Shown here piece after piece: positions 1-64,000 of a stretch of DNA of 64,000 nt. The stretch comes from a virus (Duplodnaviria > Caudoviricetes). The stretch lies in the IMG/VR virus record IMGVR_UViG_3300028628_000004, one strand, 5' to 3'. The notes beneath the pieces are model-generated. The model was not told where the DNA came from. It worked only from the letters and a program-made list of their open reading frames with translations, and searched no databases. Made by a program: the position numbers and the translations under genes. How positions within the stretch are numbered: position 1 is the stretch's first letter; the number at the start of each line of letters is the position of its first letter.

Positions 1-121
1 CCAAGAGTAGTTTGATTTCTATAAGTCATATTAGTATTTATATGGGTAATGCCATGTATCCACAATAAATAAAGGAAGAATGTTGTTATAATATAAATAA
101 CATTGATATAGGAGAAATGTT

Positions 122-610
122 ATGACACTGAATGCCAATAGCTACCGTGAAGTACTTCGCAAGAAGCTCAAAGAATCCGATATGGGTCTTCCACAGCCAG
201 CAGTTGCTCCGGTTGCCAAGGAAGCTACATATTCTGGTGTATTAGATTCTCTCAGAGAGAAGCTTTTTGGTCCTATTAATGCTCAAGAGAGTTCATGCGG
301 GGTAGCGACAGAGGACTCCTATCAGGATTCGCCAGAATCCGTTAGTAGCACCGAAGTTATGGGTCCAGAATCAGAAGAAGCTACATTGACCGCCGAGGAT
401 CTTAACGACCTCGCAACCGATACCATTGCAGAAGTCCTCAACTCTGTTAAGGAACTGCGCGATCAAGTTAAGAAAGAGAACCCAAAGAAAGCAGCACTTG
501 TTCGTAGAATATACGATCACTTGCTTAAGGGCAAGGATAAGATAACTGCCGAAATTCTCAAGTCACATGAGGAAGAAAAAACACAGACAGTAGAAAAGCC
601 GTCTGTATAA
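122..610 (+). CDS. hypothetical protein, probably late/virion-internal
   Basis: ORF with AGGAG SD and upstream TATAAATA; acidic, coiled-coil-like. Confidence 0.6.
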   Translation: MTLNANSYREVLRKKLKESDMGLPQPAVAPVAKEATYSGVLDSLREKLFGPINAQESSCGVATEDSYQDSPESVSSTEVMGPESEEATLTAEDLNDLATDTIAEVLNSVKELRDQVKKENPKKAALVRRIYDHLLKGKDKITAEILKSHEEEKTQTVEKPSV

Positions 611-630
611 TAAGTTTCTTGGAGATATAA

Positions 631-954
631 ATGAAACAAAAAGTTATAGTAGAGTGTGATCTACCTAAAGATTACTGTCTTAATAATGGATTTGCAACTA
701 CCCAGTTACCAGTTCTTCGTATGGGTGACTTTTATGCAATAACCAAAGAAAAGAAGCTCGTAAAAAAAATATTACAGGAAAATGGATTTTCTTTCGATGA
801 TATTCCGTCATCAGAATCAGTTGAATTTGACATAAAGCAAAACTTTACTACAGAGATGGGTCTTTGGGAGAGTAGATTTCATGTATCAGTCGTAAATGGA
901 GATGTCAATAACATTTACGAAGTCTCGACCAATTTGATACAAAAAGATTCTTGA
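631..954 (+). CDS. hypothetical protein
   Basis: ORF with GGAG SD. Confidence 0.6.
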   Translation: MKQKVIVECDLPKDYCLNNGFATTQLPVLRMGDFYAITKEKKLVKKILQENGFSFDDIPSSESVEFDIKQNFTTEMGLWESRFHVSVVNGDVNNIYEVSTNLIQKDS

Positions 955-983
955 CTTCTCTGGCACATCTATATGATGTAACC

Positions 984-2189
984 ATGTCACTACACGATTA
1001 CCTTTCTAAGTACTTCTCTTCTGGCTCCGTTGGAGAGTTTGAGGGAGTTTCTGTAAACCTTGTTGACCACTTCTTCGAGAAGTTTGGAGTCAACGTTAAG
1101 AACGAGGGCGACCTCTGGCAGTTTAAGTACGACCAGTTGGCAGCCAAGTTCTCGTTCCCGCTCGTCAAGGAGTGTCGTGGGCATATCTGGCGTTATGATG
1201 GGGCTTGGACTCGCGTATGTACGCCTCCCGACAAGTTCTTCAACCAGCATGAGGGATACTGCCCTATCTTCAACGATGATGAGTTTTCTCAGAAGCTTTC
1301 GGCGCTTTCGGCTATTCGCAAGGAAGACGGAACGGCTATTGCTGTCTGGTACGACTCCGTTCGTTCGGTTTGGCGTGCTTCAACGCTGGGCGCAATCACC
1401 CCCTTCAAGGTTGGTGATTACGAGATTACTTTCGATGCGTTGTTCTGGAAGACGCTGGGAGAAGAGAACAAGAACATCCTTGAGTCGCAGGGCGACAAGA
1501 ATGTTACCTACCTCTTTGAGCTTTGCTGCTTAGAGAACCGTATTGTCACCAAGTACATCACGGATCGTGTGTTCCTCTTGACGGCTCGTAACAACAAGAC
1601 GGGCGTCTATGAGACTCCATCGTGGTGGGATATCTTCAAGGCATACAAGCCTGACTTCTTCCTGCTCGCTGGGGAAGATAACATCAAGACGCTTGATGAC
1701 TTGAAGCGTTGGGTCGATAAGCAGTCGGATGACACGGCTGACGCTGTGTATCGTGAAGGCTTTGTGATTTACGATGGGCTTACCCCTATCGCTAAGTTGA
1801 AGACGGCTCGCTACTTGTCTCTCCACGCTGTTGGTGGAGGCGACATGAAGCACACGAGGAATGTAGTCATTGACTCGTTCTTCGCTGGAACGCTGGATGA
1901 CATTTGGGGCGTCTTGCACCCTCAGATGCAGGAGTTTGCCGAGAAGCTCAAGGATAAGGTCATTAAGTTGACCAACGAGGCGCTTGCGGCTTCCAAGAAC
2001 ATTGATCCTTCGACCATAGCTTCCCAGAAGGACTATGCGTTGTGGGTCAAGGCGAATGTTCCTCCGATGTTCGCTGGATTCTTCTTCCAGAACAAGGAAG
2101 CGGTTCTTGCCAAGAAGGGCATAACCGAGGACTTTACTTGGTGGGTGAAAGCCAACTACAAGAAGTTCGAGGGCGTCTGGAAGGACTGA
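984..2189 (+). CDS. T4 Rnl1-like ATP-dependent RNA ligase
   Basis: Ligase motifs ECRG, KFFN, KEDGT (I), LFE (III), EGFVI (IV), AKLK (V); ATG 984 preferred, 6 nt after TATGAT. Confidence 0.85.
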   Translation: MSLHDYLSKYFSSGSVGEFEGVSVNLVDHFFEKFGVNVKNEGDLWQFKYDQLAAKFSFPLVKECRGHIWRYDGAWTRVCTPPDKFFNQHEGYCPIFNDDEFSQKLSALSAIRKEDGTAIAVWYDSVRSVWRASTLGAITPFKVGDYEITFDALFWKTLGEENKNILESQGDKNVTYLFELCCLENRIVTKYITDRVFLLTARNNKTGVYETPSWWDIFKAYKPDFFLLAGEDNIKTLDDLKRWVDKQSDDTADAVYREGFVIYDGLTPIAKLKTARYLSLHAVGGGDMKHTRNVVIDSFFAGTLDDIWGVLHPQMQEFAEKLKDKVIKLTNEALAASKNIDPSTIASQKDYALWVKANVPPMFAGFFFQNKEAVLAKKGITEDFTWWVKANYKKFEGVWKD

Positions 2190-2236
2190 TATAATACTCC
2201 TACGATTTTATATAAATAGTCGTAGGAGTTTTTATT

Positions 2237-3079
2237 ATGGAACCAGATGCCAACTTTAGAGAGATGATACGTTCGAAGCTTCGTGGATCATTTGGATCGG
2301 AAGCTGGCAAGCAAGGTCTAAAGATGATACCCGAGGTTGATCCGCCAGGACAGAATCCACAACAGGGTGGATCTGGAGTCAACCAAGCCAATGTCGAAAA
2401 GTCTGTAAAGGGACTTTTTCTTTCTTTGGGCAATGTCATCAAGACCAACAATCAAATAGGATCCGGAGTTTCAATCGGTCTGAAAGATAGCGACCTGAAG
2501 AAGATGTCCACTGAAGTGGCTACCGCAGTTGTTAAGGGTGATGTAGATGCCTTCAAGAAGAGTATGACTAATGGCGTTGATGCTATTAATAAAAAAGTCC
2601 TTGATTTTGCTAAAAAGCAACAGGCTCCACAACAGGGAGTTAATCAACCACAGCAAAATCAACAGAATCAGGAAGGACAGCCGGGAGCAGGACCAAATCA
2701 ACCACTCAAGGCAGCGGAAGCCCCGGGAAACGATGTCCAGACTCTTGGTGGTGCCAACCCAGCAGTAATAGATCCTCCTGCTGCTTATGAATCTCCTATT
2801 AGAGAGCGTGAGAATCCTATTTCAGTTTCGGCAATGCAGGGCATCTTGAAGTTCGCTACCCCAACCCAGGTTGGTGACGCAATAAAGGCGATGGACTCTG
2901 ACCAGTTTGCTAAGTTTGCATCTGGCTTACAGAAGGACGCTCTTGATGTGCTGTCCGCTGCGGTTAATAACGAAGGAGGCGGCAAGGCTCCTGAAGCTTC
3001 ACGGGGTGGAAAGCCAGCACCAAATCAAGGTGGTGGCGACAACAACGCTGAAGGCAACCTGAAACTTGGAGAACTATAA
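2237..3079 (+). CDS. hypothetical Q/N/G/P-rich late protein
   Basis: TATAAATA 2211-2218 and AGGAG SD upstream. Confidence 0.65.
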   Translation: MEPDANFREMIRSKLRGSFGSEAGKQGLKMIPEVDPPGQNPQQGGSGVNQANVEKSVKGLFLSLGNVIKTNNQIGSGVSIGLKDSDLKKMSTEVATAVVKGDVDAFKKSMTNGVDAINKKVLDFAKKQQAPQQGVNQPQQNQQNQEGQPGAGPNQPLKAAEAPGNDVQTLGGANPAVIDPPAAYESPIRERENPISVSAMQGILKFATPTQVGDAIKAMDSDQFAKFASGLQKDALDVLSAAVNNEGGGKAPEASRGGKPAPNQGGGDNNAEGNLKLGEL

Positions 3080-3318
3080 TGTCTGACCATATCAAGATTG
3101 CTAAGGGCTGGAAAAAAATATTCGAAGCTGAAATGGGATTGCCGCCAGAAGAACCCGAGATGGTGAGTGTTTCGTTTACCAAGCAAGAGTTGACAGTTCT
3201 GCGCTCTCTTATACAAACGGCTGTTAGCGAGATGACTTCGGACCCTAACAGTGGCATGAAGGGTGTTCCTAAAGAAATATCCGGCGTCATGCAGAAGCTT
3301 GACACTTTCGGACAGTAA
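3079..3318 (+). CDS. hypothetical protein
   Basis: TAATG overlap with previous ORF, GGAG SD. Confidence 0.6.
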   Translation: MSDHIKIAKGWKKIFEAEMGLPPEEPEMVSVSFTKQELTVLRSLIQTAVSEMTSDPNSGMKGVPKEISGVMQKLDTFGQ

Positions 3319-3360
3319 AATAACACTTGCTTTTTGGGTTTCTGTCCTTAGAATGGGGAC

Positions 3361-3810
3361 ATGAAGACCTTATACATATGTGTTGGAATACCCGGGTGTG
3401 GGAAGAGCACTTGGACCGAAAACTTCCTCAAGGATAAGTTGTCGGTAGAAGTTATCAACATGGACAACATCAGGTTTCAGGTAACTGGAAATCACTCGGA
3501 TCAGTCCAAGAATGGATTGGTCGCCGCAAAGGCAATGGAAGCCTTGAAGAAGTCCATGCTGTGTGGAACTAGGGACATTGTATGGGACAACACCACACTT
3601 TCGGTCAAGTACCGCAAGCCGCTGGTAAGTCTTGCCAAGGAGAATGGTTACAATGTCATTGCTGTATTTTTTCAGGTTCCTCTGGAAGTTGCCAAGCAGA
3701 GAAACGCTGCAAGAACCCGCGTAGTTCCCGAGGATGTTCTGGACCGCATGTTCGCAAGCATTGCCCCCCCTTCGCTGGAAGAGGGATTCACCGAGATTAT
3801 AAAGGTCTAA
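3361..3810 (+). CDS. polynucleotide-kinase-like P-loop kinase (AAA_33), no phosphatase domain
   Basis: GIPGCGKST Walker A, DNIR, IVWDNT, RNAARTRVVPEDVLDRM lid motif. Confidence 0.85.
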   Translation: MKTLYICVGIPGCGKSTWTENFLKDKLSVEVINMDNIRFQVTGNHSDQSKNGLVAAKAMEALKKSMLCGTRDIVWDNTTLSVKYRKPLVSLAKENGYNVIAVFFQVPLEVAKQRNAARTRVVPEDVLDRMFASIAPPSLEEGFTEIIKV

Positions 3811-3811
3811 T

Positions 3812-6800
3812 ATGGCTATACCTTCCCATTATTTACCTTCCTATTATGCAAATTGTGGGAGCGTAAGACCAAGTATGACAGGAGTTACCAATACAGGCAT
3901 GGACTATATTGCCACCGTCGAGAAAGAAAATGAGTCGCTTCGACAGAAGCTACTTCATTACAACACTCTACGAGATATCATAGCTACTAGAGTAAATATT
4001 GAAAACATAAGCGTCGGGGAAATGGTAGATCCTTCAAGTTTATGTGATTATATGACTAAGTTGGGGTGGACTCTGAACTACGAAAAGATACACGAGCGGT
4101 ATCTGACCAGATCTTATTACTCACCACATAGAGATACGAAGTGCAAGATTTATGTTAGGGATTTGCGTCCGGATCCAAGAGGTAGGAAGTCAGGAATGCA
4201 CGCTAAAATTGTAGATGCTATCAAGCTTTTGGCTCGTCTCCACAAAAAAGGTGAGTTAGAAGTTATTTACGAGACTATCACTGGTGATATAAAGGAGACT
4301 GCATGTGATGAATCGTCGTGATTGTAATATCGTAAGATTTTATGAATTGAAATATATACAGGAGAAAAAATAATGGGAAGAGTATCTTCTATACATTTCA
4401 ACGCAGCCCCAGGCGTTAAATACATTATAAGAAATACGGAAAATAACCAAGAAAAAGTAGCTAGAACTCTTGGCATTAGAGATTCGCAGTATCAACCAAT
4501 AAGATCAAATAAAGATACTCCGAAAGGAAAAGAATTTTTTAAGATGATGGTGGGTAGCGAATTAGTTACTTTTAATAATAGCTTAAACTTTGATAAGTGT
4601 CTTTCGGTAGATGGAAAGTGGGAGTTTATAGGAAAGCGTCCCGATGGAACAAAAATGAAAAAAAATAGCAAATCCAATTTTCATGATAAAATTGAATTTA
4701 CATCCACAGAATACAAATACATAATGGAGAAAAAATGACTATAACCGAAGAAGATTTTAAAAAGATGTTTGAATTGGTTCGTGAAATACATGTAAATTAT
4801 ACTAAGAATGTAGAAAGGGAAAACGAAGTTCTTAGAAATATGCTTACGGAAGCCCAGCAGAAACTTGATGAGGCTTTGGCTCTGGTGGAAAAGTTGAGAA
4901 AAACCATAGATACCCTGGAAAAAACTAAAAATATTCATGATTTTGTCCGCGATCATCAAGACAATGATTGGACCAAGACTCTGCCAGGATCGGGTCCGTG
5001 GGTTGCGCCAGGACATGGCAGTGGCGTACCAACTTGGCAGATTTATACGACATCAACCTTAACCAATCCAATCTGCACATCAGCTACAAACATGCAGAAT
5101 GAGTATGAAAGGTATATCAAGCATATAAAAGAAGCAAATATGTATAGTAAGGCTGACGAAGATGGATGATTTGTATGTAAAATCTCTCGAAGATGAAAAT
5201 GAAAGGTTAAGAGAGAGTCTTTCATTAGTTCGTCTTGAGTTAGATGAGATTAAAGAAAAAGAAAAAAAGAATTTATTTACTGCTACTACTAATAATGTTA
5301 TGAGTAGTATTACGATTGGATCACCAAAAATAATATCCCCAAATCAATGCTATATTTCGAGTCAATATGATAGTGAGTTTTATATATGTGGAATAAAATT
5401 GACAAAAAAAGATATAGAGTATCTTGTAACAAGTCGTGAAATAATTACAGAAGAATTAGCCAAGGCAAACCTATGGAAAACGATATTGATTCTTTGGAGA
5501 TTGCTCGTCACCAAAAAGAGCTTGAAGAAAGAATAGAAAACCTCCAGGGTCTTCTAGAAAAAGAGTGCTGTGATCACGTTAAAGACAACAAAAGATATCT
5601 TTTGTTGTTTCATCAGCTTCTTAAGGATTTACAAAAGATAGCAAGAATTGAAGTTATTATTAAAAGAGAATCACACGAAGACGAGCCAACCCAAGGAATG
5701 GTTGCTTTTGACAAAAAAGTGATAGAAGATATTATTAAAGAAATCGGTAGATTTCATGATAAGTATTCTGATAAGTCATATGCCTTTTTAAAAGAAATAA
5801 TTCGCAATGAGTGATATAATAAACTCATGCCAATTACATATACTATAACCAAAGATAACACAGTAGATAAGAAGGGAGAATTAGATCCCGAAATCTTTGA
5901 CGAAAATTTTCAAAAAGACACACTTCCTACCATACTTAGCGACCACCCAAATTTTATAAAATGGGTTAATATGCTTTATGGAAGTGGAATAAGCAAGAAA
6001 CCAGAATATAAATTCGCAGATTGTTTTGGAACTTGGCTTGTATTCAAGATAGGCGAAAAGGGAGTATATAGAACATCAGAATTGGCTAATATTTTTGAGT
6101 CACATTATAATGATGAAGCAATAGATTCAGTAATTGGCTTTAATGCGTTGGTTGACTTTCTTCAGCAGGATTGGGATAATGACGAAAAACAATTTATAGA
6201 AACAAACAATATTAGGAATAGCGTAGAGAAGTCAGTGAAGAAGATAAAAAAGATACTTAGAGAAGCCCGAAAGATGAAGAAACAGAAGCTTCCGGATGGC
6301 GAATTCAAAACAAACATCAACAAGGAGAATGCATGACAATTTGGCTTGCTATAGTTACCCACAACGACGTCAAGAGTTATAACGAATACCATATTAGATA
6401 CGAAGGTCACACTTCTGTTGACGATGCAAAGAAGGAAATCCTTGAGGTTCGCCGTAGATTAATAAAAGACGAAAAGGCTCCCCTTGATTGTTATGTTTAC
6501 GAGGCTTCTGAACCATTGTATGGTTACACACCTTATAACCTTGATGACATTGATTTTAACTTTTATCGCGAACTGACTCCCGAGGAAAAGGCAAGAAAGA
6601 AATCAGTAGAAAAAGAACTAGAAGAAAAGATGAATGTCTAATGACCTCCAAAACTATATTAAAGATATTGAGAAGCAAAACGAAGCTTTGAAGTTATCGT
6701 TAGAGCATTATGCTAAGATAGCAGGAGCATCGTATCAGATATATGTCGTTGACCCGACTATCGACGCAATAGACTTTGCGAAAATAATACAATATTATAT

Positions 6801-7110
6801 AGACGCTGGTTGGGAACTAATGCCCAAAAGAAAAGTCGATGAAACAAAAAGGAGATGGGAGTATTTTTGTTTACCTGAGAGACTTCAATCTAAGATAGAA
6901 AACACTAAGCTAAATCCAAGTTCGGTGTATAAGCAACCCTTCAGATTCCCATATAGACCAAGGGGCAAAACTATGTTACAGAAGTATGGGGTTGAATATA
7001 TTGAGGCTATTAATAAGTTTAATATTATGTTAAATACACAAGCCATTATAGAGGGAAGACTTCCGCTTGATATATACGATCAGTGGGTTACAGAATATTC
7101 CTTTGCTTGA
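3812..7110 (+). CDS. run of 8 small hypothetical genes (3812-4321, 4373-4738, 4735-5169, 5162-5536, 5473-5814, 5827-6336, 6333-6641, 6634-7110)
   Basis: Tightly packed co-directional ORFs; several share an N-terminal coiled-coil motif. Confidence 0.6.
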
Positions 7111-7151
7111 TTTACAAAATATAATCCGTATAATGGTTTATAGAGGTAACT

Positions 7152-7688
7152 ATGAACTACTTAGCAGGCAAATCCGTGTATCTTGCGGGACCGATGTTCG
7201 CATGTAATGATGATGGTGCGGGGTGGCGAGATACTATAACACCAAAACTTGTCTCTTACGGGATTAGCGTAGAAAATCCAGTAAAGAAGACTTTACCAAA
7301 TGGAATGGGTGAAGTAGAAGACGATAAGAAGTTGTTTATTCAGCTTATTAAAGAAAACAAGTTCGATGAGTTGAAAAAGATATTCGAGCCAATCGGTAGA
7401 AAAGATTTGCGATGTGTTGACAAGGCAGACTTTATTATAGCGTCCTACACAAGCCATGTCCATATGTTTGGGACTATACATGAACTTATTCAAGCTCATG
7501 ATCAGAGAAAGCCAATACTTCTGTATATAGACAAGACATGTGTTGCCGATGGAACTCTGAACCCGTGGCTTACCATTATAACCAAACCTTCCTGCTGGTT
7601 CTTTGATTGGGATGCTCTTCTTCATCATCTTGATTGTGTTGATAAAAAGATACATCCTTATTTCAATGAGAAATATTGGACTATTTAA
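7152..7688 (+). CDS. nucleoside 2-deoxyribosyltransferase / NMP glycosidase-like protein
   Basis: VYLAGPMF, NP, DLRCVDKAD, GTIHEL, RKPI motifs. Confidence 0.75.
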   Translation: MNYLAGKSVYLAGPMFACNDDGAGWRDTITPKLVSYGISVENPVKKTLPNGMGEVEDDKKLFIQLIKENKFDELKKIFEPIGRKDLRCVDKADFIIASYTSHVHMFGTIHELIQAHDQRKPILLYIDKTCVADGTLNPWLTIITKPSCWFFDWDALLHHLDCVDKKIHPYFNEKYWTI

Positions 7689-7720
7689 AATAATAATCAT
7701 TTACTATTAAAGGAATATTA

Positions 7721-8152
7721 ATGAAAAAAAGCAAAATAGAAGTCACCAAACCAGAGCCATTTAGACAAATAGTAAAAGGATACTTAGTAGTTAAAGACAG
7801 CGGTCCTATATTATTAACTACTGAATCAGATAATGCCGTAGCCTGCTTTAAAAAATGCAAAGAAAAAGATTCCAACGCCTTTATTATGGATTTTACTACA
7901 CATGTTGAAAGATTTAAGGAGATTGGTAAGAATTTATTTAATCCCATTCCACAACAATATACTCATAATTTTTTAGAGTATCGAAATAAGATTATAAAGG
8001 AATGGCAAGATAGTGTTGATAAAATAAGTAAATGTAACCCAAAAATTGTATGGGAAAAAATAGCAGTAAAGTATGATTTACCACATAACTCTGCTACGGA
8101 GTTTAACCAGTGGTCTTTAGACCACCTTAAATATCATAAAAGGATCATTTAA
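7721..8152 (+). CDS. hypothetical protein
   Basis: ORF with AAGGA SD. Confidence 0.55.
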   Translation: MKKSKIEVTKPEPFRQIVKGYLVVKDSGPILLTTESDNAVACFKKCKEKDSNAFIMDFTTHVERFKEIGKNLFNPIPQQYTHNFLEYRNKIIKEWQDSVDKISKCNPKIVWEKIAVKYDLPHNSATEFNQWSLDHLKYHKRII

Positions 8153-8571
8153 TGGCTAGTGCGGAAGCATGGCACCAACATTGGATTGGCTTAGCTATTA
8201 AAACGGCTGAGCTATCAAAAGACCCTTCTACCAAAGTTGGCGCTGTTATTGTTACAAAAAATAACAAGCAATGTTCGGTTGGTTATAATGGTCCACCGAG
8301 TGGGTTTGATGATACTGAAACTGATTGGAACGACCGATCAATAAAATATGAAATGGTAATCCATGCCGAAGAAAATGCTATTTTAAATTGCCCGTTTCCC
8401 AAAGAGGGATGCAGAATATACGTTACTCATAAACCTTGCCACAAATGTATGGTCCGAATTATGCAGGTTGGAATTCGCGAGGTTTACTGGAGGCTAGACT
8501 ATGATAGAATATCGTGCGACAATATATGGCACCGTGTAGCTAATAAACTTGATATCGTTAAGAAGATTTAA
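8152..8571 (+). CDS. dCMP deaminase
   Basis: SKDPSTKVGAVIV, GYNG, HAEENAI, PCHKC zinc motifs. Confidence 0.92.
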   Translation: MASAEAWHQHWIGLAIKTAELSKDPSTKVGAVIVTKNNKQCSVGYNGPPSGFDDTETDWNDRSIKYEMVIHAEENAILNCPFPKEGCRIYVTHKPCHKCMVRIMQVGIREVYWRLDYDRISCDNIWHRVANKLDIVKKI

Positions 8572-9100
8572 GAAGATTCTTTTTGAACATCCTCTTTAAA
8601 GATTCAAGACTAAAATTAGGAGTTTCCATAGATCCAGATGGAAATAATTTCTGTCGTATCATATCTCTTGTGTTGGCTTGCTCATCGTCAAACTCTCCGC
8701 TATTATACGAATCAAGTAATTGAGTGTAGGTAAAAGATCTATTATCTTTATTTCTTATATCATGGAGGTTGATTCTTGTAAATGGACCCATGTCATCGCC
8801 AAACTTTTTTATAATCTTAGATACTACAAGTGACATGTTTCCGGAAAATTCGCAAGTCCACGAAGAATTAACTATCCTTATACGAACCCACCCTGCATCA
8901 AAAGCCTTATTAAGAAGCACTGCCCTGCTGTCAGTTTTTTTAGTTCCTTGAGGGTTATACGCCTTCTTAGATATTATTGACAAAACTTCTTTTTTTGATA
9001 TACCAAATAATTCTGGTTTATCTATTATAGTCTGACCGTGGTCGCTTGTAACAATTATCTTTCCGCTCTTGCTATTCATCCAATATCCGTTATAATCCAT
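8558..9100 (-). CDS. hypothetical protein, paralogue of 9139-9513
   Basis: TATAAATA and GAGGG upstream on minus strand; GWVRIR motif. Confidence 0.65.
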   Translation of the reverse strand: MDYNGYWMNSKSGKIIVTSDHGQTIIDKPELFGISKKEVLSIISKKAYNPQGTKKTDSRAVLLNKAFDAGWVRIRIVNSSWTCEFSGNMSLVVSKIIKKFGDDMGPFTRINLHDIRNKDNRSFTYTQLLDSYNSGEFDDEQANTRDMIRQKLFPSGSMETPNFSLESLKRMFKKNLLKSS

Positions 9101-9138
9101 GTGTATACCCTCTACACTATTTATAGGAAATATACTTT

Positions 9139-9513
9139 ATGCCATTGGGAGACGGTTACTTTTACGATAGAAGGAAAAGAAAGCTAATAAGAATATTTGA
9201 GCATGCAACCGATTCAACGCAAAGACCGGAGGTTTTCAGGTCTAAAAAGGTGGCTCATCTTAATCCAGTTATTAATAGGGACGAAATAGTTATATATACT
9301 CTTAAGCAGGGATTTATACGTATTCGCTACTGGAAAGGTGATCTTGGGTTTCAATTTTGGGGAAATGCCAAAGATGCCAAGAATACTCTTATTTGGTTCG
9401 CCAAGAAAACGGGAGTTGGGGATTATTGTCACGTAACATTTACCAACTTTAAAACAAAGAAATCCTATGAATTTAACTTTAAGGATTTGAACCTTGTCTT
9501 GGGCAGGGTCTAG
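9139..9513 (+). CDS. hypothetical protein, paralogue of 8558-9100
   Basis: GFIRIR motif, collinear similarity to neighbour. Confidence 0.65.
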   Translation: MPLGDGYFYDRRKRKLIRIFEHATDSTQRPEVFRSKKVAHLNPVINRDEIVIYTLKQGFIRIRYWKGDLGFQFWGNAKDAKNTLIWFAKKTGVGDYCHVTFTNFKTKKSYEFNFKDLNLVLGRV

Positions 9514-9527
9514 GATAAATATGTTAT

Positions 9528-11813
9528 ATGAGCGACCTACCTTTAAGTAATAAGGTTTTTCATATTACTGACATAGATGAGTTTATTTCATCTATTAGAA
9601 TGGAATGTGTTAAAGATATTCTTAGCGGATTATCGACTACTTTTTATAAGACACCCGGCAAATTTAAAAAAATACTGGATAAAGATGAAATTGTCGAGTC
9701 TCTTCTTCCATCGTCAGTTATTGAAGCAGAAATAGAAAAATATATATTTTCAACAACATTGCACGAGGATGATGTTTTTATAAGACCGGAGCATATTGAT
9801 ATTATAATAAGGGATGTAACCATAGATACTTTTGATTCTGTGATGATGAAATTAGCGGACTATGGTATTTTGGAAATCTGTTGGTACAAAGAAGATTTTA
9901 TGTGGCGTATAAAACCACTAAAAGCGGTATAATACAAAAATGAAAATAACAAGATCATCAGAAACTCTGGCGGGAACTACTGTATTGGTAGAGGACGACA
10001 CATATTGTCTTACACTATACAAAGTCGGTAACTGTTTTTCTGATTCTATAAGCGAGATAATCATTGAGTTACCAGAATACGACATAGATAATGTTTCTGA
10101 TATCGACGCAGAAAAAATGTTCAATCTTGCTAAGAGACAATATGAAGATATGAAAAGCATTTTAGATTCGGATGAGTTATAGTATGAATAAATCCGAAGC
10201 AATATTGAAGATAACAGATAAGAGAGCATTTCTCATAGATATTAAGAAAGATGTCATATCGACTTTTTTATCCTCCTTTTCTGAGTCTCAAGATTTTGTT
10301 GGAGTTTATGATGATTCATTATTGACAATGGAGCTAATGGAATTCTGGCTTTCTCATTTTTGTATAATAAGAAACAATGACGAGTTCTATATTTTATTAA
10401 AAGAGAGGGACAGGCTGCGTCTTTGCTTATATAAGGAACTATGCGAAAAGATACTGAATAAGCTGGTTGACGCTGGAATTTTAATGATGATGTGGGATAA
10501 TAAGAAGAAAAGAATATTCTGGAAAAAGAAAGAAATGTCCAAGAGCATTCAAAACGTATAAATAGAAGTATGGGATTTAAGAAATTTTATAATAACTGGC
10601 AAGAGTCTTCGCCACAAAAGACAGAGGAACAACTATTCTTTGAGGTTGTGTCTGTTAGAGTCCCTTCGGTTAATTCTTTTATTGCATGGTTAGCCTTGAA
10701 TAAGCATATTAAACCATATATAAAGTATACTAATCGCAAGCCTTTACCAGTATTTGAGCTACCAGAGAATCAGAAAATTCTTTACATTGTTAAAAAGGTG
10801 CCTAAAATAAAAGAACTTGCACAAGAGTTTTCTTTTAAGTTTAAACCACCCGAATACCTAAACGACTAAAATGCTTATAACAATATTGATATCTTCACTT
10901 GCCGCGCTAATACTAGCCACATTTGCGTGGATTGGTATAGGTCATTATAAGTTATTTAGTGAGGATGAAGATAAAGATAAAACCGCATTTACTCTTAGAT
11001 TTTTCATATCGTTAGTTTTATTGGTTTTATTAGTTTGTAATGCTATAATGGTGTTTAACACAATCACCAAGGATAGTACCAATACCAATGTTCTGGAATC
11101 GGAAGAAAAAAGATAAGATAGTCGAAAAGACGCAAAAAGAACTTATACGCGAAAAGTTAGCCAATATAGCGTATACTGCTGATGCGGAAAGGCAGCTAGA
11201 AATAAATGTCCACGATTCATACTCATTAGTATGTTTCGTAAACGAAGATTTTCCCGAAGAGAAACAGGCTTTACATGCCACCGAAGCAGCAAGCGATTTT
11301 ATATACTACGCATCGAATAAAAATGAAACTATTCAATGGATGGATAGGCAAAAGTTGACAGGTAAAAGAGACAAGATAATAATATATAAGATTCCTGCCG
11401 AACATATGCAGGAGTTATATGCTACCCATGTAAAGAGTAGAAGAGAAGGTAAGTTTTCACCATTTAAAACAATATCTGTTATAATACACAACGGAAAGGC
11501 TTATCCAGTTGCATTCTGTCTGGGATTTTTGTGGGGGTCACAGACGGCGAGTTACAATGATTACCCATCAACAAGAATATAGGAAAAAAATATGGCAAAA
11601 TACGGAGAAAATGGTGCTTTTTACACAACCGACGATCTTATTCGCATGTCTAGACTTGAAAGTTTCGGTCAATATAGTGCGATGCTTGAGAGAGTTTTCG
11701 TTAAGTTAAAAGCGTATGAGAGTGAAAATAAGCAGCTAAAAACTCTTGTAAATCAACTCAAGTTAGAACTAGAGGAAAAGACCGAAGGACAGGTTGTTGA
11801 TAAACTTTTGTAA
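9528..11813 (+). CDS. run of 7 small hypothetical genes (9528-9932, 9940-10182, 10172-10561, 10570-10869, 10871-11116 with two TM segments, 11088-11582, 11592-11813)
   Basis: Packed co-directional ORFs. Confidence 0.6.
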
Positions 11814-11830
11814 GTGGGTATAATAGAGAT

Positions 11831-12922
11831 ATGAGTGTAAGTATAAGCGATTTTCTTAAAGAAATAAAATCTGTTACCAACAATCGTGGGTGTTATCTCT
11901 ACGGCGAGGCGGTGCGGGATATAATAAATAGACAGAAACCAAAGATATTTAATATATTTATTAAATCGTCACCAAGTGAAGATATAGAGATACTAAGAAA
12001 TAGCTTACCAACATATAAAAACATCAAATATACTATTGAACCTAATTTTTGTATACCTGACATATTTACTGTCAACATGTTATATTTGGATGTTAATGAT
12101 ATTCTCAATGGAAGTATTAATATACTTTCCCAGCAGAATGGCTTGAGGGATTTTAATAAATCAAGTATAAAATTTACAAAAGACGCCGCCGAGAATATTA
12201 AACCGGAATATCTTCTTGAAGCTATAAAGCTATCTGTCGTAACCGGGTTTCATTTAGACCCCAAAACCATAACTATTATATTTAACAATAGGGATAAAAT
12301 TAAAGACCTTGATAAAAGAGAAATCTATAGATTCTTGGTTGATTCTGTAAAGTTAAGAGGAACACGTAAAGTCATATCATTTCTTAATACTCTTGGGCTA
12401 TCTAATGCTTTGTTTGGATTTAAGTTGACGGAAACTTCTATTGTTAATCATTTTAATTCATTGGATGTTTTTGAATTTTTTGCTGTGGTATTGTCTGAAG
12501 TCAAGTTTGAAGACCTGAAGCCTATATTGATTGAAAAATGCGGATTTGCTGAAAGAGACACAGAACATGTATTAAAGTTATCGAAGGCTATCAATGAAAT
12601 AGAAGATGAATCAGAAATATCGGCTCGTAAGTTTCTGTCAACAATAGAAAAAAAGAGGATACCTAACGCTGTTAGACTACTTAAGAACTTAGGATACAAG
12701 AACTTAGCTAAGATTATTAAGAAAGAAAAGAGCGCCCCCGTTATATCATCTGAGTTTTGTATTGATGAAAGAATCATTAGGGCAGCTTTTGGTATTGAAA
12801 ACCCGGAAGTAGTTGGTAAGCTGTTGGAGATGGCACATCAGAAGATCATAGATGAGCCTGCGTTCAACAACCAAACTAAGATACTAACCTATCTTAACTA
12901 CGAAAGGAAAAAGTATGTCTAA
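11831..12922 (+). CDS. CCA-adding enzyme / poly(A) polymerase family homologue, catalytically degenerate
   Basis: YLYGEAVRD, FTVNML, GLRDF motifs; DxD and RRD not conserved. Confidence 0.65.
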   Translation: MSVSISDFLKEIKSVTNNRGCYLYGEAVRDIINRQKPKIFNIFIKSSPSEDIEILRNSLPTYKNIKYTIEPNFCIPDIFTVNMLYLDVNDILNGSINILSQQNGLRDFNKSSIKFTKDAAENIKPEYLLEAIKLSVVTGFHLDPKTITIIFNNRDKIKDLDKREIYRFLVDSVKLRGTRKVISFLNTLGLSNALFGFKLTETSIVNHFNSLDVFEFFAVVLSEVKFEDLKPILIEKCGFAERDTEHVLKLSKAINEIEDESEISARKFLSTIEKKRIPNAVRLLKNLGYKNLAKIIKKEKSAPVISSEFCIDERIIRAAFGIENPEVVGKLLEMAHQKIIDEPAFNNQTKILTYLNYERKKYV

Positions 12923-13731
12923 GAAATTAAAAACCGAATCGCTGTCCGTTGGTAGTCGGGTTCGACATGTTACCGATAAGAATCTCACCGAAGGAGTGGT
13001 AGTATGGAAACAGTCTTGTACTAAGGCTGTCGGATCGCGAGATGTTGTGGGGAGGCGGTGGTCGGTTCATTGGTCTAACGGGGATCGTGGAATTTATAGG
13101 AGCGTTGATATTTCTAAAATACCACCAAAGAACTTAAAGAAAATCATTTTAAAAGAAATAGAAAAAGAGGACGAGGAAGTAAATGAAGAAGAGTAAATCT
13201 ACCAAGAAAACAAAAAAAGTAGAGATAGAAGATGATGATATCATTGGTAAGAAAACCGATGCTTTGAATACAGATATTATTGAAGTTATACCCGATCAGA
13301 TTAATGGAGAAGTTGTTGAAGAAGATGAAGTTACCGTTTATCGCGATATTATGACTATGACGGACGATGAAAGGTTTTCTTCTGATGACCATATGAGTCT
13401 CTCCACTATAAGATTATCGCCGCCACCAGCCCCGGCGTGGTACGATGATGTGTCTAAGTTGAAATTCAAAGTAGGGCAATTAGTTGTCTTTAAAGGATCG
13501 AAAGATTCAACTGTATATTATGTTAGCGGTCCCGATAAGAGAGAAAATTTTTACACCATAGTTCCTGATAAGTCTCTTAAAAGTATAGCGATATCTGGGG
13601 AGCAGATAAAATTGGCTCCTAAAGATTCAAAATGGACGAAATATTGGGATACTGTTCCCGTTATTAAAGCACCATCGTGGAAGGATAAAGACATTAAGAA
13701 CAATGTCAAGAAAATTAATAAAAAGAAGTAA
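12915..13731 (+). CDS. two hypothetical proteins (12915-13196, 13183-13731), SH3/KOW-like beta-rich
   Basis: VGSRVRH and KFKVGQLVVF starts typical of small beta-barrels. Confidence 0.55.
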
Positions 13732-13820
13732 TTTGTCTGTGTGATACACAGATAGACGGGAAAGAAACCCGCCCTTGATTGGGGCGGGTTTCTTGTTATA
13801 TTGTTTATAACGAGGAAAAT

Positions 13821-16007
13821 ATGGCTAAACATTCTACTCTTAAGCTTATCATGGGTAACTGCGCTGCTTACCAAAGGAAGCGGGACGGGACTCTTGAGGA
13901 AGTTCCCAGTGTCTATGAAGTCTCGAATGGTCGTGGGAAGTTTGAGGGTAATCGCTTCACCACTGCTCGTTTTTGGAAAAATATATCAACTAGGTATTGG
14001 CAGTTTGATGACTTCAAGTTTCACGGTGCTGCTGCTGCTTCATTTTTGGGTAACGCCCACCGTTTTAAGATTTGGTTCAACCCCCTTGAATCTTACAAGT
14101 TGCTCATGCGAGCCGCTTTGGATCTTCATTCTGACAAGGAAACTGAAAGAGAGATGGGTGGGAATCGTGGTAAGAGGGGAAGGAAACCAGTAGCTAAAGA
14201 CGCTACTCTTCCAAGTGAAGAGGACATTCAGAAGGAAAACGAAAAGGCTGAGAAGGAGTGGGAATCTGTTCTTAACAACACCCATCCCAAGTGCGCTAAG
14301 CTTCAGGCAAATTATGGTTGGAGTCCAAATCTCTATAAGGAACTTGTAGAGTCAGAAAAGACTGGTGAGTGGACTGATCGTGGCTGGGAGTTGTGGTGTG
14401 TCTCTCTTGTTAGTTGTGATTTTCTTTTCACTAACGTTACTGCTATCATGATTCACGAAGAGCAGCACATTATTCTTAACCACTTGAACCGCAACGGTAA
14501 GCGCGACCCGTACCAGATGAATCTGGCGCAGGACTATGCTATCAATCAGGAACTTGATTGGTCAGATGAAGTAAAGAAGGTTCTTATTACCTGCGATAAT
14601 GAAACTTTCTTCCAGCGTTTCATTATTTCTTATGTCAAGTACCTTTTGATCACTGAGAACGACCTTCGTCCAGAGATTGAGGACAAGTTTGGACTGAAGT
14701 TGGTCATGGTCCCTGGTGGGGACGAGCGTGCGAATCTGCAAGCCTTTATTGACAAGGCACTTCCGCAGGTCGATAGGATTTTCGAGAAGTACATGCTTCA
14801 GGGCGACAACTGGAACCATACTGATAAGACCGCAGGAAAGTCATCTGACTTCTATTACCGTGTCCTCATGGAGACTATGATCTTCCAGGGTGGATCCGGA
14901 AATGGTAAGGGCAATGGTAAGGGCAATGGTGGCGTCCGTGGTTATGATGGTCACGGGACTTGGGATGAAATTGCTGACGATGACGGTGAAGACGGAGGGG
15001 GTGAAGGTGGCGGTGAAGAAAAAGATGGCGAAGGCAAGGACGGTAAGGGCAAAGGAAAGGGCAAGGATGGCGAAGACGAGGGGGAAGACTCCGATTTCAA
15101 TAAGATTAAGGGAAAGGCACAGGGGGGTAAGATTGATCAGATTCGCAAAGCACCAAAGGGTAGTAAGGCGAAGAATGGTGGCAACTCCAGCGGTGGAGAG
15201 GGGGAAGGCAAGGAAGGCGGCGAAGGATCTGTCGCGAATGGCTCTCATGTCAAGGACCGAGGTAAGGGCGAGGGAGCGGGTGCCGAGCATGCTGGCTTTG
15301 ATGTAACTACCGCATGTTCCCGTCAGGAAATAAAGGCGTCCGTTCGCGATGCTCTTGAGCGTGCTGGTCTTAACCCAGATGATCCAGAAGAGTTGGCTCG
15401 CGCCCTTGGGCGCATCCCTGGAATGGGCAACCTTGGAACCGTCATTAGCGAGTTCTTTAAGGTTCCCACCAAGAACTGGCAGCAGATTCTTGCTAACTAC
15501 TTGGCTACCTCAATCAATGCCAAGGAAAAGGACTACACCATGTCTCGCGAAAACCGTCGCATTGCTGGGGTATTCCCGGGACAACGCCGTGAGCGCGGGC
15601 TTGATGTTATCATTGCGGTTGACACCAGTGGTTCTATCAACTACAACGACTACAATGATTTCGTTGGGCAGATTGAGAAGATTGTCAAGGACTGTGACTT
15701 GACTAAGGTTCGCCTTATTCAGTGCCACCACACGATTTCCTTTGACAAGGAAGTTATCTTGAGCCGCATCAAGCGAATCCCCATCTGCGAAACTGGCGGA
15801 ACGACCATGCGCGTCGTTTACGAGAAGTTGAAGAAAGAGGGCAACCGTAAGTTGCTTATTCTCTTCACTGATGGTTGCATTGATGATTTCCTCCAGAAAG
15901 ACTACCCAGGATTCAAGAGCATTATGTTCTTGAGCAGGGGCAATGGATGCTATGCCAAGCCTCTGATTGACCGTGGCTTCAAGGTCATCAGTCAGGATCA
16001 GGAGTAA
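13821..16007 (+). CDS. DUF2201-type metallopeptidase-like + VWA domain protein
   Basis: HEEQH..NH..R, NLAQDYAIN, G/D/E/K-rich linker, VDTSGS, GGT, FTDG MIDAS motifs; ATG 13821 has GAGGA SD. Confidence 0.88.
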   Translation: MAKHSTLKLIMGNCAAYQRKRDGTLEEVPSVYEVSNGRGKFEGNRFTTARFWKNISTRYWQFDDFKFHGAAAASFLGNAHRFKIWFNPLESYKLLMRAALDLHSDKETEREMGGNRGKRGRKPVAKDATLPSEEDIQKENEKAEKEWESVLNNTHPKCAKLQANYGWSPNLYKELVESEKTGEWTDRGWELWCVSLVSCDFLFTNVTAIMIHEEQHIILNHLNRNGKRDPYQMNLAQDYAINQELDWSDEVKKVLITCDNETFFQRFIISYVKYLLITENDLRPEIEDKFGLKLVMVPGGDERANLQAFIDKALPQVDRIFEKYMLQGDNWNHTDKTAGKSSDFYYRVLMETMIFQGGSGNGKGNGKGNGGVRGYDGHGTWDEIADDDGEDGGGEGGGEEKDGEGKDGKGKGKGKDGEDEGEDSDFNKIKGKAQGGKIDQIRKAPKGSKAKNGGNSSGGEGEGKEGGEGSVANGSHVKDRGKGEGAGAEHAGFDVTTACSRQEIKASVRDALERAGLNPDDPEELARALGRIPGMGNLGTVISEFFKVPTKNWQQILANYLATSINAKEKDYTMSRENRRIAGVFPGQRRERGLDVIIAVDTSGSINYNDYNDFVGQIEKIVKDCDLTKVRLIQCHHTISFDKEVILSRIKRIPICETGGTTMRVVYEKLKKEGNRKLLILFTDGCIDDFLQKDYPGFKSIMFLSRGNGCYAKPLIDRGFKVISQDQE

Positions 16008-16011
16008 TAAT

Positions 16012-16404
16012 ATGAATGACAAGATTTATGTCAAGGACTTGGAGAAGATCATTGCCAAGCAGGAAAGAAAGATACTTAAGCTCGAAAAAGAAAAAATGAG
16101 CAGAGAGCGTGCTGCTGCCGTTTTTGCCGAGTATTTCATTGTTGAAAATGACACAATTCCTGGTGGATTAGCAAGTGATATGCGAGCCGTGCTTAGGCGA
16201 TTTAAATACTATCCCGAAGAAAAGCCAAGCTTTAGCAACTATGTTGCCGAAATGGATTCAAGTGATTATAAGTTACTTGAAAAGGCTGTCAAGAAACTAT
16301 TTTGTGTCGAAATAAAGGATCTTTGGCAGTATGGGTTACATATTGACACTAAACATGATAGTGGTAATATTAGTGACGATGACTCCGGACCTGTTTTTCT
16401 TTAA
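16012..16404 (+). CDS. hypothetical protein
   Basis: AGGAG SD before ATG 16012. Confidence 0.6.
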   Translation: MNDKIYVKDLEKIIAKQERKILKLEKEKMSRERAAAVFAEYFIVENDTIPGGLASDMRAVLRRFKYYPEEKPSFSNYVAEMDSSDYKLLEKAVKKLFCVEIKDLWQYGLHIDTKHDSGNISDDDSGPVFL

Positions 16405-16496
16405 CTTGTATCACACACTCAAACTAACCTCAGACCACATACCCCTTTCTTTCTCATAAATCCCCTCTACAATAAGCCCCATAAGGAACCAATACC

Positions 16497-17669
16497 ATGG
16501 CTCAACAGGAAATGTCCCGCAAGCAGATTATCGACTGCATCCACTTTGCGGTTAATCACTCTACCGAAAAGATCAAGTTACCAATTGCTATTTGGGGACT
16601 TCATGGTGTCGGTAAGACCCAAACCGTGGAAGAGGTTGCCAAGCAGATGGGGTATAACCTAGTCATTCTCCACCTTGCTACACAGGACGTTGCCGACTTG
16701 ATTGGTATTCCTCGCGACATGGAAGTGAAGGACGGGGACGGAAATATTGTTGACAAGGTTACGATCTGGTCTTGCCCCGATTGGCTCCACACTGCCCGCA
16801 AGTTGTGGAATGAGAAAAAGATCCCCACTATCTTCTTCCTTGACGAGATGAACCGTGGCAACCGTATGGTTCTGGCTGCCATGTTGCCGTTCCTCATCAA
16901 TGGTGTTCTCCACACCCACAGCATTGGACCCAAGGATGCGGTCATGGCGGCTATGAACCCGCCCACCGAGGACTATGAGGTTAACGATTTGATTGACAAG
17001 GCTCTTCTCAACCGTATGGGACATGTTATCATGCGCCCAACTCATGCCGAGTATGTAGACTACCTCAAGAATACTGGCATGGATAAGATAACTCTGTCGG
17101 TTCTCAAGGAAGATCCTGCGTGGACTAAGATTCCAGAGTTCGATCTTCCGTTTACCATTACCCCCTCCCGTCGTTCTATTGACTATGTTATGAAGGTCAT
17201 TGGTAAGATGGGTCGCGGTTGGGTCAAGGAACATGCTTCTCATATTATTGAGTGCTACCTTGGTCAGAATTTCCGTGATGCGTGGATGGAACACTTCTCA
17301 CGGCAGGGACAGTCCATCACCCTTGACATGCTTATCGACTATGATAACAACAAGGAGGAAATCACGGGTATTCTGAAGACCGAGATTGATGGGGAGAAGA
17401 CGGTTAGACTTGATCTTCTCCAGAAGGCAGTAGCATTGATTAAGCAATATATTGAGGATAAGAAGGATAAAATCACCCTGGAAGATGTTAATTGGATGAA
17501 GAAGTTTTTCAACAACCCGATCATTGACGATGAATACGCTGCGAGCGTATTCGAGGCTAACAAGCATATCAAGGAGAAGATGCTTACCGATGTCAACTTT
17601 AATGTTTCGGTCGGAAACTTCTTGCGAGAAAAAAAGATTTGGAACGACGATGGCATTCCTGTGTGGTGA
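16497..17669 (+). CDS. MoxR-like AAA+ ATPase
   Basis: GLHGVGKT Walker A, DLIGIP, FFLDEMNR Walker B, AAMNP, ALLNR, PSRRS. Confidence 0.9.
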   Translation: MAQQEMSRKQIIDCIHFAVNHSTEKIKLPIAIWGLHGVGKTQTVEEVAKQMGYNLVILHLATQDVADLIGIPRDMEVKDGDGNIVDKVTIWSCPDWLHTARKLWNEKKIPTIFFLDEMNRGNRMVLAAMLPFLINGVLHTHSIGPKDAVMAAMNPPTEDYEVNDLIDKALLNRMGHVIMRPTHAEYVDYLKNTGMDKITLSVLKEDPAWTKIPEFDLPFTITPSRRSIDYVMKVIGKMGRGWVKEHASHIIECYLGQNFRDAWMEHFSRQGQSITLDMLIDYDNNKEEITGILKTEIDGEKTVRLDLLQKAVALIKQYIEDKKDKITLEDVNWMKKFFNNPIIDDEYAASVFEANKHIKEKMLTDVNFNVSVGNFLREKKIWNDDGIPVW

Positions 17670-17751
17670 GTGATACACAGCACACAGAAAAACTAAACAT
17701 ATACCTTGAGTAATAAAATTTACACGATAGAATCAAACTAAGGAAACAAAA

Positions 17752-18828
17752 ATGACCGACAACTTTTCTCAAGCCGTTATGACCGCAAGCGAAGTCCTTG
17801 GAGTCAATCATCTTAAGACCGCAGTTATGGGTGGGACTATTATTGATGTGGACGAGGACGCGGGATACACCACAAAGGGCTGGCAGATGTCCGCTCTTAG
17901 GCGTCCAGAACAAGTTGTAGATTGCCCTAATAATGCTCTTCTCATTTATCCTGCTATTGAGCAGGCGGAACGAGAAAATGGCGGCAAGGAAGACATGCGT
18001 GTAATGGGTTCTTTGTGGATTAATGGGTTTATCCCACATTCCCGTGCCTTGGTTGATCCCGATAATGCTACGAGGGCAACCGCAACCACCATGTTTAAGT
18101 TTGGACTGGTTACTGTTGATCAGTTGTTCAAGTCGCGCAGTGATGACATTTTGGCAACGTTCTGCACTTTTTTCAAGTGGTACGGTGGATCAGACGATGA
18201 TAGGATTCTTCCCAAGGAGTTTGCCGATCCTTCGTGTATTGGAAAGAATGTAAGGAGGGGTATGGTATGCTCTAAGTGGGCGATTAAGCCCATCCCTGTG
18301 CGCTATGTTGTAAAGATTCGTGGAGATAGCGGAAGCAGGGATTCGGTATATTTTGTCGGTGGGTCGGATGAACTGATTAGTGATGATATGGATTCGCTAT
18401 CGGCGTCAATTGGAAATATGTATAACACTGCTAGAAATCTCAGAAGTTCGGCTTACAAGGCTGGAAATATCCCCAACGATGTCAAGTACTGTGATGATTT
18501 GTCAAACCCACAAAAGGTGTGGTACGAATATGATGAGGAAGATTTTAGCGATTCTCTGAGGAACCATGACCTGACTAAAGCACGCTTGATGATGAAAAAG
18601 ATCAATCGCACTCTTCAGGGTGTAATCTATATTCGTAACTATTTTCACTATGCCAAGAGATTCCTCAAGGTTAAGAAAGTTGCTGATTTTAATTTGAAGG
18701 TAAGCAGCACTCCAAGGGAAACTGATATTGATGAGATTATCAACAGATATGAGAACATCTATCAGTATATTAGGAACATCTGCCGTGTATATCCTGAGAT
18801 TGGCGAAGGTAAGTTAGAAGATAATTGA
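17752..18828 (+). CDS. hypothetical protein
   Basis: 358-aa ORF with own sigma70-like promoter and AAGGA SD. Confidence 0.7.
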   Translation: MTDNFSQAVMTASEVLGVNHLKTAVMGGTIIDVDEDAGYTTKGWQMSALRRPEQVVDCPNNALLIYPAIEQAERENGGKEDMRVMGSLWINGFIPHSRALVDPDNATRATATTMFKFGLVTVDQLFKSRSDDILATFCTFFKWYGGSDDDRILPKEFADPSCIGKNVRRGMVCSKWAIKPIPVRYVVKIRGDSGSRDSVYFVGGSDELISDDMDSLSASIGNMYNTARNLRSSAYKAGNIPNDVKYCDDLSNPQKVWYEYDEEDFSDSLRNHDLTKARLMMKKINRTLQGVIYIRNYFHYAKRFLKVKKVADFNLKVSSTPRETDIDEIINRYENIYQYIRNICRVYPEIGEGKLEDN

Positions 18829-18852
18829 CCTACATTTTTTGTAGATGGTATA

Positions 18853-18883
18853 ATACGGGGGCTTATGGCTCCCGTATTTTTTT
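18853..18883 (+). terminator. intrinsic terminator
   Basis: ATACGGGGGC/GCTCCCGTAT stem followed by T-run. Confidence 0.75.
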
Positions 18884-18899
18884 ATAAATAGAGGTATAT

Positions 18900-19513
18900 A
18901 TGACTGAAACATGGCTAAATGCTCCTTGGGTAGAAACTTATGAAAACTATGATTATATAGATGAACCTATTAATTTGGGGGACTTGGCGTGGTTTGATGT
19001 AAAAATATCTCTGGGTGAAACAGATAATGAGAAAAAGGAACATATTGAGGCAATGAAGCAACAAGTAAAGTTGGGTATATTGCAACCTAACGGATTGCCA
19101 ACGGGAATGAAGGTTCCAAATGCAACTATTAGTGCGTTTAATGACAATAATAAACTAACTCCGGTTTTTAAGATGCCAACCGCTACAAATAAGCATTTCA
19201 ATCCAATTGGAGTGTCACCGTTTAAGCCTGAAAAAAATATATTTGAAAAGGCGCATACAAAAATGAGTATGCTTGATGAATTAACTAGAGACAGGAGAAA
19301 ATCATGATAGAATCGTCGTACAAGTGTCCACATTGTGGTAAGCAGACCTTTGGGGTTTTGCCTACCCGTACTAATGAGGGAATTATTTGCCCACATTGTC
19401 TGAAAAACGGTCTAAACATAATAATGACAGAAAGAAAAACCCATTCCATTCGTCATATGGGCGACGGAATATATGTAAAGAAAAATATTAACGAATCGTC
19501 TGTTATCATTTGA
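18900..19513 (+). CDS. hypothetical protein (18900-19307) and small zinc-ribbon protein (19304-19513)
   Basis: TATAAATA upstream; CPHC...CPHC in second ORF. Confidence 0.6.
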
Positions 19514-19555
19514 TTAATCCCCCATGACAGCATATAATGCTTACATGGAGGTAAT

Positions 19556-20230
19556 ATGTTAAACGTAATATTTTTATTTGGGCATAGACAACAACACGGT
19601 AAAAATACAGCGGCACTGTTACTTGAAGGGTATCTTAGGGAAAATAATATAAGTTACATATCTACTTATTTTGCTAAAAAACTTAAGATGATATGTGCTG
19701 AAAAGTATGGTCTTGATTTTTCCAGAATGGAAGATAATGAATATAAAATGTCTTGTCCAGACTGGCTGGAAGAAAAGATAATATATTGGGATGTGGAAAA
19801 TAATAGAGAAGTCCCTCAATGGGTTTTTATGGATCCGGGGAAACTTAAAATAGAACAAAGAACGAAAAAAAGAACAGTGCGAGATGTTTTGCTTGAAGAA
19901 GGACAAAGATCGCGAGAGATATGGTACGATATTTGGGCTAGTGGTGTCTACGACGAAATGGCATCTTCAAATAAATCAGTAGGCATTGTTTCTGACTTTA
20001 GATATCCAAACGAATATACCTATTCCCAAAAGAAAAATATATCATGTAAGGTAGTCAAGGTGCTGGTCCATAGACCAAACGGCATATTCAGAGAAGATGG
20101 TGCCGACAATCTTCTACCAGATATTGATAAAAAATATTGGGATCATGTTATAATAAATGAAGAATCGCCACATTGGGAAGATAAAATGAAAACCGAAATA
20201 ATTACAATAGCGAGGGGATATGGCTTATAA
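19556..20230 (+). CDS. deoxynucleoside monophosphate kinase-like protein
   Basis: GHRQQHGKNT P-loop, FAKKLK, RDVL, IVSDFRYPNE, DHVIIN. Confidence 0.8.
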   Translation: MLNVIFLFGHRQQHGKNTAALLLEGYLRENNISYISTYFAKKLKMICAEKYGLDFSRMEDNEYKMSCPDWLEEKIIYWDVENNREVPQWVFMDPGKLKIEQRTKKRTVRDVLLEEGQRSREIWYDIWASGVYDEMASSNKSVGIVSDFRYPNEYTYSQKKNISCKVVKVLVHRPNGIFREDGADNLLPDIDKKYWDHVIINEESPHWEDKMKTEIITIARGYGL

Positions 20231-20480
20231 AATAGTTAAATTAAATAAGGCTAGATGTAAGGTATGTGGAGATGTGTTGATATCGAAATATGAGGGAAAA
20301 GAAGAAACTTGCTCATGTGGAAAATTGAAAATAGGCGGAGGAAATTCGTGGTTAAAAAGAAGTGGAAAAAGTGGAGTGGATTTTGAGGAACTTGCTATTT
20401 TAAATTTTAGCCAAGTCCCCGATAATGTTATTGGGACTGTGGACGATGACATCAATCAACAGAATCAAACCGAAGGATAA
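20220..20480 (+). CDS. small phage zinc-binding protein
   Basis: ARCKVCGD...CSCG..IGGG pattern. Confidence 0.6.
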   Translation: MAYKIVKLNKARCKVCGDVLISKYEGKEETCSCGKLKIGGGNSWLKRSGKSGVDFEELAILNFSQVPDNVIGTVDDDINQQNQTEG

Positions 20481-20482
20481 TA

Positions 20483-21208
20483 ATGAAATTAAACTACATA
20501 GACTCCCATAAGTATCTTAGTAAAATAAAAAATAGAAAAATGCAAGACGAGGGCGAAGGGGTAGATGAAGCTGAAGAAAAGCCAGAAGGAAATGACGCCC
20601 AAAATGAGGTACAATTTACCCTTCCGTATAACCTTATAATGCTTAATGGAGAAATTACAGATAAAACCGGAAAAGAAGTATCGGAGTTGCTTTTAGCATT
20701 TGACTTCAAGAATGCCTTAACTAAAATAATGCAACCTATTCACTTAATGATTAATTCTGGTGGTGGATCTGTTACGGCAGCATGGCAGATATGCGACATA
20801 ATGGACTGTATATCAACGCCAGTATATACTATAGGAGTAGGTACAGTTGCTTCCGCTGCACTTGCAATATTTATTAATGGTCAACGGGGACATAGAATAT
20901 TATCAGATAAGACAAGTATCATGTCTCACCAGTATACTTGGGGAATAGAGGGAAAATATAAGGATCTTGTCCATACTCAAGAAGAGTTTGGTAACATATA
21001 TCTTAGACTCGAAAAACATTACAAGAGAAATACGAATCTATCTAGTCAAGTTGTTAGAAAGAAGCTTTTAAGCGATGATTGTTGGTTGACCGCAGAACAG
21101 GCGCAAAAGTTTAAGCTATGTGATCATGTTATTGATTTTAGAAAGTATTCGCCTTTCTTTATTGCGTTGCCACCGAAAAAAGAGAAAACTAAAGGAAATA
21201 AGAAATGA
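20483..21208 (+). CDS. clpP: ClpP-family protease subunit
   Basis: INSGGGSV, ASAA (Ser), MSHQ (His), DCWLTAEQA...LCD. Confidence 0.85.
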   Translation: MKLNYIDSHKYLSKIKNRKMQDEGEGVDEAEEKPEGNDAQNEVQFTLPYNLIMLNGEITDKTGKEVSELLLAFDFKNALTKIMQPIHLMINSGGGSVTAAWQICDIMDCISTPVYTIGVGTVASAALAIFINGQRGHRILSDKTSIMSHQYTWGIEGKYKDLVHTQEEFGNIYLRLEKHYKRNTNLSSQVVRKKLLSDDCWLTAEQAQKFKLCDHVIDFRKYSPFFIALPPKKEKTKGNKK

Positions 21209-21945
21209 CAGACAATAAATTAACCGTATTCAATAAGGATTCTATTAACAAGCTTATTGATCAATCAGCAAGTAATGCATTTGAGGTAGCTGACGAGTTA
21301 AATAAAATATCTCTAGTCACACCAGCCGAAGTTGCTATTCTTAAAAAGGCTCAAGTGTTTTTGCTATCAACCTACACGGATGTTCCTGCGTTCAGGTCGT
21401 ATATGGAAAAGTATGTGGGAGTTTTAACAAATTCTAGGTTTCCAACCCCAGACGCAAAATTCTGGCAATGTAAGAAAGAAGCAGAAGTACAGTTTAACGA
21501 ATTATTAAAGGCTATGTTGCGATTTAAAGCCCTAAATGTTGATATAGAAGAATGCTCATATAAAATAAAAGATTTAACTGCAAAAAAAGATACAGCAGAA
21601 CATCCGTTTCTTGTCGAATGTGATATAGCTAGGCTTGAGTTGAAACTTGCAGAAATAAAGCTTCATGTTAAGACAGTAGAAAAGGAAATAAAGTATAGGA
21701 TTGTTGAAATAGGAGATTGGAATGAAATCTCATCAGAATGGGAAACCGAATTAAAGCACAGTCCGAATGTATATGCTCAGCACGAAGTTGAGTCAATGTT
21801 AAAGTATATTTCTTACGAAATTTCTGCGGCTGCCGAAAAGAAGGACGAGAAAAGCGTTAAGATACTTTCATCTCAGCTTGACACATTAAAGTCATTTATA
21901 CAAAAAAGAATGGGAAAGATGTTAGCTAAAAACAATAATAGCTAA
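21205..21945 (+). CDS. hypothetical coiled-coil protein
   Basis: PTPDAKFWQC..E motif, helical. Confidence 0.6.
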   Translation: MTDNKLTVFNKDSINKLIDQSASNAFEVADELNKISLVTPAEVAILKKAQVFLLSTYTDVPAFRSYMEKYVGVLTNSRFPTPDAKFWQCKKEAEVQFNELLKAMLRFKALNVDIEECSYKIKDLTAKKDTAEHPFLVECDIARLELKLAEIKLHVKTVEKEIKYRIVEIGDWNEISSEWETELKHSPNVYAQHEVESMLKYISYEISAAAEKKDEKSVKILSSQLDTLKSFIQKRMGKMLAKNNNS

Positions 21946-23249
21946 ATAACTCCACCATTAACATTCATTAATGTCCAATCGACACTACCGACGAATGGCA
22001 ACTCGGATTTTATTTTAAATCCAGTTGTCTTTTTGTCTGTCCACCATACGTTAATGTTTGATGAGCAACTTAGATTTATAGAATAGTCTGGAGTTTCAGT
22101 TGCGTTTTCGAACAATACTTCATATTCAGTGAAGTCACGATTAAAGTTGACTGTTCCGTGTAATCTAGGTACTTTAGATTTTGGATCTATGTTAAATAAA
22201 ACAGCATCAAGAGTAGATGTTGTCAAGTACTCAGCGCCACCAGAACCGTTGTTTATTTCTATCCCCAAAGTACGCTCATAGTGATTTGGGTGATAATCTA
22301 TGACCCTAAATTGCACCTTGATTAAATGTGAACGATTTTCATATGGTAGCTTCTCCACTACCGGACTGACACAGTTTAGATCGTTATTGACACATTCTAC
22401 TTTTTGACATCCACAATCTGCATTGCAATCTGTGTTGCTCTTTGGCTGTCCCGTGGTGTCAAATCTTCCAGTCGAAGCAAAGCCTGGAAGAGTCCCAAAG
22501 TAATTTAATGAAACAGGGAAAGACACCTTACCACCATTGTTCTGAACAACGGCGGTTCTTGTTAATTCAACTCCGGTAGAAGCATCATAAAGTCTGAATA
22601 GAACTGGTTCTGTTACGTTATATCCAGCGAATGCTATCTTTGACATTATTATTGATGCTTTATATTCTTCTTCGAAAGGTGGGAGGACCAATTCAAGGTT
22701 CTGTATATCCCACCATCTTGGTTCTCCCGTCTGTGGATCTAATGTCTTTTCGAAATTTGAAAGGGATACTAATGTCGCACAATATGGCAAACTATTAAAC
22801 TCAGCAAGAAACTTGTCTATTGACCATGTTCTATTCGGACCAGACGGATCGGACTCGCGTGGAAGATTGGCACATTTACTATGATCTAGGGATGATTTCC
22901 CCATCCACCAGAGCGATCCGTTAGTTAGGTACTTTCTCCAGCTTTGACAGGAATTTATTATTTCTTTAAGGGAATATTCTCTGGAAACAGTCTGGTCCTT
23001 AAAAAATAAGCCAACCCCATCATCAGTTCTCTTAGAGTATATTCCTTTCACTCTTGAGTATATTTCTTGAAAAGTCAAATAATCTTTATTTAATATATCA
23101 GTTATCCATTGATCTTTAAATATGAGATTGCCGTCTTCGTCTGTGAAGATGCCAACATCTACATCTGATATGTCACCAGTTGAGGTTGCCGCAGCATCTC
23201 CTTTAAATACCAGCCCATCTATCTGAAATGCTTTTGTGTTTATAGTCAT
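21942..23249 (-). CDS. virion structural protein with C-terminal shared beta module
   Basis: End of tail operon; paralogous to termini of 23253-29822. Confidence 0.65.
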   Translation of the reverse strand: MTINTKAFQIDGLVFKGDAAATSTGDISDVDVGIFTDEDGNLIFKDQWITDILNKDYLTFQEIYSRVKGIYSKRTDDGVGLFFKDQTVSREYSLKEIINSCQSWRKYLTNGSLWWMGKSSLDHSKCANLPRESDPSGPNRTWSIDKFLAEFNSLPYCATLVSLSNFEKTLDPQTGEPRWWDIQNLELVLPPFEEEYKASIIMSKIAFAGYNVTEPVLFRLYDASTGVELTRTAVVQNNGGKVSFPVSLNYFGTLPGFASTGRFDTTGQPKSNTDCNADCGCQKVECVNNDLNCVSPVVEKLPYENRSHLIKVQFRVIDYHPNHYERTLGIEINNGSGGAEYLTTSTLDAVLFNIDPKSKVPRLHGTVNFNRDFTEYEVLFENATETPDYSINLSCSSNINVWWTDKKTTGFKIKSELPFVGSVDWTLMNVNGGVI

Positions 23250-23252
23250 AAC

Positions 23253-26200
23253 TTATGCTTCCTCAAATGTATCGTATGTTTTTCTTTCATTTTCCGTTCC
23301 ATCTATTTGATCAACTGGAACATCCGTTATCAAGGTTAGCTTCCAGTCTACAGAACCTTTCCATCCCTCTAATTCTGTATTTATTATAAATGTGGAATCT
23401 GTTTTCTCGCTCCACCATACTTTTATGTTGTCGTTAGGGGTTAGAGATAAGCTATAGTTAGTAATATCAGTTATATAAGATGGCACAGCATCGAAGGTAA
23501 CTGTTACACTTGTTGTACTTCCATCGAAAGTTGCTGTTCCAAATCTTTCAATATTAACTTGCTTAGCTACATCAAATACTATAGCTCCTAGATTTGTATT
23601 ACTTAAGGTGCTATTGCCGTTATCATAGAATGGCGAAATAGTACGTTTCTTGTAATTTGCGTTCAGAGTGTCTTCTGGCATTATTATTGTGCGATTCCAT
23701 TTGAAGGTTGGACCATTTGACATGAATCCCCATGGTCCCTTATTAGATTGCAAGTCCCCGTCTTTGTTGATGGAATATCCGCCACATATAATAGCCTTGT
23801 CAGGATCACCAAAAGCCTTCTGACCGAAGTTATAAGCGGTCAAATCAAAATAATCTTTGTTTGGACCAACTGGAGTATTGAGTATTGGGACGTTTCCTCC
23901 CATACCCACATTATCTTGGAATCTTCTCCACGATGTTCCAACCCATTCTTGATTAGAGACTTCTTCTCTCGTTATTAAACAGTTAGACCCCGGTGAGGAT
24001 ATATCATATCTGTTGAAGTATTTCTCAACATTCGTCTTGTCTTTTATTTCTTCGTCTTTCTTATACTCCTGAATAAAGCTTGTGACCCATTCAGTATACC
24101 CAACGGTTGGATCAACATCTTCAGTAGTTATGTATGTTGCTGGGTTTCCTGAAATGTCGAAGCTATAAACACATGTTGCCCATGTGGACTCAGGAACGAA
24201 TATGGTCGAAGGTGCCTTACAGAAACTTACATTATCAATCTCGGATGGGTTGTTAAGAAGAGCAGTCTGGACAAGTGGAGTGTCAATATAATCGTCCATG
24301 TTGAAATGGAACTCGTCATATCTAACAATTGCTGGTACATTTTCATATACATCGTTTGTTAGATCGTCAACCTTAATAGAAGCGACTATTACCGAGTAAG
24401 AAATTATTCTCCTTGATATATCAACTCTTAGATCAGATGCTTTGTAGTTGAACCAGATTCTTCCTTCTTGGAAGGTGGACCATAGTGACACTCCCCATTT
24501 AGTGTCACATCCAGCAGCAAGCCATGCGTTGAAGTTAGATCTTCCAAATGGACCGTTGCCCCACGATTCTAGATTTCTCGTTACCCATTCATCGTGGATA
24601 TGTTCTGTCCACGGAGGTAGAGTCGATTCATCTGTGCCAAGGCATACATCGCAGTCAATACATTCATTGTCTTTATCTGTTGCTATAACAAATTCTTGAA
24701 CTTTATCCAAGTCCCCGCTTATGTTATTGTACCATGGCAAAACATATACTGTTGGATCTTTAACAATAGCAACTTGCTGATCCATATAGTCGCTGGTATC
24801 AGAGTTATTGGATATGTACTCGAATATCTTTACATATGCTCCGAAAATATTCTGACTGTTCTTTGTATTAATAAGTTCAATGACAGCTTCTCTATTTCTT
24901 GTGGATTTATTATTAGCTAATGTTCCCGAAGTATTAAGCCCATTTGCTTGTGGGTAATTATTAAAAGTGTCTTCAGCAATTCTTCTGTTCTCTTTGGCTA
25001 GTACAAGCTTATTGAACTCCGAAAGGTTATCCAAAGGAACCATAACTATAGTATAGTTGTTGACATAGTAATCTTCGGTTATAGTAGACTTCTTTTTATT
25101 ATAAGTGTCCCCGATTGCTACCCAGTAATTTCCTGATATGTCATACATGTCAACCATGGCAGTTGGTCCATGTGTTCCACCATCAGCAAGAACACACCAT
25201 GGGAAGAAGTTTTTTATAGTGTCATATGAAGGATGAACGATAGTAGAGTTATCAACTGTATAGTCAAATGGTTGACCGCTTATACTGAAAGATTTTCCAA
25301 TATCAAAGAATCCTATTCCACTTGACGATAATCCTGCGGCTACTGCCCTTGTTACATATGTCTTACTTGAAGTTACTTTTGTTTTAACTATTTCTGCGCT
25401 CTCACCGTTGACAAGGCTGCTACCATGAATGAAGAAATTAGTTCCGCTGGTTGTATCTGTATCATATGGTATTGACCACATCCAAACAGGTATACTACCA
25501 GATATACTTGCAGCGACAAACATTCCTTCTGGGGATGGGGAGATGTTAAAGTTTGACTTTGTTATGTCACAAAGATTCTTAAAGGAATAGTTATATGTTT
25601 CGGATGGTATAACTGCCGAATCCTTTGTCCATTCATATGATGTTGTGGTTTTGTACTCTGGACCGCCCGATATCCAAACTTGACTATGGTCGTGGAAGTT
25701 TTTGACATTCCAGAGGTCATATTCAACTTCTCTAAACTTAGAGTTTCTTCCAAATAGAGTAAATGCTCCGCTTATAGAGTCAACTGTTGTTAATGCAATA
25801 TCATCTGACGCTGATTCGTCGTATGTTATATAGTAGTCGAATCTTATATTTCCGTTAGCTAATATATGCCTTATTCTAAATATTTCTCTCCAGAATGAAT
25901 CTGTGTAATTGGAGGCAGAAATGGCTACTAGCCTACCAAGGGAATCTACAAACTCATCTCCAGAGATTGACACCGTATCTGCGAATATACACTCAGCCAA
26001 GTATATACTACCAGAGTCGCCCCATGTCCATGCGTAGGTTCCACTCTGGGCATGATTGTCTGTATTGCCGCATATGAGTTCATTCCATGGGAATAGTGCA
26101 GCCCTGTCACGGATCGAACTTCCAGAAATTCCGTCAACCATCACATTGTTTTCATCATTAAACCACATGCTATGGCTGTCATAGGATCTGATAGGATATG

Positions 26201-29200
26201 CCGAAGTGTTGGCTGAGTAGAACCAGTCAGTAAAGCTAATATAGTCTATTCCGTCTATTTCGAATGTTCCTTTATCGAAAGATATGTCAACTATTTCCGA
26301 TAGAATTTCGGGGAGTGGGTAGTATATTATATTTCCAGTCAATGCTGGGGTCATAAACCTACCTACTGATGTAGTTCCAGAGAAACCAGATATCGAAGAA
26401 GCTTCGACTATTTCGCCGTCCCATAGTGTTGATGCAGTTATATCCGCTATCTTGGTGGAGTAAGGATTGTTCCATTGCTCAATAAAACTATCTTTTCTTT
26501 CGCCATAGAATGCCTGGACCAATCCGCCCCTACTTGGCGTAACGTAGAAAGTATATATGTCACCTGATGTTGGGGTGTTATATGTGTGGAAATCGTCGGC
26601 AGATGTTAATGGGGTAAAGTTGTCTGGGTGGAATAGGTTTTCACCCTTTGTTGGTCGGGACCATAGCCACAAGCCACCAGTTGATGGATGTAAACGATAT
26701 CCAGTTGCAGTGTTATATATAACATTTTCTCTACTTGCTAAAGTAAAATTACCAGTTATACCAACAGTTCCCGTCACATCACATAATACGGAATAATCCT
26801 CGTCATATGTACATGCGGCTGAAATGCTTGGAAGGGTGAAGAAGGTTGGCTCTGATATGACTGTAGTTCCGTCTTTAAATACATTAACTTGTAATTGGTC
26901 GCCGGAAATGGAAGTTGCGAATTGCTTAAAGTGACCTGGGTGATATACTTCAGTTTCCCATCTATCAAAGTAAAACGCATCTGGACTCATTGGGTCCATT
27001 TCATAACCATCGCAGCGGAACGGCTTCCATATCCCGTCTTCAAAGATTCCTAGCAGAGAGCCATATTGGTCGAATTCGTGACAGTTATCATAATAATCTG
27101 GACACAATCCATAAGTCGATCCACCGGAAACAGTCCATACATAACCAATAGAGTTCCAAGTAATATCAAGAGAATCAGTAAATTCTTCCGAATAGTGTGC
27201 CGATATCTTACAAATATCCTTTGGGTTTCCTATCTTAAATAGTATGTTATTATTTGCGTCTGTGATTTCCGTTGCAAAATCCGTGTACCTTATCGAACCG
27301 TCTAGAGAACAGAAGGTATCTCGGTGACATACCCCACCGAATATATTTGCAGTGGCGCACCAGTCATCACAGTCATCAAGTTGGCTCTTGATATTAGCCA
27401 ATTCTAAAGATCCATGTAGACCACCCCAAAATATTGCCCATTTTTCATCACCTACTCCACAGTGGTGTGATACATCTTCCGTAATATCCTGTACACGTGT
27501 CCATGCTATATTGTTCCACTCATAGGCATATTTTATTATGGAATCGTTATTATGATTCCAGTAAGTTGGGTTAAAATATCTATCATAGAGGCTTTCTTTT
27601 ACATTCCCCACACCAACACATCCAGATATTGTTGCAGATGTCTTTCCACCAGTTGCTATTCCATGCGTTGCTGTTCCAACGTAGCAGGTTCCAACAGTTT
27701 TAATTGGGTATCGTTTGTTGTTGTCAACATACGAACACTTGGCTACGAGGGAGTTATAGGGCGATATAGTTGAACTTGGGTTGGCATTTTGCTCAGATAT
27801 CATTTCTTGATTGGACTTAAATTTCTGAACATTTGCATAAGAGAAATAAATGAAATTATAATCTAAGTCATTATCGTTGATATCATAGAAAGAAATATTC
27901 GCTGCCGTTGTTCCGTTAAAGCATATTCCACTTGCATTTTTTAATATAGATAATTTAGTCTCTGTATTTGTTGGATCAAGGAAATTATTTACTGAAGATG
28001 TTGTTGTGAAGCATCCCTCAAGACACTTGTCAATTTTTGAAATGAATTGTTTGCCAAAAGTATCTTCTCCGTCCCCGCTACTATCCTTTATTACTTCAAC
28101 ATACGCAGTTCCGGCAACAGAGTGCTTGGAAACGATAGGATCAAGGGATAATAATGACCATGTGAAATCGTATCCTTCTTCATTGGCAATGTAGAAATTG
28201 GAATTAAGCGATACTACAGACGGTGTTAGTGAGGTTATGCTTGGCTCATTTGCGGAAGAATTGACTCCGGTACTGCATCCCCAGGCTGTTATTGCAAACT
28301 CGCTATTTCCTCCACCTATTCCCAACCCTCTACCCACAGGAACATTATTTCTTAAAGACCAAGCTATTCCGTTCCATGTTTCACTGCTAAGTCTATCTCC
28401 CCACAAATAAAAATCTGGCGTAGATGTCGTTGAGTTTGTGACATTATAGTTAAACCCATTCGCAGCAAATCCATCAAGGTAATTTCCACCAACATAATGG
28501 AACGATCTGTTCTCTACCATAAAGGTAGATAGATAGCTATTTCTGCCGAATTCATTGATTAGTTTGTTTATCCATGACAGGTCGATGCCTTCTCTTGTCA
28601 TGACCTCATCAATACCAGTTGTCCAATGGATTGCATCAACAGTATACAAAACGTCTGGTTTCTTTTCAATATCTTCAATTATCGGGTTTACTCTAAACTG
28701 AGGCATAAGCTCATGAACAACACCATCAACATCACCATCATTCTCGTCACACTTTATTTTGAAATTTGTGTTATCACACTTGTCGATGAATACTTTATTG
28801 CAAGAGGTTTGTTCATCGCATGAAAATTCTGAAGGGGTATTTACACCGGAATCAGATTCGACGGTTCCCAAATCACCAACAAAGTGAGCGACTATAGTAT
28901 TTCCAATAAACCCATTAAGTCCATTTTTAGCGTCGGAGTAATCAAGAATCTTGCCAGTTGCTCTGTCTTTTATTCTAATACCAAAATCGACAATCTTATT
29001 ATCGGAATTTAATTCCCATATACTCGAAGCATATGTCATTAACATATGTACGATTGCTCTTTTTCTGTCTTTTATTTTCTTTGTGCGAATAGCCAAAGAT
29101 GCTTCTTGGTCATAAGCCCATGGATTAAATGCCTCAGAGTGAATAACCTGATCTACAGATATCCAACCACCACTAAGATAATCTTCGCTAACTAAGAACC

Positions 29201-29822
29201 CACTATAAGGAGGGAACTGATCTTTTTTGTCGGTATCTTTATATTTTTCATAAAGCTCGTCTTGATACTTCCTTCTGGCTTGCTCATCATTAATGACTTT
29301 ATCGAAAGATAAAAATCCAATGGTCTTTGCGATATTTGAGCATACAAAAGTGTTGAAGTATTTGTAATCTCCAAAACTTACTTGACGAAACTTGACATCG
29401 AATATAGGACCATAATCAGCTATGCGAGAGAAGCTTGAAAGTATCTCCAAATCCCTTACCATTTCCAGAAGGGTAACTTCATCTGATTGTGGGAATGGGC
29501 ACCCAAGAAGATCGTATTTCGTTAAGGTTTGATCTTTAAAAGTTAAAACGCCATTATTAGTATCATAAATGTATTTTGTCGGGGTCGATCCATCATCGTC
29601 CTCTATGAAATTTTTATCAACATTATAAAGTTCTTCTATATTTGTTTTGCCAACGACGCCTTCTCCATTGAATTTATTAACGCTGTTTGCCCATTCGTCA
29701 GATAAAGTTAGACTAGATGTTGCAGTTATAGCCTGTGAATACACTATTCCATCGGCTTCAATAACACCATCATTATTGCCTTTTATTATATGCGCTTCGT
29801 CTGCGAAGAAAAAATTAGTCAT
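23253..29822 (-). CDS. large tail/baseplate-associated protein (2189 aa) with kelch-like repeats
   Basis: WNGIAWS / WNNIAWT / WVGTSW plus G....AI..GG repeats; structural operon. Confidence 0.7.
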   Translation of the reverse strand: MTNFFFADEAHIIKGNNDGVIEADGIVYSQAITATSSLTLSDEWANSVNKFNGEGVVGKTNIEELYNVDKNFIEDDDGSTPTKYIYDTNNGVLTFKDQTLTKYDLLGCPFPQSDEVTLLEMVRDLEILSSFSRIADYGPIFDVKFRQVSFGDYKYFNTFVCSNIAKTIGFLSFDKVINDEQARRKYQDELYEKYKDTDKKDQFPPYSGFLVSEDYLSGGWISVDQVIHSEAFNPWAYDQEASLAIRTKKIKDRKRAIVHMLMTYASSIWELNSDNKIVDFGIRIKDRATGKILDYSDAKNGLNGFIGNTIVAHFVGDLGTVESDSGVNTPSEFSCDEQTSCNKVFIDKCDNTNFKIKCDENDGDVDGVVHELMPQFRVNPIIEDIEKKPDVLYTVDAIHWTTGIDEVMTREGIDLSWINKLINEFGRNSYLSTFMVENRSFHYVGGNYLDGFAANGFNYNVTNSTTSTPDFYLWGDRLSSETWNGIAWSLRNNVPVGRGLGIGGGNSEFAITAWGCSTGVNSSANEPSITSLTPSVVSLNSNFYIANEEGYDFTWSLLSLDPIVSKHSVAGTAYVEVIKDSSGDGEDTFGKQFISKIDKCLEGCFTTTSSVNNFLDPTNTETKLSILKNASGICFNGTTAANISFYDINDNDLDYNFIYFSYANVQKFKSNQEMISEQNANPSSTISPYNSLVAKCSYVDNNKRYPIKTVGTCYVGTATHGIATGGKTSATISGCVGVGNVKESLYDRYFNPTYWNHNNDSIIKYAYEWNNIAWTRVQDITEDVSHHCGVGDEKWAIFWGGLHGSLELANIKSQLDDCDDWCATANIFGGVCHRDTFCSLDGSIRYTDFATEITDANNNILFKIGNPKDICKISAHYSEEFTDSLDITWNSIGYVWTVSGGSTYGLCPDYYDNCHEFDQYGSLLGIFEDGIWKPFRCDGYEMDPMSPDAFYFDRWETEVYHPGHFKQFATSISGDQLQVNVFKDGTTVISEPTFFTLPSISAACTYDEDYSVLCDVTGTVGITGNFTLASRENVIYNTATGYRLHPSTGGLWLWSRPTKGENLFHPDNFTPLTSADDFHTYNTPTSGDIYTFYVTPSRGGLVQAFYGERKDSFIEQWNNPYSTKIADITASTLWDGEIVEASSISGFSGTTSVGRFMTPALTGNIIYYPLPEILSEIVDISFDKGTFEIDGIDYISFTDWFYSANTSAYPIRSYDSHSMWFNDENNVMVDGISGSSIRDRAALFPWNELICGNTDNHAQSGTYAWTWGDSGSIYLAECIFADTVSISGDEFVDSLGRLVAISASNYTDSFWREIFRIRHILANGNIRFDYYITYDESASDDIALTTVDSISGAFTLFGRNSKFREVEYDLWNVKNFHDHSQVWISGGPEYKTTTSYEWTKDSAVIPSETYNYSFKNLCDITKSNFNISPSPEGMFVAASISGSIPVWMWSIPYDTDTTSGTNFFIHGSSLVNGESAEIVKTKVTSSKTYVTRAVAAGLSSSGIGFFDIGKSFSISGQPFDYTVDNSTIVHPSYDTIKNFFPWCVLADGGTHGPTAMVDMYDISGNYWVAIGDTYNKKKSTITEDYYVNNYTIVMVPLDNLSEFNKLVLAKENRRIAEDTFNNYPQANGLNTSGTLANNKSTRNREAVIELINTKNSQNIFGAYVKIFEYISNNSDTSDYMDQQVAIVKDPTVYVLPWYNNISGDLDKVQEFVIATDKDNECIDCDVCLGTDESTLPPWTEHIHDEWVTRNLESWGNGPFGRSNFNAWLAAGCDTKWGVSLWSTFQEGRIWFNYKASDLRVDISRRIISYSVIVASIKVDDLTNDVYENVPAIVRYDEFHFNMDDYIDTPLVQTALLNNPSEIDNVSFCKAPSTIFVPESTWATCVYSFDISGNPATYITTEDVDPTVGYTEWVTSFIQEYKKDEEIKDKTNVEKYFNRYDISSPGSNCLITREEVSNQEWVGTSWRRFQDNVGMGGNVPILNTPVGPNKDYFDLTAYNFGQKAFGDPDKAIICGGYSINKDGDLQSNKGPWGFMSNGPTFKWNRTIIMPEDTLNANYKKRTISPFYDNGNSTLSNTNLGAIVFDVAKQVNIERFGTATFDGSTTSVTVTFDAVPSYITDITNYSLSLTPNDNIKVWWSEKTDSTFIINTELEGWKGSVDWKLTLITDVPVDQIDGTENERKTYDTFEEA

Positions 29823-29824
29823 GC

Positions 29825-31159
29825 TTAAACGTTACTCTCATAATTAAATATGTTTGGATATGAAGATGGAACTGGGCATTCTATCGCAGGAGTCTCATTT
29901 GGCAAATCCAAAGCATCAATGGCTTGTTTTGGATTAAATGAGTTTCCTAAAGTCCAATTGATAATATAACCATCTTCGCTTGGTATATCAGAAAGAGAGA
30001 CATAAAAGGAACTTGGGGTAACATCAAAAATACCTTGAACAAACAACTGCGATGAGCTTGTTGGAATAGTTAAAGTTATAATTGGTGTTGATGGATCTTC
30101 GAGAATAGGATGGTCTATCTTATAATTCTTATCGACTTGGTTACAAGCAATTTTACCTTGCACGTTGCTGTATATAGGAACTACATTAACATCTTCCCAA
30201 TTCTTATCTACCGGACTACCAGAAATACCGGCGGTCGTAGTGAATACTGACCCATAAGTGAGAATTTCTCTCATAACATAGTTAAATTGATACCATGTAA
30301 TTACATCGTTTCCTTTGAGGTTATCGCGAGTATCAGAAACCTTATGACCAAGGACGCTTGTTGCTGCTACCTTTGTACAGACATTCTTGAAGTCATAAAA
30401 CTCGTTAATATCTAATCCTTCGAGGTTATATGCTTCGACAGTATTACTATATGGAAGACAAAGACCACCAACGAAAACGCGATCTATATGGAGATATCCA
30501 GTATTCAATGTTCTGAAGATTCTGACTTTGACGCTCTTAGTGTCCCTCGCCGCTCTGAATGGAACATAGACGGTGGTCATGTTAGAATCATAACTGACAT
30601 TGGAATAGTAGGGGTGATTTACCCATTCGCCAACATTACGGAATGCCTGAACATCTTCATTTCCACCAAGTATCTGAATGGCTATTGTTTCGCATACTGA
30701 ATTTGATTCGTCCCATCCTACTTCTTCGGTGGATCCGGCTGCTTTAAGGGCGAATACTAAGTTTTGGTCGCGAAGAGTTTCTGGTATCCATATCTCTCGC
30801 TCAATCCACTTAGGGCGATCCACAGTGAGTGGCGATTGTCCCCTGTAAACAACTCTTGAGTTGGTCCTATCCCAAGTTATTTCATCATCATTGGCTATTT
30901 GAAGATCGTTAAGTGCTTTCCATGTATTGGCTTTTTTATATGTGTCTGCTAATCCACCGTTGTATATAACTCTTCTTCCCTCGCCATCATAGTCCCATAA
31001 ATTTCCATAAACACCAGAAAGCAATGCTTTGTTTCCGTTTAGGAAGTTAAGAATATACTTAATGTTCCCATCCATCTCTGAGAGTGGCTTGTTTATATTT
31101 GTATCATTTACAAACTGAGTTGTATTGACTAGATGTATGTTTTCTGTATAGTTAGGCAT
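29825..31159 (-). CDS. tail/baseplate structural protein
   Basis: NINKPL N-terminal motif, jelly-roll-like middle, shared C-terminal module. Confidence 0.65.
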   Translation of the reverse strand: MPNYTENIHLVNTTQFVNDTNINKPLSEMDGNIKYILNFLNGNKALLSGVYGNLWDYDGEGRRVIYNGGLADTYKKANTWKALNDLQIANDDEITWDRTNSRVVYRGQSPLTVDRPKWIEREIWIPETLRDQNLVFALKAAGSTEEVGWDESNSVCETIAIQILGGNEDVQAFRNVGEWVNHPYYSNVSYDSNMTTVYVPFRAARDTKSVKVRIFRTLNTGYLHIDRVFVGGLCLPYSNTVEAYNLEGLDINEFYDFKNVCTKVAATSVLGHKVSDTRDNLKGNDVITWYQFNYVMREILTYGSVFTTTAGISGSPVDKNWEDVNVVPIYSNVQGKIACNQVDKNYKIDHPILEDPSTPIITLTIPTSSSQLFVQGIFDVTPSSFYVSLSDIPSEDGYIINWTLGNSFNPKQAIDALDLPNETPAIECPVPSSYPNIFNYESNV

Positions 31160-31174
31160 CGGAGTTTGTTCCTT

Positions 31175-31927
31175 TTATATCTCTTCCCACCAATTTATAC
31201 CAGTTTTTATGAACATATAGTCAATGACACAAGTGGTTGGGTAACTTGTTCCAATCTTAACCCTATCTGTTCCCTTCTCTATCCAATAGTTATTTATATT
31301 AGTGTCAGATGACAGAATAACAGCATAATCGTCAAGATCCATGTCTGTCGTAATCCCATCCTGTGCCAAGTTAGGTTGAATAATCATCTCGTTATTATAC
31401 CATCCGTTGAGATTTGAATCTGAATTTAGTGTTATATCAAGGGTATCTTTGCCAGGAACTAGGGGGAGACTAGCGGTGGTTAATACTCTTTGACCAGCAT
31501 ATATAGATCCTGGGTTTGATATTCCTGTCATAACTGCCATGTTCTTATGAATTGCTATCCAAGATAGTTCTTCACCCATTGTGAAACTTCCGTTGATTAC
31601 AAATTTAAATGTTTTCTTATCGACCCAAAATAAATTAACATTATTATTGGAAGTGAAGAAAACAAAGTATTCATTAGTGGGGAATGGTGTTTTAAACTTA
31701 ACAACTTGAGATGTTTGCGTTGAGCAAAAATTTATAACACCAGACTTAAACAGTCTTTCATTTAGGTCTTTTACCATAACCCAGTCAAAAACAGTTTCCA
31801 GACCAGAAAACGCCCCGTTTAAAGAAAATTTATTGAAGTCGTCTCGCTGATACCAGCAATTTGTGTTTACGCCTGCGGTAGCTACGATTCCGCCATTTAT
31901 TTTAATGCTATCTATTGGATCTGACAT
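31175..31927 (-). CDS. structural protein built from shared beta modules
   Basis: FKTPFPTNEYFVFFTSNNNVNLFW and YAVILSSDTNINNYW repeats. Confidence 0.65.
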   Translation of the reverse strand: MSDPIDSIKINGGIVATAGVNTNCWYQRDDFNKFSLNGAFSGLETVFDWVMVKDLNERLFKSGVINFCSTQTSQVVKFKTPFPTNEYFVFFTSNNNVNLFWVDKKTFKFVINGSFTMGEELSWIAIHKNMAVMTGISNPGSIYAGQRVLTTASLPLVPGKDTLDITLNSDSNLNGWYNNEMIIQPNLAQDGITTDMDLDDYAVILSSDTNINNYWIEKGTDRVKIGTSYPTTCVIDYMFIKTGINWWEEI

Positions 31928-31939
31928 TTTTTATCTCCG

Positions 31940-34900
31940 TTAGATGGATGTGATACCATCTGATGACTTGTGGTTGTTGTTTGATTCAAGCTTGTACGGA
32001 TACTTACTTGTTATCTTATTTATTTCCATGTATGCTGGTTTTATCTTTCTTACTTCGGATTTTATGAACTCGTTAATAGCTTCGGTGTTATCAGTACCAT
32101 AAGTAGAATCGTCCCATTCTACATTAAATTTATTACTCTTGTACATCGTCGTGACACCGAATGGAGTGTGTTTGGTTATTTCTACCATGGATCTATTTCC
32201 ATTTTCCTCTTCGGTGTACACAAAAGACTCTCCGCTGCTGAAGATCTTTTGAAGTATGTGCCTTCTCTGGTTTATTATTTGAATAGAATCCATCAACCAT
32301 ACTGATATGAATTTATCAAATACATTTACTAGTTTATTATCCGATACAATGCTCATATCTGAATAATACATAGTTATTCTCTGACCTGACCACTGTGAGA
32401 GCCTGACCCATATTGTTAGTGTGTCTTTATCTACATTAAATGTATCAGCATACCATTCTATTTCCGTGTTTGTTCCCTCTAAAGTAAAAGCAAAGGTTTT
32501 ATTGTTTATGTCTATCTTAGAAAAATCAAATACAGATCTTCTTACTTCTTTATTATATGTGTTAGAAATGTTATAGCCAGTTCCTTGGAGGACTATGGGG
32601 AATAATATATCTTCGTTAATATTATAGTTTAGATTATTAATGAGGATATTTCTCTTATAGGCAAAATTAGAATACTTTGATGTGCTAATATTAGAAAACT
32701 CATTTTCTAATTCTGCCCAGGCGATATTTGAATGAATTCTATATACAGCCTCCGCATACATTTCGGCTTCATTGGGGGAGATATAATCCCTAACTTCCCA
32801 GTATGTTAACGACCCACTGAAAGAATTCAAAGGATTGTGTGTGACAACATAAGTGTCGGAAGTGTCTTTAGTATATGATATGCCATTAACTAGCTCTCTG
32901 CCATTGACATGTATGGAGTACTGCAAGGTATATTTTTTCGCACACCCAAAATCCAATTTTCGGAAGGTATTAACTGTAATTACATTAACAGTTTTAGTGC
33001 TAAGGTTATTCGTTGTAAACTCAAATGTAATTTTTTCTCCTGCCTCGTCGTTTATTGTTATATTCCACTTTTTTGAATTGAAGTTGTACTTAGCGTTAAC
33101 AGCGTCTTGTTGCATGTTTCCGTTGCAATGAATTCTAAATATTTCAACAAATGTGTCGAGATAATCAGTTTCATCGACTTCACAACCTGCGGGTGTGGTT
33201 AGGGATTTAGCGGAATCGTATATATTTTGCATCGTAATATGTTGATGTAACTGATTAAGTTCATCAAAATAACATGTGGATGCTGAAGTTCCAGTAGTCT
33301 CTACTGTTTCTATGCCTGTCGTTGATGGGGTTGAAGAAACACTGTCAGAATTAACGAAAAACCCCCAACTCGTGGAAAACTGATCTAAATCTTCGCTGAT
33401 GTCGTATGTAACTTTTGAGTATCCATGATTGAATATTTTTTGAGTTGGTGGACCCATATTGATTGTTTCAACACTATTGTCTAAGGTGATTATTTCTCTC
33501 GAAAAATCAAATTTATTTTCATTTGCTAACAGAGGATCAAAAGTTAAATAATTCCTGCTTGTGCATCTGTTCTTTATAACATGAACAGTACTATTGTTTA
33601 CTTTTGGTATGTCACAATCTTGGGGGTTTATATCATTCTTATTAATGTCACCTTCCCACAAATATATCATCTTTGAAACATTGTTGACTATTCGGCAATC
33701 TTCTGGTATATAGCCTATGAGAGTAAACAAGTCGTCTTGCTGTGTTGCTGTGTTGATATAGAAACGATCACGAATAAGAATATCTTGTTGGTCTGGAAGA
33801 TGAACTATTTTTGTGTTAGATATTCCTGAACTGATAAGAGAAAAGAAGTTACTGTTGATAAAGTCAAGGTCTAGATGTAAAACGTATGATGCCCAATAGT
33901 AGTTTTTATATCCGTATTTTTCTATATCGTCGGCGCTTGTATCAGTTAAAAACTTATTATAAAATATATAGAAGTTGTTATTGTTTGGTTTTTGTGAACT
34001 AAAAACATCTGTCATGAAGTTAGTTCCGATGAGCGAATCATAGTTTAGTGTATTGTCGGGATATTCATTTACGGCTGATGGTGGATTTGATGTAATTCCT
34101 ACGATACTAGAATCCGTTCCCGATACAGCATCGCTGTAGCAAACCGAAAAATTGGACAATACATTATCTGGCGCAGCCGTTATATTTGGAAGAATGCTTG
34201 ATATATCAATGTCAATATACTTGTTATTTGTTATTACTTTATCACGCTGAACTACAAGTAATTTAAATTTATTTTCTGAAAAGTAAAATATATTTGTTAA
34301 ATTATTATGTTCTATAACCTTATATATATTTTCGATTTGAAACTCTTGTGGTAAACTCTGTTCAAATTCTATCTCTTTATTGTTTTCCGATATTGTAGCG
34401 GTGAATAATCTAGCTAAAGACATTCTTCCTGACGTTCTACTAATAGGAATGGTTAGATCCTTTATAGTGAGGAAATAATCATAGTTGGTGTATATTTGTA
34501 AAGCCGGATCTTGAATGAAATCTATCTTTATCCATACTTTAAGATACTGACCCGGTGTTAGGAGAGTATTTGATGTTAGAGTGTCGGTCCATGTAGCATC
34601 GCTCAATAAGTTTGTGGAGTCTTCTTCATCATATAGAACTAGAGTGGACGTTGAAGTGAAGGCAGTATATATTCCTTCAGCAAATAGACTTACAGATACA
34701 GTTCCATTTACAGCGGGTAATCCGTTGTGGGAAATTGATGCTGAAATGTTTCCTAATATTTCGTTTTCGTTATATCTTTCGTCTGCGCCAATATACATGC
34801 AGCGGTATATTGTTATGCCATTTAAGAAATTATAGTCAGTTATGTCTTTGTAAAACCATCTTGATGATGAATTTAAGTTTCCATAGGCATAAGAGTAATA

Positions 34901-35038
34901 GTTCCCGCTATTGTTTGTATCGTTAGTTTTTATCTTTGGTATTGCCGATCCACCAATAGACTCACCGTACCAAATAGCATCAGACGTAATGCCGACTTTA
35001 TCAATGTTTCCTTCGGACGGTAAATAGGCAATAGCCAT
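31940..35038 (-). CDS. structural protein with DUF2341-like domain
   Basis: FDFSKI...IEWY....TIWVRL...ITMYY pattern; TATAAATA and GGAG upstream. Confidence 0.6.
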   Translation of the reverse strand: MAIAYLPSEGNIDKVGITSDAIWYGESIGGSAIPKIKTNDTNNSGNYYSYAYGNLNSSSRWFYKDITDYNFLNGITIYRCMYIGADERYNENEILGNISASISHNGLPAVNGTVSVSLFAEGIYTAFTSTSTLVLYDEEDSTNLLSDATWTDTLTSNTLLTPGQYLKVWIKIDFIQDPALQIYTNYDYFLTIKDLTIPISRTSGRMSLARLFTATISENNKEIEFEQSLPQEFQIENIYKVIEHNNLTNIFYFSENKFKLLVVQRDKVITNNKYIDIDISSILPNITAAPDNVLSNFSVCYSDAVSGTDSSIVGITSNPPSAVNEYPDNTLNYDSLIGTNFMTDVFSSQKPNNNNFYIFYNKFLTDTSADDIEKYGYKNYYWASYVLHLDLDFINSNFFSLISSGISNTKIVHLPDQQDILIRDRFYINTATQQDDLFTLIGYIPEDCRIVNNVSKMIYLWEGDINKNDINPQDCDIPKVNNSTVHVIKNRCTSRNYLTFDPLLANENKFDFSREIITLDNSVETINMGPPTQKIFNHGYSKVTYDISEDLDQFSTSWGFFVNSDSVSSTPSTTGIETVETTGTSASTCYFDELNQLHQHITMQNIYDSAKSLTTPAGCEVDETDYLDTFVEIFRIHCNGNMQQDAVNAKYNFNSKKWNITINDEAGEKITFEFTTNNLSTKTVNVITVNTFRKLDFGCAKKYTLQYSIHVNGRELVNGISYTKDTSDTYVVTHNPLNSFSGSLTYWEVRDYISPNEAEMYAEAVYRIHSNIAWAELENEFSNISTSKYSNFAYKRNILINNLNYNINEDILFPIVLQGTGYNISNTYNKEVRRSVFDFSKIDINNKTFAFTLEGTNTEIEWYADTFNVDKDTLTIWVRLSQWSGQRITMYYSDMSIVSDNKLVNVFDKFISVWLMDSIQIINQRRHILQKIFSSGESFVYTEEENGNRSMVEITKHTPFGVTTMYKSNKFNVEWDDSTYGTDNTEAINEFIKSEVRKIKPAYMEINKITSKYPYKLESNNNHKSSDGITSI

Positions 35039-35126
35039 TATGACTCCATATAATGTTGATTATACTATATTTATACTTTTTATCATTTAACAGTAATGGA
35101 AATGATAAATTGGAATGACTGACACA

Positions 35127-35348
35127 TTATTCGGGATATTGTGGAATAGAACTATCATCTCCTAGTGCAACCCCAAACTCCAAAAGTCGAGACTCCCATT
35201 CGACTTTATTGGTAAAAATCTCTAAGTTGGGTTGACCAGTTGATAATGTTTCTTTCTCGTTGGCTACACCATAATGAAATATATCGTTATTATTGTGTGC
35301 TATCCAGAATAAAGCATCTGCGGTGAAAATATGATTTTTTATACTCAT
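35127..35348 (-). CDS. small tail-associated protein
   Basis: ATGA overlap with stop of 35345 gene. Confidence 0.6.
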   Translation of the reverse strand: MSIKNHIFTADALFWIAHNNNDIFHYGVANEKETLSTGQPNLEIFTNKVEWESRLLEFGVALGDDSSIPQYPE

Positions 35349-38300
35349 GGCGCAAGTCCCCCGTCTACTATTGTCCATCCCTTAGTTCCTGTCAAATACG
35401 ATCTAGCCGATGCTGCTGCTGCGCTATATTTTGATGCGGATTTTAATGGTACATTTGATTGGATGCCAGCGGGAGTTAATCCTTGGGCAGCAAAAGATAT
35501 TAAAGTTGCATCATAATTGTCTTGATTGGCTGAGCTATTGGGGTCATTAATATCTACTCCATTTAAAAAGTCACCCATGTGAGTTACATTTGGTATCTGC
35601 CACGCTGAGAAATCGTGTTTAAGGGCAACACATCCCTCAAATGTACCCTGAAAGCTTCTTGCTTTACTAACATCCCACCCAGTCATATCAGCATTAAATG
35701 CATAGTTCGATGTCCCTAGCATGCGGAACATACCTTGCATACCGACGCTTGGGTTAGTGCCTATCTGACTCATATTCCAAGTAAATGGAGCCTTCACTCC
35801 GGGTGGATATCCGTTATTAAACTTTACTGCGTTGCCAAAACAATACGCACATACTTTTAAGAGAGATGTATCCCATCCATTGAGATTTTGGTTGAAGTCG
35901 CTACAACCATAGAACATGTTAAATGGATTCCAAATTTTTGGTGTATTCCACTTTCCTATTGGTTGATTGAATTTTCCGCAACTCCGAAACATAAATGCCG
36001 TTGATCCCATCTTAGTGGTGTCCCAATTACTTATGTCAGCATTGAATATCGAACACCCTTCAAAAAAAAATCTAAAATCGTTTATGTTTCCAGTGGTGGT
36101 CCAGTTTCGTAGCCCATTTCCAATCATTTTTGAGCATGAGCGGAAGAACGATGTACCGTTAGTTATCTCAGAAAGATTTGGTTGATCTTCAGCCGTAAGA
36201 ATAAGATTATTACAACCATAAAAAACACCACTTGCATTTCCCGACTTCCACGGACCCCATTGTAAAATATCAATCAACTTTCTTCTGTCTCCACCGTTGT
36301 TAAATCTCCAACCATCAATAAGTCCAGTTATCGTAACTATATAAACGCCCGGATAAGCATAGGTATGGGTTTTTGCCGATGAGTTCCATTCTGTTATACG
36401 CTCAGATGTACCATCTCCCCAATCTACAGTAAACGAGTATTTTCCAGAGACGAGCGCAGGAACAGATTCGGTCTGTGGTGCCAAAGGCTCGCCAGCATAA
36501 GAATCAATATATGTACCAATTAAAGGTAATGTTATTTGATTTGATGCCGAAGATCCTGGCTGTGTGGTGTCCCAAACAGTAACAAATTCTGGATAATGCT
36601 CGCCAAACTCAACATGTATTCTATTTTCACCTTCCCATACATTTTTTATCTTTCTACTTGTATGCTCAAGGTATCTGTATATATGGTCATTATTGAATGT
36701 TAAGTCTCTAACATAAACAGAGTTATAAGACGTTAGATTTTCATTGCATACTAACATATTTGCAACTTCGTCTTCTACTGTCTTAATAATAACTTTATCT
36801 TCTATGACTATTATCTTATCGACAACAGCATTGTATTTGGCGACAGGACCGCCAACTGTTCTAAAGAATAAGCTATTACCTATCAATACAAGAATATTTC
36901 CATTATTTGTTTTCTTAACACTTCTAACTTCACCGTTCTCCCCATATACTCTTGAAATTTCTTCAAGTATATCAGTAAGATCCTTTGATTGAGTTGTGTC
37001 ACCAAATACAACTTCTCCTTGAATTGTAGAAGTATACTTGGCATTTCCAACATATGTCAACTCGTTATTAAAGAGCATTCCTGTCATTGTTCCTGTTGCT
37101 CTAAAATTCTTTACAAGATCCTCATTGAAGTTTTCTGCGACAAATGAAGCGTTCGTTTTCCCACCAAGAGTACTTGGGTAGGTGATGTCCATCTTCGAAA
37201 GACCAGTCACGAGATAAACAAGTTCTTCAAAGTCACCGTCCAAGTATCTATTGGAATCGGTTTGGGATATTGGATTGGTGAAATAATTTATAACCAATCT
37301 CTCAGGATCGTCTTTCTCGTTAAAAGTTACACGAATATACTCTGACCCGACAATTGTCTTCAATGTGTACCAAGTTCCCAGTTTTATATTTTTGGTGTCA
37401 TAGTCCCCAAATCCTGCTAGGAATGACTTGTCCATTTTTCCAGTTTCAACATTATATCTTGCAATTCCAAGTCCTATATCAAACCCATATACTCCAACAC
37501 CAACAAAGTAATATCCACCCAAAACTACCTTGTTTGTTATTGGGTCGTATATAGTATATGCTTTAACTATATGTTCAAATTTCTTACCAATGAAGTTTTT
37601 GTTCTTTCCTATTTCCTCATCGAAAATAAAATCAGTAGTAAAATCAAATATTGAATTGTTGTCATCAATAATGTATAGCTTATTGACATTTGGCTTCTCG
37701 GTTTTCGTTACATCTATTTCGTTATTGTTCTTAGTGACCTTACCAGTTTTCTTGTAGTCGAGGAAAAGAGAAGTATTGCTATTAATTGACTTAAAGCTAT
37801 TTTTTCCCTTGAAGTTAATTATGTCGTATGTCAAGTCATTTGATTCAAATACCAGAGAGCTACTTGGTTTTCTTAGCGATGCGGTGAATACTGTGTCGTC
37901 TACCGACTCAAATGGCAGCCACTTTAATCTCTCTATATCAGGATTAAAATTATCTTCTTTGACTCTCTTTTGGTTTTCGGCAAAGAATATATCGTAGAAG
38001 AAACTTCCACGAAGCTCTGCTCCAGCAAATATGCTACTATTCTCTGTTTTTGGAATAGTAATTGAAGTGTCCGAAGTCATTGTGTAAGATTCGTTACTAA
38101 TTCTAAAATTATTTAGGGTTATTTTATCAATGCTCTTTACCCAGTTTCTTAGTAAGTTTACATTTTCTGGAATTTCAAAGACACTAGATGAATTTGACTT
38201 TACAAATACTCTTGAGTCATCAAGAACTCTCCAGTCCATCGAATCTTCGTCAGCTATATTACTTGTGACGGTTATATTAGCTCCCGAATTTATAGTCAAT

Positions 38301-41300
38301 CCATCAAGAGTCACTAATTTATTAAAAAGCTTATATTTCGATGTAGGAACTTTTTCGGCAATAAACTCAATATCCATATTAGAAGCGAAAAGCGTGTTCC
38401 AATCTTCTATGTTCCATCCCTTTGTGGCAATTATAATTTGACCAGCAGAATCGGCATAGACATTATTTGGGTCGCTTGCCTGATTTATTAAATATGTCAT
38501 TAATCCATATGGGGTGAATGTTATAGACGCATCTCCAGTGCTTCCATTTATATAGTTAGCCCATTCTAATTCTTTGTTGTTTTTGACCTCATTTGAAGGA
38601 TACCATGAAATAGGAATATAAAATGTGTGGCATGACTTTACGGGGGATTGTTTATAATCATATGCTGGCGGAGAAGTTTCGTTTATTTTTACTTTATTAG
38701 CTTCCGATTCTGTCAATGCATTATCTGGGTTGCTAGTGATGAACGCATCATCGAAATTGAACCCCGAATAATCAAGTCTTACGTTTACTTTAGCATAATA
38801 CATCGTATCTAAAGACACATCACCGTCTAATAATGTAAACTTTAGAGCCGCTGGTTTACTTCCTTCCGAAAGCTTTATATTATAAAAATATTTTTCTATG
38901 GTCGAAAGAGCATTATGGTTTATATTTGATAGAATATCTTTCTGAATCTCTACTGGGTTTTTTGAGACGTCGCGTTTCATCCACACTTGATTTGGTGCCC
39001 ACCAAGAGAAATCTGCATCGTAGTCCAAAGTCGAGTTATTTGTGCAGTCGTTTGTATTTCTGCATGCTTCGGCTACTCCATTTAACAATTTCCTTGAGTT
39101 TGAATCAAGAACATATATGTTGGAAGATCCTGGGTGTGGATATACAGATGCCGCAAGTTTTATGTTGGTACTAAAGTGATATTTGCATAGCAAATCAAGT
39201 CTTGGGTTCTCGTAAGGATTTAAGCAATTATCAGGTAATTTTACTGTCTTTGCTTCCGAGTTAAAAATAACAGATGGGTTTCTTACATATATGCCCAAAA
39301 TACTTATTTTACACATGCCCTGATTGATGGCATCATGTAAGAAGGTAGTAGACAATCCATAGGTTCTACGAGTAGAATCAAGGACTCCAATTGGGAGAAA
39401 TATCTTTACTATATAAGAATTATTACTTCCTTCAGTTAAAGTTGTGTCATCTGGTCTAAACTTGAAGTATGCCTTATCCATCTCCAGAGAATAATGTCCC
39501 CACAAAAGAACGGGTATTTGTCCATCTAATGAATTAACGTCTATTAGCCTCTGAATGTCGTCACAATTCTTAAATCTTACTCCGGTGACTCTCTTCGAAC
39601 TTCCATTATAAACAATTGGACTGAATACTGGATTTTCCCACTTGGTATTATACTTAATAGTCCTTGCTCCGGTTATAGAAGTGAAAATTCCGGAGTCTGG
39701 GCAGACCTCTTGAAATACTCCACGGAGAGGAATTTCAAAGTTTGACAGCATGTATTGCTGCATTCTGTCGCTAAGCGTGAAAGTGAGCGAGGTATCATTT
39801 TCTCTGGTAAGCGAGGAAAATGCATCGTCTGGTTCGGTTTCGTAGTTGTCGAGTGGAACTGACTCGTTGTAGGCGAAAAGACCCGGTATGCGGATCACAT
39901 CTGATCCTGTTGTTGGTGTTGTCTCAACATCAGAAGACCCATAATAGTTCTTGAAAATACTCTTGTCAGTTGCGCGAATATCAGCTAAGAACCAATTTCT
40001 CTGATTTCCAAATGGAATAATAATTTTGCGAGATACTTCGGCAGAGTCCTTAAATCTACTCAACCATTCACTGTCGAAATTAACGATATACCTTGTAGCA
40101 ATATCTTCAGTTACCTTTATATTATTCATATATAAGAAGTTAAGAGATGCGGATCCACCTTCTTCTATGGTATATGTTTCAACTTCTGGATCATACGACT
40201 GACTTATCTGTTTTGTAAATGTTTCGTGATTGTTTATATCGTTATTAAATCTTAAATTAGTTGCTTTAATCCATTCCAGATACTTTGGTTTTATGTCAAG
40301 TTCTTTTTCAGCCGTAGTCCAAAGAGTTTCATCTGGATCAAGAATATTCACCGCTACATCTTTCAATTCCATTATACCATTCTTGCATCCTACGCCATAG
40401 TTACCACCCGTTTCTATTTCGGTGTATTGAATAGTAACTGCTTGGTTTCCCTCTTCATCAACAGTCTGAATCTTGACTGAATCCTTTTGTAATGATACGC
40501 CTTCAAATAATGTTATCCATTCGCCGCAGGCTTGTTGACCGTAAACAGATCCACCCGTTTCATTATTGACGTTATTGGATATTCTTGTTTCCATGTCGTT
40601 GAGGCGAACATATGCTGATACTAAACTACCAGATACTTGTAACTTAAATTCATAATAAGAGTCATCATTAAAGACATATGCTTCGCAGTTATTAACGACT
40701 GGCTTATTGTAGAGTGGCGAATCAGCAGTCCCAAGATTTATTTTTTGTATTATTGCTGTTTCATCAGAAGGATTCTTGACAACTCTTGACAATGACACCC
40801 ACGAATTTCTTGTGTTGATACTAAATCTATAGTATTCTCCAATATTTGCATAAAAATCACTGGAATTTTTTATACCCCTGAAAATAAAGAAAATTTCATT
40901 TTCAGAATATCTGAAGCTTTCTATGGTGTTTGGGTCGTTTATCTTTTTGAATGACCATACAACATTGGCATCAAAGTTCTTAACACTACGATTTGTGTTT
41001 GCTATTACAGATGATATAGTATTTTCTTCAGATAAAGCATATGACAGAGTTATTTTATCTCCATAATCTATCACATCTGGAGATACCTGTAGTATTCCGA
41101 GATTGGATGGGTCTTGCCTTACAGGAATATTCTCATCAAGTGTATATACAAATGGTTCTTGTTGATATGATTCTTCTTCAATTAGTAAGTTTCCATTATT
41201 GTTTCTTACATCGGTAACATATACGGGTTTCTTTTCAATTTCAAACTCGTACCAACCTTCTGTGCTACCGGACATAGTAACAGTAGCTACTTGATCAACA

Positions 41301-42301
41301 TCAAATTCGACCTTTTCTATTTGGTGATAGTTGTCTATTATTATAGAGTTTAGTGTTTTCTTTATCATTCCATTATCATTGGAGTTACCAACAACACGAA
41401 TGTCGTTCCACTTAAACCCGTGTTTGTTGTTCTCCACATCATAGTCAAGGAATAGTTCGTCAATAAGACCAACTGGAGTCTGTCCCCAATTCTTGGTCCA
41501 AAGCTCTATTGCCTTTCCATCTATACTGAAGAAACTTAAGAAAGAACTGATATCTTGATTAGTTCCTTTTTTACGAAATAACTCAGAGCTATGAATGAGG
41601 AATCTTCTAAAATAATTGATTTCCTTATCGGTTGCCTTATTTCTTGAAATTCTATCGTATATATCATATTCTTCGAAATTTCCAGATTCTTCTTCATTTT
41701 TATATCCCACTTTGGACGAATATAGTGAATCATGTCCAAGAGTTAGTGCTAGATATTCGAAGTAAAGAGGATTTATTTCATTAGCATCCCATAAGCTATA
41801 TAATGATTTGGTATCTTTGTAAATTCTTTCGAATAACTTTGCGGCTGATTTGTAAAAATCATCCGTTGCAACATTTTGCGTGTATGACCATGTTGGATTA
41901 AAATCATAGAAAAGCTTAAGAAACTTAGACTGAACGGTAACATCAATATATCCGCGAGTTTTAAAGTAGAAAACTCTCCCGTCTATGGTTAAAAATGGCT
42001 CTGACCATATCGTTAAGTAAACTTGGAATATTCCGCTATCAGAAAATTTGTAGCTAAGCGAATCATCCGAAAATGATTTTCCGTCACTTGTGTCCCATTG
42101 TATTTTGGATATTGATGTTACTATATAGTCTTCTGGGTTTATTTCGCTTTTTTCAACGTTTCCGTCTATTTCGAAATCAGATGGCAAAGACCCAACCGTA
42201 GAATTATTCGATACTATGAATAATTCGTTTGCATATATAAGAAGATTATGTGATATCTCTGGTATTGCTTTAAATGTTGCCATATTATTCTTCTCTTTCA
42301 A
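35345..42301 (-). CDS. large baseplate wedge/tail protein with C-terminal PKD-like + DUF285 (BspA-like) repeats
   Basis: N-terminal YLALTLG...FRKKGT wedge motif; VDWGDG..HTY..PG.Y; FN..I..W.T....MF repeats. Confidence 0.75.
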   Translation of the reverse strand: MKEKNNMATFKAIPEISHNLLIYANELFIVSNNSTVGSLPSDFEIDGNVEKSEINPEDYIVTSISKIQWDTSDGKSFSDDSLSYKFSDSGIFQVYLTIWSEPFLTIDGRVFYFKTRGYIDVTVQSKFLKLFYDFNPTWSYTQNVATDDFYKSAAKLFERIYKDTKSLYSLWDANEINPLYFEYLALTLGHDSLYSSKVGYKNEEESGNFEEYDIYDRISRNKATDKEINYFRRFLIHSSELFRKKGTNQDISSFLSFFSIDGKAIELWTKNWGQTPVGLIDELFLDYDVENNKHGFKWNDIRVVGNSNDNGMIKKTLNSIIIDNYHQIEKVEFDVDQVATVTMSGSTEGWYEFEIEKKPVYVTDVRNNNGNLLIEEESYQQEPFVYTLDENIPVRQDPSNLGILQVSPDVIDYGDKITLSYALSEENTISSVIANTNRSVKNFDANVVWSFKKINDPNTIESFRYSENEIFFIFRGIKNSSDFYANIGEYYRFSINTRNSWVSLSRVVKNPSDETAIIQKINLGTADSPLYNKPVVNNCEAYVFNDDSYYEFKLQVSGSLVSAYVRLNDMETRISNNVNNETGGSVYGQQACGEWITLFEGVSLQKDSVKIQTVDEEGNQAVTIQYTEIETGGNYGVGCKNGIMELKDVAVNILDPDETLWTTAEKELDIKPKYLEWIKATNLRFNNDINNHETFTKQISQSYDPEVETYTIEEGGSASLNFLYMNNIKVTEDIATRYIVNFDSEWLSRFKDSAEVSRKIIIPFGNQRNWFLADIRATDKSIFKNYYGSSDVETTPTTGSDVIRIPGLFAYNESVPLDNYETEPDDAFSSLTRENDTSLTFTLSDRMQQYMLSNFEIPLRGVFQEVCPDSGIFTSITGARTIKYNTKWENPVFSPIVYNGSSKRVTGVRFKNCDDIQRLIDVNSLDGQIPVLLWGHYSLEMDKAYFKFRPDDTTLTEGSNNSYIVKIFLPIGVLDSTRRTYGLSTTFLHDAINQGMCKISILGIYVRNPSVIFNSEAKTVKLPDNCLNPYENPRLDLLCKYHFSTNIKLAASVYPHPGSSNIYVLDSNSRKLLNGVAEACRNTNDCTNNSTLDYDADFSWWAPNQVWMKRDVSKNPVEIQKDILSNINHNALSTIEKYFYNIKLSEGSKPAALKFTLLDGDVSLDTMYYAKVNVRLDYSGFNFDDAFITSNPDNALTESEANKVKINETSPPAYDYKQSPVKSCHTFYIPISWYPSNEVKNNKELEWANYINGSTGDASITFTPYGLMTYLINQASDPNNVYADSAGQIIIATKGWNIEDWNTLFASNMDIEFIAEKVPTSKYKLFNKLVTLDGLTINSGANITVTSNIADEDSMDWRVLDDSRVFVKSNSSSVFEIPENVNLLRNWVKSIDKITLNNFRISNESYTMTSDTSITIPKTENSSIFAGAELRGSFFYDIFFAENQKRVKEDNFNPDIERLKWLPFESVDDTVFTASLRKPSSSLVFESNDLTYDIINFKGKNSFKSINSNTSLFLDYKKTGKVTKNNNEIDVTKTEKPNVNKLYIIDDNNSIFDFTTDFIFDEEIGKNKNFIGKKFEHIVKAYTIYDPITNKVVLGGYYFVGVGVYGFDIGLGIARYNVETGKMDKSFLAGFGDYDTKNIKLGTWYTLKTIVGSEYIRVTFNEKDDPERLVINYFTNPISQTDSNRYLDGDFEELVYLVTGLSKMDITYPSTLGGKTNASFVAENFNEDLVKNFRATGTMTGMLFNNELTYVGNAKYTSTIQGEVVFGDTTQSKDLTDILEEISRVYGENGEVRSVKKTNNGNILVLIGNSLFFRTVGGPVAKYNAVVDKIIVIEDKVIIKTVEDEVANMLVCNENLTSYNSVYVRDLTFNNDHIYRYLEHTSRKIKNVWEGENRIHVEFGEHYPEFVTVWDTTQPGSSASNQITLPLIGTYIDSYAGEPLAPQTESVPALVSGKYSFTVDWGDGTSERITEWNSSAKTHTYAYPGVYIVTITGLIDGWRFNNGGDRRKLIDILQWGPWKSGNASGVFYGCNNLILTAEDQPNLSEITNGTSFFRSCSKMIGNGLRNWTTTGNINDFRFFFEGCSIFNADISNWDTTKMGSTAFMFRSCGKFNQPIGKWNTPKIWNPFNMFYGCSDFNQNLNGWDTSLLKVCAYCFGNAVKFNNGYPPGVKAPFTWNMSQIGTNPSVGMQGMFRMLGTSNYAFNADMTGWDVSKARSFQGTFEGCVALKHDFSAWQIPNVTHMGDFLNGVDINDPNSSANQDNYDATLISFAAQGLTPAGIQSNVPLKSASKYSAAAASARSYLTGTKGWTIVDGGLAP

Positions 42302-45300
42302 TTATTACATCACCAAGTTTTGGGAACTCAAATTCAGATAGTTTAATATCTAAGGTGTAGTTCCATTCTCGTGTTCCGTCTATCTTAAGCGTGTCGAATA
42401 GAGGCTGAACAACCTTGACAAGAGACGGATCCTTTGCTATAAGAGACATTATTTTGTTTCTTCTTGCAATGTCAACGTCTACATCAGATTGGCGGAAGTT
42501 TATATCATAATCAGCCGCATTAAATTTATTATCAGGGTCTTTGTTTAACATGATTTCCACAGATTCAACATAATCTATTTGCATAAGGAAGATTATATCA
42601 GATGATCTAATAGTTTCTCCAAGAGTATGATTGTCTGGTGAGAAATAATCTTGGATATTCTTTCTCATTTCTGTTTCTATTTGCTCACCGCTTCCGAATT
42701 TTGACTTTTTGTATCTTATTGATACATCTATAGGTATCCATTTAGCAGCGGTCACTACATGCTCAGCACCTATCATCTTGAAAGTGGAGTTATCTAACTT
42801 TTTTATCATAGCGTCTGAAAGAGACTTTGATATTATGTTACTTCCGTCTTTATTTAACCCCACGACAAATATGTGATTGAACCAGTACTTTGATTGCTCG
42901 CTTTCAGGAATTAGTCCAGCGTCTTTAATTTCCTGATAGGTTAGTACTTTTGAAGTTTGGAGATAGTTACTGAATACTTCTCGAATGTATCTTTCATAAT
43001 CTGCCAACGAGACGTTTCTTTCTTGCGTTACAAAGGTATTTGTAATGTTTTGGCGTATTTCATCAACAGTTTCTATTTCATTTCCACCAAATGCTATCTT
43101 ATTCTGAATGATTGAAATATCACCTGTACGCAACGGCGTTTTTTCAGAATCTATTATCTTGGAAGATGGTGCGTTTCCGCTGAAGTAAAGAGATGACTTT
43201 AGTCCGACTAGGCTTACGAAGTTTTTCTCGAAGTTAATATTGGTATTATCATCACCAATTATGTACTTAGAAAGTACAACATCTTTACTTAAAGCGTTTT
43301 TTGCTATGTTTCCGTCTTTGCCAACCGATACAAGCCCAAATACGAAAATTTCTTTATCAATTACCGTGCTTCCCCATACTTCACCATCACCAAATTCAAT
43401 CATAGTCTTCTTGTCGGGGTTTACCTTCACATAATATACTTCATTACCAGGGGACGGATCGCCATCATATCCCGCCCCTGCCCTATCCCACTCATCCCAT
43501 GTTCCAGCAGTATTTTTGACAAATACCCTAATAGAATTCGTAGAAACAGTATCGTCATTTATAATTAATCTAACGTCATTCTGAAATACTCTTGTTGGAT
43601 CTACGCTCATATTAAGCTTATTGTTGTTATCATCTACAACGGTATTTGCGTTAATATAACTATATGATATTGTTCCCTGCATCAACCCATTTATTTCAAA
43701 TGTTTCGGGAATGTTATTGAAGTAAAGACCCGGTATTTGAAGCTCTGTACTGGTTTGACCACTGAAGTCAATTTCTCCGTGTTTTTGATATGTGTAGTCT
43801 GCGGCATTACTATCGACATACCAATCAATATCAATTGTCTGATCTGTATTTGGTTCTGCCTTTATTGTAAATCCACTACTTGATTTGTTTGAGTAGAATA
43901 CCCTAACGTTCTTATTTGGTACGAGTTGAATAGCATAGTTATTATCGTTAATTGGGACATTTAAATTTACAGGAACTCCGCTTTGTGCCTGGGCAGGAGA
44001 AAGAGTTATTTTTCCTGTTTGTCTATAAGCAGATGCTAATTCCACTGGAACCGAATCTGCGCCATAGTAGTTGAATATACTCCAACTTACCTTTCCAAAA
44101 AAGTCCTTTTCGGTGGCTATGGTAAATCCGTTTTCCGTAATGTTTTCGTACCAAACTTCCACATTATCATTTGGCGTCAATTGAATCATGTAGTTAGAAA
44201 CATCACCATCAACCGATACACCAAGCGGAACTGGGGTGTTAAATGAAACATCAACGCTAGTAGTTTTTAATCTTGATATCTTAGTCGCTGTCCAGCTAAT
44301 GTAACCCTCGAATTGTGTATTTGGCTCAACATATAAGTCAAACGAACGCTCGCTTTTATTCGAGTGCCATGTTCTTACATTTCCCTCTGGCGTAATATTT
44401 ATTGCATAATCGGTTGGAGATTCGCCGGGCTGTAAAACAAATGGCTTATCAAAAATAATACGCTGAAAGCGTGTGTCTCTTTCAAAATATACCCTGCTGC
44501 CCTTTTGTTCTGTTGTTAGTGCGCTATCATTTGCAACAAATTTAAGATCCCCAAACTTGTTGCCGGATGTAGTTTCAAGTGTTTTTGTTCCGGTTGCTCC
44601 GTCCGTATATTTTGTGTTTATTTTAGCTATAGTTACCTGATTACTTATTGGCTCCTGTGAAGTAACTATGAGTTGGGCGTTATAATTTGTTTCTGGGGAG
44701 TTTTCGTCACCTATTGCCAAATTTACATTATATTCTGATATACCAGAGTCCCAATAATTTGATGGTATTTTCTGAGATTGTATTGTTCCACTATTAAAAG
44801 TTAATATTTTTCCATTAACAAGAACCCCAAGAGGCGGCGAGCTTCCGTCTTTATTAATAACTAGCTTTATTCTTTCGACAGAATTTGTCGTTCCGCCAAG
44901 TGTATCATATTCCAATCTGCATGATTCAAGATTTTGAATTCCAGTTACTCCCACCATAAATCTTTGGTACGAATTCATGTCCACAACTTCTAATCTGTAA
45001 AATGTATTAGTATTATCGGTTGGAACTAATCTAAAAGTACATATAACATCGTCAAGCTTATCATTAATAACATTGTCCGACTCAGCGACAGTCATATATG
45101 GCGTCGATGTTGAAATGTCAAAGTTAAATATAAGAGAATAGATGATGTTTGGTAGGAGAGGATTGGCATATTCAAGGGTATTGACAGTTCTTACGAATGG
45201 CTGCCCTATGCTCTGATTGTCTGCTGGATTTGACTTGGGGTAATTTTCAACGTCAAATGGTCTATAATTATCACTTGAAGTTTTTACTATTATTGATAGT

Positions 45301-45905
45301 GGTTTAAGTAGAGATAGAGGCAAAGAAATTTTGGTTGGGTCAATGCCAATGACACTTCCACCAATATCGAAAAAGCTTGCCCTTGCTGTTGTTGGCATGG
45401 AATATCCGGCATATCTAAGATCGCTATCTTCTAGCTGTCTTATACCATAGCCCTTGGTTATGTATACAACTGGCTTTGGGTTGGTAAATGAAAACGATTT
45501 TCCATCTTTTGTTGGTGTATCAGAGGGGAAAATAGAATATGCTGGTATTTCAATATACTTTCCTATTTTTCCAAAAACATATTCTGGATTTAAAGACCCT
45601 ACCACATCTACTTCGGCAGACAGTCTTCCACGAGCGTTATATCTCAATGTGTTGCCGATTTTATTTAAGCTCTTATAAAGTTTAGCAGTTGGCTGAAAAA
45701 TTTCATTTGCGGCGGCGTGGTTGTAGTAGCTATTTTGCGATCCTATGGCAGCTATTTGTTCCAATAAAACACTGATGTTGGATCCTTCTATGTTGAAGTC
45801 CTTGTAGGTGCTTGTCTCTCGCAAGTTATTAGATATCTCATTTATAATTTCTTGGAAATCGAAATTAGTATATGATATAGTCTTCTTTTCTTTGGATTTA
45901 TCCAT
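42285..45905 (-). CDS. baseplate wedge subunit, T4 gp6-like
   Basis: DFQEI, YKDFNIEGSNISVLL, IEFGDG, GKDGN, GG.E.ET.DEIR, Q.R.V..DY. Confidence 0.88.
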   Translation of the reverse strand: MDKSKEKKTISYTNFDFQEIINEISNNLRETSTYKDFNIEGSNISVLLEQIAAIGSQNSYYNHAAANEIFQPTAKLYKSLNKIGNTLRYNARGRLSAEVDVVGSLNPEYVFGKIGKYIEIPAYSIFPSDTPTKDGKSFSFTNPKPVVYITKGYGIRQLEDSDLRYAGYSMPTTARASFFDIGGSVIGIDPTKISLPLSLLKPLSIIVKTSSDNYRPFDVENYPKSNPADNQSIGQPFVRTVNTLEYANPLLPNIIYSLIFNFDISTSTPYMTVAESDNVINDKLDDVICTFRLVPTDNTNTFYRLEVVDMNSYQRFMVGVTGIQNLESCRLEYDTLGGTTNSVERIKLVINKDGSSPPLGVLVNGKILTFNSGTIQSQKIPSNYWDSGISEYNVNLAIGDENSPETNYNAQLIVTSQEPISNQVTIAKINTKYTDGATGTKTLETTSGNKFGDLKFVANDSALTTEQKGSRVYFERDTRFQRIIFDKPFVLQPGESPTDYAINITPEGNVRTWHSNKSERSFDLYVEPNTQFEGYISWTATKISRLKTTSVDVSFNTPVPLGVSVDGDVSNYMIQLTPNDNVEVWYENITENGFTIATEKDFFGKVSWSIFNYYGADSVPVELASAYRQTGKITLSPAQAQSGVPVNLNVPINDNNYAIQLVPNKNVRVFYSNKSSSGFTIKAEPNTDQTIDIDWYVDSNAADYTYQKHGEIDFSGQTSTELQIPGLYFNNIPETFEINGLMQGTISYSYINANTVVDDNNNKLNMSVDPTRVFQNDVRLIINDDTVSTNSIRVFVKNTAGTWDEWDRAGAGYDGDPSPGNEVYYVKVNPDKKTMIEFGDGEVWGSTVIDKEIFVFGLVSVGKDGNIAKNALSKDVVLSKYIIGDDNTNINFEKNFVSLVGLKSSLYFSGNAPSSKIIDSEKTPLRTGDISIIQNKIAFGGNEIETVDEIRQNITNTFVTQERNVSLADYERYIREVFSNYLQTSKVLTYQEIKDAGLIPESEQSKYWFNHIFVVGLNKDGSNIISKSLSDAMIKKLDNSTFKMIGAEHVVTAAKWIPIDVSIRYKKSKFGSGEQIETEMRKNIQDYFSPDNHTLGETIRSSDIIFLMQIDYVESVEIMLNKDPDNKFNAADYDINFRQSDVDVDIARRNKIMSLIAKDPSLVKVVQPLFDTLKIDGTREWNYTLDIKLSEFEFPKLGDVIIEREE

Positions 45906-45912
45906 TTGTCAC

Positions 45913-46311
45913 CTATATTTTCTGCAATGTGAAAGTAATCGAATCTCGTTCTTGTAGGTTTAATATTGTATATGTTATGTCTATTTGATAAACTTGAGTA
46001 TCTAAAAACATGTTGACATTTACATTATTAATACTTATTCTCGGTTCCCATCTTGATAGCGAATTACTAATATCGTTTCCTATAGAATTTCCAGTTTCTT
46101 CATCAAATGGCTCAAATAAGTAGCTCTCTATCATACAACCAAAGCTTGGGTTAAGATGACGGGATCCGCGTCTTGTATGTAAGATATTAAACATCGACTG
46201 TCTAATCGAATCCTTAAAATTCGTCACAGGTATGTCACCAGTGGCATCTAACTTCATATTAAATGGTAAATCGGAATATACACCGACTTTATCCTGCGTT
46301 CTTTTTGCCAT
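45913..46311 (-). CDS. baseplate wedge subunit, T4 gp25-like
   Basis: YSDL, SIRQS..NIL.T..GSR...P.FG, LFEP, WEPRI. Confidence 0.92.
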   Translation of the reverse strand: MAKRTQDKVGVYSDLPFNMKLDATGDIPVTNFKDSIRQSMFNILHTRRGSRHLNPSFGCMIESYLFEPFDEETGNSIGNDISNSLSRWEPRISINNVNVNMFLDTQVYQIDITYTILNLQERDSITFTLQKI

Positions 46312-46346
46312 TTATTCCTCATTAGTATATTTATACAAATTATATA

Positions 46347-47981
46347 TTATACTTCTCTACCAAGGAATGTATCATTTTTAATAGTTGGTTGCTGCGGTGG
46401 AGGTCGCGATACAGAATTTCCTTGTTTGTCTTCGTAGGCTGGCGGGTTTGGCGGTTCTAGCGTTGTTTCTGTTCCTGCTACAAATTTGACCGGATCCGGA
46501 GGTATAGGCGGCTTAGGAGGTATTGGTGTTCCTGGGTATGGCATTGCAAATCCGGCTATTGGTCCAGGGAAAGCTCCTGGGTGGCGGGCATTTATCGTAT
46601 GTGAGCTACACATCTTGTCACCACCAAATCCAGCTTGATCTATTCTGAATGTGGATCCTGCGTTGACATGGAATCCACTTGGGGTACATGTGACGCTGTA
46701 TTGGGTACACTTGAAAGAAGTGTCGGATGATGAAGATATGTTTAGGGATGCGCCGGATTCGAAGTTTATATCACCAGCAGCTTTAAAGCTTATATTAGAA
46801 GAAGATTCTACGGAAAGATCCGAATTACATTTTATAGAGGTCTTTCCCACTGATTCAACTGTCAATTTACCCTCGACCTTTGCAGTTAAATCCTTTTCGA
46901 CATGAACTTGGGCATTTCCTTTGACGTTTAAATTTGTATTGCCCCCTGTATCTATATTGACATCCCCCGTTTCTACAACAATGTTAACATTGCCGTTTCT
47001 GGAAACAATTCCTATGTTTTTATTGGCATTTAACTGATAGTCGCCCTCTACTTGAATAGATTTACTTTTGTTTACAAATATTTCAAAATCGCCGCCTATA
47101 TGTAATTCATAATTATTGGCTACTAGGTTTTCTAAGTCATTTGCCTTTCCGGCATTGTTACTATCCTTGAATCCATTATTCCCCACCATTATCTTACGTT
47201 GACCGTTATGTTCTATATATTCAATAGTTCCCTTGTGAATTATGTAATGTTTCTCTAGGTTGTCTTTATTCACGATAATATGCGTAACACCACCGGGAGA
47301 TGTATAGCTTGTTATATGATAATTTTCAATATCGTCAATATTGAAAATTTCTATTTTTGGTTTTTCGTTGATTGTCTTTATCTTAGCGTTTTGAGTTGTG
47401 GTGAACTTTCCTTTATGTTCTTCTTTATCAATAAGTGGGTCAATGTTGTCTTGCCAAAACTTAACATTGTCCTTTTTGATTTTTATTTCATTTACGAGCT
47501 TATTTTTCTGTTTCACCCAGTCATCTTTTTTTGGTGCTAAAGACCAGTATTGTGGTCTGGTATGATCATTATTTTCAAAGAATACCCATACTTGTGATCC
47601 CTTACGGGGAGTAGTGTATATTCCACCAGTTCCGTCGCTTTCTTGTATAGGATCTACGAAAGATATAGTTAGATCGTCAGATGTTCGCTGCGGTGGGATA
47701 AAGTTGCTGCCACCACCCGGTTTATATCTATCAGAATCTTTGCCTGTTTTATTGTCAAGGTTCTTACCACCAGAATAATACATCGCTAAGCATGGTTCTG
47801 CCCACGGCAAATGATCGACCGGAGTCTCGTTAACATCAAGAGAGTGAATTCCAGATATTCTTACGCGAACTCTACCAAGCTGAAGAGGATCTTCGTTATC
47901 TTCTACTATGGCTCTGTAGTTGCCAGGAAAGTCGTAGTCTTCTTTCCCGAATGAATTTGCATCTATTTCGCTTGGCGTCAT
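46347..47981 (-). CDS. baseplate hub/spike, T4 gp5-like (OB fold + beta-helix)
   Basis: VEDNEDPLQLGRVRVRI.G.H, LPWA, P..GSQVWVFF, V.G repeats; no lysozyme motif seen. Confidence 0.88.
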   Translation of the reverse strand: MTPSEIDANSFGKEDYDFPGNYRAIVEDNEDPLQLGRVRVRISGIHSLDVNETPVDHLPWAEPCLAMYYSGGKNLDNKTGKDSDRYKPGGGSNFIPPQRTSDDLTISFVDPIQESDGTGGIYTTPRKGSQVWVFFENNDHTRPQYWSLAPKKDDWVKQKNKLVNEIKIKKDNVKFWQDNIDPLIDKEEHKGKFTTTQNAKIKTINEKPKIEIFNIDDIENYHITSYTSPGGVTHIIVNKDNLEKHYIIHKGTIEYIEHNGQRKIMVGNNGFKDSNNAGKANDLENLVANNYELHIGGDFEIFVNKSKSIQVEGDYQLNANKNIGIVSRNGNVNIVVETGDVNIDTGGNTNLNVKGNAQVHVEKDLTAKVEGKLTVESVGKTSIKCNSDLSVESSSNISFKAAGDINFESGASLNISSSSDTSFKCTQYSVTCTPSGFHVNAGSTFRIDQAGFGGDKMCSSHTINARHPGAFPGPIAGFAMPYPGTPIPPKPPIPPDPVKFVAGTETTLEPPNPPAYEDKQGNSVSRPPPQQPTIKNDTFLGREV

Positions 47982-47991
47982 TTATTCCCCA

Positions 47992-48402
47992 TTAGTAAAA
48001 ATATACCTTCCATTTTCTTCTTGACTCAGTAACAGTGAATCCATGGAATATCCACTGTTCTTCTCTTGCTCGTCGGATAAGGTTGCGGTAAGCCTCTTTT
48101 GTCGAGGGTATTATTACAACTTCTCCAAACATCTCTCTTTTATTTATATTTAACAGAGATGTCGGATCATCTCCAACGATGAACATTATATCCTGCCAGC
48201 TACTTTGGAGTATATAGAATTCTTTGCTGTCTCTACTATCCCACATATACTTCAGTATGGTATTTTTACAACTACATTTATTATCTGCAATATATGAATC
48301 AACATAACTACTAAGCTGTGGAAAGTGGGCTATTATATCTTGTCTGAACGCTATATTTTCACGAATATAAACTAGTATTTCTGGATTAATTGTCTGTCCC
48401 AT
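47992..48402 (-). CDS. hypothetical protein
   Basis: ATG 6 nt after TATAAT. Confidence 0.6.
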   Translation of the reverse strand: MGQTINPEILVYIRENIAFRQDIIAHFPQLSSYVDSYIADNKCSCKNTILKYMWDSRDSKEFYILQSSWQDIMFIVGDDPTSLLNINKREMFGEVVIIPSTKEAYRNLIRRAREEQWIFHGFTVTESRRKWKVYFY

Positions 48403-48423
48403 CACTATATTATAACAATAAAT

Positions 48424-48452
48424 AAAAACCCACCCAAGTTAAACCTGGGTGG
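48424..48452 (-). terminator. intrinsic terminator
   Basis: CCCACCCAG/TTGGGTGGG stem plus T-run on minus strand. Confidence 0.7.
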
Positions 48453-48480
48453 GAACTGTAATTTTAGTTTTTATTTTTAC

Positions 48481-48756
48481 TTATTCAGCGCCGACTACAG
48501 TCTGTATAGTCGCAGATGCCACATTTGGCAATGTGACCTTAACGCAACGGACAACTTCTCCGCCATAACGAAGACGAGCCTTCTGAGCGCGGTCATAAGA
48601 CTGCATTCTGATAGCCTGATTGCGGAATCCCTTTGCCCAGCGATACTTGGGCTGGTTGGCATTGACGCTGCTGCGCCTGCGGGCGAGATAAGCTCCACCG
48701 CTGGTGCGGTCACGCACAATGTAATATTCGCTGACGATAACTTTAGTGTTAGACAT
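48481..48756 (-). CDS. small basic hypothetical protein
   Basis: AGGAG SD, own promoter and terminator. Confidence 0.65.
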   Translation of the reverse strand: MSNTKVIVSEYYIVRDRTSGGAYLARRRSSVNANQPKYRWAKGFRNQAIRMQSYDRAQKARLRYGGEVVRCVKVTLPNVASATIQTVVGAE

Positions 48757-48840
48757 ATTTTTCTCCTGTGTTTTTATAATACCGAATGAACCTTTCATTC
48801 ATAACAATATCATACAATATTAATCGTATTAATCAATACC

Positions 48841-49662
48841 CTATTTTCCATCACAGTGACCGGATTTATAGTACTTGCACCAATTGCATAGTCTTTGTGG
48901 TTTTTTGACCCATTTATTCGAATCTTCAAGCTGTATGCCGTTTGTTTTTAATGTTTCTATAGCCCTTTTGACTCTATTTTCGGCGCGTATAATGTCAAAT
49001 TCTTCTAGGTTATAGTATTCCAAAACTTCATCTACGCTCGTTTGGTCTTCGAGACATAAATTAACAATCTCCCCCGTTGCTTCTACAATCTTTTTATCTT
49101 TGGTTGTCTTATTAATAACATAAAGATAAAATCCAAGCTGCTTGCTGTGATCTTTCTTCTTTTTTCCTGTTTTAAAATCTGTTATGAATAGTTTGTTGTT
49201 TATCTCATATATACCATCAACTTTTCCCTGAACATGAATATTCTTTCCATCTACGTTGTCAATATCATATAGATCAAACTGCTCTTCGTGTTTTATTCCC
49301 TTGCACTGTGGGTATCTTTTTGTCAAGTAAAAGTTAGTGTTGTATGCTGCCTTTGCAATCTTAGCTCTATATTCGGGATTTAACTTATTCCAGTATTTTT
49401 CCTTAAGATTTTCATCTTCTTTGAATAATTTTAATAATCCCTTTATTTCCTCGCCAGCACCGCCTTTATAGTTTTCGATTATTATGTGTAACATGCGCCC
49501 AAAAACCAATGCTGTTTGGTCATCTGGTACTTTTATCTTTGCTATATATTGAAGATAGTATTGATAGTGGCATTTTTCCATCGTATCAATAGATGAAGTA
49601 GAAAGAGTTATTCCTTCTTTTTGCTTCTTTCCGAATTTCTCTATTATTTGGTATTTTGACAT
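48841..49662 (-). CDS. PD-(D/E)XK (RecB/Cas4-like) nuclease
   Basis: S.S....C, FGRMLH, GKVD, ITDFKTG, QLGFY, CNWC.....C. Confidence 0.88.
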   Translation of the reverse strand: MSKYQIIEKFGKKQKEGITLSTSSIDTMEKCHYQYYLQYIAKIKVPDDQTALVFGRMLHIIIENYKGGAGEEIKGLLKLFKEDENLKEKYWNKLNPEYRAKIAKAAYNTNFYLTKRYPQCKGIKHEEQFDLYDIDNVDGKNIHVQGKVDGIYEINNKLFITDFKTGKKKKDHSKQLGFYLYVINKTTKDKKIVEATGEIVNLCLEDQTSVDEVLEYYNLEEFDIIRAENRVKRAIETLKTNGIQLEDSNKWVKKPQRLCNWCKYYKSGHCDGK

Positions 49663-49663
49663 T

Positions 49664-50256
49664 TTAAAATACTACATATACAGCTATTTTTTTGGGAGAA
49701 AGAGAGGACACGATATCGGAAAAAGCTTCTAACTGGCTCCATTCTATGATGATGGTGTCGTGTGAGAATGAAGATTCTTCGAAATCTGAATATTGGTCTG
49801 ATTCACATTCTACAAGATCCATTTCAACTATCTTTCCAAGAACTCTTGCAATATTATCTTCATCTCTATCAACACTGTGAACCCCAACAACAAAATCTTC
49901 ATCTTCATTGCAATAATATATCATTCATTATCTCCGTTTAGTGAATTTTGTATTTCTTTATTTTTCGGTCTTAGGCAGTCTCTACTGATAATCTCCACGA
50001 TGAAATCAACAGTTGAACTCATGATTGATTTCGTATAAATCAATTCTTCGTAATCAGTATAGTCCTTTTTAACCATTAATGGCTCGTAGGATACAACCAT
50101 GGTCTTCATATCTGGATAGTATTCTAAGACGCAATCTATCTGATCAAGTATTGCTAATTTTGGATGTAAGTAATGACGTGCCCCAGCTTTAAATATTCTA
50201 GGAACATTAGATGGGGGAATCCCATAATGATTTCTGGCGCGAAATGGTTTTGACAT
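49664..50256 (-). CDS. two hypothetical proteins (49664-49924, 49921-50256)
   Basis: Coupled ORFs; ATG 50256 is 6 nt after TATAAT. Confidence 0.55.
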
Positions 50257-50282
50257 AATGTTATTATATCGACATTTATAAA

Positions 50283-50316
50283 AAAACAAAGGCTACTTTG
50301 TAGTAGCCTTTGTTTT
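50283..50316. terminator. bidirectional-looking intrinsic terminator
   Basis: AAAACAAAGGCTACT/AGTAGCCTTTGTTTT inverted repeat. Confidence 0.7.
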
Positions 50317-50954
50317 CACCAGAGGGATATTCCGTTTTCTTCGAGACACTTTATCCAGACATTCTTTTCTCTGGACTTAAATCCCTTCAAAGCTGCCATG
50401 ATCTTTTCCTCTTCGGTGAGGGCGCGAGGCTTGTTGGCAAGCTTGAATCCAAACTTCTCTTCGAATTCACGGAGAGAAAGGTTGTCCTTCGCGCTGTTGC
50501 AACGACGGCAGGCAGCAACAACGTTTTCTATAACGTCATTTCCACCCTTGCTTCGTGGTATAACATGGTCACGAGTTCCGGATCGCATTCCAATCTTGGC
50601 ACCACAGTATTGACAGGTGAAATTGTCCCTTATCAAGACATTTCGAAGCGAAGGAGCGTTTAGGCGGTTAGCCGAGTTCTTCTTCGTCTTTGTCCAGTAG
50701 GTTAGGCGCATGACGGCAGGAATACGATGTGTCCCACTGAACGAGCGGACATTTTCCGACTCGTCAAACCATGCCAGTACTTCCATCTTTGGAAGTCTCT
50801 TCATTTCCTTGGCATACTGTGGGAGAGAAGCATCGTTTGCAATGCTTTCGGGAATGTAGGTCTTGTTCAAAAGATTTAGAGCCTTGCGCCACTTGCGGAC
50901 GCAAAGAAACTCGTTTGATGCGTTAAGTATAAGGCAGCTTGGTATGTGTGCCAT
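50316..50954 (-). CDS. HNH endonuclease (McrA-like)
   Basis: LILNAS, P.V.RL, RDNFTCQYCG, DHVIPRSKGG, NVVAACRRCN..K. Confidence 0.9.
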   Translation of the reverse strand: MAHIPSCLILNASNEFLCVRKWRKALNLLNKTYIPESIANDASLPQYAKEMKRLPKMEVLAWFDESENVRSFSGTHRIPAVMRLTYWTKTKKNSANRLNAPSLRNVLIRDNFTCQYCGAKIGMRSGTRDHVIPRSKGGNDVIENVVAACRRCNSAKDNLSLREFEEKFGFKLANKPRALTEEEKIMAALKGFKSREKNVWIKCLEENGISLW

Positions 50955-51044
50955 GACTATATTCCTCTTCTGTATTTTTCAACTATACAGTTTATTTATA
51001 TTAAATCAAGAGTTATTTTTCCGTTAAAAACAGTGTATCACACA

Positions 51045-52225
51045 CTATCTTTTAAAGGATATTTTATGGGCTTTGTGAGCATTGGCATACTCAAGTCTCT
51101 CTTTTTCATCGTAAGAAAGCTGCACTTTTTTTATGTTCTCTGTTTTCTTATTAAATATATCAATATTAGGATGTGTATAGTTTTCAAAGTCCCACTTAAA
51201 AGTAAAATTTATATTTTCTGGTTCCAAAATATTTGACATTATCTTGGACCATGTATCAGATGTTAGATCTTGAATTACTCTCACGAATATTGCCGTTGGA
51301 CTCTTCCAGTCTCTTGGGAGTTTTTCGGCAAACCCTCTTACTGAATCAGTGCCATATTTTCCAGTATGGTCAAATATGATAACTGGAGTATATTTCGATA
51401 ATTTTGCCTTCACATCATCGACCGAATTACACCATAAAGTTTTTGCGTAAAATGTCTTATCAAGATAAGGAATCGACAAAACTGGAATAGAGATGAATTT
51501 AATCCCAGCATCGGCAAGTTCTTTTTTCCCAAATGCCCGAATATCAACCATTATCCACCCCTAGCAACTGGACCAAGATTAGCAGTTATTTTAGGATGTA
51601 CTTCGACAAATGATTCTACTACGCACCACTGCCCCATAGTCATTTTTAAAGATGCACCAACTGCATTAGTAGTTTCTGTTATAGTTACGACGTCTTTTCC
51701 ATATCCAGTGATTTTTCCATCTGGAATGTTAAGTTGCTTAATAACATCCGATAAGTTCCAACCAGATATTTTTTCTTTAATCTCTGGTTTAAGATCCTCA
51801 CGCACATAGATGACAAAATTAGTTTTTGACATATTAATACCTCGTTGTTGAATATTATAACATAACAAATTATATTATTTTATATCTTCCTTATATTTAA
51901 TCTTCTCTTCAATCCATATATCTATTGTCTTAATAGAATCTGAATATACATTTTCATTTACTTTAATTGTATGTTGTTTGTAATTCTTTTCGTGTGTTAT
52001 TTTATTATATAATATATGTAAACATGTTATATAAAATTTTCCATAGTGGCTAAAATAATAATTATCGTTCATTTCTTTGAATTTTGGCGATTTCCAAACT
52101 ATATTCTTGGCAGTTCTATACCAATTTTTATAGGCATATTTGCATTTTCTTTTTATTATAGAAAACTTCTTTAGTTCTTCTTTAATAAAGATTATTTTTT
52201 GTTTTCTTAAAGTATTGGAATCCAT
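51045..52225 (-). CDS. three hypothetical proteins (51045-51551, 51551-51832, 51875-52225)
   Basis: Co-directional ORFs with promoter or SD signals. Confidence 0.55.
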
Positions 52226-52381
52226 TTATATATTATGTATGTTTTTTATTATTTGTCAATCATTTATTAAAAAGTGTATGATACACTATGAAGAAACTAT
52301 TTGTTTATAGCTTGCGAGCTTTTATATTGCATTTGGAAATCGTGACAAAATTAGGAGTGGATATACACTCCATGATGTTAC

Positions 52382-53749
52382 TTAGATCTTAGCGATAGAT
52401 AACATCTTTTTCAAGATAGAATCTGCTGGTATTCCACCATTATCGCTATGAACTTGGTTCGCAAACCCTTTGAATATAGCTTCTCCCTGAGATGATGTTA
52501 TCTTTCCTGCTCTAACTGCTTCACCGACTTGGTTTGCTAGAGCATTGAATGGTTTGCTCATTTCCTCGACATTTCCGCTCATAGCTGCTTTTTGAATAGT
52601 CGTCTGGAGTGCCTCTGCTTTCGATGCTCCATAATTAGTGAACTTATTAAGGTCAGGAGCGGCTGCTACCTGGGCTTCTGGTGCCTTTGGTGCCTCTGGA
52701 GATTCCGGAGCTACTTCTGGAGCCACTTCTGGTTTTGCTTCAGGAGACACTCCTTGGACCGGAGTATCACCAGAGCGTGCAAGATTCAAATCAACGCTGC
52801 CTTCGGGATTATACATCTTCATGGCGTCCATTACGGCAATATCATTCATAATCCCACTTACTGCACTTGACGCTCCCCATGCCCCGAGAGCAACTTGGGA
52901 AACTGCTAATATGAGACGAGCAGCATTCTTTGGGTCTTTGGATTTCTTAATCCATTCGCCAACGCCAGCAATTCCCTTCTTGCCTTGTGCGAAATCTGCT
53001 GTCTTGATGAGTTCCTTAGATCCCTTATAGATTGAGAACAAACCAAGCAATCCCTTGATGGCACCAAATCCAACAGCAACCCAGCCGCCGATTGCAGCGG
53101 CTACAACGCCCAAAATAACCATAACAGCGCCAATAGCAAGAACCTTATAGGTTGCCTTTGTGGTTGCAACCTTCTTGACAATCTCACCAGTCTTCTTTAG
53201 GAATTCCTTTACCTTGGTCAAGAATCCTTTTTTCTTTTCTTCCTTTGACTTTATTTCACCGGGTTTAGCCCTTGATTGTGCCTTAGCATCGCCGCCGAAG
53301 TCACCCTTGCCACCAATACGAGCGTTGGGATCAAATTGGTCTGCGCCAGATGTGAAGTCCATTCCGCCACCCAAAGTCTTGTTGGGGTCGAATTCACCCT
53401 CAAGCTCAAGGATTACCTTGCAAGACTCGTTCAGCTTATTATTAAAAGTTTCCGGGTCTGTTTCAACGCGGGCGAAATGCTCTGCGATGGCGAAAGCGTC
53501 ATATGATTTCTTGAGGTTTCTAGCTGCTGCAAAGCTAATATGTAGAGTATTCATGATGTCTCTAGTAGAGACACTCATTGTGCGTATATTATCAATAACT
53601 GGCTTATTTTCTAAGAGGTAGCTTTCAGTAAGATGAGAGTATCTCTTTTTGGCTTCTGTCAAGTATCTCTTGTTAGATTCGGTTAGAGTAGTTGACCCAT
53701 TGATAGCAGCATACTTTGCTTTAAGATTCTCAAGAACAATATCACGCAT
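52382..53749 (-). CDS. late protein with hydrophobic G/A-rich helices, candidate head-internal/ejection protein
   Basis: TATAAATA upstream, repeated LTE motifs at N-terminus, TM-like segments, P/E/A linker. Confidence 0.6.
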   Translation of the reverse strand: MRDIVLENLKAKYAAINGSTTLTESNKRYLTEAKKRYSHLTESYLLENKPVIDNIRTMSVSTRDIMNTLHISFAAARNLKKSYDAFAIAEHFARVETDPETFNNKLNESCKVILELEGEFDPNKTLGGGMDFTSGADQFDPNARIGGKGDFGGDAKAQSRAKPGEIKSKEEKKKGFLTKVKEFLKKTGEIVKKVATTKATYKVLAIGAVMVILGVVAAAIGGWVAVGFGAIKGLLGLFSIYKGSKELIKTADFAQGKKGIAGVGEWIKKSKDPKNAARLILAVSQVALGAWGASSAVSGIMNDIAVMDAMKMYNPEGSVDLNLARSGDTPVQGVSPEAKPEVAPEVAPESPEAPKAPEAQVAAAPDLNKFTNYGASKAEALQTTIQKAAMSGNVEEMSKPFNALANQVGEAVRAGKITSSQGEAIFKGFANQVHSDNGGIPADSILKKMLSIAKI

Positions 53750-54039
53750 ATTAAATACCCCTGATAGTGTTATTTATAGGAGTATGTGAGCGTAGTTTGA
53801 TTTTAAGATACTTGGGTTGGCTTCTTTCCTCTTTCAGAGGGAGGCGAGTTTTTGTTGTCGCTAAATTGAGTTCTCGAAGACAACACGGGGTTCAGTACGA
53901 AGACATAAGGTGTCAAATACACCCAGCCCATGTAAAGCTGCTACTGACGCACAATCATATAATGTGTCCCTGTTTCCCAATTCCACGACATCCCAAGAGT
54001 GTTTCAATTGTTACATAAGAGGTTATAAATAATGATGTT

Positions 54040-54353
54040 ATGACTGATTCATCGCGAAAGTACGGGACCGATGAATATACAGCCACTCCGTCGCATTTAT
54101 TGCCAGCTATTAGTAAGAAAAGTAGCGGTTATATATGCCAAGTTTGCGGTCACTTAGAGCCATCTTTGGAAAAAATCCATTTGATGATCTATGCCCAAGG
54201 TGTGTTATTAGTGCCCTAAGAAAGATTGATGTTCCCCATATGGTCAAAATTTCTGAGTATTTAAGTGAGCGAGATGAGGCACTCGAACCAACCGTTAGAG
54301 TCGATAATAGACCAAATAGCGAGAAAACAACAGTCATCATTAAAAAGAAATAG
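54040..54353 (+). pseudogene. zinc-ribbon gene split across two frames
   Basis: YICQVCGH in the frame from ATG 54040; LCPRC in the -1 frame (ORF 54135-54353). Confidence 0.5.
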
Positions 54354-54440
54354 TGGGGTATACGACGGGATTCGAACCCGCATTGCGCTCAAGGCGCTCA
54401 GAGTCACAATCTGATGTCCTGCCGTTGGACCTCGTACACC
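54354..54440 (-). tRNA. tRNA-His(GTG), 8/4 fold with long variable arm
   Basis: G-1:C73, TCAGA-TTGTGAC-TCTGA, extra arm GCGCCTTGAGCGC, CCA. Confidence 0.8.
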
Positions 54441-54445
54441 ATGAA

Positions 54446-54521
54446 TGGGGTGGATAGCGATACTTGCAATCGCTTATGGAGATTCACAGTCTCCCAGTTT
54501 ACTATATAACCTATACCCACC
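54446..54521 (-). tRNA. tRNA-His(GTG)
   Basis: GGAGA-CTGTGAA-TCTCC, T-loop TGCAAGT, C73 CCA. Confidence 0.8.
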
Positions 54522-54531
54522 GTGCTTAGAA

Positions 54532-54906
54532 TGGTGGAGATGTGCGGTGCTGCCCCGCAGTCCAAAATCACTTTCATATTCCGTCTACAAGTTTAGAAGT
54601 TTAGACTTAAACTCCAAAGATGCTTCTTGTTGATCGTCCTGGCACGGGACTAGGATAATAACGCATATCCGCAACTCACAGTTGTCTTAATCTTGGGTAA
54701 CTGTCAGTTACATTGCCAAGAAGCAACCCCTATGTTACAGAGTTTCCAAGTCGAGATATCCTTGGGACTCTGGCAAGGAGCGATTAAGCTGCCATTGCGT
54801 ATTCAACTGAGTCATCAGTTATTTTTTTACATGTTTTTTAAGTGACCACATGTTCCACTACTTGCAAGAGATACTTCCACGATCCTGTCGAATCTGTGTC
54901 ATCCCC
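54532..54906 (-). ncRNA. ssrA: tmRNA, tag (A)DDSVEYAMAA
   Basis: GGGGATG...CATCTCCACCA with G3:U70, GATTCGAC, ATAACT then tag ORF 54816-54784. Confidence 0.93.
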
Positions 54907-54912
54907 ATAAAA

Positions 54913-54990
54913 TGGTGTGCATGAGAGGATTCGAACCTCCAACACTTACGCCCTCAACGTAATACCTCGTGCCAATTGGGTTACACGCAC
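54913..54990 (-). tRNA. tRNA-Leu(GAG), short variable loop
   Basis: TTACG-TTGAGGG-CGTAA, GTTCGAATC, CCA. Confidence 0.8.
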
Positions 54991-55820
54991 ATATTTTTTT
55001 CTAGCCAATAACCTCTAGGGAATTTTGGAATATCAATCCCTAGTTTTTTGCATCTTTTGCGTATTGCATTATCACTAACACCGAACATTTTAGCTACGCT
55101 GGTTAACGGCATTTCGTTTATATACTTCGTCAAATCACATGAAGAAACATCAAACTTTTTATTATTTTCACTAATTATAAATTCACCGCATTTTCTATTT
55201 TCATTGTAGCATTTTGCACAAACTCCTTTACTTTTTTTCGACACCACACACCCGCACATTTTACACTTTTTTTCGAAGCGTAACTTCTGGTCGTTTTCCT
55301 TTAATAAATTTTTTTGTTTAGTATTCTGAAGTTTTCCTTTATTACCCCATGTCAATGTTTGTGAATGACAGTTTGGGCATAGAAATCTAAGGTTGTTTAT
55401 TCTATTATCATTATGAATGCCGTTAATGTGGTCTACTTGCAATGTTATCTTTTCGCCCATCCACGTGTCGCCGTTATTGCATTTTTCGCATTTATATTCT
55501 CTTCCATTTTCCAATAGACGCTTACTAATCATATAACCACTTGCGGGGGTTGAATTTTCGCAGAAAAAATCTTCGTCTGATTTTCTTACTCTTATAGCCT
55601 GCATTTTTATTCTCATATCAGTCAAGGAGGTTTTCCCGCGTGACCAAGCAGACCCAGTAAAATGAGATATATCTATATTGAAGTATCTAATTAAACTCTT
55701 TATATGATTATGATTTCCACCACTATATGCCAAACCCAGATTTGCTAAAACATTTGATATTGAGGTTGATTTTTTCACAACTTCTTCTAGTATTTCCTTG
55801 GTGTACTTTCGATGTCTCAT
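54981..55820 (-). CDS. free-standing HNH homing endonuclease
   Basis: CEKC, LQVDHING...DNR..NLRFLCPNCHSQT, C-terminal HTH VSDNAIRKRC. Confidence 0.9.
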   Translation of the reverse strand: MRHRKYTKEILEEVVKKSTSISNVLANLGLAYSGGNHNHIKSLIRYFNIDISHFTGSAWSRGKTSLTDMRIKMQAIRVRKSDEDFFCENSTPASGYMISKRLLENGREYKCEKCNNGDTWMGEKITLQVDHINGIHNDNRINNLRFLCPNCHSQTLTWGNKGKLQNTKQKNLLKENDQKLRFEKKCKMCGCVVSKKSKGVCAKCYNENRKCGEFIISENNKKFDVSSCDLTKYINEMPLTSVAKMFGVSDNAIRKRCKKLGIDIPKFPRGYWLEKNMCV

Positions 55821-55883
55821 ACTGGCATCCTCCCTATATGTATTTATACACGAGGATGCCAGTAATACAAATAAAATATTAAC

Positions 55884-56330
55884 TTAAACAACTTGAGCGT
55901 TGACTGCTCTGATATCTGTTCCAGCTACTTCGGCTACTTCGGCAATCTTCTTGAGAGCCTGTAGTATATTCATAGCATTGTCAACTTTTGTCACCTTAGC
56001 ATAGATGCTTGCCATGTCACCACCGTCAGATAATGACTGTGACTCGACATTGGATACGAGCGATTCTATGCTGGACAATATGGTGGCAGGAGGCATTTTT
56101 CCACCATAGTCACCCAAGCCAAGCAAACTCTGAATCTTGCGGAATTTGCTCGTCTCAACAACAAACTTATAAGGCGAAGATCCGTTCATATTCCAATCTT
56201 CGAACATAACAACCATCATGCCAGTTGTTCTAATATCACTCTTTGGTGCCTTGGGAAACTCAAGAGGAATCTCTTCCTGTTTCTCCATAGCAATGTAAGT
56301 TTCTTTTAGCGACTCTAAGATGGTGTCCAT
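55884..56330 (-). CDS. hypothetical late protein
   Basis: TATAAATA and AAGGA upstream. Confidence 0.65.
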   Translation of the reverse strand: MDTILESLKETYIAMEKQEEIPLEFPKAPKSDIRTTGMMVVMFEDWNMNGSSPYKFVVETSKFRKIQSLLGLGDYGGKMPPATILSSIESLVSNVESQSLSDGGDMASIYAKVTKVDNAMNILQALKKIAEVAEVAGTDIRAVNAQVV

Positions 56331-56364
56331 ATGTATTCCTTATTATACCGAGTTATTTATAGAA

Positions 56365-56450
56365 TGGTAGGGGCGACAGGAATTGCACCTGCACGGGATT
56401 TCTCCCACAACGTTCTAAGCGTTGCATGGCTGCTGTTACATCACACCCCC
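56365..56450 (-). tRNA. tRNA-Leu(TAG)
   Basis: CAACG-CTTAGAA-CGTTG, long V-arm, CCA. Confidence 0.85.
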
Positions 56451-56460
56451 ATGATTTATT

Positions 56461-56550
56461 TGGCGGAAGATGAGGGATTCGAACCCCCGGTACCCGTTAA
56501 GGTACTTCAAGTTAGTAACTTGCTGCTATAGACCACTCAGCCAATCTTCC
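56461..56550 (-). tRNA. tRNA-Ser(ACT)
   Basis: Ser body, G73, long V-arm, CAAG-TTACTAA-CTTG. Confidence 0.8.
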
Positions 56551-56553
56551 GGA

Positions 56554-56633
56554 TGGTCCCACTGCTATATCGTCTTATGCTGCGAATCGCTGCGATATTG
56601 CTTAATGTCCAGTTCGCTCGTACACAGTTGGGA
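56554..56633 (-). ncRNA. CCA-ended non-cloverleaf small RNA
   Basis: TCCCAACTG/CAGTGGGA terminal helix then CCA. Confidence 0.45.
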
Positions 56634-56648
56634 TGATACGCTGGACGC

Positions 56649-56732
56649 TGGTAGGCAAGGTGGGACTCGAACCCACAAAACGACCGTGTTTGAGACGGCA
56701 AACTGTGCCATTCGTTATAACGTCACTTGCCC
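56649..56732 (-). tRNA. tRNA-Leu(CAA)
   Basis: GCCGT-CTCAAAC-ACGGT, GTTCGAGTC, CCA; enlarged D region. Confidence 0.75.
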
Positions 56733-56788
56733 ATGATCAATTTCGTTACTTTAGCGCAACGGAGTAAGAAATTGTAAGAAAGCCGTTT

Positions 56789-56922
56789 TGGTGTTGAGAG
56801 AAGGAGTTGCACCTTCACAATACAGATTTTCTGTTTCCGTATTTCCTTTTATTCATAGGAAGTCTACTACAGATGTTACCTCTTCATAGGCAATCATTCG
56901 TTTCATTTAGTCACTACTCAAC
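56789..56922 (-). ncRNA. tRNA-like RNA A (expanded D region, non-canonical anticodon loop)
   Basis: GTTGAG/CTCAAC-A-CCA, T-arm GAAGG-TGCAACT-CCTTC. Confidence 0.65.
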
Positions 56923-56928
56923 ATGAGA

Positions 56929-57055
56929 TGGTGCCCCGCCGCTGACACGCTCAGCTATTACGGAAGGTCTTTTACCTTTCTAACCCCTCAAATCCTTTCG
57001 GATGCTGGAGAGAAGTCTGCTGTCCCCTACGAGGACAGGTGAAGGTTGGCGGGGC
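56929..57055 (-). ncRNA. tRNA-like RNA C (8-bp acceptor, no anticodon loop)
   Basis: GCCCCGCC/GGCGGGGC-A-CCA, internal hairpins. Confidence 0.6.
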
Positions 57056-57078
57056 GAGTTGTTTATCCAGCTTTGATT

Positions 57079-57196
57079 TGGTGTTGAGGGTAGGACTTGC
57101 ACCTACATACTTGGATGCATGCTGGTCCAAGTTCCCTCTAAAACGAGGGTGCGTCTACTACGGGAATTGAACCCGCTCTTTCCGCCACTACTCAAC
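57079..57196 (-). ncRNA. tRNA-like RNA B, paralogue of A
   Basis: GTTGAGTAGTGGC...GTAGTAGAC...CTCAACACCA. Confidence 0.65.
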
Positions 57197-57197
57197 G

Positions 57198-57339
57198 TGG
57201 TGTCGATGGTAGGATTCGCACCTACACGCTCAAGCGTCCATGAGTTGTTTCCTTCTCATTTTTGCTAAGCCCCAGGTTTGGACCATGCTTTCGTTTAGGT
57301 CTTCAGCCCAGTCCGTCTGCTCGTTGCGGCACATACGAC
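57198..57339 (-). tRNA. tRNA-like gene with GAA (Phe) anticodon loop and ~70-nt variable region
   Basis: TGGG-CTGAAGA-CCTA, T-arm GTAGG-TGCGAAT-CCTAC, ACCA. Confidence 0.55.
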
Positions 57340-57348
57340 AAGAAAACA

Positions 57349-57465
57349 TAAGTATGCTCGGGAGTCGAACCCGACATCATTGGGGTGCATGCAGCCCCTC
57401 CACCGTGGATATGCATCTCTGCATACGGTAGGATTCGAACCTACTAGCGACCATCGACATACTTA
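57349..57465 (-). ncRNA. double T-arm RNA
   Basis: TAAGTATG/CATACTTA closing helix enclosing two TTCGA hairpins. Confidence 0.55.
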
Positions 57466-57468
57466 CTT

Positions 57469-57542
57469 TGGCACATGGGGAGAGAATCGAACTCCCATCT
57501 TTGGGTTTGGAATCCAAGGTACTACCATTGTACGACCCATGT
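57469..57542 (-). tRNA. tRNA-Trp(CCA)
   Basis: loop TTCCAAA, G73 CCA. Confidence 0.85.
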
Positions 57543-57550
57543 ATAAAATC

Positions 57551-57940
57551 TTTGTTGACCCATCCGGTGTGCTGTTACGCTAAAACGGTGGTTTGCTTTA
57601 CTATCTATTATACACCCACAATCACACATAATCCACTCGTGTGGACTTTGACGAGCAATAGATTGCTCTGCGTATGAAAGAGAGGCGGATTTCTTACGAA
57701 ACCAATCTTACTCGCCTCACTCGGTGGGAACCCCATACTTGGAGTTGATGTGACAAGTTACTCATACGCTGGCTACAAGTGGTTCTCGGTCTTCCTTTTT
57801 ATCGGCTGTCTTTATAGCTTGCTCTAAGGCTTGCTTTCAAGACTCCTTGTAGTAGTCGTATGCTTGCTCATTTCTATACAGCGCCCGTACTCTTTAAATG
57901 ATGGCTGCTTCTAAGCCGACATTTCGGTTCGGTCAACAAA
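57551..57940 (-). ncRNA. large ncRNA containing a split 23S rRNA H43-H44 (L11-binding) mimic
   Basis: 10-bp terminal helix TTTGTTGACC/GGTCAACAAA; ATGTCGGCTTAGAAGCAGCCATCATTTAAAGAGT ... GCGTAACAGCACACCGG. Confidence 0.8.
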
Positions 57941-58013
57941 ACTTGAGGTTTCTTAAAGTCGCTTATCCTCTTGCGACATGACAGTTTCAACTCCAACTCT
58001 GTCAAAGGGAAAA

Positions 58014-58112
58014 TGGTGCGGGCGACAGGATTTGAACCTGCGATTTCTTGCTCCCTGGCAGTTACTATTAGGTAACTAAAGCAAGCGGAATACCAGACTT
58101 TCCTACACCCAC
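58014..58112 (-). tRNA. tRNA-Pro(TGG) interrupted by 22-nt insert (58056-58077)
   Basis: CTTGC-TTT[AGTTACCTAATAGTAACTGCCA]GGGA-GCAAG. Confidence 0.75.
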
Positions 58113-58144
58113 ATCAGAAACTATTATATCACATAAAAAGAAAA

Positions 58145-58219
58145 TGGTCTGGGCGGTTGGAGTCGCACCAACTTCTTCTCCCTTCCAAAAGGAGCCGTCT
58201 ACTGTTGACCTACGCCCAG
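58145..58219 (-). tRNA. tRNA-Pro(TGG)
   Basis: C1:G72, CTCCT-TTTGGAA-GGGAG, CCA. Confidence 0.85.
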
Positions 58220-58220
58220 G

Positions 58221-58931
58221 TTATATTTCAATTCCAAGAATTTTACATCTTTTTCTTATTGCATTATCAGACACCCCGTATTTTACACCTATTTTAGTCA
58301 TAGGCATTTTGCTAACATCATCCATTAACTGCTCTTTACTAACTTCAAATTTACGGCGTTTCTTACAAGAACATTTTAGACATTTATTGTTTTTATTTTT
58401 TGTTGTTACACACCCACATTCGTCACAGTTATGTCTTTTTGCGTGATATTGTTTATTTTTACCAGAAAAAGTAGAAGTTTGAGAGTGGCAGTTTGGGCAT
58501 AAGAAACATAGATTTTCTATTCTGTTATCATTATGTATTCCATTCTTATGTTCTAATTGAAGAGTTATTATCTTACCCAACCATACTCCATTGTTCCCAC
58601 AGCAACTACACTCGTATTTTAGTAATCCTTCATTGACCAATCTTTTTTTAAGATAATGTCTAGCGTATGATGAATTCTGGGTTAATACCTGTGATAATGG
58701 TTTCTTCTTGGCGTTAAATTTTCTACCTTTATTGGAACCTACGCCGAGTGCTATATGTGAAATATCTACTTTTTCTTCGATGCATCTATTTTTAATTGTC
58801 TTGTAATTTCCTCCTTTATTTTCCATTCCGACATATTTTAGTATTTCGCTTATAGTGTTAGATGATGCTACTAATCTAGCGAATTCTTCTTTTGGTATTT
58901 TCCAAATTATGCTTCTCTTTTTTCTTGTCAT
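58221..58931 (-). CDS. free-standing HNH homing endonuclease, paralogue of 54981-55820
   Basis: LQLEHKNG...DNRIENLCFLCPNCHSQT, VSDNAIRKRC. Confidence 0.9.
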   Translation of the reverse strand: MTRKKRSIIWKIPKEEFARLVASSNTISEILKYVGMENKGGNYKTIKNRCIEEKVDISHIALGVGSNKGRKFNAKKKPLSQVLTQNSSYARHYLKKRLVNEGLLKYECSCCGNNGVWLGKIITLQLEHKNGIHNDNRIENLCFLCPNCHSQTSTFSGKNKQYHAKRHNCDECGCVTTKNKNNKCLKCSCKKRRKFEVSKEQLMDDVSKMPMTKIGVKYGVSDNAIRKRCKILGIEI

Positions 58932-58990
58932 ATATTCTCCTTATCGGTAGTATATTATACCATGTATTTATATATCCTACCGATAAAAAC

Positions 58991-59064
58991 TGGTTGGCTC
59001 ACTAGGTTCTGCCCCTAGACTAAAACGTTCAAAGCGTTGTATGCTGCTGTTACATCATGAGCCA
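58991..59064 (-). tRNA. tRNA-Gln(TTG)
   Basis: U1:A72, AACG-CTTTGAA-CGTT, CCA. Confidence 0.8.
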
Positions 59065-59071
59065 ATGATAG

Positions 59072-59188
59072 TTGGGAGTGAGGGATTCGAACCCCCACAG
59101 AGAGATCCTGGCGACTGTTTATGGACTTGAACCACATTGTTTCCTATAACAATCAAAGTCTCTCGTCCTACCATTAGACGAACCCCCA
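59072..59188 (-). tRNA. tRNA-Gln(TTG) interrupted by 46-nt insert (59109-59154)
   Basis: AGAGA-CTTT[GATTGTT...AACAGTCGCCA]GGA-TCTCT; no encoded terminal CCA. Confidence 0.75.
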
Positions 59189-59194
59189 ATGAAA

Positions 59195-59269
59195 TGGTTG
59201 GCACGGTAGGTGCTGCCCCTACTACGTCGGGTGTCAGAAACCCGCATTCTGCTGTTGAATTACGTGCCA
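59195..59269 (-). tRNA. tRNA-Gln(CTG)
   Basis: CGGGT-TTCTGAC-ACCCG, CCA. Confidence 0.85.
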
Positions 59270-59274
59270 GTAAC

Positions 59275-59712
59275 TTACTTCTTAATCGACTTAATCAACT
59301 TAGCAAACTTCCCAGGATTTACTGTGCATGCTTTTATGCCACCGAAGTAATCGGCAACATGGAAAGCAGCTACACATATCTCTGAGCATATCCACTTACT
59401 AGGATCTTCCTTTCTGAAGGGAAGAATCATGGAAAAGAAAATAGCTTTCCAGTCATATTTCTTATCTACTTGTGTCCAACAGAAAGCTTTAATCAACAAT
59501 TCTTTTTCTGGTGGAACATCAACTTCAACTATATCCCAATGCTGATGGAAGTACATCTTATATGTAAATTGTGTCTTAAAGGGAGAAGTGAGAGAAGTCC
59601 CAAATGAGGAACCGTCAGAAAATATAAGCTCGCAATGGGAATACTTTGAGAATGTCCAGAACTGGATGAGTCTGTCAAGTATTCCCGTTCCCTTTAAGAA
59701 TGCAACTTTCAT
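59275..59712 (-). CDS. permuted papain-like (YiiX/YaeF, NlpC/P60) protein
   Basis: YSHCEL, KYDW, WICSE motif order. Confidence 0.75.
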   Translation of the reverse strand: MKVAFLKGTGILDRLIQFWTFSKYSHCELIFSDGSSFGTSLTSPFKTQFTYKMYFHQHWDIVEVDVPPEKELLIKAFCWTQVDKKYDWKAIFFSMILPFRKEDPSKWICSEICVAAFHVADYFGGIKACTVNPGKFAKLIKSIKK

Positions 59713-59749
59713 AGAGCCTCCATAAGTATTTATCCTACGGAGTAAAAAA

Positions 59750-59824
59750 TGGTGCCTGCCCCCGGTAACGCTCCGGGTTTGTCCGCTCTTCAGGCGGGTG
59801 CTTTACTATTTAAGCTAGACAGGC
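59750..59824 (-). tRNA. tRNA-Phe(GAA)
   Basis: CCGC-CTGAAGA-GCGG, T-loop AGCGTTA, CCA. Confidence 0.8.
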
Positions 59825-59827
59825 ATA

Positions 59828-59898
59828 TGCAGGATAGAGGAATCGAACCTCTGACTCCGGCTTAACTGCCGGTGTGATAACCACTTCACCAATCCCGC
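59828..59898 (-). tRNA. tRNA-like gene with 6-nt anticodon loop, undetermined
   Basis: Full cloverleaf, CCGGC-AGTTAA-GCCGG, no CCA. Confidence 0.55.
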
Positions 59899-60088
59899 TA
59901 GGTTTTTGCAGAACCTTAACTGACTTTCTATCATTATAGTGGCGAAGATCATCCACTTTTAAGTAGCTTGGGGTACTACTTGTGTAGCATTCCGTAGCTA
60001 ACGGAGATGCCCTTTACCAACCCTCTATAATTATTGTGGCGGGGATCGTCCACAGTAAAGCAGCTTTGAGCGTCCTCATTGCCCTATC

Positions 60089-60160
60089 AAGTATCATTAC
60101 GGAATCGAACCGTTCCTCCCGCGTCATAAGCGGGTATGCATCCGTTACACCAAAGATACT
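60089..60160 (-). tRNA. tRNA-like gene with ATG anticodon (His codon box)
   Basis: CCCGC-TTATGAC-GCGGG, GTTCGATTC; imperfect acceptor, no CCA. Confidence 0.55.
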
Positions 60161-60174
60161 CTTAGCTTCAAACT

Positions 60175-60251
60175 TGGCGACTCCAGTGGGGTTTGAACCC
60201 ACGACCTATTGCGTGACAAGCAATTGCTCTCCCAGGCTGAGCTATGGAGCC
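60175..60251 (-). tRNA. tRNA-Asp(GTC)
   Basis: ATTGC-TTGTCAC-GCAAT, G73 CCA. Confidence 0.9.
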
Positions 60252-60255
60252 ATAA

Positions 60256-60330
60256 TGGCGGGTCTAGGGAGACTTGCGCTCCCCTTTTCGGATCGACAAT
60301 CCGATATGTCGCTATCTACATTTTAGACCC
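60256..60330 (-). tRNA. tRNA-Asp(GTC), variant elbow
   Basis: TCGGA-TTGTCGA-TCCGA, T-loop CGCAAGT, G73 CCA. Confidence 0.8.
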
Positions 60331-60447
60331 AAAAGACCACACCGTTTCTGCATTGTTAAGAGGCTGGTATGGTGCTACTGAACGACCACTCATGGTTGAG
60401 CATCTTAGAGAGGCTTGAGTGGGGCGGAGCCGTTTCATGCTCCTTAT

Positions 60448-60526
60448 TGGTGGGCAAGGTGGGAATCGAACCCGACCTCAACAACTTTATCAGAGTTGCA
60501 CTAGCATACCAGCTAGACTCTTGCCC
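60448..60526 (-). tRNA. tRNA-Ile(GAT)
   Basis: CAACT-CTGATAA-AGTTG, CCA. Confidence 0.8.
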
Positions 60527-60739
60527 AAAAATGTACCAACTTCACGCATCGGTCCATGAGCATTCAAATAAGGTTCTTCCATTGAAGGAAATGAATGATC
60601 TTATAGGAGACAGGGTGCTACCCTGGCTGAACAGCGGCGTTAAGGATCCCCTTCCGGGTCCAAGTGGATTTATTCTCCCCTCGACATGGAGATTTTGGTG
60701 GTGGATATATTTTAAGACCGCTACCGCCACACGGTCTGC

Positions 60740-60814
60740 TGGCACCCCAGGAAGGACTCGCACCTTTCATCTTCGGTTTCGTAGACCGACGTTCTTCTGT
60801 TATACTACCGGGGT
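60740..60814 (-). tRNA. tRNA-Arg(ACG)
   Basis: TCGGT-CTACGAA-ACCGA, CCA. Confidence 0.85.
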
Positions 60815-60821
60815 ATGAGAA

Positions 60822-60892
60822 TGGCAGGCAATCGTGGTGCTTACCCACGCTGATCTTCGTTCGAAGCGATGATTGCTCTCGGAGCATTGCCC
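60822..60892 (-). tRNA. degenerate tRNA-Arg(TCG)
   Basis: GGGCAAT/ATTGCCT-G-CCA, TCG-CTTCGAA-CGA; reduced D-arm, odd T-loop. Confidence 0.55.
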
Positions 60893-60904
60893 ATGAAAAA
60901 GATT

Positions 60905-61041
60905 GTAGCAAGACGGCTACATAAGCCGCATTCATCATCAAGATAACTACCCGTCCTGGGAACTTAATCGTGGGACTTCAACCCCCGTAGTTAGGCTCTT
61001 TATTTCCCCTTGATGTGTCTTTATGTTTAGACGATTGCTAC
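60905..61041 (-). ncRNA. unknown structured RNA
   Basis: Nested helices GTAGCAA/TTGCTAC, CATCAAG/CTTGATG, TAACTAC/GTAGTTA. Confidence 0.5.
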
Positions 61042-61042
61042 T

Positions 61043-61230
61043 TGGTGGGGGAGGTTGGATTCGAACCAACATGCCTCATCGGAACTTATCAGTTAAGTCC
61101 CACGCCTTACGCTCGTTGGGTAATTACTCCGTATGAGCATCGTGGGTTGAATTCTCTATTGTGAGTAACGTTATCTCTCACAGAAAATTCGTTTGTTCAA
61201 CGAGTCGCTTTGCCATTAGCGTACTCCCCC
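61043..61230 (-). ncRNA. tRNA scaffold with ~80-nt structured insertion replacing the anticodon loop
   Basis: GGGGGAG/CTCCCCC-A-CCA, normal D and T arms, CTCGTTG/CAACGAG stem. Confidence 0.7.
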
Positions 61231-61281
61231 AAAAGATGAAGGTTGCTTGCGTTAGTGGAAGCGAGCCTACAAACCTACGCA

Positions 61282-61355
61282 TGGTGGGCAATAAGGGAAT
61301 CAAACCCCTGTATTCTGAACGTCAATCAGATGTTCTATCATTGAACTAATCGCCC
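61282..61355 (-). tRNA. tRNA-Val(GAC)
   Basis: TCTGA-TTGACGT-TCAGA, CCA. Confidence 0.85.
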
Positions 61356-61484
61356 ATAAATCAAACTACGCTATAGAGTTGTTAAACGAAGCATTCGCTT
61401 CGTGGCTCTACTATAAGAGGTCTTCTGTGTAATACAATAGGAGCGACACACATACATCAGGAGTGTATCACACAGAAGCTTTGC

Positions 61485-61573
61485 TGGCGGAATCACACTG
61501 AATCGAACAGTCCAGACCTTCAAGCCTGGGGACGGCTTTCGAAACCGATTGAACACCTTGTTCCCGTGACTCC
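61485..61573 (-). tRNA. tRNA-Ser(CGA), 8/4 fold
   Basis: GGAGTCAC/GTGATTCC acceptor, 4-bp T-stem, loop TTCGAAA, long V-arm, G73. Confidence 0.8.
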
Positions 61574-61580
61574 AAAACTT

Positions 61581-61673
61581 TGGCGGATAGAGAGGGATTC
61601 GAACCCCCGGTGCCCGTTAAAAGGCACTTCGGTTTTCAAAACCGACGCAATCGACCTACTCTGCCATCTATCC
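61581..61673 (-). tRNA. tRNA-Ser(TGA)
   Basis: TCGGT-TTTGAAA-ACCGA, long V-arm, G73 CCA. Confidence 0.92.
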
Positions 61674-61677
61674 ATGC

Positions 61678-62064
61678 CTACATCCATAATCTACCTAATC
61701 TTTTTTCAAATAGCTTTTGAGCCTTTAAAAACATCTTTGCGTCCTCCGCACATAAAGATGGATATACTTGAGGTTTCTCTTTACTAGGAAGACGAGTAAC
61801 AGTGGAGAAGCCATCTATCATTGCCTTCAAGTCCCTGACAAGTTTCTTGTCTTGCTTATCATCTGGATGCATCTTATGAAGATACATCTTGAGACGAGGA
61901 ACTATCCAGCTACAAAAGGCAACATCCAAGTTTATTATTTCTTCGGCTCGGATTGCTTTGTTGCTCACGATATCATCAGCGAGTTTGAGAAGGCTCTCAT
62001 TTTTTTCTCTGAGCTTCTCGTTTTCTTCTTCGAGTTGCTTGATGTATATCTTTTCCTGTGTCAT
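61678..62064 (-). CDS. hypothetical protein
   Basis: TTGATA-16-TATAAT-6-ATG; N-terminal coiled coil. Confidence 0.7.
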   Translation of the reverse strand: MTQEKIYIKQLEEENEKLREKNESLLKLADDIVSNKAIRAEEIINLDVAFCSWIVPRLKMYLHKMHPDDKQDKKLVRDLKAMIDGFSTVTRLPSKEKPQVYPSLCAEDAKMFLKAQKLFEKRLGRLWM

Positions 62065-62098
62065 ACACCTATTATAACTATGGTATATGATATATCAA

Positions 62099-62188
62099 TG
62101 GTGGAGTAAGGAGTAATCGAAACTCTGCCCCCTTGCGGCGACCTTTCGCTTTCCAGGCGAACGCATCTCCCCGATGCTTCTCTACTCC
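62099..62188 (-). tRNA. tRNA-Ser(GGA), non-canonical fold
   Basis: TTCGC-CTGGAAA-GCGAA, long V-arm, CCA. Confidence 0.75.
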
Positions 62189-62194
62189 ATGAAA

Positions 62195-62476
62195 TTAACC
62201 GCCAAGTATCTTATCAAAATCAAACTTATCTTTGATAAACTTATGAAAAAACTGACCTTTACTTGGTGAAAATTTAAATTTATCTTTTAAGAATCTTGAT
62301 ATGTTGTTATAAGCATATACTACAGAAGGGTCGCCTTCAAACCTAATATACAATATTTTTTTCTTACGTGAATATCCAGATTGGATAATAGCAGTCGAAT
62401 CAACATTTGTTGGTGTTAAATTGGCTTCTTCAAGTTTCTTCCAAGTTTCTTGGAGATGTTTATGAATATTATCCAT
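62195..62476 (-). CDS. KTSC domain protein
   Basis: VDSTAI...GY....LYIRF....YAY.......SKGQFFHKFIK; start 62476 avoids overlapping tRNA-Thr. Confidence 0.8.
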   Translation of the reverse strand: MDNIHKHLQETWKKLEEANLTPTNVDSTAIIQSGYSRKKKILYIRFEGDPSVVYAYNNISRFLKDKFKFSPSKGQFFHKFIKDKFDFDKILGG

Positions 62477-62495
62477 GTATTCATATTTATAAAAT

Positions 62496-62569
62496 TGGTG
62501 CTGCTCCAAGGAATCGAACCTTGTTTCCCTACATACCAAGCAGGTGTAATACCAGTATACTAGAGCAGC
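62496..62569 (-). tRNA. tRNA-Thr(GGT)
   Basis: CCTGC-TTGGTAT-GTAGG, CCA. Confidence 0.88.
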
Positions 62570-62572
62570 ATA

Positions 62573-62715
62573 AGACCAGAGAAGAGATTGGGAGCAACAG
62601 TGTTTTTGCCGCTCTGCCGTTGAGCTACCTCACCGTTTGTGGTGAGGGTAGGATTCGAACCTACATCCTGCTCCTTATAATGGAAGTAACCGTCACAATG
62701 ACTACTTCTCTGGTT
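62573..62715 (-). ncRNA. YrlA-type Y RNA (permuted tRNA-like domain)
   Basis: Terminal helix ACCAGAGAAG/CTTCTCTGGT; T-arm precedes a loop-closed acceptor stem and then a D-arm TAGCTCAACGGCAGAGC. Confidence 0.75.
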
Positions 62716-62716
62716 T

Positions 62717-62807
62717 TGGTGGAAGGTGGGAGAATCGAACTCCATTCCCATTAAAGGGAACAATTTCTTTAGCAAAGAATTCCAGTACCACACTGGTTCT
62801 ACCTTCC
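62717..62807 (-). tRNA. tRNA-Ser(GCT), 8/4-like fold
   Basis: TTCT-TTGCTAA-AGAA, long V-arm, 4-bp T-stem, CCA. Confidence 0.8.
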
Positions 62808-62834
62808 ATAATCAAACTACGCTTATAATGTTGT

Positions 62835-62870
62835 AAAAAGAAAAACCCCGACTTTTTGAGTCAGGGTTTT
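62835..62870 (-). terminator. intrinsic terminator of putative attenuator
   Basis: AAAACCCTGACT-CAAAA-AGTCGGGGTTTTTCTTTTT. Confidence 0.85.
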
Positions 62871-62899
62871 CAGAGGGTGCCTATTTTTAGGTCTTTCTC

Positions 62900-63004
62900 T
62901 TACTTACCTGACTCCTGAGTAATAAAATCAGAGAGACGGCGACTCGACAACCATGATGGTTGGAGTTGCTGGACTGGCTGATGGGTGGGTAGGAGGTTAA
63001 TCAT
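62900..63004 (-). promoter_or_regulatory. putative leader peptide MINLLPTHQPVQQLQPSWLSSRRLSDFITQESGK
   Basis: 34-codon ORF 13 nt after TATAAATA (63025-63018), overlapping the antiterminator strand. Confidence 0.6.
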
Positions 63005-63106
63005 AATGTTCTATCTTTATTTATATGCGTATTCTAACATGTCCTGAGAAAAATACAATAAGTATTTTTACCATTGCGTAGTTTGTAATGTTTATAAGGA
63101 CTTACA

Positions 63107-63382
63107 TCAACTTTCCGAAAGGTCATCTTGAACTTCTTTACGAATAACTTCTTCGAGAAGACCATGCTCATCCTTCCACTTGGAAGCACAGCCAGGAATC
63201 TTATGCCCGTGGCATAACCCGCAGTCAGTACGACCACAGTCACAGGGATGCTTGACGGCAAGCCTATTTTTTTCATTTTCAAAATACTTAACTCGTTTCT
63301 TATCCGTTTCCTTCAAAAACTTTAAACGGTTGTCTGCAACTCGTTTCGTCTGTGATCTGCGCCATACTCGACTGCGTTTCAT
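63107..63382 (-). CDS. small basic Cys/His protein
   Basis: AAGGAG SD; HPCDCGRTDCGLCH. Confidence 0.7.
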   Translation of the reverse strand: MKRSRVWRRSQTKRVADNRLKFLKETDKKRVKYFENEKNRLAVKHPCDCGRTDCGLCHGHKIPGCASKWKDEHGLLEEVIRKEVQDDLSES

Positions 63383-63406
63383 GTAATTCTCCTTGTTAAT
63401 AAAGCT

Positions 63407-63481
63407 TGGTGCTACTTGAGAGATTTGAACTCCCGACCTTCTGTTTACAAAACAGATACACTACCACTGTGTTAAAGTAGC
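63407..63481 (-). tRNA. tRNA-Thr(TGT)
   Basis: TCTGT-TTTGTAA-ACAGA, CCA. Confidence 0.9.
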
Positions 63482-63485
63482 ATAA

Positions 63486-63560
63486 TGGTGCCCCCACCAC
63501 GACTCTCACATGGCTTTCCGGAGTACAAAACCGGTGTGTCGATATCTACACTTTAGGGGC
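63486..63560 (-). tRNA. tRNA-Thr(TGT), variant elbow
   Basis: CCGG stem, loop TTTGTAC, T-loop TGAGAGT, CCA. Confidence 0.78.
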
Positions 63561-63592
63561 ATATGCCTCCCACTGAAGGGAGGTCTTGTAAT

Positions 63593-63970
63593 TTACTTCA
63601 AAAGCGACAGCTTACCGAAAATAGCTTTGGACACTTCGTTGTCGATGGGTTCAAAAGCAGTTGCGGTTTCTGCGTTAGACATATCGGGTTCTATGAAGGT
63701 GGTGTATGATAACTCCATTCTGTCATAGAGTGCCTTTATGCTTGCAATTTCGTTATCCGTTGCGGAGAGAAGAATCATTGTCTTGTGGTTGTTCACCCAA
63801 TCAATGACTTTGGGCTTCTGTCCGTGTTGTGCCATAAACTCGGCAGCCGCGTGGCTACTCTGTACAGCACAATGAGTTAACGGAAGTATATCTCGTCTGA
63901 TGAGGATGAACATCTTAAGCATTTTGCTATATACCTCCGGTGCCACAGGCACACTCGGGTATGAGAGCAT
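63593..63970 (-). CDS. PTH2-like peptidyl-tRNA hydrolase
   Basis: MFILIRRD, AVQSSHA, W....KT.ILL, F.EPD....TA.A, L.LL; alternative start 63922 with GGAGGT SD. Confidence 0.75.
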   Translation of the reverse strand: MLSYPSVPVAPEVYSKMLKMFILIRRDILPLTHCAVQSSHAAAEFMAQHGQKPKVIDWVNNHKTMILLSATDNEIASIKALYDRMELSYTTFIEPDMSNAETATAFEPIDNEVSKAIFGKLSLLK

Positions 63971-64000
63971 CTTGTTTCTCCTTGACGTAATCTTCCATTC

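Follow-up and report, generated by a model that had tools for sequence, protein, structure and literature searches.

Introduction

The G18-Ψ55 and G19-C56 contacts are near universal in tRNAs. In the canonical T-loop, U54-U55-C56-R57-A58, G18 is inserted between positions 57 and 58, where it contacts U55. The outer 19:56 pair forms a flat face that both RNase P and the ribosome recognise (PMC4810234). [quoted passage not shown] Natural, functional tRNAs that lack the canonical elbow nucleotides G18G19 and T-Psi-C include tRNA-Pyl and animal mitochondrial tRNAs (PMC7609411). The phage tRNAs described as evading anticodon nucleases rely on anticodon-loop changes or overexpression, and neither report mentions the T-loop, D-loop or elbow (eLife 2023, PMC10264068; Nat Commun 2024, PMC11555353). 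Our search of the accessible literature returned no paper describing a class of tRNAs with A18 and G55. Here we analyse such tRNAs in a phage array on the minus strand, at positions 54354-63560 of the window (the whole 64,000-nucleotide stretch of viral DNA).

Results

Positions 18 and 55 change together in the phage array

The array comprises about 29 genes in 9.2 kb, together with HNH endonucleases. G55 is present in nine tRNA genes (one each for Thr-TGT, Arg-ACG, Asp, Phe, Gln-CTG, Gln-TTG, Pro, Leu-TAG and His), all nine of which have A18, and G18 is kept in every tRNA of the window that has T55 (Table 1). A cloverleaf finder blind to D- and T-loop sequence returned 17 CCA-ended tRNAs in the window, eight of them A18/G55, nine G18/T55 and none discordant (Fisher p = 4.1e-5); when the pairing of D- and T-loops was shuffled, none of 5000 shuffles matched the observed association. 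The D-loop/T-loop pairs listed in a preliminary description of this DNA are all present at the positions given there, and the changes it reported at 19:56 were likewise seen, both in the Thr variant, where they accompany A18 and G55, and in Val-GAC, where G18 and T55 are retained. Its further claim of an altered tmRNA elbow also holds: this separate gene family shows the same paired AG/G55 change, with the tag frame intact.

Table 1. Variant-elbow genes, their canonical twins and related genes of the array, all on the minus strand.
Gene	Position	D-loop / T-loop	Other features	Detection
tRNA-Thr(TGT) variant	63489..63560	AGATATCG / TGAGAGT	A18, T19:A56, G55; A8; CCA encoded; identity elements G1:C72, C2:G71	Rfam 38.3 bits; missed by ARAGORN
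tRNA-Thr(TGT) canonical twin	63410..63481	GG / TTCAAAT	Starts 4 nt past the variant's CCA	
tRNA-Val(GAC)	61285..61355		G18/T55 kept; 19:56 = A:T	
tRNA-Arg(ACG) variant	60743..60814	AACAGAA / TGCGAGT	Identity element A20 retained	
tRNA-Asp(GTC) variant	60259..60330	AGATAGCG / CGCAAGT	C54, A8	Missed by ARAGORN
tRNA-Asp(GTC) canonical twin	60178..60251		Starts 4 nt past the variant's CCA	
tRNA-Phe(GAA) variant	59753..59824	AAATAGTA / AGCGTTA	54:58 = A:T	
tRNA-Gln(CTG) variant	59198..59269	AACAGCA / GGCAGCA	54:58 = G:G	No match from ARAGORN or Rfam RF00005
tRNA-Gln(TTG) canonical elbow	59072..59188		46-nt insert in anticodon loop	
tRNA-Gln(TTG) variant	58994..59064	AACAGCA / GGCAGAA		No match from ARAGORN or Rfam
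tRNA-Pro(TGG) variant	58148..58219	AACAGTA / TGCGACT	Identity elements C1:G72, A73	
'Pro' canonical elbow	58017..58112		22-nt insert in anticodon loop; Pro(TGG) only with insert removed (by eye)	
tRNA-Leu(TAG) variant	56368..56450	AACAGCAG / TGCAATT	Identity elements A73, long variable arm	
tmRNA	54532..54906	AG (consensus GG) / GGCAGCA	Variant elbow in tRNA-like domain; G3:U70 retained; tag ends ...YAMAA, then stop	Rfam 108.7 bits; missed by ARAGORN
tRNA-His(GTG) variant	54449..54520	ATATAGTA / TGCAAGT	Identity elements G-1 (encoded), C73	
tRNA-His(GTG) canonical elbow	54357..54439		Immediately follows the variant; G-1, C73; variable arm unusually long	

The rest of the cloverleaf is well preserved in the variants, with seven of seven acceptor pairs and near-perfect other stems; position 33 is U, position 37 is a purine and the CCA is encoded. 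The Arg-ACG variant is imperfect in its D stem (3/4 pairs) and T stem (4/5 pairs). The full cloverleaf is the minimum-energy fold for only six of the nine, and the canonical genes behave similarly. Over 53 structural positions the variants share a mean identity of 0.40, compared with 0.39 +/- 0.09 for all pairs, which rules out a recent paralog burst as their origin; variant and canonical twins are 0.43-0.47 identical.

The A18/G55 elbow recurs in other phages and in bacteria

The covariation test in a larger alignment that had been proposed for this set strengthened the association. A pooled set of 576 distinct cloverleaves, drawn from viral contigs and from bacterial genomes, held 388 A18/G55 and 130 G18/T55 tRNAs, against two A18/T55 and 11 G18/G55, counts that say nothing about prevalence, since the variant motif itself was the seed for the external loci. 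Clustering at 70% identity left 86 A18/G55 and 75 G18/T55 clusters, and in the IMG/VR loci, once the tRNAs that had seeded the search were removed, 42 A18/G55 and 59 G18/T55 tRNAs remained with neither discordant class represented. Within tRNA families at least 80% identical, GG/TTC and AG/TGC forms alternate, with switching in both directions. In the IMG/VR comparison, 19:56 pairs other than G:C are Watson-Crick in seven of seven cases. The rule dominates without being absolute: in the pooled set, position 18 of about 11% of tRNAs with G55 holds some other base or could not be assigned, as in a lineage with a CGAAA T-loop, G18 and T19:A56.

On one viral contig all 25 tRNAs are variant. Searching bacteria with a 23-base pattern, for which we estimate fewer than 0.1 chance matches, gave 47 loci, mostly Verrucomicrobiota arrays of 15-26 genes, in which 433 of 481 cloverleaves are variant. 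Bacteria of the candidate phyla radiation (CPR) have a conserved variant tRNA-His amid canonical tRNAs. The tRNA set of T5 and the tRNAs of Caulobacter phage CcrRogue contain canonical elbows only, and among the loci examined no protein co-occurs with variant arrays.

These data bear on whether the variants could be decaying pseudogenes and the pattern a mutational accident. Variant genes do score lower in Rfam than most of their canonical neighbours (38-49 bits), and two go undetected, but their stems are paired and CCA is retained, positions 18 and 55 change jointly in hundreds of unrelated tRNAs with single changes almost absent, and shuffled loop pairings never give the association. Covariation already contradicts decay, which we regard as extremely improbable.

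Variant tRNAs retain the features of decoding molecules

Synthetase identity elements, read from the sequence with the lists established for E. coli, are present in the His, Arg, Pro, Thr and Leu variants (Table 1) and for Gln (U1:A72, G2:C71, G3:C70). With stems, encoded CCA and identity elements all intact, the variants are most likely functional tRNAs, judging from their sequences. An experimental hint in the same direction comes from the Anabaena trn operon, where the sole variant among 17 parsed genes is Ile-GAU (T-loop GGCAGTA, D-loop AAAAGTG): the operonic tRNA-Ile(GAU) is reported to be detected and aminoacylated in vivo by a study that does not discuss the elbow (PMC8421152).

Such charging is hard to reconcile with the variants being tRNA-like decoys or regulators that have no decoding role and, for instance, soak up host nucleases or synthetases. 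In favour of this reading, the region also contains tRNA-like RNAs unable to decode, namely a permuted tRNA-like element and three long elements that end in CCA and have T arms of the variant type, and T5 likewise has tRNA-like stable RNAs. The variants themselves, however, have standard 7-nt anticodon loops, sensible anticodons and matching identity elements. The existence of complete sets of 15-26 variants that differ in anticodon, and the CPR tRNA-His among canonical genes, also speak against decoys, and we consider them improbable.

A general T-loop may replace the canonical elbow

Six of the nine variant T-loops match (YGNRA)NY exactly, and two rarer subtypes, with G:G or A:T at 54:58, obey the A18/G55 rule as well. 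By analogy, the variants would adopt the general T-loop known from riboswitches, introns and rRNA, where two bulged bases come after Y-G-N-R-A; A18 would be the intercalating adenosine from the partner loop and G55 the position-2 G bonding to it. The outer G19:C56 pair is kept or co-varies; because this pair forms the flat face, no effect on the L-shape or on its readers is expected. The three-dimensional geometry of the A18/G55 elbow is inferred by analogy with these loops. The preliminary description had spoken of compensated, functional elbows, and comparative evidence supports it well (joint switching at 18 and 55, Watson-Crick 19:56 pairs, the YGNRA match and the conservation of stems, CCA and identity elements). 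We put at roughly 0.8 the probability that these phage tRNAs and the tmRNA are functional and form their elbow with another version of the T-loop motif. Recurring in hundreds of tRNAs from other phages and bacterial arrays, the A18/G55 swap would seem to be an alternative way of making a functional tRNA.

Adjacent twins and the reason for the swap

Variant and canonical genes of the same anticodon adjoin in five cases (Thr, Asp, His, Pro and Gln-TTG), although the canonical Gln-TTG and 'Pro' copies are those with interrupted anticodon loops. Of 200,000 random orders of the 29 genes, one gave five adjacent pairs (about 5 per million). A second set beside canonical twins, as first described, is real in this phage but not a general rule: in other phages the two kinds of tRNA mostly complement each other and are seldom duplicates.

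The modification enzymes TrmA, TruB and TrmH act on U54, U55 and G18, respectively. We know of no defence nuclease that reads U55 or G18 during phage infection. A toxin that cuts tRNA in the T-loop has been documented in one case (PMC9086364). These modification targets and such a toxin make it plausible that the swap could serve escape from T-loop-reading nucleases or independence of modification, as initially proposed, whereas the exclusively canonical elbows of T5 and CcrRogue and the lack of a protein co-occurring with variant arrays in the loci examined speak against such an advantage. Our best guess is that it would remove three nucleotides read by host modification enzymes and T-loop-directed nucleases; an accessory tRNA set without them would be robust and easily carried from one host to another, and a variant placed beside a canonical tRNA of the same anticodon would hedge between two designs.

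Alternatively, A18/G55 may be an equally good structure that brings no benefit of its own, persisting because modification enzymes select only weakly on accessory tRNA genes and spreading by horizontal array transfer with homing endonucleases. The intermixing of variant and canonical tRNAs in most arrays, the lack of a gene linked to variant arrays, the HNH endonucleases in the window array, in T5 and beside the Anabaena operon, and the two-way switches inside close tRNA families would all fit such neutrality. Yet housekeeping tRNAs hardly ever depart from U55 and G18, whereas the variants of the bacterial loci examined lie mostly in long tRNA arrays, which suggests that the two contexts select differently. 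The far-from-random placement of same-anticodon twins is not predicted by pure drift, and the tmRNA is also changed. We view the neutral account as rather unlikely.

Comparison with known systems

Relative to anticodon-nuclease-evading phage tRNAs, the likeness lies in phage tRNAs that differ from the host's at conserved positions, and the window phage also encodes an Rnl1-like RNA ligase; to our knowledge, no nuclease is evaded by variant elbows. Long bacterial and mobile tRNA arrays (L-arrays, tRNA array units) share the dense arrangement with homing endonucleases; in the Verrucomicrobiota arrays nearly all tRNAs have the variant elbow, whereas the Anabaena L-array differs in having its single variant. 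In tRNA-Pyl and animal mitochondrial tRNAs the D-loops are shrunken and the contacts between loops are weak or different, whereas the phage variants have loops of normal size and conserve a specific A18/G55 pair with G19:C56.

As in the YGNRA T-loops of riboswitches, introns and rRNA, the partner loop supplies an adenosine, and the GGCAG subtype resembles the rRNA T-loop GGAAG; for the A:T subtype (AGCGT) we found no precedent. Here, however, the motif forms part of a tRNA or tmRNA elbow, its third base still pairs as 19:56, and the receptor is a D-loop instead of a riboswitch T-loop receptor. With canonical bacterial and phage elongator tRNAs such as those of T5, the variants share the cloverleaf, stem lengths, 7-nt loops, encoded CCA, G19:C56, purine 57, G53:C61 and synthetase identity elements, and with the T5 set also the array layout with HNH endonucleases. 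They depart from the canonical G18-Psi55, G19-C56 and T54-A58 scheme in having A18 and G55, with C:A, G:G or A:T possible at 54:58, and so lack U54, U55 and G18, at which m5U, pseudouridine and Gm are formed.

The tRNA array of a large tailed phage

The virus record containing the window comprises 101.6 kb at 42.6% G+C, is 44% complete by the CheckV estimate and, judged by its gene content (baseplate and tail proteins, an Rnl1-like RNA ligase, HNH endonucleases and a Pth2 hydrolase), represents a large tailed phage. Among cultured phages there was no megablast match to the array and no near match to the virus, and protein-seeded searches for phage relatives returned either none or only distant loci with at most 38% identity. 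The 9.2 kb of the array carry about 29 tRNA or tRNA-like genes and a tmRNA. A tRNA array unit or L-array has at least 20 tRNA genes at two or more per kb (PMC4758250), and the array studied here belongs with these units by gene number and density and by its associated homing endonuclease. Together, the predicted RNA ligase and Pth2 show an apparent investment of the phage in tRNA repair and recycling. An abiF RNA motif and a short stretch matching bacterial 23S rRNA also lie within the array.

Features of the window and its tRNA array
Feature	Position	Strand	Remarks
Rnl1-like RNA ligase	951-2189	+	phrog_562, E 2e-39
tRNA array	54354-63560	-	
Canonical tRNA-His	54357-54439	-	long stem-forming variable arm, the reverse of the usual class
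tmRNA	54532-54906	-	
tRNA-Leu(GAG)	54916-54990	-	variable region of only 5 nt, the reverse of the usual class
HNH endonuclease	54981-55820		inside array; phrog_10822, E 7e-59
Long tRNA-like RNA	56789-56922	-	134 nt
Long tRNA-like RNA	57079-57196	-	118 nt
Long tRNA-like RNA	57198-57458	-	261 nt; two additional internal TTCGAxT hairpins
23S rRNA match	57881-57922	-	bacterial 23S positions 1098-1143; 23 bits, E 9e-4; non-coding array stretch
Canonical 'Pro' tRNA	58017-58112	-	22-nt anticodon-loop insert, ends GCCA
HNH endonuclease	58221-58931		inside array; phrog_10822, E 8e-47
Canonical tRNA-Gln-TTG	59072-59188	-	46-nt anticodon-loop insert, ends GCCA
tRNA with short anticodon loop	59828-59898	-	otherwise good tRNA, 55 bits; 6-nt loop AGTTAA; two-base anticodon in ARAGORN
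abiF RNA motif	60385-60422	-	41.6 bits (gathering 37); between tRNA-Ile and the Asp pair
Interrupted canonical-elbow tRNA	61046-61230	-	insert of ~115 nt in anticodon arm
Permuted tRNA-like element	62608-62671	-	T arm and 3' acceptor strand, then 5' acceptor strand and D arm
Pth2 peptidyl-tRNA hydrolase	63593-63970	-	Pfam, E 1e-8

Positions 18 and 55 are exchanged together

In teaching, G18 and U55 count as universal, and both are taken for granted by tRNA finders, modification maps and structural models. To read these positions, every candidate tRNA was split into its cloverleaf segments. G55 is present in nine tRNAs of the window (Thr-TGT, Arg-ACG, Asp, Phe, Gln-CTG, Gln-TTG, Pro, Leu-TAG and His), all nine of which have A18, and every tRNA with T55 has G18; we refer to these as variant and canonical tRNAs, respectively. 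The G19:C56 pair is kept in eight of the nine variants and is T:A in the other. The D-loop and T-loop pairs listed in the preliminary description proved correct in every item, including T19 with A56 in the Thr-TGT variant and A19 with T56 in Val-GAC. In order to avoid circularity, we used a loop-blind finder, which scores stem pairing and U33 only and ignores the sequences of the D- and T-loops. It identified 17 minus-strand tRNAs, all followed by CCA, compared to 0-5 hits in shuffled windows, and eight of the nine variants passed with at least 19 of 21 pairs. With position 19 taken to be whichever D-loop base complements base 56, and position 18 the one before it, the proposed 18/55 covariation was borne out by eight A18/G55 and nine G18/T55 tRNAs and nothing else (Fisher p = 4.1e-5), an association that none of 5000 shuffles of the loop pairing among the window tRNAs matched.

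Other core positions differ as well. A8 is found in the Thr and Asp variants and, in the set pooled with external loci, in 21% of variants versus 8% of canonical tRNAs; 41% of variants versus 18% of canonical tRNAs have a purine at base 48, which often makes 15:48 a purine-purine pair. The change at the elbow may belong to a more extensive remodelling of the tRNA core.

The coupling recurs in other viruses and in bacteria

A seed pattern representing one variant design (D-loop AACAGCA with T-loop GGCAGMA) matched at least 117 viral contigs, mostly by chance, with several matches lying within tRNA arrays. Running the loop-blind finder on all 131 loci and leaving the seeding tRNAs out of the counts yielded 42 A18/G55 and 59 G18/T55 tRNAs, none with A18/T55 or G18/G55, and seven others. 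At one external locus, L078, all 25 tRNAs are variant and their anticodons differ. A 23-base pattern, for which we estimate fewer than 0.1 chance hits, was found in 47 bacterial genomes, mostly of Verrucomicrobiota, where the loci (L134-L180, among them L139 and L173) are chromosomal arrays of 15-26 genes, nearly every one variant; cultured carriers include Chthoniobacter flavus (Ellin428) and Brevifollis gellanilyticus. In total, 433 of the 481 cloverleaves at bacterial-pattern loci are variant. A subclass in the Verrucomicrobiota loci has the T-loop CGAAA and combines G18 and T19 with G55 and A56. CPR bacteria carry a conserved variant tRNA-His among ordinary tRNAs. Native use of variant tRNAs by the hosts, which is possible for the CPR tRNA-His, fails to explain the arrays that mix both designs and was set aside. 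No match to a Verrucomicrobia array was found in plasmids by blastn, and blastn with variant arrays against cultured phages returned no variant arrays, the matches being ordinary tRNAs, unannotated stretches of Caulobacter phages and homing endonucleases.

The covariation survives this enlargement: the 576 unique pooled cloverleaves comprise 388 A18/G55 and 130 G18/T55 tRNAs, numbers that have no bearing on prevalence since the variant motif was used to seed the external loci, and the discordant combinations amount to two A18/T55 and 11 G18/G55. After clustering at 70% identity, 86 A18/G55 and 75 G18/T55 clusters are left, and within families at least 80% identical, for example Met-CAT, His and Leu-CAG, versions with GG/TTC and AG/TGC interchange. 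Both the counts after clustering and the switches within close families therefore indicate that the coupling reflects repeated paired change and not shared ancestry. Position 18 is A in 89% of the 435 G55 tRNAs and another or an unassignable base in ~11%; the 18/55 rule is dominant, not absolute.

Variant genes lie beside canonical twins

Thr, Asp, His, Pro and Gln-TTG each have a variant and a canonical gene, as the preliminary description had noted, and in all five cases the two, here called twins, are immediate neighbours with the same anticodon. Of 200,000 random orders of the 29 genes, one produced five such pairs. The variant is the upstream gene in four of the five pairs, and its CCA is separated from the next gene by 4-6 nt for Thr, Asp, His and the Gln cluster. 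Over 53 structural positions, twins are 43-47% identical, compared to 39 +/- 9% for any pair, and thus are not recent duplicates; mean identity over the same positions is 0.40 among variants and 0.44 among canonical genes, so that variants resemble one another no more closely than canonical genes do. In the Gln-TTG and Pro pairs, the canonical gene carries an anticodon-loop insert, leaving the variant as the sole uninterrupted gene. A third canonical-elbow tRNA in the array is interrupted in its anticodon arm. Other variant-bearing arrays mix the designs mostly without duplicating anticodons, which makes the twin layout special to this phage.

The variant elbow resembles a general T-loop

The swap can be understood from published T-loops outside tRNA. 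Those of the FMN and cobalamin riboswitches follow the consensus (YGNRA)NY, an adenosine nearly always serves as the base that intercalates between positions 4 and 5 and is hydrogen-bonded twice to the sugar edge of the position-2 G, and tRNA, with U at position 2, is the exception among T-loops (bioRxiv 10.1101/2022.12.26.521914). Six of the nine variant T-loops fit this consensus exactly (TGCAAGT, TGCAATT, TGCGACT, TGCGAGT, TGAGAGT and CGCAAGT), and their agreement, together with the partner base A, argues for a general T-loop/intercalator pair in the variants. The other three, GGCAGMA (two) and AGCGTTA, fall outside the YGNRA subclass; an rRNA T-loop GGAAG exists (bioRxiv 10.1101/2022.12.26.521914). 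The T-loops form three subtypes, with 54:58 as T:A or C:A and base 60 mostly T, with G:G and A60, or with A:T and A60, all of which are present in the window array and recur in unrelated contigs.

From these sequences we infer that the tRNA-specific T-loop/intercalator pair has been exchanged for the general one, such that A18 would intercalate and bond G55 and the A18/G55 elbow would be built by the general T-loop solution. The G19:C56 face, on which RNase P and the ribosome stack (PMC4810234), would be retained in the variants for both. We also considered a closed GNRA tetraloop, G55-N-R-A58 with 54 pairing to 59, and dropped it since 19:56 co-varies and (YGNRA)NY loops are true T-loops.

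Variants have the features of working tRNAs

All nine variants have seven of seven acceptor pairs, 3-4 of four D-stem pairs, 4-5 of five pairs in both the anticodon and T stems, a 7-nt anticodon loop, U33 and a purine at 37, and CCA is encoded in the variant genes. Seven score 38.3-48.9 bits against Rfam RF00005 (gathering threshold 29 bits), whereas the two Gln variants go unreported at E up to 1; ARAGORN misses four of the nine and the tmRNA. Standard tools thus under-call the class, and part of phage tRNA sets is overlooked. Read against the synthetase identity elements established for E. coli, His has G-1 with C73, Arg A20, Pro C1:G72 with A73, Gln U1:A72, Thr G1:C72 and C2:G71, and Leu A73 and a long arm, and in these six cases the identity elements match the anticodons.

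The all-variant arrays, as well as the CPR variant tRNA-His among ordinary tRNAs, further argue for use in decoding. One variant, Ile-GAU, is present among the 17 genes parsed in the Anabaena trn operon, for which 23 of 26 operonic tRNAs were detected and charged in vivo and an aminoacylated band was described for tRNA-Ile(GAU) (PMC8421152). By analogy, this charging lends indirect support to the function of the phage variants.

The tmRNA matches RF00023 with 108.7 bits (threshold 47) over model positions 1-374; G3:U70 is retained, and the tag frame runs to ...YAMAA and a stop. Its elbow is likewise converted, as had been claimed, with AG versus the GG of the family consensus and the T-loop GGCAGCA. 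A pattern search of viral contigs revealed no further variant-elbow tmRNA, and SmpB was not found in the available 44% of the genome.

The permuted tRNA-like element matches YrlA (Y RNA-like) weakly, at 32 bits, which is under the gathering score. The three long tRNA-like RNAs end in CCA and are closed by an acceptor-like stem formed from their ends; the T arms on their 3' side have loops of variant type (TGCGAAT, TGCAAGT and TGCAACT).

Discussion

With the swap, TrmA, TruB and TrmH lose their substrates. The toxin CdiA-CT E479 cleaves tRNA at the conserved T-pseudouridine step of the T-loop (PMC9086364), and the phage tRNAs described as evading defence do so through the anticodon loop or overexpression only, with no mention of the elbow (PMC10264068; PMC11555353). 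The most likely reason for the swap, though not a settled one, is that it lets tRNAs withstand, or do without, the factors that recognise the canonical elbow. A neutral exchange of A18 and G55 that brings no advantage is a serious rival, and an all-against-all comparison of the ORFs of 17 variant-bearing loci and this genome detected no common protein family.

We hypothesise that mobile elements deploy the A18/G55 elbow on purpose as an orthogonal tRNA chassis, a proposal we consider tentative, with a probability of roughly one in four. Loss of U54, U55 and G18 would conceal such tRNAs from host enzymes and toxins whose recognition depends on the canonical T- and D-loops, and the chassis would need no host modification to fold. 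The same-anticodon twins and the converted tmRNA would then allow translation and ribosome rescue to survive whichever of the two designs is attacked or fails to mature. If the swap does protect from host enzymes, it adds a new layer to the phage-host contest over tRNAs and provides an existing scaffold on which orthogonal tRNAs could be built.

A large natural class of tRNAs has a second, internally consistent elbow, a corner that the general T-loop solution could build, and the variants constitute a natural experiment on the roles of pseudouridine 55, m5U54 and Gm18. Searches of open-access PubMed Central and bioRxiv, including reviews of the elbow, of non-canonical tRNAs and of L-arrays, yielded no description of A18/G55 tRNAs, although older subscription papers may contain one. 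New here are the side-by-side twins with the same anticodon, the variant-elbow tmRNA and the three T-loop subtypes in one array. The tRNA sets of phages T5 and CcrRogue contain canonical elbows only, which rules out that the known 'unusual tRNAs' of T5 are the A18/G55 class. The long tRNA-like RNAs of the window may have a counterpart in T5, where 'tRNA-like stable RNAs' occur in the same context.

Follow-up and report, generated by a model that had tools for sequence, protein, structure and literature searches.

An RNA gene of about 390 nt in the tRNA gene array of an uncultured jumbo phage carries at its two ends a copy of the GTPase-associated centre (GAC) of 23S rRNA, which is interrupted by an insertion and closed by a helix of its own. 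The element is a discrete, stable and highly structured non-coding RNA that belongs to a large family of phage RNAs, a lineage that is also found in cultured phages and for which full-text literature searches and Rfam 15 gave us no published description. From the fold of the RNA and the established biochemistry of the ribosomal domain, we infer that the GAC head of this gene product would bind host uL11 and imitate, off the ribosome, the site at which uL11 and the translation factors dock, a reading to which we assign a probability of roughly 0.5. Among known objects, the rRNA domain itself comes nearest, and the nearest known concept is the mimicry of rRNA by the leaders of ribosomal-protein operons.

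The window analysed here, a 64,000-nt stretch of DNA, derives from a 101.6-kb IMG/VR virus record (IMGVR_UViG_3300028628_000004; estimated to be 44% complete) that holds a single copy of the element, at 57940–57551 on the minus strand (Table 1). A preliminary description of this DNA had reported a 10-bp terminal helix, two split halves and a 308-nt insertion, and all of these were recovered, exact to the base. The outer helix can be extended to 16-nt arms with a complementarity of 88%. The 5′ half comprises the top of H42, the whole of H43 including its A1067 loop, the 1082–1086 junction and G1087–U1090 of H44, and the 3′ half supplies the remainder of H44 with the A1095 loop, the 3′ strand of H42 and the A1101 signature (AGCACAC); positions 57580–57566 read GCGUAACAGCACACC, which fits the 3′-half pattern of the family, GCGUA-NN-AGCACAC, with A1101 pairing with U1090. 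The folding energy of the 390-nt stretch is −116.9 kcal/mol, compared with −93.5 ± 5.3 for shuffled sequences (z = −4.4), and the spliced core together with the outer helix folds as the expected three-way junction.

Table 1 Features of the element and its flanking tRNA genes, in window coordinates
Feature	Position	Strand	Remarks
tRNA-Trp(CCA)	57469..57542	-	Begins 8 nt downstream of the element
Outer helix, 3′ strand GGUCAACAAA	57551..57560	-	Perfect 10-bp pairing with UUUGUUGACC
Mimic 3′ half (23S 1091–1108)	57563..57580	-	14/18 identity to real 23S
Insertion between U1090 and G1091, 308 nt	57581..57888	-	Closed by ACGG/CCGU
Linker UUUA	57584-57581	-	3′ of the closing helix; ends the insertion
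Insertion-closing helix	ACGG 57888-57885, CCGU 57588-57585	-	
18-nt block CCGAUAAAAAGGAAGACC in the insertion	57788..57805 (57805-57788)	-	Identical in the sole close relative found (L269)
Mimic 5′ half (23S 1051–1090)	57889..57928	-	36/40 identity to real 23S
Outer helix, 5′ strand UUUGUUGACC	57931..57940	-	Not rRNA-like; kept in relative L269 with one compensatory change
tRNA-Thr(AGU), 99 nt	58014..58112	-	Ends 73 nt upstream of the element

The match to the uL11/thiostrepton domain of 23S rRNA claimed in the preliminary description is real: once the insertion is taken out, the 58-nt core agrees at 50 of 58 positions with a genuine 23S segment of Paenibacillus type (L001) and at 47 of 58 with a second genuine 23S (L028). 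The 27-nt H43 block has one match in the window and none in 100 shuffles, even when three mismatches are allowed. In the 101.6-kb record, the bacterial LSU model matches model positions 1098–1143 only (23 bits), and the rest of the LSU, including the base of H41/H42 and H45, is absent from the whole record, which bears out the earlier remark that no other rRNA flanks the element; what does flank it is the private helix and tRNAs. With the LSU match so confined and no rRNA flanks, a genuine 23S gene or fragment is excluded. The preliminary description also knew of no named family for the RNA, and none has come to light: no family in Rfam 15 fits the element, either at the gathering threshold or at E ≤ 10, and the searchable full-text literature names none.

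The phage RNA thus compares as follows with the GAC of the ribosome (E. coli 1051–1108, the 58-nt uL11/thiostrepton domain). The two share the three-way junction, the 50 of 58 core positions and a free position 1061; however, the phage RNA stands alone, with its own non-rRNA closing helix instead of a continuing H42, it is always split at 1090/1091 by a domain of 26–399 nt and a UUUR linker, it does not hold A1067 and the adjacent loop bases invariant, and it is phage-encoded beside tRNA genes without other rRNA sequence. A further difference lies at position 1101, where the two real 23S copies read have U (AGCUCAC) and the mimics have A (AGCACAC), or, in Pseudomonas phage pf16, G (AGCGCAC), so that the mimics form one lineage and are not repeated captures of host rRNA. 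A family covariance model (R1) finds the 5′ half of the window copy with 40.4 bits (E 9e-11), but genuine 23S reaches 59 and 50 bits with it, as high as or above the 40 bits of the window copy, and members with long insertions are broken up, so that it is unusable as a membership score.

Conservation within the family follows the fold of the domain. Among 51 aligned members, 90.7% of cells are paired compared with 68.7% in column shuffles, 20 of 28 pairs show compensatory changes, and the covariation score of 0.569 stands against 0.146 in shuffled alignments (0 of 500 reach 0.569) and at most 0.18 with slid partners. In 123 distinct cores, pair 1058–1080 occurs as six pair types and is 99% canonical, 1057–1081 switches between AU and CG, 1054–1105 switches between GC, AU and UA, and 1082–1086 is UA, CG or AU and 97% canonical, while U1060–A1088, C1072, A1084 and A1085 are invariant; part of the invariance in the 3′ half is imposed by the search pattern, but the 16 distinct copies that were found by their 5′ half show it too. 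In crystal structures of the domain, 1082–1086 and 1060–1088 are contacts of the tertiary fold or of the junction, and the tertiary contacts of rRNA, namely U1060–A1088, 1082–1086, C1072 with C1092–G1099, and G1093·A1098, are kept. Position 1061 is free (U, A, G or C), and real GACs likewise show no conservation there; the GAC folds autonomously, and its tertiary fold is required for L11 binding (PMC6239185). As sequence and covariation show, the two ends of the phage RNA pair in a closing helix of their own and reconstitute the autonomous 58-nt GAC (top of H42, H43 and H44), and selection maintains the GAC fold throughout a large family, in agreement with the earlier reading of the element as a discrete structured RNA.

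Two regions of the domain are kept less strictly. In the 123 cores, position 1067 is occupied by A in 86% and by G in 12%, and there is variation at 1068, 1070, 1096 and 1097. In the ribosome these loop bases contact the factors and thiostrepton, and they are looser here than we would expect of rRNA; the 86% figure speaks against a strict selection for contacts with thiostrepton or factors and, together with the four variable positions, suggests that factor docking may not be the selected trait. The helix beyond 1051/1108 covaries freely in the family and its sequence is not rRNA-like, so that lower H42, which we take to be the uL10 site, is missing. The preliminary description had proposed that the RNA recruits stalk proteins, and in this respect our data do not lend it support, since, among the stalk proteins, those besides uL11 are improbable partners where the lower part of H42 is lacking. 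Its further proposals, that the RNA might recruit uL11, damp RelA or absorb toxins, are plausible.

The extent of the family was gauged by sequence scans. In IMG/VR, the H43 sequence led to 27 loci, one of which is real rRNA and 26 of which are split mimics, which read ...AAAGAGU, then unrelated sequence, then ...UUU(G/A) GCGUA(A/G/U)NAGCACAC; the 3′ signature GCGUA(A/G/U)NAGCACAC is present in 16 of 16 distinct copies recovered through the 5′ half alone. The 3′ signature has at least 120 matches in IMG/VR and at least 120 in a genome collection; in the 596 Gb of the latter, our own arithmetic leads one to expect about 550 matches to the 3′ pattern by chance. Of the 120 genome-collection matches listed, 43 represent real elements, which come almost entirely from MAG contigs, and the named isolate chromosomes are without a 5′ half. 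The same build is shared by at least 146 distinct elements from IMG/VR contigs and MAG contigs, and all elements gathered have the self-closing helix, the insertion at 1090/1091, and the closing helix of the insertion with its UUU(G/A) linker. Three cultured phages carry the element unannotated, with the architecture confirmed by sequence, i.e., Pseudomonas phage pf16 (between tRNA-Asn and tRNA-Pro), Cronobacter phage GAP32 (between GAP32_395 and _396) and Aeromonas phage 4_4572. For Pectobacterium phage CBB, Serratia phage BF, several Erwinia phages, Xanthomonas phage XbC2, and the Pseudomonas phages Milchi and Astolliot, the assignment is by BLAST match only.

The genomic context is that of tRNA genes. 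The array around the element of the window consists of 19 co-oriented tRNA genes and a tmRNA gene, interspersed with HNH endonuclease-like ORFs and a gene for a PTH2 peptidyl-tRNA hydrolase; further tRNA genes of this phage carry inserts. No promoter- or terminator-like site was found between the element and the tRNAs on either side. Over the 143 loci gathered, all 845 tRNA genes are co-oriented with the element, and a tRNA lies within 300 nt of it in 73 loci. An all-against-all BLAST comparison of 1,902 ORFs from these loci revealed no conserved protein neighbour, the largest cluster being present in nine of the 143.

The carrier phages were also examined for genes of possible protein partners. 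A uL11 gene occurs in none of 50 carrier phage records, 23 of which are at least 90% complete, a bL12-like domain is encoded by three to four of them, and an EF-Tu-type GTPase by one, a provirus according to its classification. If the RNA has a protein partner, this thus most probably comes from the host. The same counts bear on the possibility of a ribosomal-protein operon leader, which was rejected: the downstream neighbour in the window is a tRNA, with no CDS and no ribosomal-protein gene, Rfam offers no match, and the carrier records are without uL11 and, with the same three to four exceptions, without bL12. The L10 leader (RF00557) presumably imitates the L10(L12)4 site next to the GAC, and in general such leaders resemble the phage element in that an RNA off the ribosome imitates a protein site of rRNA and could capture a free ribosomal protein. 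However, leaders are cis-acting 5′ UTRs with a loose resemblance to rRNA, whereas the phage RNA has a gene of its own within a tRNA array and is nearly identical to rRNA.

In its setting the element recalls GOLLD and ROOL, large structured non-coding RNAs of unknown function that are often found in phages or prophages next to tRNAs, with which they are possibly co-transcribed (PMC5737381). The tRNA-adjacent phage context and the large structured RNA are common to both, but there is no similarity in sequence or model (no Rfam match), GOLLD and ROOL are not described as rRNA-like (PMC5737381), and the present family is defined by its copy of a ribosomal domain. RNAs of the GOLLD/ROOL type form RNA-only complexes as seen by cryo-EM, according to a 2024 preprint.

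A second ribosomal motif is found in some relatives. At least eight distinct long-insert members contain a hairpin AGUAC-GNRA-GGAA with covarying stems, which is the consensus of the sarcin-ricin loop (SRL, H95); the tetraloop is GAGA in most of them and GGGA or GAAA in two, and by our own estimate about 0.04 such occurrences would be expected by chance in 22 kb of insertion sequence. The majority of family members are without an SRL, and in the insertion of the window copy the hairpin AGUAC-GNRA-GGA(A) is absent. The window insertion may have flanks similar to those of the SRL-bearing L074 (AGUAUG ... AGUGAGG) around a short stub.

The reading that we prefer is built on this context and on the fold. 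The element is, as its surroundings suggest, transcribed with the phage tRNA array, and the RNA is probably released by the processing that frees the tRNAs. The folded head would then bind host uL11, the putative partner that the carriers do not encode, and, being off the ribosome, the RNA would compete with ribosomes for whatever recognises the docking site, uL11 itself being the first candidate and GAC-directed toxins and translational GTPases further ones. Limiting uL11/L11 reportedly blunts the activation of RelA and RF1-dependent termination. Roughly in order of preference, the consequences could be a depletion of uL11 from ribosomes that would blunt both of these activities, a protection against proteins or drugs aimed at the GAC, e.g., Tre23, and a capture of translational GTPases. 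It counts against this reading that, to soak up an abundant ribosomal protein or a toxin that acts catalytically, the RNA would have to reach a high copy number.

In its general form, the proposal is that phages make a free-standing imitation of the factor-docking site (the GAC, in some lineages with the SRL) that is loaded with uL11 and reprograms or protects translation, which we consider about even odds; the uL11-loaded RNA might strip ribosomes of uL11, with RelA silenced and RF1 termination weakened, or, alternatively, it might soak up proteins and toxins that recognise the docking site. If true, the RNA would found a new class among those of viruses, one that mimics a functional centre of the ribosome, and phages would interfere with translation by means of an imitation ribosome part, beyond tRNAs, tmRNA and ribosomal proteins, for which to our knowledge there is no precedent in any virus. 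It would also provide a natural, compact and self-folding display of the GAC, in some lineages with the SRL, for structural and binding work, and would open a new enquiry into uL11, RelA, release factors and ribosome-directed toxins during infection. The occurrence of the family in cultured phages of easily handled hosts, such as Pseudomonas putida phage pf16, makes the proposal directly testable.

Among the alternatives, a decoy comes first, and we regard it as unlikely. The RNA would in this case serve as a decoy substrate or an inhibitor for ribosome-directed antibiotics or toxins with specificity for the GAC (for relatives with the hairpin, also for the SRL), such as Tre23-type ADP-ribosyltransferases, SRL-cutting toxins and thiopeptides, and would shield the ribosomes that the phage needs. 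Tre23 ADP-ribosylates H44 at 1095–1098, blocking the GTPase activity of EF-G (PMC8661411), however, 1096 and 1097, which lie within this target window, vary freely in the family. The element is placed among tRNA genes, a class with which phages have been shown in other cases to counter RNA-targeting defences (PMC11555353, PMC11464382), but the comparison of neighbouring ORFs at the 143 loci links it to no toxin, antitoxin or defence gene. At least eight relatives combine the GAC and the SRL, both known toxin targets, in one RNA; a stoichiometric decoy, on the other hand, absorbs catalytic toxins poorly. Moreover, we know of no defence system that targets the GAC.

Less probable again is a 'ribosome in pieces', i.e., an RNA that directly binds translational GTPases or RelA, or the complex of RelA with A/R tRNA, so that EF-G, EF-Tu, IF2, RF3 or RelA would be titrated or mis-activated off ribosomes. 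EF-G reportedly binds oligonucleotides of the SRL and the thiostrepton domain (Munishkin and Wool, 1997). Isolated SRL RNA binds EF-G and IF2 with a micromolar Kd (PMC3496166), an affinity that would not compete with ribosomes, and A1067 and the SRL touch the A/R tRNA in RelA complexes (PMC5829649), but in the phage family neither the A1067 position, with its 12% G, nor the SRL tetraloop, with its GGGA and GAAA variants, is strictly conserved. The SRL hairpins of the long-insert relatives speak for this possibility, yet most members, including the window copy, have none, and the single GTPase gene among the 50 carrier records is that of the provirus.

The third alternative, which we hold to be doubtful and place after the two preceding ones, reverses the roles of head and insertion: the GAC would be a mere platform for stable folding, or would help in processing or stability, with the function residing in the lineage-variable insertion. 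The insertion always follows G1087-A-G-U1090, in at least 146 distinct elements, and appears obligatory; a scan of IMG/VR for GAGU joined directly to GCGUA-NN-AGCACAC, which could detect copies of that form only, yielded no insertion-free allele but two chance matches without H43. The insertion is structured and locally conserved, as in the 18-nt block shared with L269 and in a hairpin module CC-N-(GNRA/UAAC)-N-GG-UAAGG that occurs in 29 distinct insertions, and its closing helix, which is followed by the UUUR linker, is 93.5% paired with compensatory changes in four of four pairs. Readings of the recurrent modules as K-turns or tetraloop receptors were made by eye and set aside for insufficient support. 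Against a function of the insertion alone stand its length, which among the matches listed ranges from 26 to 399 nt (median 134 for IMG/VR and 141 for the genome collection), the shortest forms being a bare hairpin of 26–27 nt, and the lack of any core common to the family. The 308-nt insertion of the preliminary description is hence present as described, but is not peculiar to the window phage; it is the local form of a universal domain of variable size. The invariant and covarying part is the GAC, and a mere platform need not keep the positions of the tertiary contacts of rRNA.

In the uL11-binding reading, the insertion would instead be a variable accessory domain which, as does the closing helix, exits from the base of the GAC. 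A second expansion site, at about 1078/1079, occurs in a few members; it is presumably close to the place where the C-domain of uL11 binds, a point against this reading. From the secondary structure, the closing helix and both expansion sites would exit near the junction and away from the 1067 and 1095 loops.

Very improbable is an intron (group I-like or protein-spliced) in a 23S-derived mini-exon, or the footprint of a mobile rRNA intron; in the first case, a contiguous GAC RNA of 58 nt would result from splicing. An intron would account for the one exact position of the insertion, for the U before it and the G at its end in most copies, for the HNH endonuclease-like ORFs in the same tRNA array and for the inserts in other tRNA genes of the window phage. 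However, a search at E ≤ 10 gave no group I or group II match in Rfam, insertions of 26–55 nt are too small for a ribozyme core, and the last base of the insertion is A in the window copy, G in L004 and A in the closely related L012, so there is no fixed omega-G. Since, in addition, no common core exists and both matches to the insertion-free pattern are due to chance, a ribozyme-type intron is ruled out, and on the same grounds of size range, core, last base and missing insertion-free allele the group I intron (RF00028) is excluded. The insertion of the window copy is also without an ORF beyond one of 42 codons, and a coding role was rejected, the gaps in its alignment to L269 not being multiples of three.

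The last alternative, an assembly chimera, which the preliminary description had itself named as a danger, or a decaying and functionless capture of host rRNA, is hardly credible: some phage-labelled records do hold real rRNA (L001, L028 and short 'phage' records), but the same split recurs in unrelated samples, in at least 146 distinct sequences, and in cultured phages with finished genomes, compensatory changes are found throughout, the A1101 signature is not that of the two real 23S copies read, and the window copy has no rRNA flanks.

The closest relative of the window copy in IMG/VR is one sequence only (L268 = L269), with 78% column identity. A further record, L270, is the only other IMG/VR match to the 18-nt block and was discarded as a chance match in unrelated sequence. 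In L269 the outer helix is kept, the insertion-closing helix is turned into CCGC/GCGG, the A1055·C1104 mismatch of the window copy becomes A-U, and an internal long-range helix of the insertion is kept with two compensatory changes.

Complete copies of the element, a phage RNA gene that mimics the GTPase-associated centre of 23S rRNA, were found in cultured, fully sequenced phages, where they lie inside gaps devoid of any annotation, and further BLAST matches were obtained in Pectobacterium phage CBB, Serratia phage BF, several Erwinia phages and Xanthomonas phage XbC2. Contiguous genuine 23S rRNA sequence is present in one phage-labelled locus (L001) and in several 'phage' records of 2-7 kb; these records probably represent host DNA or mislabelled fragments.

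In some members the insertion that divides the mimic contains recurrent structures of its own. A module of the form CAC-CC-N-(GNRA or UAAC)-N-GG-UAAGG recurs in 29 distinct insertions, is placed immediately 5' of the closing strand of the insertion, and has an N-N pair that covaries. A hairpin matching the consensus of the sarcin-ricin loop (SRL), AGUAC-GNRA-GGAA, with covarying stems, is observed in relatives from IMG/VR and MAG loci; these are long-insert members, with insertions of mostly 310-330 nt, and the tetraloop is mostly GAGA, with GGGA or GAAA in two. In these relatives a single RNA brings together the two parts of rRNA that make up the factor-binding site. A few members carry an extra hairpin of 20-30 nt at about position 1078/1079 (E. 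coli numbering) of H43, which constitutes a second expansion site.

A suppressor tRNA lies no more than about 7 kb from the element in 14 of 97 tRNA-bearing loci (a raw count over element loci only), the anticodon being CUA in 13 and UCA in one. In the tRNA array of the window itself, two tRNA genes are over-long: one measures 99 nt, and the other, at 117 nt, is detected by Rfam and missed by ARAGORN. One of the HNH-endonuclease-like ORFs in the array scores above the Pfam cut-off for HNH, and the other is a sub-threshold HNH_3 match.

Element copies, structural variants and neighbouring genes, with their locations
Feature	Sequence or loci	Position	Strand	Remark
Element copy L271	Cronobacter phage GAP32, JN882285	about 289.5-289.76 kb
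Element copy L272	Pseudomonas phage pf16, KU873925	between tRNA-Asn and tRNA-Pro
Element copy L273	Aeromonas phage 4_4572, MK813943
Genuine 23S segment L001	Paenibacillus phage Pd_22F, MZ092003	about 83.9-84.0 kb
CAC-CC...GG-UAAGG module	e.g. L006, L023, L136, pf16, Aeromonas 4_4572	insertion
SRL hairpin	L066, L074, L093, L157, L274-L278
Second H43 expansion site	L268/L269, L134, L078, L261	5' halves		L268/L269 is the only close relative of the window copy
Suppressor tRNA near element	e.g. L007, L038, L041, L100 (GAP32)
tmRNA gene, full-length	window	54532-54906	-	108.7 bits; within phage tRNA array
abiF RNA motif match (RF03085)	window	60385-60422	-	41.6 bits, gathering score 37; between tRNA genes
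Over-long tRNA gene	window	58014-58112	-
Over-long tRNA gene	window	59072-59188	-
tRNA gene, undetermined two-base anticodon	window	59828-59898	-
HNH-endonuclease-like ORF	window	58221-58931	-	among tRNA genes
HNH-endonuclease-like ORF	window	54981-55820	-	among tRNA genes
PTH2 peptidyl-tRNA hydrolase	window	63593-63970	-	among tRNA genes

Follow-up and report, generated by a model that had tools for sequence, protein, structure and literature searches.

Phage tRNA Genes Interrupted within the Anticodon by Short, CCA-Ended, tRNA-Shaped Inserts

Interrupted tRNA Genes and Their Inserts

The window, a stretch of 64,000 nucleotides from the IMG/VR virus record IMGVR_UViG_3300028628_000004 (Duplodnaviria; Caudoviricetes), contains two tRNA genes on its minus strand that are interrupted by short inserts. 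The tRNA-Pro(UGG) gene (58014..58112) is comprised of a 77-nt tRNA with an encoded CCA and a 22-nt insert, and the tRNA-Gln(UUG) gene (59072..59188) of a 71-nt tRNA with a U1-A72 pair and no encoded CCA, together with a 46-nt insert. Both genes were detected by the Rfam tRNA model (RF00005), with scores of 50.7 bits for Pro (58017-58112) and 48.8 bits for Gln (59072-59188) against a cut-off of 29. The inserts extend the anticodon loops to 29 nt (Pro) and 53 nt (Gln).

The Pro insert (58056..58077, minus strand) separates anticodon nucleotides 34 and 35 and is a "microhelix" that consists of a 6-bp helix, a 6-nt loop, and a terminal G-CCA. The Gln insert (59109..59154, minus strand) follows nucleotide 35 or, equally, 36 and has the shape of a mini-tRNA. 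Its parts are a 7-bp acceptor-like helix, an 11-nt linker, a T arm with the loop TTCAAGT and a stem of 5 bp (counted as 4 bp in an earlier note on this DNA), and G-CCA. The earlier note had described both inserts as running from the first base of a helix to GCCA, and this description is confirmed. When the inserts were shuffled, the terminal helix and CCA end were matched in only about 1-5 per 100,000 trials for each insert. It was also confirmed that excision from the helix through CCA restores the anticodon loops, since ARAGORN then calls Pro(tgg) and Gln(ttg) with normal 7-nt loops.

Two further inserts of similar design are present on the longer contig of the phage, just outside the window, in tRNA-Asn (45 nt, ending in ACCA) and tRNA-Arg (22 nt, ending in GCCA). 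The common architecture first proposed for the Pro and Gln inserts, a helix that begins at the first base and NCCA at the end, is thus found in all four inserts of the phage (Pro, Gln, Asn, and Arg). The acceptor-like helix carries a directly stacked T arm (5 bp, with a loop of the TTCRANY type) in the Gln and Asn inserts, which is missing from the 22-nt Pro and Arg hairpins; these look like a minimal variant. The interrupted tRNAs are otherwise canonical (49-59 bits in Rfam). Rfam searches of the inserts alone and of the region, with E-values up to 1-10, matched no ribozyme or other family, and neither a second copy nor a parent tRNA of any of the four inserts was detected by BLAST in the genome or its relatives.

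Insert Boundaries

The boundaries of the Pro insert, at 34/35, are exact, as defined by empty-site alleles. The Pro exon pattern has 92 matches in metagenomes; 91 of these are tRNA-Pro(UGG) genes that lack an insert and have an identical anticodon arm, and some of them differ from the interrupted gene of a relative at just three exon positions. With regard to the Gln insert, the boundary is ambiguous and could lie at 35/36 or 36/37, or at 37/38 instead. The 37/38 alternative yields the loop CUUUGAA and the other cut yields CUUUGGA; each of these loops is known from natural tRNA-Gln genes that share this anticodon stem. Of the two sites assigned earlier, 34/35 in Pro is therefore fixed by the empty sites, and 35/36 in Gln is one of several placements. 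The spliced Pro junction alone is not diagnostic of splicing, because common bacterial tRNA-Pro genes have the same sequence. Similarly, a perfect loop restored in silico does not prove splicing, because any recent precise insertion would give the same result.

Array Context and Relatives

A second, uninterrupted tRNA-Pro(UGG) gene with A37 and an unusual T loop (58145..58219, minus strand) adjoins the interrupted one. The interrupted tRNA-Gln is flanked by two resident tRNA-Gln-like genes with non-canonical T loops, i.e., a tRNA-Gln(UUG)-like gene with the anticodon loop CUUUGAA (58991..59064, minus strand) and a tRNA-Gln(CUG)-like gene that falls below the Rfam threshold (59195..59269, minus strand). 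Between the two interrupted tRNAs lies a free-standing HNH endonuclease gene (58221..58931, minus strand; PHROG 10822, 8.3e-47), which may be a driver of tRNA gene cassette shuffling; the gene order near it varies among L001, L004, and L005. In the 20 kb of tRNA array that was read, the interrupted gene is the sole tRNA-Asn(GUU), and the other gene with the anticodon of tRNA-Arg(UCU) is only a non-canonical tRNA-like one. Many other non-canonical tRNA-like genes are found in the array.

The interrupted tRNA-Pro is identical in L005, and a -10-like box upstream of it is conserved in L001, L004, and L005. The diverged relative L004 keeps the Pro insert in a tRNA-Pro gene with 18 changes. One of them falls within the anticodon arm and insert, namely in the hairpin loop of the insert, and the other 17 are elsewhere in the gene (Fisher p = 0.001). 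In the tRNA body of L004, seven double compensatory changes and two one-sided changes were observed, with no broken pairs. The pattern of these substitutions shows that the interrupted Pro gene is maintained and evidently retained under selection.

Searches of IMG/VR for relatives of the locus via a 455-aa neighbour protein returned none, and the neighbour-protein homologues L007, L008, and L009 have no adjoining tRNA array. No match in IMG/VR was returned for the Gln insert junction, for the exact 3′ half of either tRNA, or for a pattern based on the linker, and the three matches to an exon-anchored Pro pattern were all chance matches to non-tRNA sequence. In INPHARED, matches were limited to the HNH gene and generic tRNA similarity.

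RNA Repair Genes of the Phage

The phage encodes a T4 Rnl1-type RNA ligase (951..2189, plus strand), which is a candidate for sealing the exons. This ORF matches Pfam family PF09511 (1.1e-10; 42 bits against a cut-off of 28), PHROG 562 (2.2e-39 over the full length, residues 51-406), and T4 Rnl1 in PDB (E of about 4e-7), with its KEDG sequence aligned to the KxDG motif (motif I). These matches establish the ligase that had been reported previously at 984-2189. A gene for a polynucleotide kinase (Pnk) of 149 aa (3361..3810, plus strand; AAA_33, 1.2e-25; PHROG 505) encodes the kinase domain only and aligns to residues 1-143 of T4 Pnkp (1ltq). It lacks the 3′-phosphatase domain, as had been pointed out, and is not a bifunctional T4-type Pnkp. 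However, the argument that no 3′-phosphatase would be needed since the Pnk lacks one proved wrong, because two phosphoesterase genes (L180:10711-11382 and L180:12089-12847) are located within 3 kb upstream of Rnl1. The repair kit of the phage is thus comprised of Rnl1, two further ligase-family genes, the kinase, the two phosphoesterases, and a CCA-adding enzyme. RNase Z/metallo-beta-lactamase, RtcB, EndA (PF01974), and 2H phosphoesterase genes were absent from the 101 kb examined, a 44%-complete fragment in which such absence carries little weight.

Distribution of the Inserts and Their Association with the Repair Kit

A diagnostic pattern for NCCA-ended tRNA-shaped inserts, which covers only the T-arm-bearing form, has matches in at least 119 IMG/VR viral contigs. 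With the 3′ cut set after CCA, the 5′ cut that restores the tRNA coincides with the first base of a helix with 6/7 or 7/7 bp in 29 of the 50 solvable cases, and the remaining solutions show 0-5 helix pairs. All helices differ from one another, and each helix position is filled by 4-6 types of pair. The T loop is conserved, and the T stem, although it played no part in the selection, is paired in 78 of 81 cells. Pairs were counted by a fixed-register script, and a MAFFT alignment of seven 44-46-nt inserts, which placed gaps at the 5′ end, was not used. Of 25 unique cases, 24 have a pyrimidine immediately 5′ of the insert. Because 8 of 27 discriminator bases across the class are U, the motif is NCCA and not strictly RCCA.

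The Gln insert shares its design with the 44-45-nt inserts of other phages. Members of the class interrupt many different tRNA species, in each case within the anticodon. In 115 control tRNA-array loci, none of the 86 ARAGORN intron calls had a CCA-ended terminal helix. The insert architecture is far beyond chance. A survey of phage tRNA inserts for helix and NCCA ends with covariation, as suggested in the earlier note, has thus yielded at least 119 contigs, and covariation is seen in the helices that were compared. The objection that homologous inserts in related phages might lose the helix or the terminal CCA fails, because the relative L004 and many other phages conserve both. tRNA-shaped phage introns are widespread and are common in large environmental phages.

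The ligase that had been linked to the inserts accompanies them in other phages as well. An ATP-dependent RNA ligase (PF09511 or PF09414, the latter not strictly RNA-ligase-specific) was found in 10/10 insert-bearing phages that are at least 90% complete versus 4/15 controls (p = 3e-4, in tests that ignore relatedness among phages). A Pnk-type kinase was detected in all 10 near-complete and all 14 large insert-bearing phages versus 3 of the 15 controls over the family cut-off, and RtcB in none of the 14. In other insert-bearing phages, a phosphoesterase homologue adjoins a short kinase, or the kinase ORF has the length of a full Pnkp. Beyond kinase, phosphoesterase, and Rnl1, no gene is common to the repair-gene neighbourhoods of 12 insert-bearing phages, so a candidate nuclease did not emerge from this comparison.

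Proposed Splicing Route

It is quite possible, though we advance it tentatively, that the inserts form a separate, "tRNA-shaped" class of tRNA introns whose removal depends on proteins; they would be released by RNase P and a cut after CCA, and the exons would be healed and sealed by Pnk, phosphoesterase, and Rnl1. The architecture, the exact Pro boundaries, the retention of the insert under selection, the spread of the class, and its association with the kit are observed, while splicing itself and each enzymatic step are what we infer.

Briefly, the insert would fold alone as the top half of a tRNA, with an acceptor helix on a T arm in Gln and a bare hairpin in Pro. The intron ends would then be both normal tRNA trimming sites, because the intron itself resembles a tRNA. 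RNase P would first cut 5′ of the first helix base, and an endonuclease would cut straight after CCA. The acceptor, D, and T framework would keep both tRNA halves together, while the Pnk kinase, the phosphoesterase, and the Rnl1-type ligase would heal the ends as needed and seal the anticodon loop. The predicted products are tRNA-Pro(UGG) and tRNA-Gln(UUG) and a free CCA-tailed mini-RNA, which may have a job of its own, e.g., as a decoy for acceptor-end-binding enzymes or toxins.

It was reported that bacterial RNase P cleaves RCCA-bearing minihelices, even 3-bp hairpins, and prefers U or C at position -1 (PMC11221534, PMC3874170, PMC12710915). Judged from sequence, both inserts have features of RNase P substrates, namely 7 + 5 bp, G-CCA, and U at -1 in Gln, and 6 bp, G-CCA, and U at -1 in Pro; the 22-nt hairpins, having no T arm, would be weaker substrates. 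A one-step endonucleolytic cut straight after CCA has been documented for RNase E (PMC5291269) and for the tRNase Z of T. maritima (PMC3161902). The bases found 3′ of CCA (GGA, GGG, and UAA) differ from the RNase E consensus quoted in PMC5291269.

The order of RNase P, a cut after CCA, and then Rnl1 appears plausible. RNase P and RNase E/Z leave 3′-OH and 5′-phosphate ends, which need no healing. The presence of a kinase/phosphoesterase kit is therefore a hint that a 5′-OH or a cyclic phosphate is left by one cut or by both. The occurrence of a Pnk-type kinase in all 14 large insert-bearing phages is not what a purely hydrolytic route, with RNase P and an endonuclease that leaves a 5′-phosphate, would predict. 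With slightly more reserve still, it may be proposed that these elements represent a third, hitherto unrecognised enzymatic tRNA-splicing route in bacteria and phages, in which the intron is a mini-tRNA, end-trimming enzymes act as the nucleases, and the phage Pnk/Rnl kit acts as the ligase.

Alternative Explanations

Removal could proceed without RNase P, in a manner similar to that of yeasts and plants. A dedicated endoribonuclease of phage or host would leave a 2′,3′-cyclic phosphate and a 5′-OH, which the phosphoesterase and Pnk would heal before Rnl1 seals the exons. T4 Pnkp and Rnl1 repair breaks of this kind in anticodon loops. The heal-and-seal kit as a whole, beyond the ligase, tracks the inserts, most clearly in the kinase counts given above (14/14 versus 3/15), and the fusion or adjacency of phosphoesterase and kinase in other phages, as well as the two phosphoesterases beside the ligase genes of this phage, favour such a route. 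However, the kit could travel as a unit that is kept as a defence against anticodon nucleases, and no candidate endonuclease has emerged, as the 101 kb examined contain no member of the EndA, RtcB, or RNase Z families and no further gene is shared by the 12 repair neighbourhoods. The coincidence of the intron ends with the 5′ and CCA 3′ ends of a tRNA would also be left unexplained. On balance, this route is rather unlikely.

A different possibility, which we consider distinctly unlikely, is that the inserts are never removed. The genes would then encode non-decoding tRNA-like RNAs, acting as decoys for anticodon nucleases or tRNA-modifying enzymes, or would be tRNA genes that lost their function only recently, when a small mobile insert entered them. 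It is true that the array holds many non-canonical tRNA-like genes elsewhere, that Pro and Gln have extra genes with the same anticodon nearby, and that restoration of the loop in silico is predicted for any precise insertion. On the other hand, all stems of tRNA-Pro are kept in L004 through the seven compensatory changes, an uninterrupted tRNA-Asn was not seen in the portion of the array that was read, and the many tRNA species with such inserts are invariably interrupted inside the anticodon and encoded by phages that have an RNA ligase. Moreover, a mobile insert of 22 nt would have no means of movement of its own, and no second genomic copy was found.

It is also conceivable, if improbable, that the outer tRNA serves solely as a processing carrier for the CCA-tailed mini-RNA, which would be the true product; the tRNA halves would be discarded unligated after cleavage by RNase P and 3′ trimming. 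The insert and anticodon arm are indeed far more conserved than the tRNA body (1 versus 17 changes in L004), and the mini-RNA bears features that are recognised by RNase P, CCA-binding enzymes, and some synthetases. Such a carrier, however, would explain neither the constant location of the inserts inside the anticodons of canonical tRNAs (49-59 bits), nor the compensatory changes of the tRNA body, nor the tight link to RNA ligase.

Introns of a known type are very improbable. The catalytic core of group I/II introns is normally larger than 200 nt, and a bulge-helix-bulge (BHB) intron, cut by an EndA-family endonuclease, has two 3-nt bulges at its splice sites with a 4-bp helix between them. 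Although the anticodon-loop position would suit an archaeal/eukaryal BHB intron, and the canonical 37/38 site is formally open to the Gln insert, Pro is interrupted exactly at 34/35, no EndA family gene (PF01974) was found, and no BHB is formed, because the 5′ border abuts the helix without a 3-nt bulge and the 3′ border follows four unpaired bases; a self-splicing or self-cleaving RNA is opposed by the size of 22-46 nt and the lack of any Rfam ribozyme match. The earlier conclusion that the inserts are neither group I/II nor BHB introns is upheld by their size, by the absence of such a motif from their sequences and folds, and by the Rfam result.

Comparison with Known Systems

The closest precedent for a tRNA-shaped phage intron is found in Lak megaphages, whose "enigmatic" tRNA introns were described by Devoto et al. 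in 2019 (PMC6784885) and restated for jumbo phages in 2026 (PMC13037316). These introns are short, highly conserved, and located in the anticodon region, and some "may encode a tRNA"; no mechanism was offered (PMC6784885, PMC13037316). In both cases, phage tRNA genes are interrupted in the anticodon region by short inserts. However, the Lak Tyr intron (Table S6 of PMC6784885) is 93 nt long, and its tRNAscan limits neither start at a helix nor end at CCA, whereas the inserts reported here are 22-46 nt, extend from the first helix base to NCCA within the anticodon triplet, and, in the case of Pro, are matched by an exact empty-site allele. PMC6784885 and PMC13037316 make no mention of the NCCA rule or of a link to a ligase-kinase kit. 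The class is barely described, and such introns are termed only "enigmatic" in the literature.

In archaeal/eukaryal BHB splicing, which is completed by RtcB or Trl1, proteins likewise remove a short intron from the anticodon loop. Fungal/plant Trl1 joins kinase, phosphoesterase, and ATP-dependent ligase, all three of which are encoded by the phage as separate genes. The differences are that BHB, EndA, and RtcB are lacking here, that the site is 34/35 to 36/37 and not 37/38, and that the tRNA-like fold which defines the intron is formed by the intron alone and not jointly with the exons.

The repair of PrrC-cut tRNA-Lys by T4 Pnkp and Rnl1 involves a homologous Rnl1 and kinase domain, and the tRNA body holds the halves together. 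T4, however, mends damage inflicted by the host, whereas the break proposed here would be a programmed maturation step; in addition, the kinase is split from its phosphoesterase, unlike in T4 Pnkp. In mascRNA from MALAT1 and in mitochondrial tRNA punctuation, an embedded tRNA-shaped module sets its own RNase P/RNase Z excision sites within a longer transcript, as would be the case for the present inserts. The flanks are not rejoined in those systems, whereas here they would need to be ligated into a working tRNA.

Implications

To our knowledge, tRNA introns are removed in two ways, by self-splicing in bacterial group I introns and by a BHB endonuclease and a ligase in archaea and eukaryotes. 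Neither way suits the phage inserts. Should splicing take the course that their shape suggests, the enzymes that trim tRNA ends would double as splicing nucleases, and the long-known phage repair enzymes Pnkp and Rnl1 would, beyond repair, have a housekeeping function as the ligase of tRNA splicing. At 22 nt, the hairpin plus CCA would then be close to the lower size limit of known protein-spliced introns and would serve biochemical work as a minimal substrate. For the phage, a split anticodon would also shield the unspliced tRNA from host anticodon nucleases. Because large environmental phages commonly carry such inserts, the annotation of their tRNAs, and any inference about their codon use and suppressor tRNAs, depends on recognising the class.

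Architecture and Boundaries of the Inserts

The window contains a tRNA-Pro gene (58014-58112, minus strand; 50.7 bits) and a tRNA-Gln gene (59072-59188, minus strand; 48.8 bits) that score well over the Rfam tRNA cut-off (29 bits) and have anticodon loops of 29 and 53 nt, respectively. The extra sequence is as the earlier note described it, running from a helix through GCCA. The Pro insert (58056-58077, minus strand) is a 6-bp hairpin followed by GCCA, and the Gln insert (59109-59154, minus strand) comprises a 7-bp helix, an 11-nt linker, a 5-bp T arm (loop TTCAAGT) that stacks directly on this helix, and GCCA. Two further inserts occur in adjacent genes on L001, a longer contig of the same phage that extends 5.7 kb past the window end: a 22-nt insert in tRNA-Arg (7-bp hairpin and GCCA) and a 45-nt insert in tRNA-Asn (helix, linker, T arm with loop TTCAACT, and ACCA). 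The bodies of all four interrupted genes are canonical (49-59 bits), and once the window's two inserts are removed exactly, ARAGORN recognises a tRNA-Pro(tgg) and a tRNA-Gln(ttg), each with an ordinary loop. The sequences of the four inserts are unrelated, and no second copy of any of them was found in the genome. A terminal helix of equal length together with a CCA end arises in approximately 1-5 per 100,000 shuffled inserts.

The claim that these are neither bulge-helix-bulge nor group I/II introns also held. The former cannot be drawn, as the 5′ border lies against the helix and four unpaired bases precede the 3′ border, and the inserts are far too small for the latter. No gene of the EndA family was found in the 101 kb of phage sequence searched, and neither the tRNA region nor the inserts alone matched a ribozyme or other Rfam family.

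The boundaries are best defined for Pro. When metagenome contigs were searched with an exon-anchored pattern that allowed any gap of 0-30 nt, 92 matches were obtained, 91 of which are uninterrupted tRNA-Pro(UGG) genes with an identical anticodon arm and the loop UUUGGGA; the sole insert-carrying match is a contig of a related phage (L005). Some uninterrupted genes (L012 and L044) differ at only 3 positions from the exons of the interrupted Pro gene of a second relative, L004. Such a gene is an empty-site allele of the Pro insert. Because the bases flanking the empty site allow no freedom, the insert must begin at the first base of the helix and close with the A of CCA; it thus measures exactly 22 nt and lies between nucleotides 34 and 35. 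The same helix-to-CCA rule applied to Asn and Arg yields the anticodons GUU and UCU, which are also those of the syntenic L004 genes. In Gln, CUUUGGA is the loop that the rule produces, and CUUUGAA is the one that a 37/38 cut would produce. Both loops turned up in a genome scan among natural tRNA-Gln genes with an identical stem, the latter in the nearest bacterial relatives of the gene (Acidobacteriaceae, with U1-A72 and A73 as in the phage gene); the placement of the Gln boundary therefore relies on parsimony with the three other inserts.

Occurrence of the Inserts in Other Phages

A pattern consisting of a T loop, 12 nt, CCA, 14-20 nt, and a second T loop was used to survey IMG/VR. This spacing is diagnostic, since only a CCA-ended T-arm module within the anticodon region of another tRNA yields it, and it was present in at least 119 contigs. 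With the 3′ cut fixed after CCA and each 5′ cut tried, a valid tRNA was restored in 50 of 124 cases among the matches listed. Among these, the restoring 5′ cut was the first base of a helix in N-CCA register in 29 of 50 (27 with 7/7 pairs and 2 with 6/7), and the remaining restoring cuts had 0-5 pairs, a clearly bimodal distribution. The 29 in-register cases among the matches listed represent 25 unique inserts of 40-119 nt, located after nucleotide 34, 35, or 36 with one exception and preceded by a pyrimidine in 24 of 25.

Pairing was counted over 27 inserts, namely these 25 (from among the matches listed) and the Gln and Asn inserts of this phage. Each helix position shows 4-6 pair types, and the T stem, an unselected feature, is paired in 78 of 81 cells; overall pairing falls from 98% to about 45% when the partner strand is slid. 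The linker AAAGGAAT and the T loop are common to the Asn insert and three 45-nt Ile/Gln inserts of other phages, whereas their helices are entirely different. As a control, a CCA-ended terminal helix was found in 0 of 86 ARAGORN 'intron' calls from 115 ordinary phage tRNA-array loci. In view of this pairing and the control, the loss of helix or CCA among relatives, which the earlier note had named as evidence against its proposal, was not seen.

The tRNA Array and Its Evolution

The window belongs to a 101.6-kb IMG/VR fragment (44% complete by CheckV estimate) and ends in a dense array of tRNAs, all on the minus strand, with a tmRNA (54532-54906, minus strand; 108.7 bits). No close relative of the phage was found in INPHARED. 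A 145-aa ORF adjoining tRNA-Gln served to locate longer contigs of the same phage (L001, L002, and L003) and the relatives L004 and L005, whose neighbour proteins are 73% and 67% identical, respectively. The two Pro genes are swapped in order between phages, and the two resident Gln-like genes that flank the interrupted Gln gene are direct neighbours in L004 and L005. The L004 Arg and Asn genes have the same flanks, other bodies, and no inserts, and a free-standing HNH endonuclease gene lies mid-array. By these comparisons, the array is undergoing reshuffling.

The L005 Pro gene, insert included, is identical to that of the window. The L004 copy differs at 18 positions, 17 of which lie outside the anticodon arm and insert (Fisher p = 0.001), the sole change within them being in the hairpin loop; in its acceptor, D, and T stems, 7 pairs differ at both bases, 2 differ at one base, and none is broken. 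All three phages keep a -10-like box roughly 12 nt upstream. The L005 identity, the stem-preserving L004 changes, and the kept box thus argue against a dead gene, and the anticodon arm with its insert is the most constrained, or else the most recently exchanged, part of it.

The closest bacterial tRNA-Gln genes (same anticodon stem, U1-A72, and A73; genome contigs L105-L179) are overwhelmingly from Acidobacteriaceae, such as Edaphobacter and Granulicella, and peat and soil metagenomes supply most of the uninterrupted Pro look-alikes. These matches hint at the host but do not demonstrate it.

Several other features of the array are unusual. Many of its tRNAs (59195-59269, 58991-59064, 59750-59824, and 58145-58219, all minus strand) have non-canonical T loops, examples being GGCAGCA/GGCAGAA in the two resident Gln-like genes, AGCGTTA in a Phe gene, and TGCGACT in a Pro gene; the L004/L005 homologues of the resident Gln genes have the normal loop TTCGATT. 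The uninterrupted tRNA-Pro carries A37, where G37 is normal. These tRNAs may be variants that evade host tRNA-targeting defences. A 188-nt RNA (61043-61230, minus strand), kept with changes at L004:8581-8773, has a good tRNA acceptor stem, D arm, T arm, and ACCA end, with about 115 nt of structured sequence in place of the anticodon arm; it falls below the Rfam tRNA threshold and looks like a tRNA-scaffolded non-coding RNA, not an NCCA-type intron. The tRNA at 59828-59898 (minus strand) has a 6-nt anticodon loop (ARAGORN anticodon 'tt') and its counterpart at L004:9811-9886 an 8-nt loop ('caat'), both scoring 55-57 bits as tRNAs; they are possible frameshift-type or non-standard decoders. Past the window end, immediately upstream of the Arg and Asn genes, there is a conserved, odd tRNA-like gene (L001:2801-2876; L004:2640-2715) whose anticodon loop is CUUCUAA (Arg UCU), whose D region is aberrant, and whose variable region is long, and the array also contains an amber suppressor tRNA(CUA) (L001:5192-5267). 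A PTH2-type peptidyl-tRNA hydrolase gene (63593-63970, minus strand) and a conserved Rfam abiF RNA motif (60385-60422, minus strand, 41.6 bits; L004:9323-9359, 52.2 bits; cut-off 37) are found in the array as well. In the phage-like array of 21 tRNAs on metagenome contig Ga0315291_10005560 (L054), long variable arms of the Leu/Ser type occur in the Lys, Asn, Gly, and Ile tRNAs (genes of 87-91 nt).

RNA Repair Genes

The phage carries a T4 Rnl1-type ligase with a KEDG motif (951-2189) and a kinase ORF (3361-3810) that matches the kinase half of T4 Pnkp only. Immediately upstream of the window, L180 (G000:24000-38500) encodes a tRNA nucleotidyltransferase (L180:1472-2665), a second RNA ligase with a PHA02142 OB fold (L180:5829-6917), a PHROG 547 phosphoesterase (L180:10711-11382), a short ligase-family ORF (L180:11433-12050), and a metallophosphoesterase (L180:12089-12847). 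With 951-3810 of the window it forms an RNA end-processing/repair block that includes three ligase-family genes in one phage and gives it a complete heal-and-seal set. The earlier note was right that the kinase ORF lacks the other half of Pnkp, and its argument that no 3′-phosphatase is needed, the Pnk having none, fails in the face of the two upstream phosphoesterase genes.

Among records at least 90% complete, several of them related to one another, insert-bearing phages were compared with control phages that have tight, CCA-encoding tRNA arrays and were screened for inserts in the array loci examined only. PF09511 (Rnl1) or PF09414 (RNA_ligase, imperfectly specific for RNA ligases) was detected at E <= 0.001 in 10/10 insert-bearing phages and 4/15 controls (one-sided Fisher p = 3e-4), and over curated cut-offs in 9/10 and 4/15 (p = 0.003). 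A Pnk-type kinase (AAA_33) was over its cut-off in 10/10 and 3/15, respectively. Among 14 large insert-bearing records, RtcB was found in none and the kinase in all, usually no more than 1-3 kb from the ligase. Either this ORF is as long as Pnkp (~310-360 aa), or it is short and a PHROG 547-type phosphoesterase adjoins it.

Possible Mechanism

The strongest mechanistic clue is that both insert borders coincide with the two ends of a tRNA-like fold. It has been reported that bacterial RNase P cleaves RCCA-bearing acceptor/T minihelices, even 3-bp hairpins, at rates near those for pre-tRNA, with a preference for U or C at position -1 (PMC11221534, PMC3874170, PMC12710915). One-step endonucleolytic cuts directly after CCA are made by RNase E in Escherichia coli proline tRNAs (PMC5291269) and by Thermotoga maritima tRNase Z (PMC3161902). 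RNase P could cut at the 5′ border of the insert and an endonuclease directly after CCA, which would leave 3′-OH and 5′-phosphate ends joinable by an ATP-dependent ligase; the absence of RtcB fits such ends.

Splicing of some kind, with sealing by the phage kit, is in our judgement probable. A cut by RNase P at the 5′ border is a tentative proposal, somewhat short of an even chance, and the exact scheme of the earlier note, in which RNase P, a cut after CCA, and Rnl1 would suffice and healing would be unneeded, is unlikely. Since a kinase and a phosphoesterase are invariably present, at least one exon end may need healing. Three readings are available: a mixed route, with RNase P at the 5′ site and a nuclease leaving 5′-OH at the 3′ site; a route that is yeast-like throughout and uses some other nuclease; and a repair cassette that is simply inherited as a unit and kept against anticodon nucleases.

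Relation to Previous Reports

'Enigmatic' conserved introns in the tRNAs of Lak megaphages, one of which 'may encode a tRNA', were reported by Devoto et al. (2019; PMC6784885), and a 2026 survey of jumbo phages restates this remark (PMC13037316). The searchable literature yielded brief remarks only, and no paper on the mechanism of the inserts was found. Neither of those two papers states the strict rule that an insert runs from its first helix base to NCCA, its location within the anticodon triplet, or the link between the inserts and a Pnk/Rnl kit. The class is real, widespread, and mechanistically unexplained, and the inserts of the window add to it a further member and a minimal variant.

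Follow-up and report, generated by a model that had tools for sequence, protein, structure and literature searches.

A candidate ribosome-mediated, codon-matched attenuator heading a block of tRNA genes in an uncultured T4-like phage

Introduction

Within the tRNA island of an uncultured T4-like phage lies a cassette of promoter, short leader ORF and terminator that is best explained, with moderate confidence drawn from computation, as a ribosome-mediated, codon-matched transcription attenuator heading a block of phage tRNA genes. The codons of the leader are mostly those read by the tRNAs encoded behind it, and the cassette therefore probably lets transcription pass when those codons are decoded slowly. 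The support found in silico comprises the terminator itself, an alternative helix, the geometry of a ribosome footprint, the codon match, conservation and a second, divergent instance. Control of this type is known for amino-acid genes; for tRNA genes no published case was found, full-text literature searches having returned no account of leader-peptide attenuation either of tRNA genes or of phage tRNA arrays. Such arrays are now viewed as a counter to host defenses that target tRNA and to the decay of host tRNA.

Sequences and Methods

The window, the whole stretch of 64,000 nucleotides that was analyzed, corresponds to positions 37482-101481 in an IMG/VR virus record of 101.6 kb, whose completeness is estimated at 44%. 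Relatives were gathered through homologues of the 91-aa and PTH2 proteins encoded beside the cassette, through the contigs that carry these homologues, and by one DNA word scan of metagenomes, which yielded L009. The tRNAs downstream of the terminator were assigned their codons by standard wobble rules, by which they read 31 codons, amounting to 47% of codon usage in the long ORFs of the record. Ribosomes were modeled by masking a footprint of 28 nt during folding. The terminators used for comparison, about 25, were drawn from this record and from related loci.

Results

The tRNA island

Functions of T4 type encoded in the window include an Rnl1-like RNA ligase, a baseplate wedge and a hub/tail lysozyme. 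The tRNA island (63560-54354, minus strand) holds about 24 tRNA genes and a tmRNA, along with a YrlA-like RNA, an abiF-motif RNA and several protein ORFs in between. A preliminary description of this DNA had placed a terminator just ahead of tRNA-Ser(GCT), a Y RNA and some 8 kb of RNA genes. The tRNA-Ser(GCT) gene, which ARAGORN finds at 62807-62717 on the minus strand, does adjoin the terminator, as the first gene to depend on read-through, and it is followed by the Y-like RNA, tRNA-Thr and then more. The rest of that picture needs adjustment, because the terminator sits inside the island, not at its head: upstream of it are two tRNAs (63560-63407), a gene resembling PTH2 and a gene of 91 aa that has a strong Shine-Dalgarno sequence (SD). 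The "Y RNA" is a YrlA match below threshold (32 bits vs a gathering score of 69 in Rfam), and the 8 kb downstream contain protein ORFs and additional promoter-like sites beside the RNA genes.

Promoters and the sequence ahead of tRNA-Ser(GCT)

All of the elements described earlier, a TATAAATA box at 63025-63018, a 34-codon ORF at 63004-62900 and a strong terminator with its stem-loop at 62871-62841, can be read on the minus strand where they had been placed. Directly upstream of the box is an element absent from that list, a sigma70-like promoter with an extended -10 (63058-63031, minus strand), consisting of a -35 hexamer TTGTAT (63058-63053), a 16-nt spacer, the dinucleotide TG at 63039-63038 and a -10 hexamer TAGAAT (63036-63031). 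Five syntenic metagenome sequences to be described below, L006 and L009-L012, retain both hexamers, the TG and the 16-nt distance while the sequence of the spacer varies, and the distant relative L007 has a counterpart (TTGAAA, 16 nt, TGgTAGAAT).

The TATAAATA box begins a little further on and ends 13 nt ahead of the leader ATG. It is unchanged at the leader across all relatives. The same sequence occurs 18 times in the window (vs 7.3 expected), most copies standing 10-40 nt ahead of an SD and ATG, in the orientation of the gene. T4 late promoters read TATAAATA, and we take the distribution in the window to be that of a T4-type late promoter. A late transcript begun at this box would carry only about 7 nt 5' of the leader ATG, which is to be counted against an attenuator.

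Between the T tract of the terminator and the tRNA lies a box (TTTTTACAAC ... GCGTAGTTTGATTAT; 62839-62808, minus strand) that is 89-96% conserved and may be described as a boxA-like pre-tRNA leader; tRNA-Ser(GCT) starts 1 nt past it. A second copy at 61386-61356 is immediately 5' of tRNA-Val, behind a sigma70-like promoter and a small hairpin. Both contain a core, TTTTTACAAC or TTTAACAAC, at 62839-62830 and 61386-61378. The boxA of rrnB contains GCTCTTTAACAA (PMC2176067), and the resemblance of the post-terminator box to rrn boxA is offered as a lead. The box was also considered as a promoter for tRNA-Ser and rejected, as the start would land within the tRNA, and at tRNA-Val the identical box trails a real promoter. 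Since the 33 nt behind the terminator are too short to hold a promoter, tRNA-Ser(GCT) needs read-through in order to be expressed.

The same cannot be said of the genes further on. Reading the sequence downstream brings to light a TATAAATA at 62491-62484 and two sigma70-like sites, TTGATA-16-TATAAT at 62098-62071 and TTGTAT-16-TATAGT at 61437-61410, the last of which precedes the box copy before tRNA-Val. The earlier proposal that the attenuator gates the whole RNA array must therefore be given up: with promoter-like sites downstream and tRNAs also upstream, the switch can fully control the proximal genes at most. Promoter-like sites that might drive the array from beyond the terminator are present, then, yet none can fit ahead of tRNA-Ser(GCT).

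The leader ORF and its start

The leader ORF, taken from the ORF listing, occupies 63004-62900 on the minus strand, with its ATG at 63004, 34 sense codons and a TAA at 62902-62900. No SD precedes it in any of the six window-type sequences: the best duplex is worth -0.9 kcal/mol, the level of random sequence, compared with a median of -5.5 kcal/mol for genes and -8.5 kcal/mol for the neighboring gene, nearly all genes of the phage having an SD. In E. coli, very weak SDs gain little from an A/U-rich leader (PMC2176067). An internal start behind the AGGAG at 62916-62912 was considered, and there is no start codon there.

The terminator and its competitor

The intrinsic terminator (62871-62835, minus strand) has a stem of 13 bp, a loop of 5 nt and a T5-C-T5 tail that extends to 62835. 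It is the sole strong terminator on the sense strand outside tRNA bodies in 54000-64000. Relatives have one or the other of two types of stem, CCCUGACU/AGUCGGGG and CCCUGGCU/AGCCAGGG, which differ at two compensated positions, and these compensatory changes show that the terminator is real.

It had been claimed that the end of the ORF is exactly complementary to the 5' arm and loop of the terminator, and this is so over 8 nt. Segment 2 (GAGTCAGG, 62914-62907, minus strand), the 5' strand of the putative antiterminator, spans leader codons 31-33 and is invariant in six sequences. Segment 3 (CCTGACTC, 62865-62858, minus strand) consists of the last 7 nt of the terminator 5' arm and the first base of the loop, and is thus common to antiterminator and terminator. 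In L006 and L012, segment 3 is CCTGGCTC and its pairing with segment 2 is kept by way of one G-U. The window-type copies are near-identical, so they provide no covariation for the 2:3 helix; the one change in the arm (A to G) is merely tolerated through the G-U. Nested between the two segments is a spacer hairpin (62900-62872, minus strand) with outer pairs AGAG/CUCU and inner pairs CCUA/UAGG. In L012, an inner A-U has become U-A (CCUU/AAGG), a compensatory swap by which this hairpin, too, is shown to be real. Within the ORF, over codons 8-26, there is a further hairpin domain (62982-62927, minus strand), followed by a U-rich run, that appears in every predicted fold. It is invariant in the relatives, hence without covariation, and could serve as a pause signal or be a candidate for "segment 1".

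When the alternatives are folded, as the preliminary description had proposed, the 2:3 helix is predicted to be both thermodynamically competitive and unusual. In nascent RNA truncated before the 3' arm of the terminator, its probability is 0.96-1.0 for the window and for L006 and L009, and 0.41 for L012. In the full-length RNA of the window, the form with 2:3 reaches the minimum free energy exactly, while in the relatives it lies 6-9 kcal/mol above the minimum. Adding the 5' arm stabilizes the nascent RNA by -9.9 kcal/mol, as against 0 to -6.5 kcal/mol for the comparison terminators, all of them compact. When the 130 nt upstream are shuffled with dinucleotides preserved, the observed value is reached in 2 of 1000 cases for the window (p = 0.002), in 6 of 1000 for L012 and in 42 of 1000 for L007; for L006 the figure is 118 of 1000 (p = 0.12), which is not significant. 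The statistics for the window, here and below, are post hoc, because the site was chosen for these very features.

Upstream pairing of segment 2 is another matter. A 1:2 helix with G-U pairs had been proposed, and one register does allow it, CUGAUUUU with GGAGUCAG, including three G-U pairs. It is the only such pairing possible, however, and it is weak, appearing in no predicted minimum-energy fold. Since it is weak, the prediction for an untranslated leader is read-through, unlike the case of trp, and there would be no state of "superattenuation".

The footprint model bears on how a ribosome would set the switch. With the P-site at any of codons 1-26, the 2:3 helix is left intact; from codon 28 through the stop, 2:3 is lost and the terminator forms. 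The stop of the window leader is codon 35, which places segment 2 (codons 31-33) within the footprint of a ribosome standing there. The earlier suggestion that a ribosome at the stop allows termination while a stalled one frees the antiterminator thus fits the geometry, so far as the folding model goes, with the last seven codons or the stop being where a ribosome would block 2:3.

Codons of the leader and the tRNAs behind it

The leader codons had been described as largely the set decoded by the downstream tRNAs, and counting bears this out: 27 of the 34 are read by them, vs the 47% background (binomial p = 1.4e-4), where the match is scored against the whole 8-kb block, though at most the proximal genes depend on the switch. 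Over codons 2-26, those whose slow decoding could be sensed, the match is 22-23 of 25. It is specific to the frame, as the counts in the other two reading frames, 19 of 38 and 21 of 38, are at the background level. Shuffles that preserve composition reach 27 in 23 of 5000 cases, and of the record's 357 ATG-ORFs with 25-45 codons this one has the highest match. The codons are of some 20 types, with no tandem runs of any one of them. Among them is AGT, the codon of tRNA-Ser(GCT), as leader codon 21.

Conservation of the cassette

The cassette is retained in five related, syntenic metagenome sequences, L006, L009, L010, L011 and the more divergent L012, and its layout is repeated in the distant L007, which answers favorably the question of conservation in related phages. 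The leader ORF of the window is 97-98% identical in nucleotides to those of L006 and L009, at a distance from which the flanking 91-aa coding sequence is 76% and the PTH2 gene 88% identical. The ORF, of 34-35 codons, is open in six of six window-type sequences and includes a single indel, of 3 nt; of the approximately six indels in the rest of the cassette, none is a multiple of three, and they are of 1-2 nt or lie in the T tract. In L012, the ORF remains open despite seven substitutions and the in-frame insertion of 3 nt. Over all relatives, substitutions within the ORF are synonymous in two cases and nonsynonymous in seven, a dN/dS of about neutral, so that constraint is on nucleotides, codons and RNA and on frame and stop, rather than on the peptide. 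A CCUCCU resembling an anti-SD "seed" in the 5' part was considered and set aside, since it is lost in L012. The flanks are mosaic: tRNA-Ser is 99% identical to that of the window in L006 and 69% in L009, and the window alone has an ORF of 114 aa.

Wider searches define the range over which the cassette was seen. Among GenBank phages, blastn in distant mode gave matches to the tRNAs only. Scans of IMG/VR with the 91-aa, 128-aa and PTH2 proteins, an alignment, three words from the leader and terminator and a generic terminator pattern brought only distant PTH2 loci. A metagenome scan with the protein alignment and a pattern scan of genome contigs gave no match. The cassette is absent from L013, L014 and L016-L018, although the PTH2 gene is present in them. 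By BLAST, the 101.6-kb record contains no paralogous copy, the cassette matching only itself; the promoter type and the post-terminator box alone recur. No Rfam family, riboswitches included, matched the cassette, and 62480-63110 gave no T-box match even at E <= 10, so that a T-box or other known RNA family was set aside as the identity of the cassette.

A second instance with a different leader

The cassette of L007 (3841-4003) has a promoter and terminator homologous to those of the window and a leader unrelated in sequence, and it stands directly ahead of the first of about 24 tRNAs and a tmRNA. Its leader contains an ORF of 16 codons that ends with a TAG at 3934-3936 and, in this case, an SD (AAGGAA, 5 nt from the ATG, -5.4 kcal/mol). 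Segment 2, here CAGGGTTG (3938-3945), starts 2 nt after the TAG and is perfectly complementary to 3969-3976 in the terminator arm. Unlike the pairing in the window, this one uses the loop-distal part of the arm; a nested hairpin again lies between. The 2:3 helix is predicted with a probability of 0.99, and a ribosome on codons 15-16 or on the stop would prevent it.

The codons of this leader (Tyr, Ile-ATA, Ala, Lys, Glu, Gly, Val-GTA and others) are again those of the tRNAs downstream of it, 13-14 of 16 being read by them (142 of 5000 shuffles do as well). When the two are crossed, the L007 leader matches the tRNA set of the window in 3-6 of 16 codons, and the window leader matches the L007 set in 14 of 34. 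Architecture and codon logic have been kept in L007 while the sequence has been replaced, and this is the strongest argument for function.

Discussion

How the switch may work

A transcript begun at the sigma70-like promoter, the TATAAATA box or a site further upstream would run into the 34-codon ORF. As the RNA emerges, segment 2 would pair with segment 3, enclosing the small conserved hairpin, and so long as 2:3 stands, the terminator hairpin would have no nucleation, allowing RNA polymerase to proceed to tRNA-Ser(GCT), the Y-like RNA, tRNA-Thr and beyond. A fast ribosome, on reaching the last codons or the stop, would cover segment 2 and leave segment 3 free, so that the terminator would form and transcription would stop at 62841-62835. 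Slow decoding, whether through shortage of tRNA, its cleavage or some other stress on translation, would hold the ribosome upstream of codon 27 and the block of genes would be on; with an ample supply of tRNA, it would be off. We infer translation of the ORF, operation of the switch in vivo and tRNA supply as its signal.

The cassette may be part of a broader scheme, which we put forward tentatively, as quite possible. The tRNA genes of this phage may lie in blocks, each under a "codon-inventory" leader spelled in the codons of the tRNAs of that block and coupled to a switch between terminator and antiterminator. Stalling at any of the 20 or so types of codon would turn on the matching replacement tRNAs, the cause of the stall perhaps being cleavage by a host anticodon nuclease or tRNA decay induced by the phage. 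The leader would then be an OR-gate sensor of tRNA supply, one that shuts itself off once supply has been restored.

Other explanations

The lack of an SD and the neutral dN/dS raise the question of whether the ORF is incidental. Perhaps the cassette is the gene of a stand-alone small RNA of about 175-190 nt, with its own promoters and a constitutive terminator, the tRNAs being fed by leak and by other promoters. It would then join the tRNAs, tmRNA and Y-like RNA as a further stable or regulatory RNA of the island. Promoter and strong terminator make the usual layout of such a gene; the conservation of nucleotides (97-98%) is like that of tRNAs and far above that of the neighboring coding sequences, and the RNA has a fold z-score of -3.0, with a 5' part that is C/A-rich and unpaired. 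The idea is nonetheless unlikely. It leaves without explanation the restriction of indels in the ORF to one that is in frame, the match of codons in only one frame, the SD that L007 has and the fact that, in each of two unrelated leaders, the stop is no further from segment 2 than a ribosome footprint. Moreover, there is no match to an Rfam family, and tRNA-Ser(GCT) would be left with no promoter of its own. Nor does a small RNA exclude an attenuator, for the terminated leader could also act in trans. Another thought is that this is an ordinary gene for a small protein of 34 aa. It has an ATG, a frame open in all relatives and that in-frame indel, but the SD is lacking, the peptide is unrelated in L007, and nonsynonymous changes outnumber synonymous ones by seven to two, with almost no synonymous drift while the neighbors have diverged by 12-24%; we regard this as hardly credible.

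If the terminator is conditional, translation need not be what governs it; a protein of the phage or the host might do so, or a processive antitermination complex of Nus/boxA type loaded at the box, or else an RNA binding to segment 2. In silico, 2:3 and 3:4 are real alternatives, the missing SD would suit a switch independent of translation, and a conserved box with a TTTAACAA-like core lies behind the terminator and again 5' of tRNA-Val, the boxA of rrnB containing GCTCTTTAACAA (PMC2176067). However, a box downstream of the terminator cannot act there before RNA polymerase arrives, no candidate for a binding partner emerged, T-box and riboswitch matches are absent, and the codon match, the conservation of frame and the placement of the stop would all go unexplained, so that such control seems rather improbable. 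It is more improbable still that the cassette is a mobile unit of promoter and stem-loop like the promoter-early stem-loop (PeSL), near-identical among relatives through recombination between phages and serving as an insulator that senses nothing, with ORF and complementarity there by chance. T4-type phages do have conserved cassettes of sigma70 promoter and terminator in plastic regions, where they are sites of recombination (PMC2839356), and the flanks of the present cassette are mosaic. But the 101.6-kb record has just one copy of the leader, the stem-loop of PeSL is at or just upstream of the promoter rather than 150 nt downstream of it (the present terminator lies about 160 nt downstream of the -10 box), and chance is disfavored by the complementarity shuffles, the codon shuffles, the rank among the 357 ORFs and L007.

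Relation to known systems

The preliminary description likened the arrangement to attenuators of the trp/his type. The likeness holds with respect to the ORF, the terminator, the 2:3 helix and the placement of the stop; it fails or is weakened with respect to the 1:2 helix, read-through as the default, runs of a single codon and, in window-type copies, the SD. Put more broadly, the phage cassette shares with the attenuators of amino-acid operons (trpL, hisL, pheL and leuL, and the multivalent thrL and ilvL) a short ORF between a promoter and an intrinsic terminator, an upstream segment able to pair with the terminator 5' arm, a stop that lets a terminating ribosome cover that segment, and codons tied to what the operon supplies, with several species sensed at once, as by ilvL and thrL. 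It differs in that the genes controlled would be those of phage tRNAs, not of biosynthetic enzymes, in the approximately 20 types of codon without tandem runs, in the weakness of 1:2 and the predicted read-through of an untranslated leader, and in the lack of an SD in window-type copies. Leader-peptide attenuation of a component of the decoding machinery is found among genes of the translation apparatus, pheST for one, where the pheM leader senses the supply of charged tRNA. There the signal is one amino acid (Phe) and the gene that of a synthetase, whereas here there are many codons and the genes are those of the tRNAs themselves.

In vmlR and yxjB/tlrB of B. subtilis and in mycobacterial whiB7, which are resistance and stress genes, a ribosome stalled in a short uORF is described as favoring an antiterminator over a terminator (PMC9226507, PMC6851288, PMC10274678). 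The phage leader appears to share their logic of a sensor of translation stress. As described there, those systems differ in responding to antibiotics or to one amino acid, in controlling protein genes and in having no relation to a codon inventory. PeSL shares with the phage cassette a conserved sigma70-like promoter and an effective stem-loop terminator, set in a plastic region of a T4-type genome with mosaic flanks (PMC2839356). PeSL elements, however, are of about 100 bp, occur in many copies per genome, have the stem-loop at the promoter and end at the SD and ATG of a gene (PMC2839356), while the phage cassette occurs once, its promoter and terminator are separated by a 105-nt ORF and a nested hairpin, and a tRNA follows. 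T-box riboswitches resemble it in using a terminator/antiterminator switch to report the status of tRNA. T-boxes lack an ORF and recognize uncharged tRNA by direct binding; the phage leader has an ORF and no T-box match.

What it would mean for the phage

If this reading is true, the leader is a direct feedback sensor of tRNA supply, gauging the speed of reading on the very codons served by the genes behind it, and classical attenuation would extend from amino-acid biosynthesis to tRNA genes. The cassette would also amount to a compact, programmable switch for "codon stress". The leaders of the window and of L007, complementary in the codons they present, suggest that control block by block may be general in a group of large T4-like phages.

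RNAs and transcription units within the tRNA array

The RNA island holds more than tRNAs. The abiF RNA motif (Rfam RF03085) scores above its gathering score within the tRNA islands of both the window phage (60385-60422, minus strand) and L007, a divergent relative with an unrelated leader and its own tRNA array (12499-12535), and the motif RNA may travel with the tRNAs as a decoy or an antitoxin-like RNA. A match to the Y RNA-like YrlA (62671-62608, minus) is sub-threshold (32 bits vs 69, E = 4e-5); it adjoins a tRNA-like module (62711-62639), and the region is 83% conserved in the relatives. In a relaxed ARAGORN run, tRNA-Gln(TTG) (59188-59071, minus) has a 46-nt insert within its anticodon loop, and the region gives a 117-nt Rfam tRNA match. 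In L007 a group I intron match lies inside a tRNA-like gene (8936-9121).

The array has a second tRNA transcription unit at 61437-61356 on the minus strand, before tRNA-Val, and this one lacks a leader ORF. TTGTAT and TATAGT, separated by 16 nt, are followed there by a 5-bp hairpin and then, immediately 5' of tRNA-Val, by a TTTAACAAC...GCGTAGTTTGATT box, the same box that follows the leader terminator. An additional copy, in reverse orientation, is found just beyond the end of the array (53789-53803). The core of the box resembles the rrn boxA.

The window also carries an ORF of about 93 aa (62476-62195, minus), with TATAAATA only 7 nt 5' of its ATG. The ORF is missing from the syntenic relative L006 (compared at 1107-1115), in which tRNA-Thr(GGT) directly abuts the next tRNA-like gene. 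Its presence or absence is an insertion/deletion polymorphism within the array.

Decoding by the tRNAs and the leader

Three minus-strand tRNAs, Ser(ACT) (56461-56550), His(ATG) (60089-60160) and Thr(AGT) (58014-58112), have A34 anticodons, which are unusual for bacteria. Their exact codons, AGT, CAT and ACT, occur in the leader.

A tRNA-like gene with the anticodon loop AGTTAAG (59898-59828, minus), to which ARAGORN assigned no identity, possibly has the ochre-reading anticodon UUA, and the relatives have one or two tRNAs with the amber-reading anticodon CUA (L007 12830-13358; L009-L014). Since the leader ends in TAG in L007 and in TAA in the window, suppressor-type tRNAs could interact with the proposed leader switch.

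Two additional tRNA-Ser candidates, GGA (62188-62099, minus; Rfam 25.8 bits) and CGA (61573-61485, minus), are weak and appear at relaxed thresholds only. If both are real, the block serves all six Ser codons.
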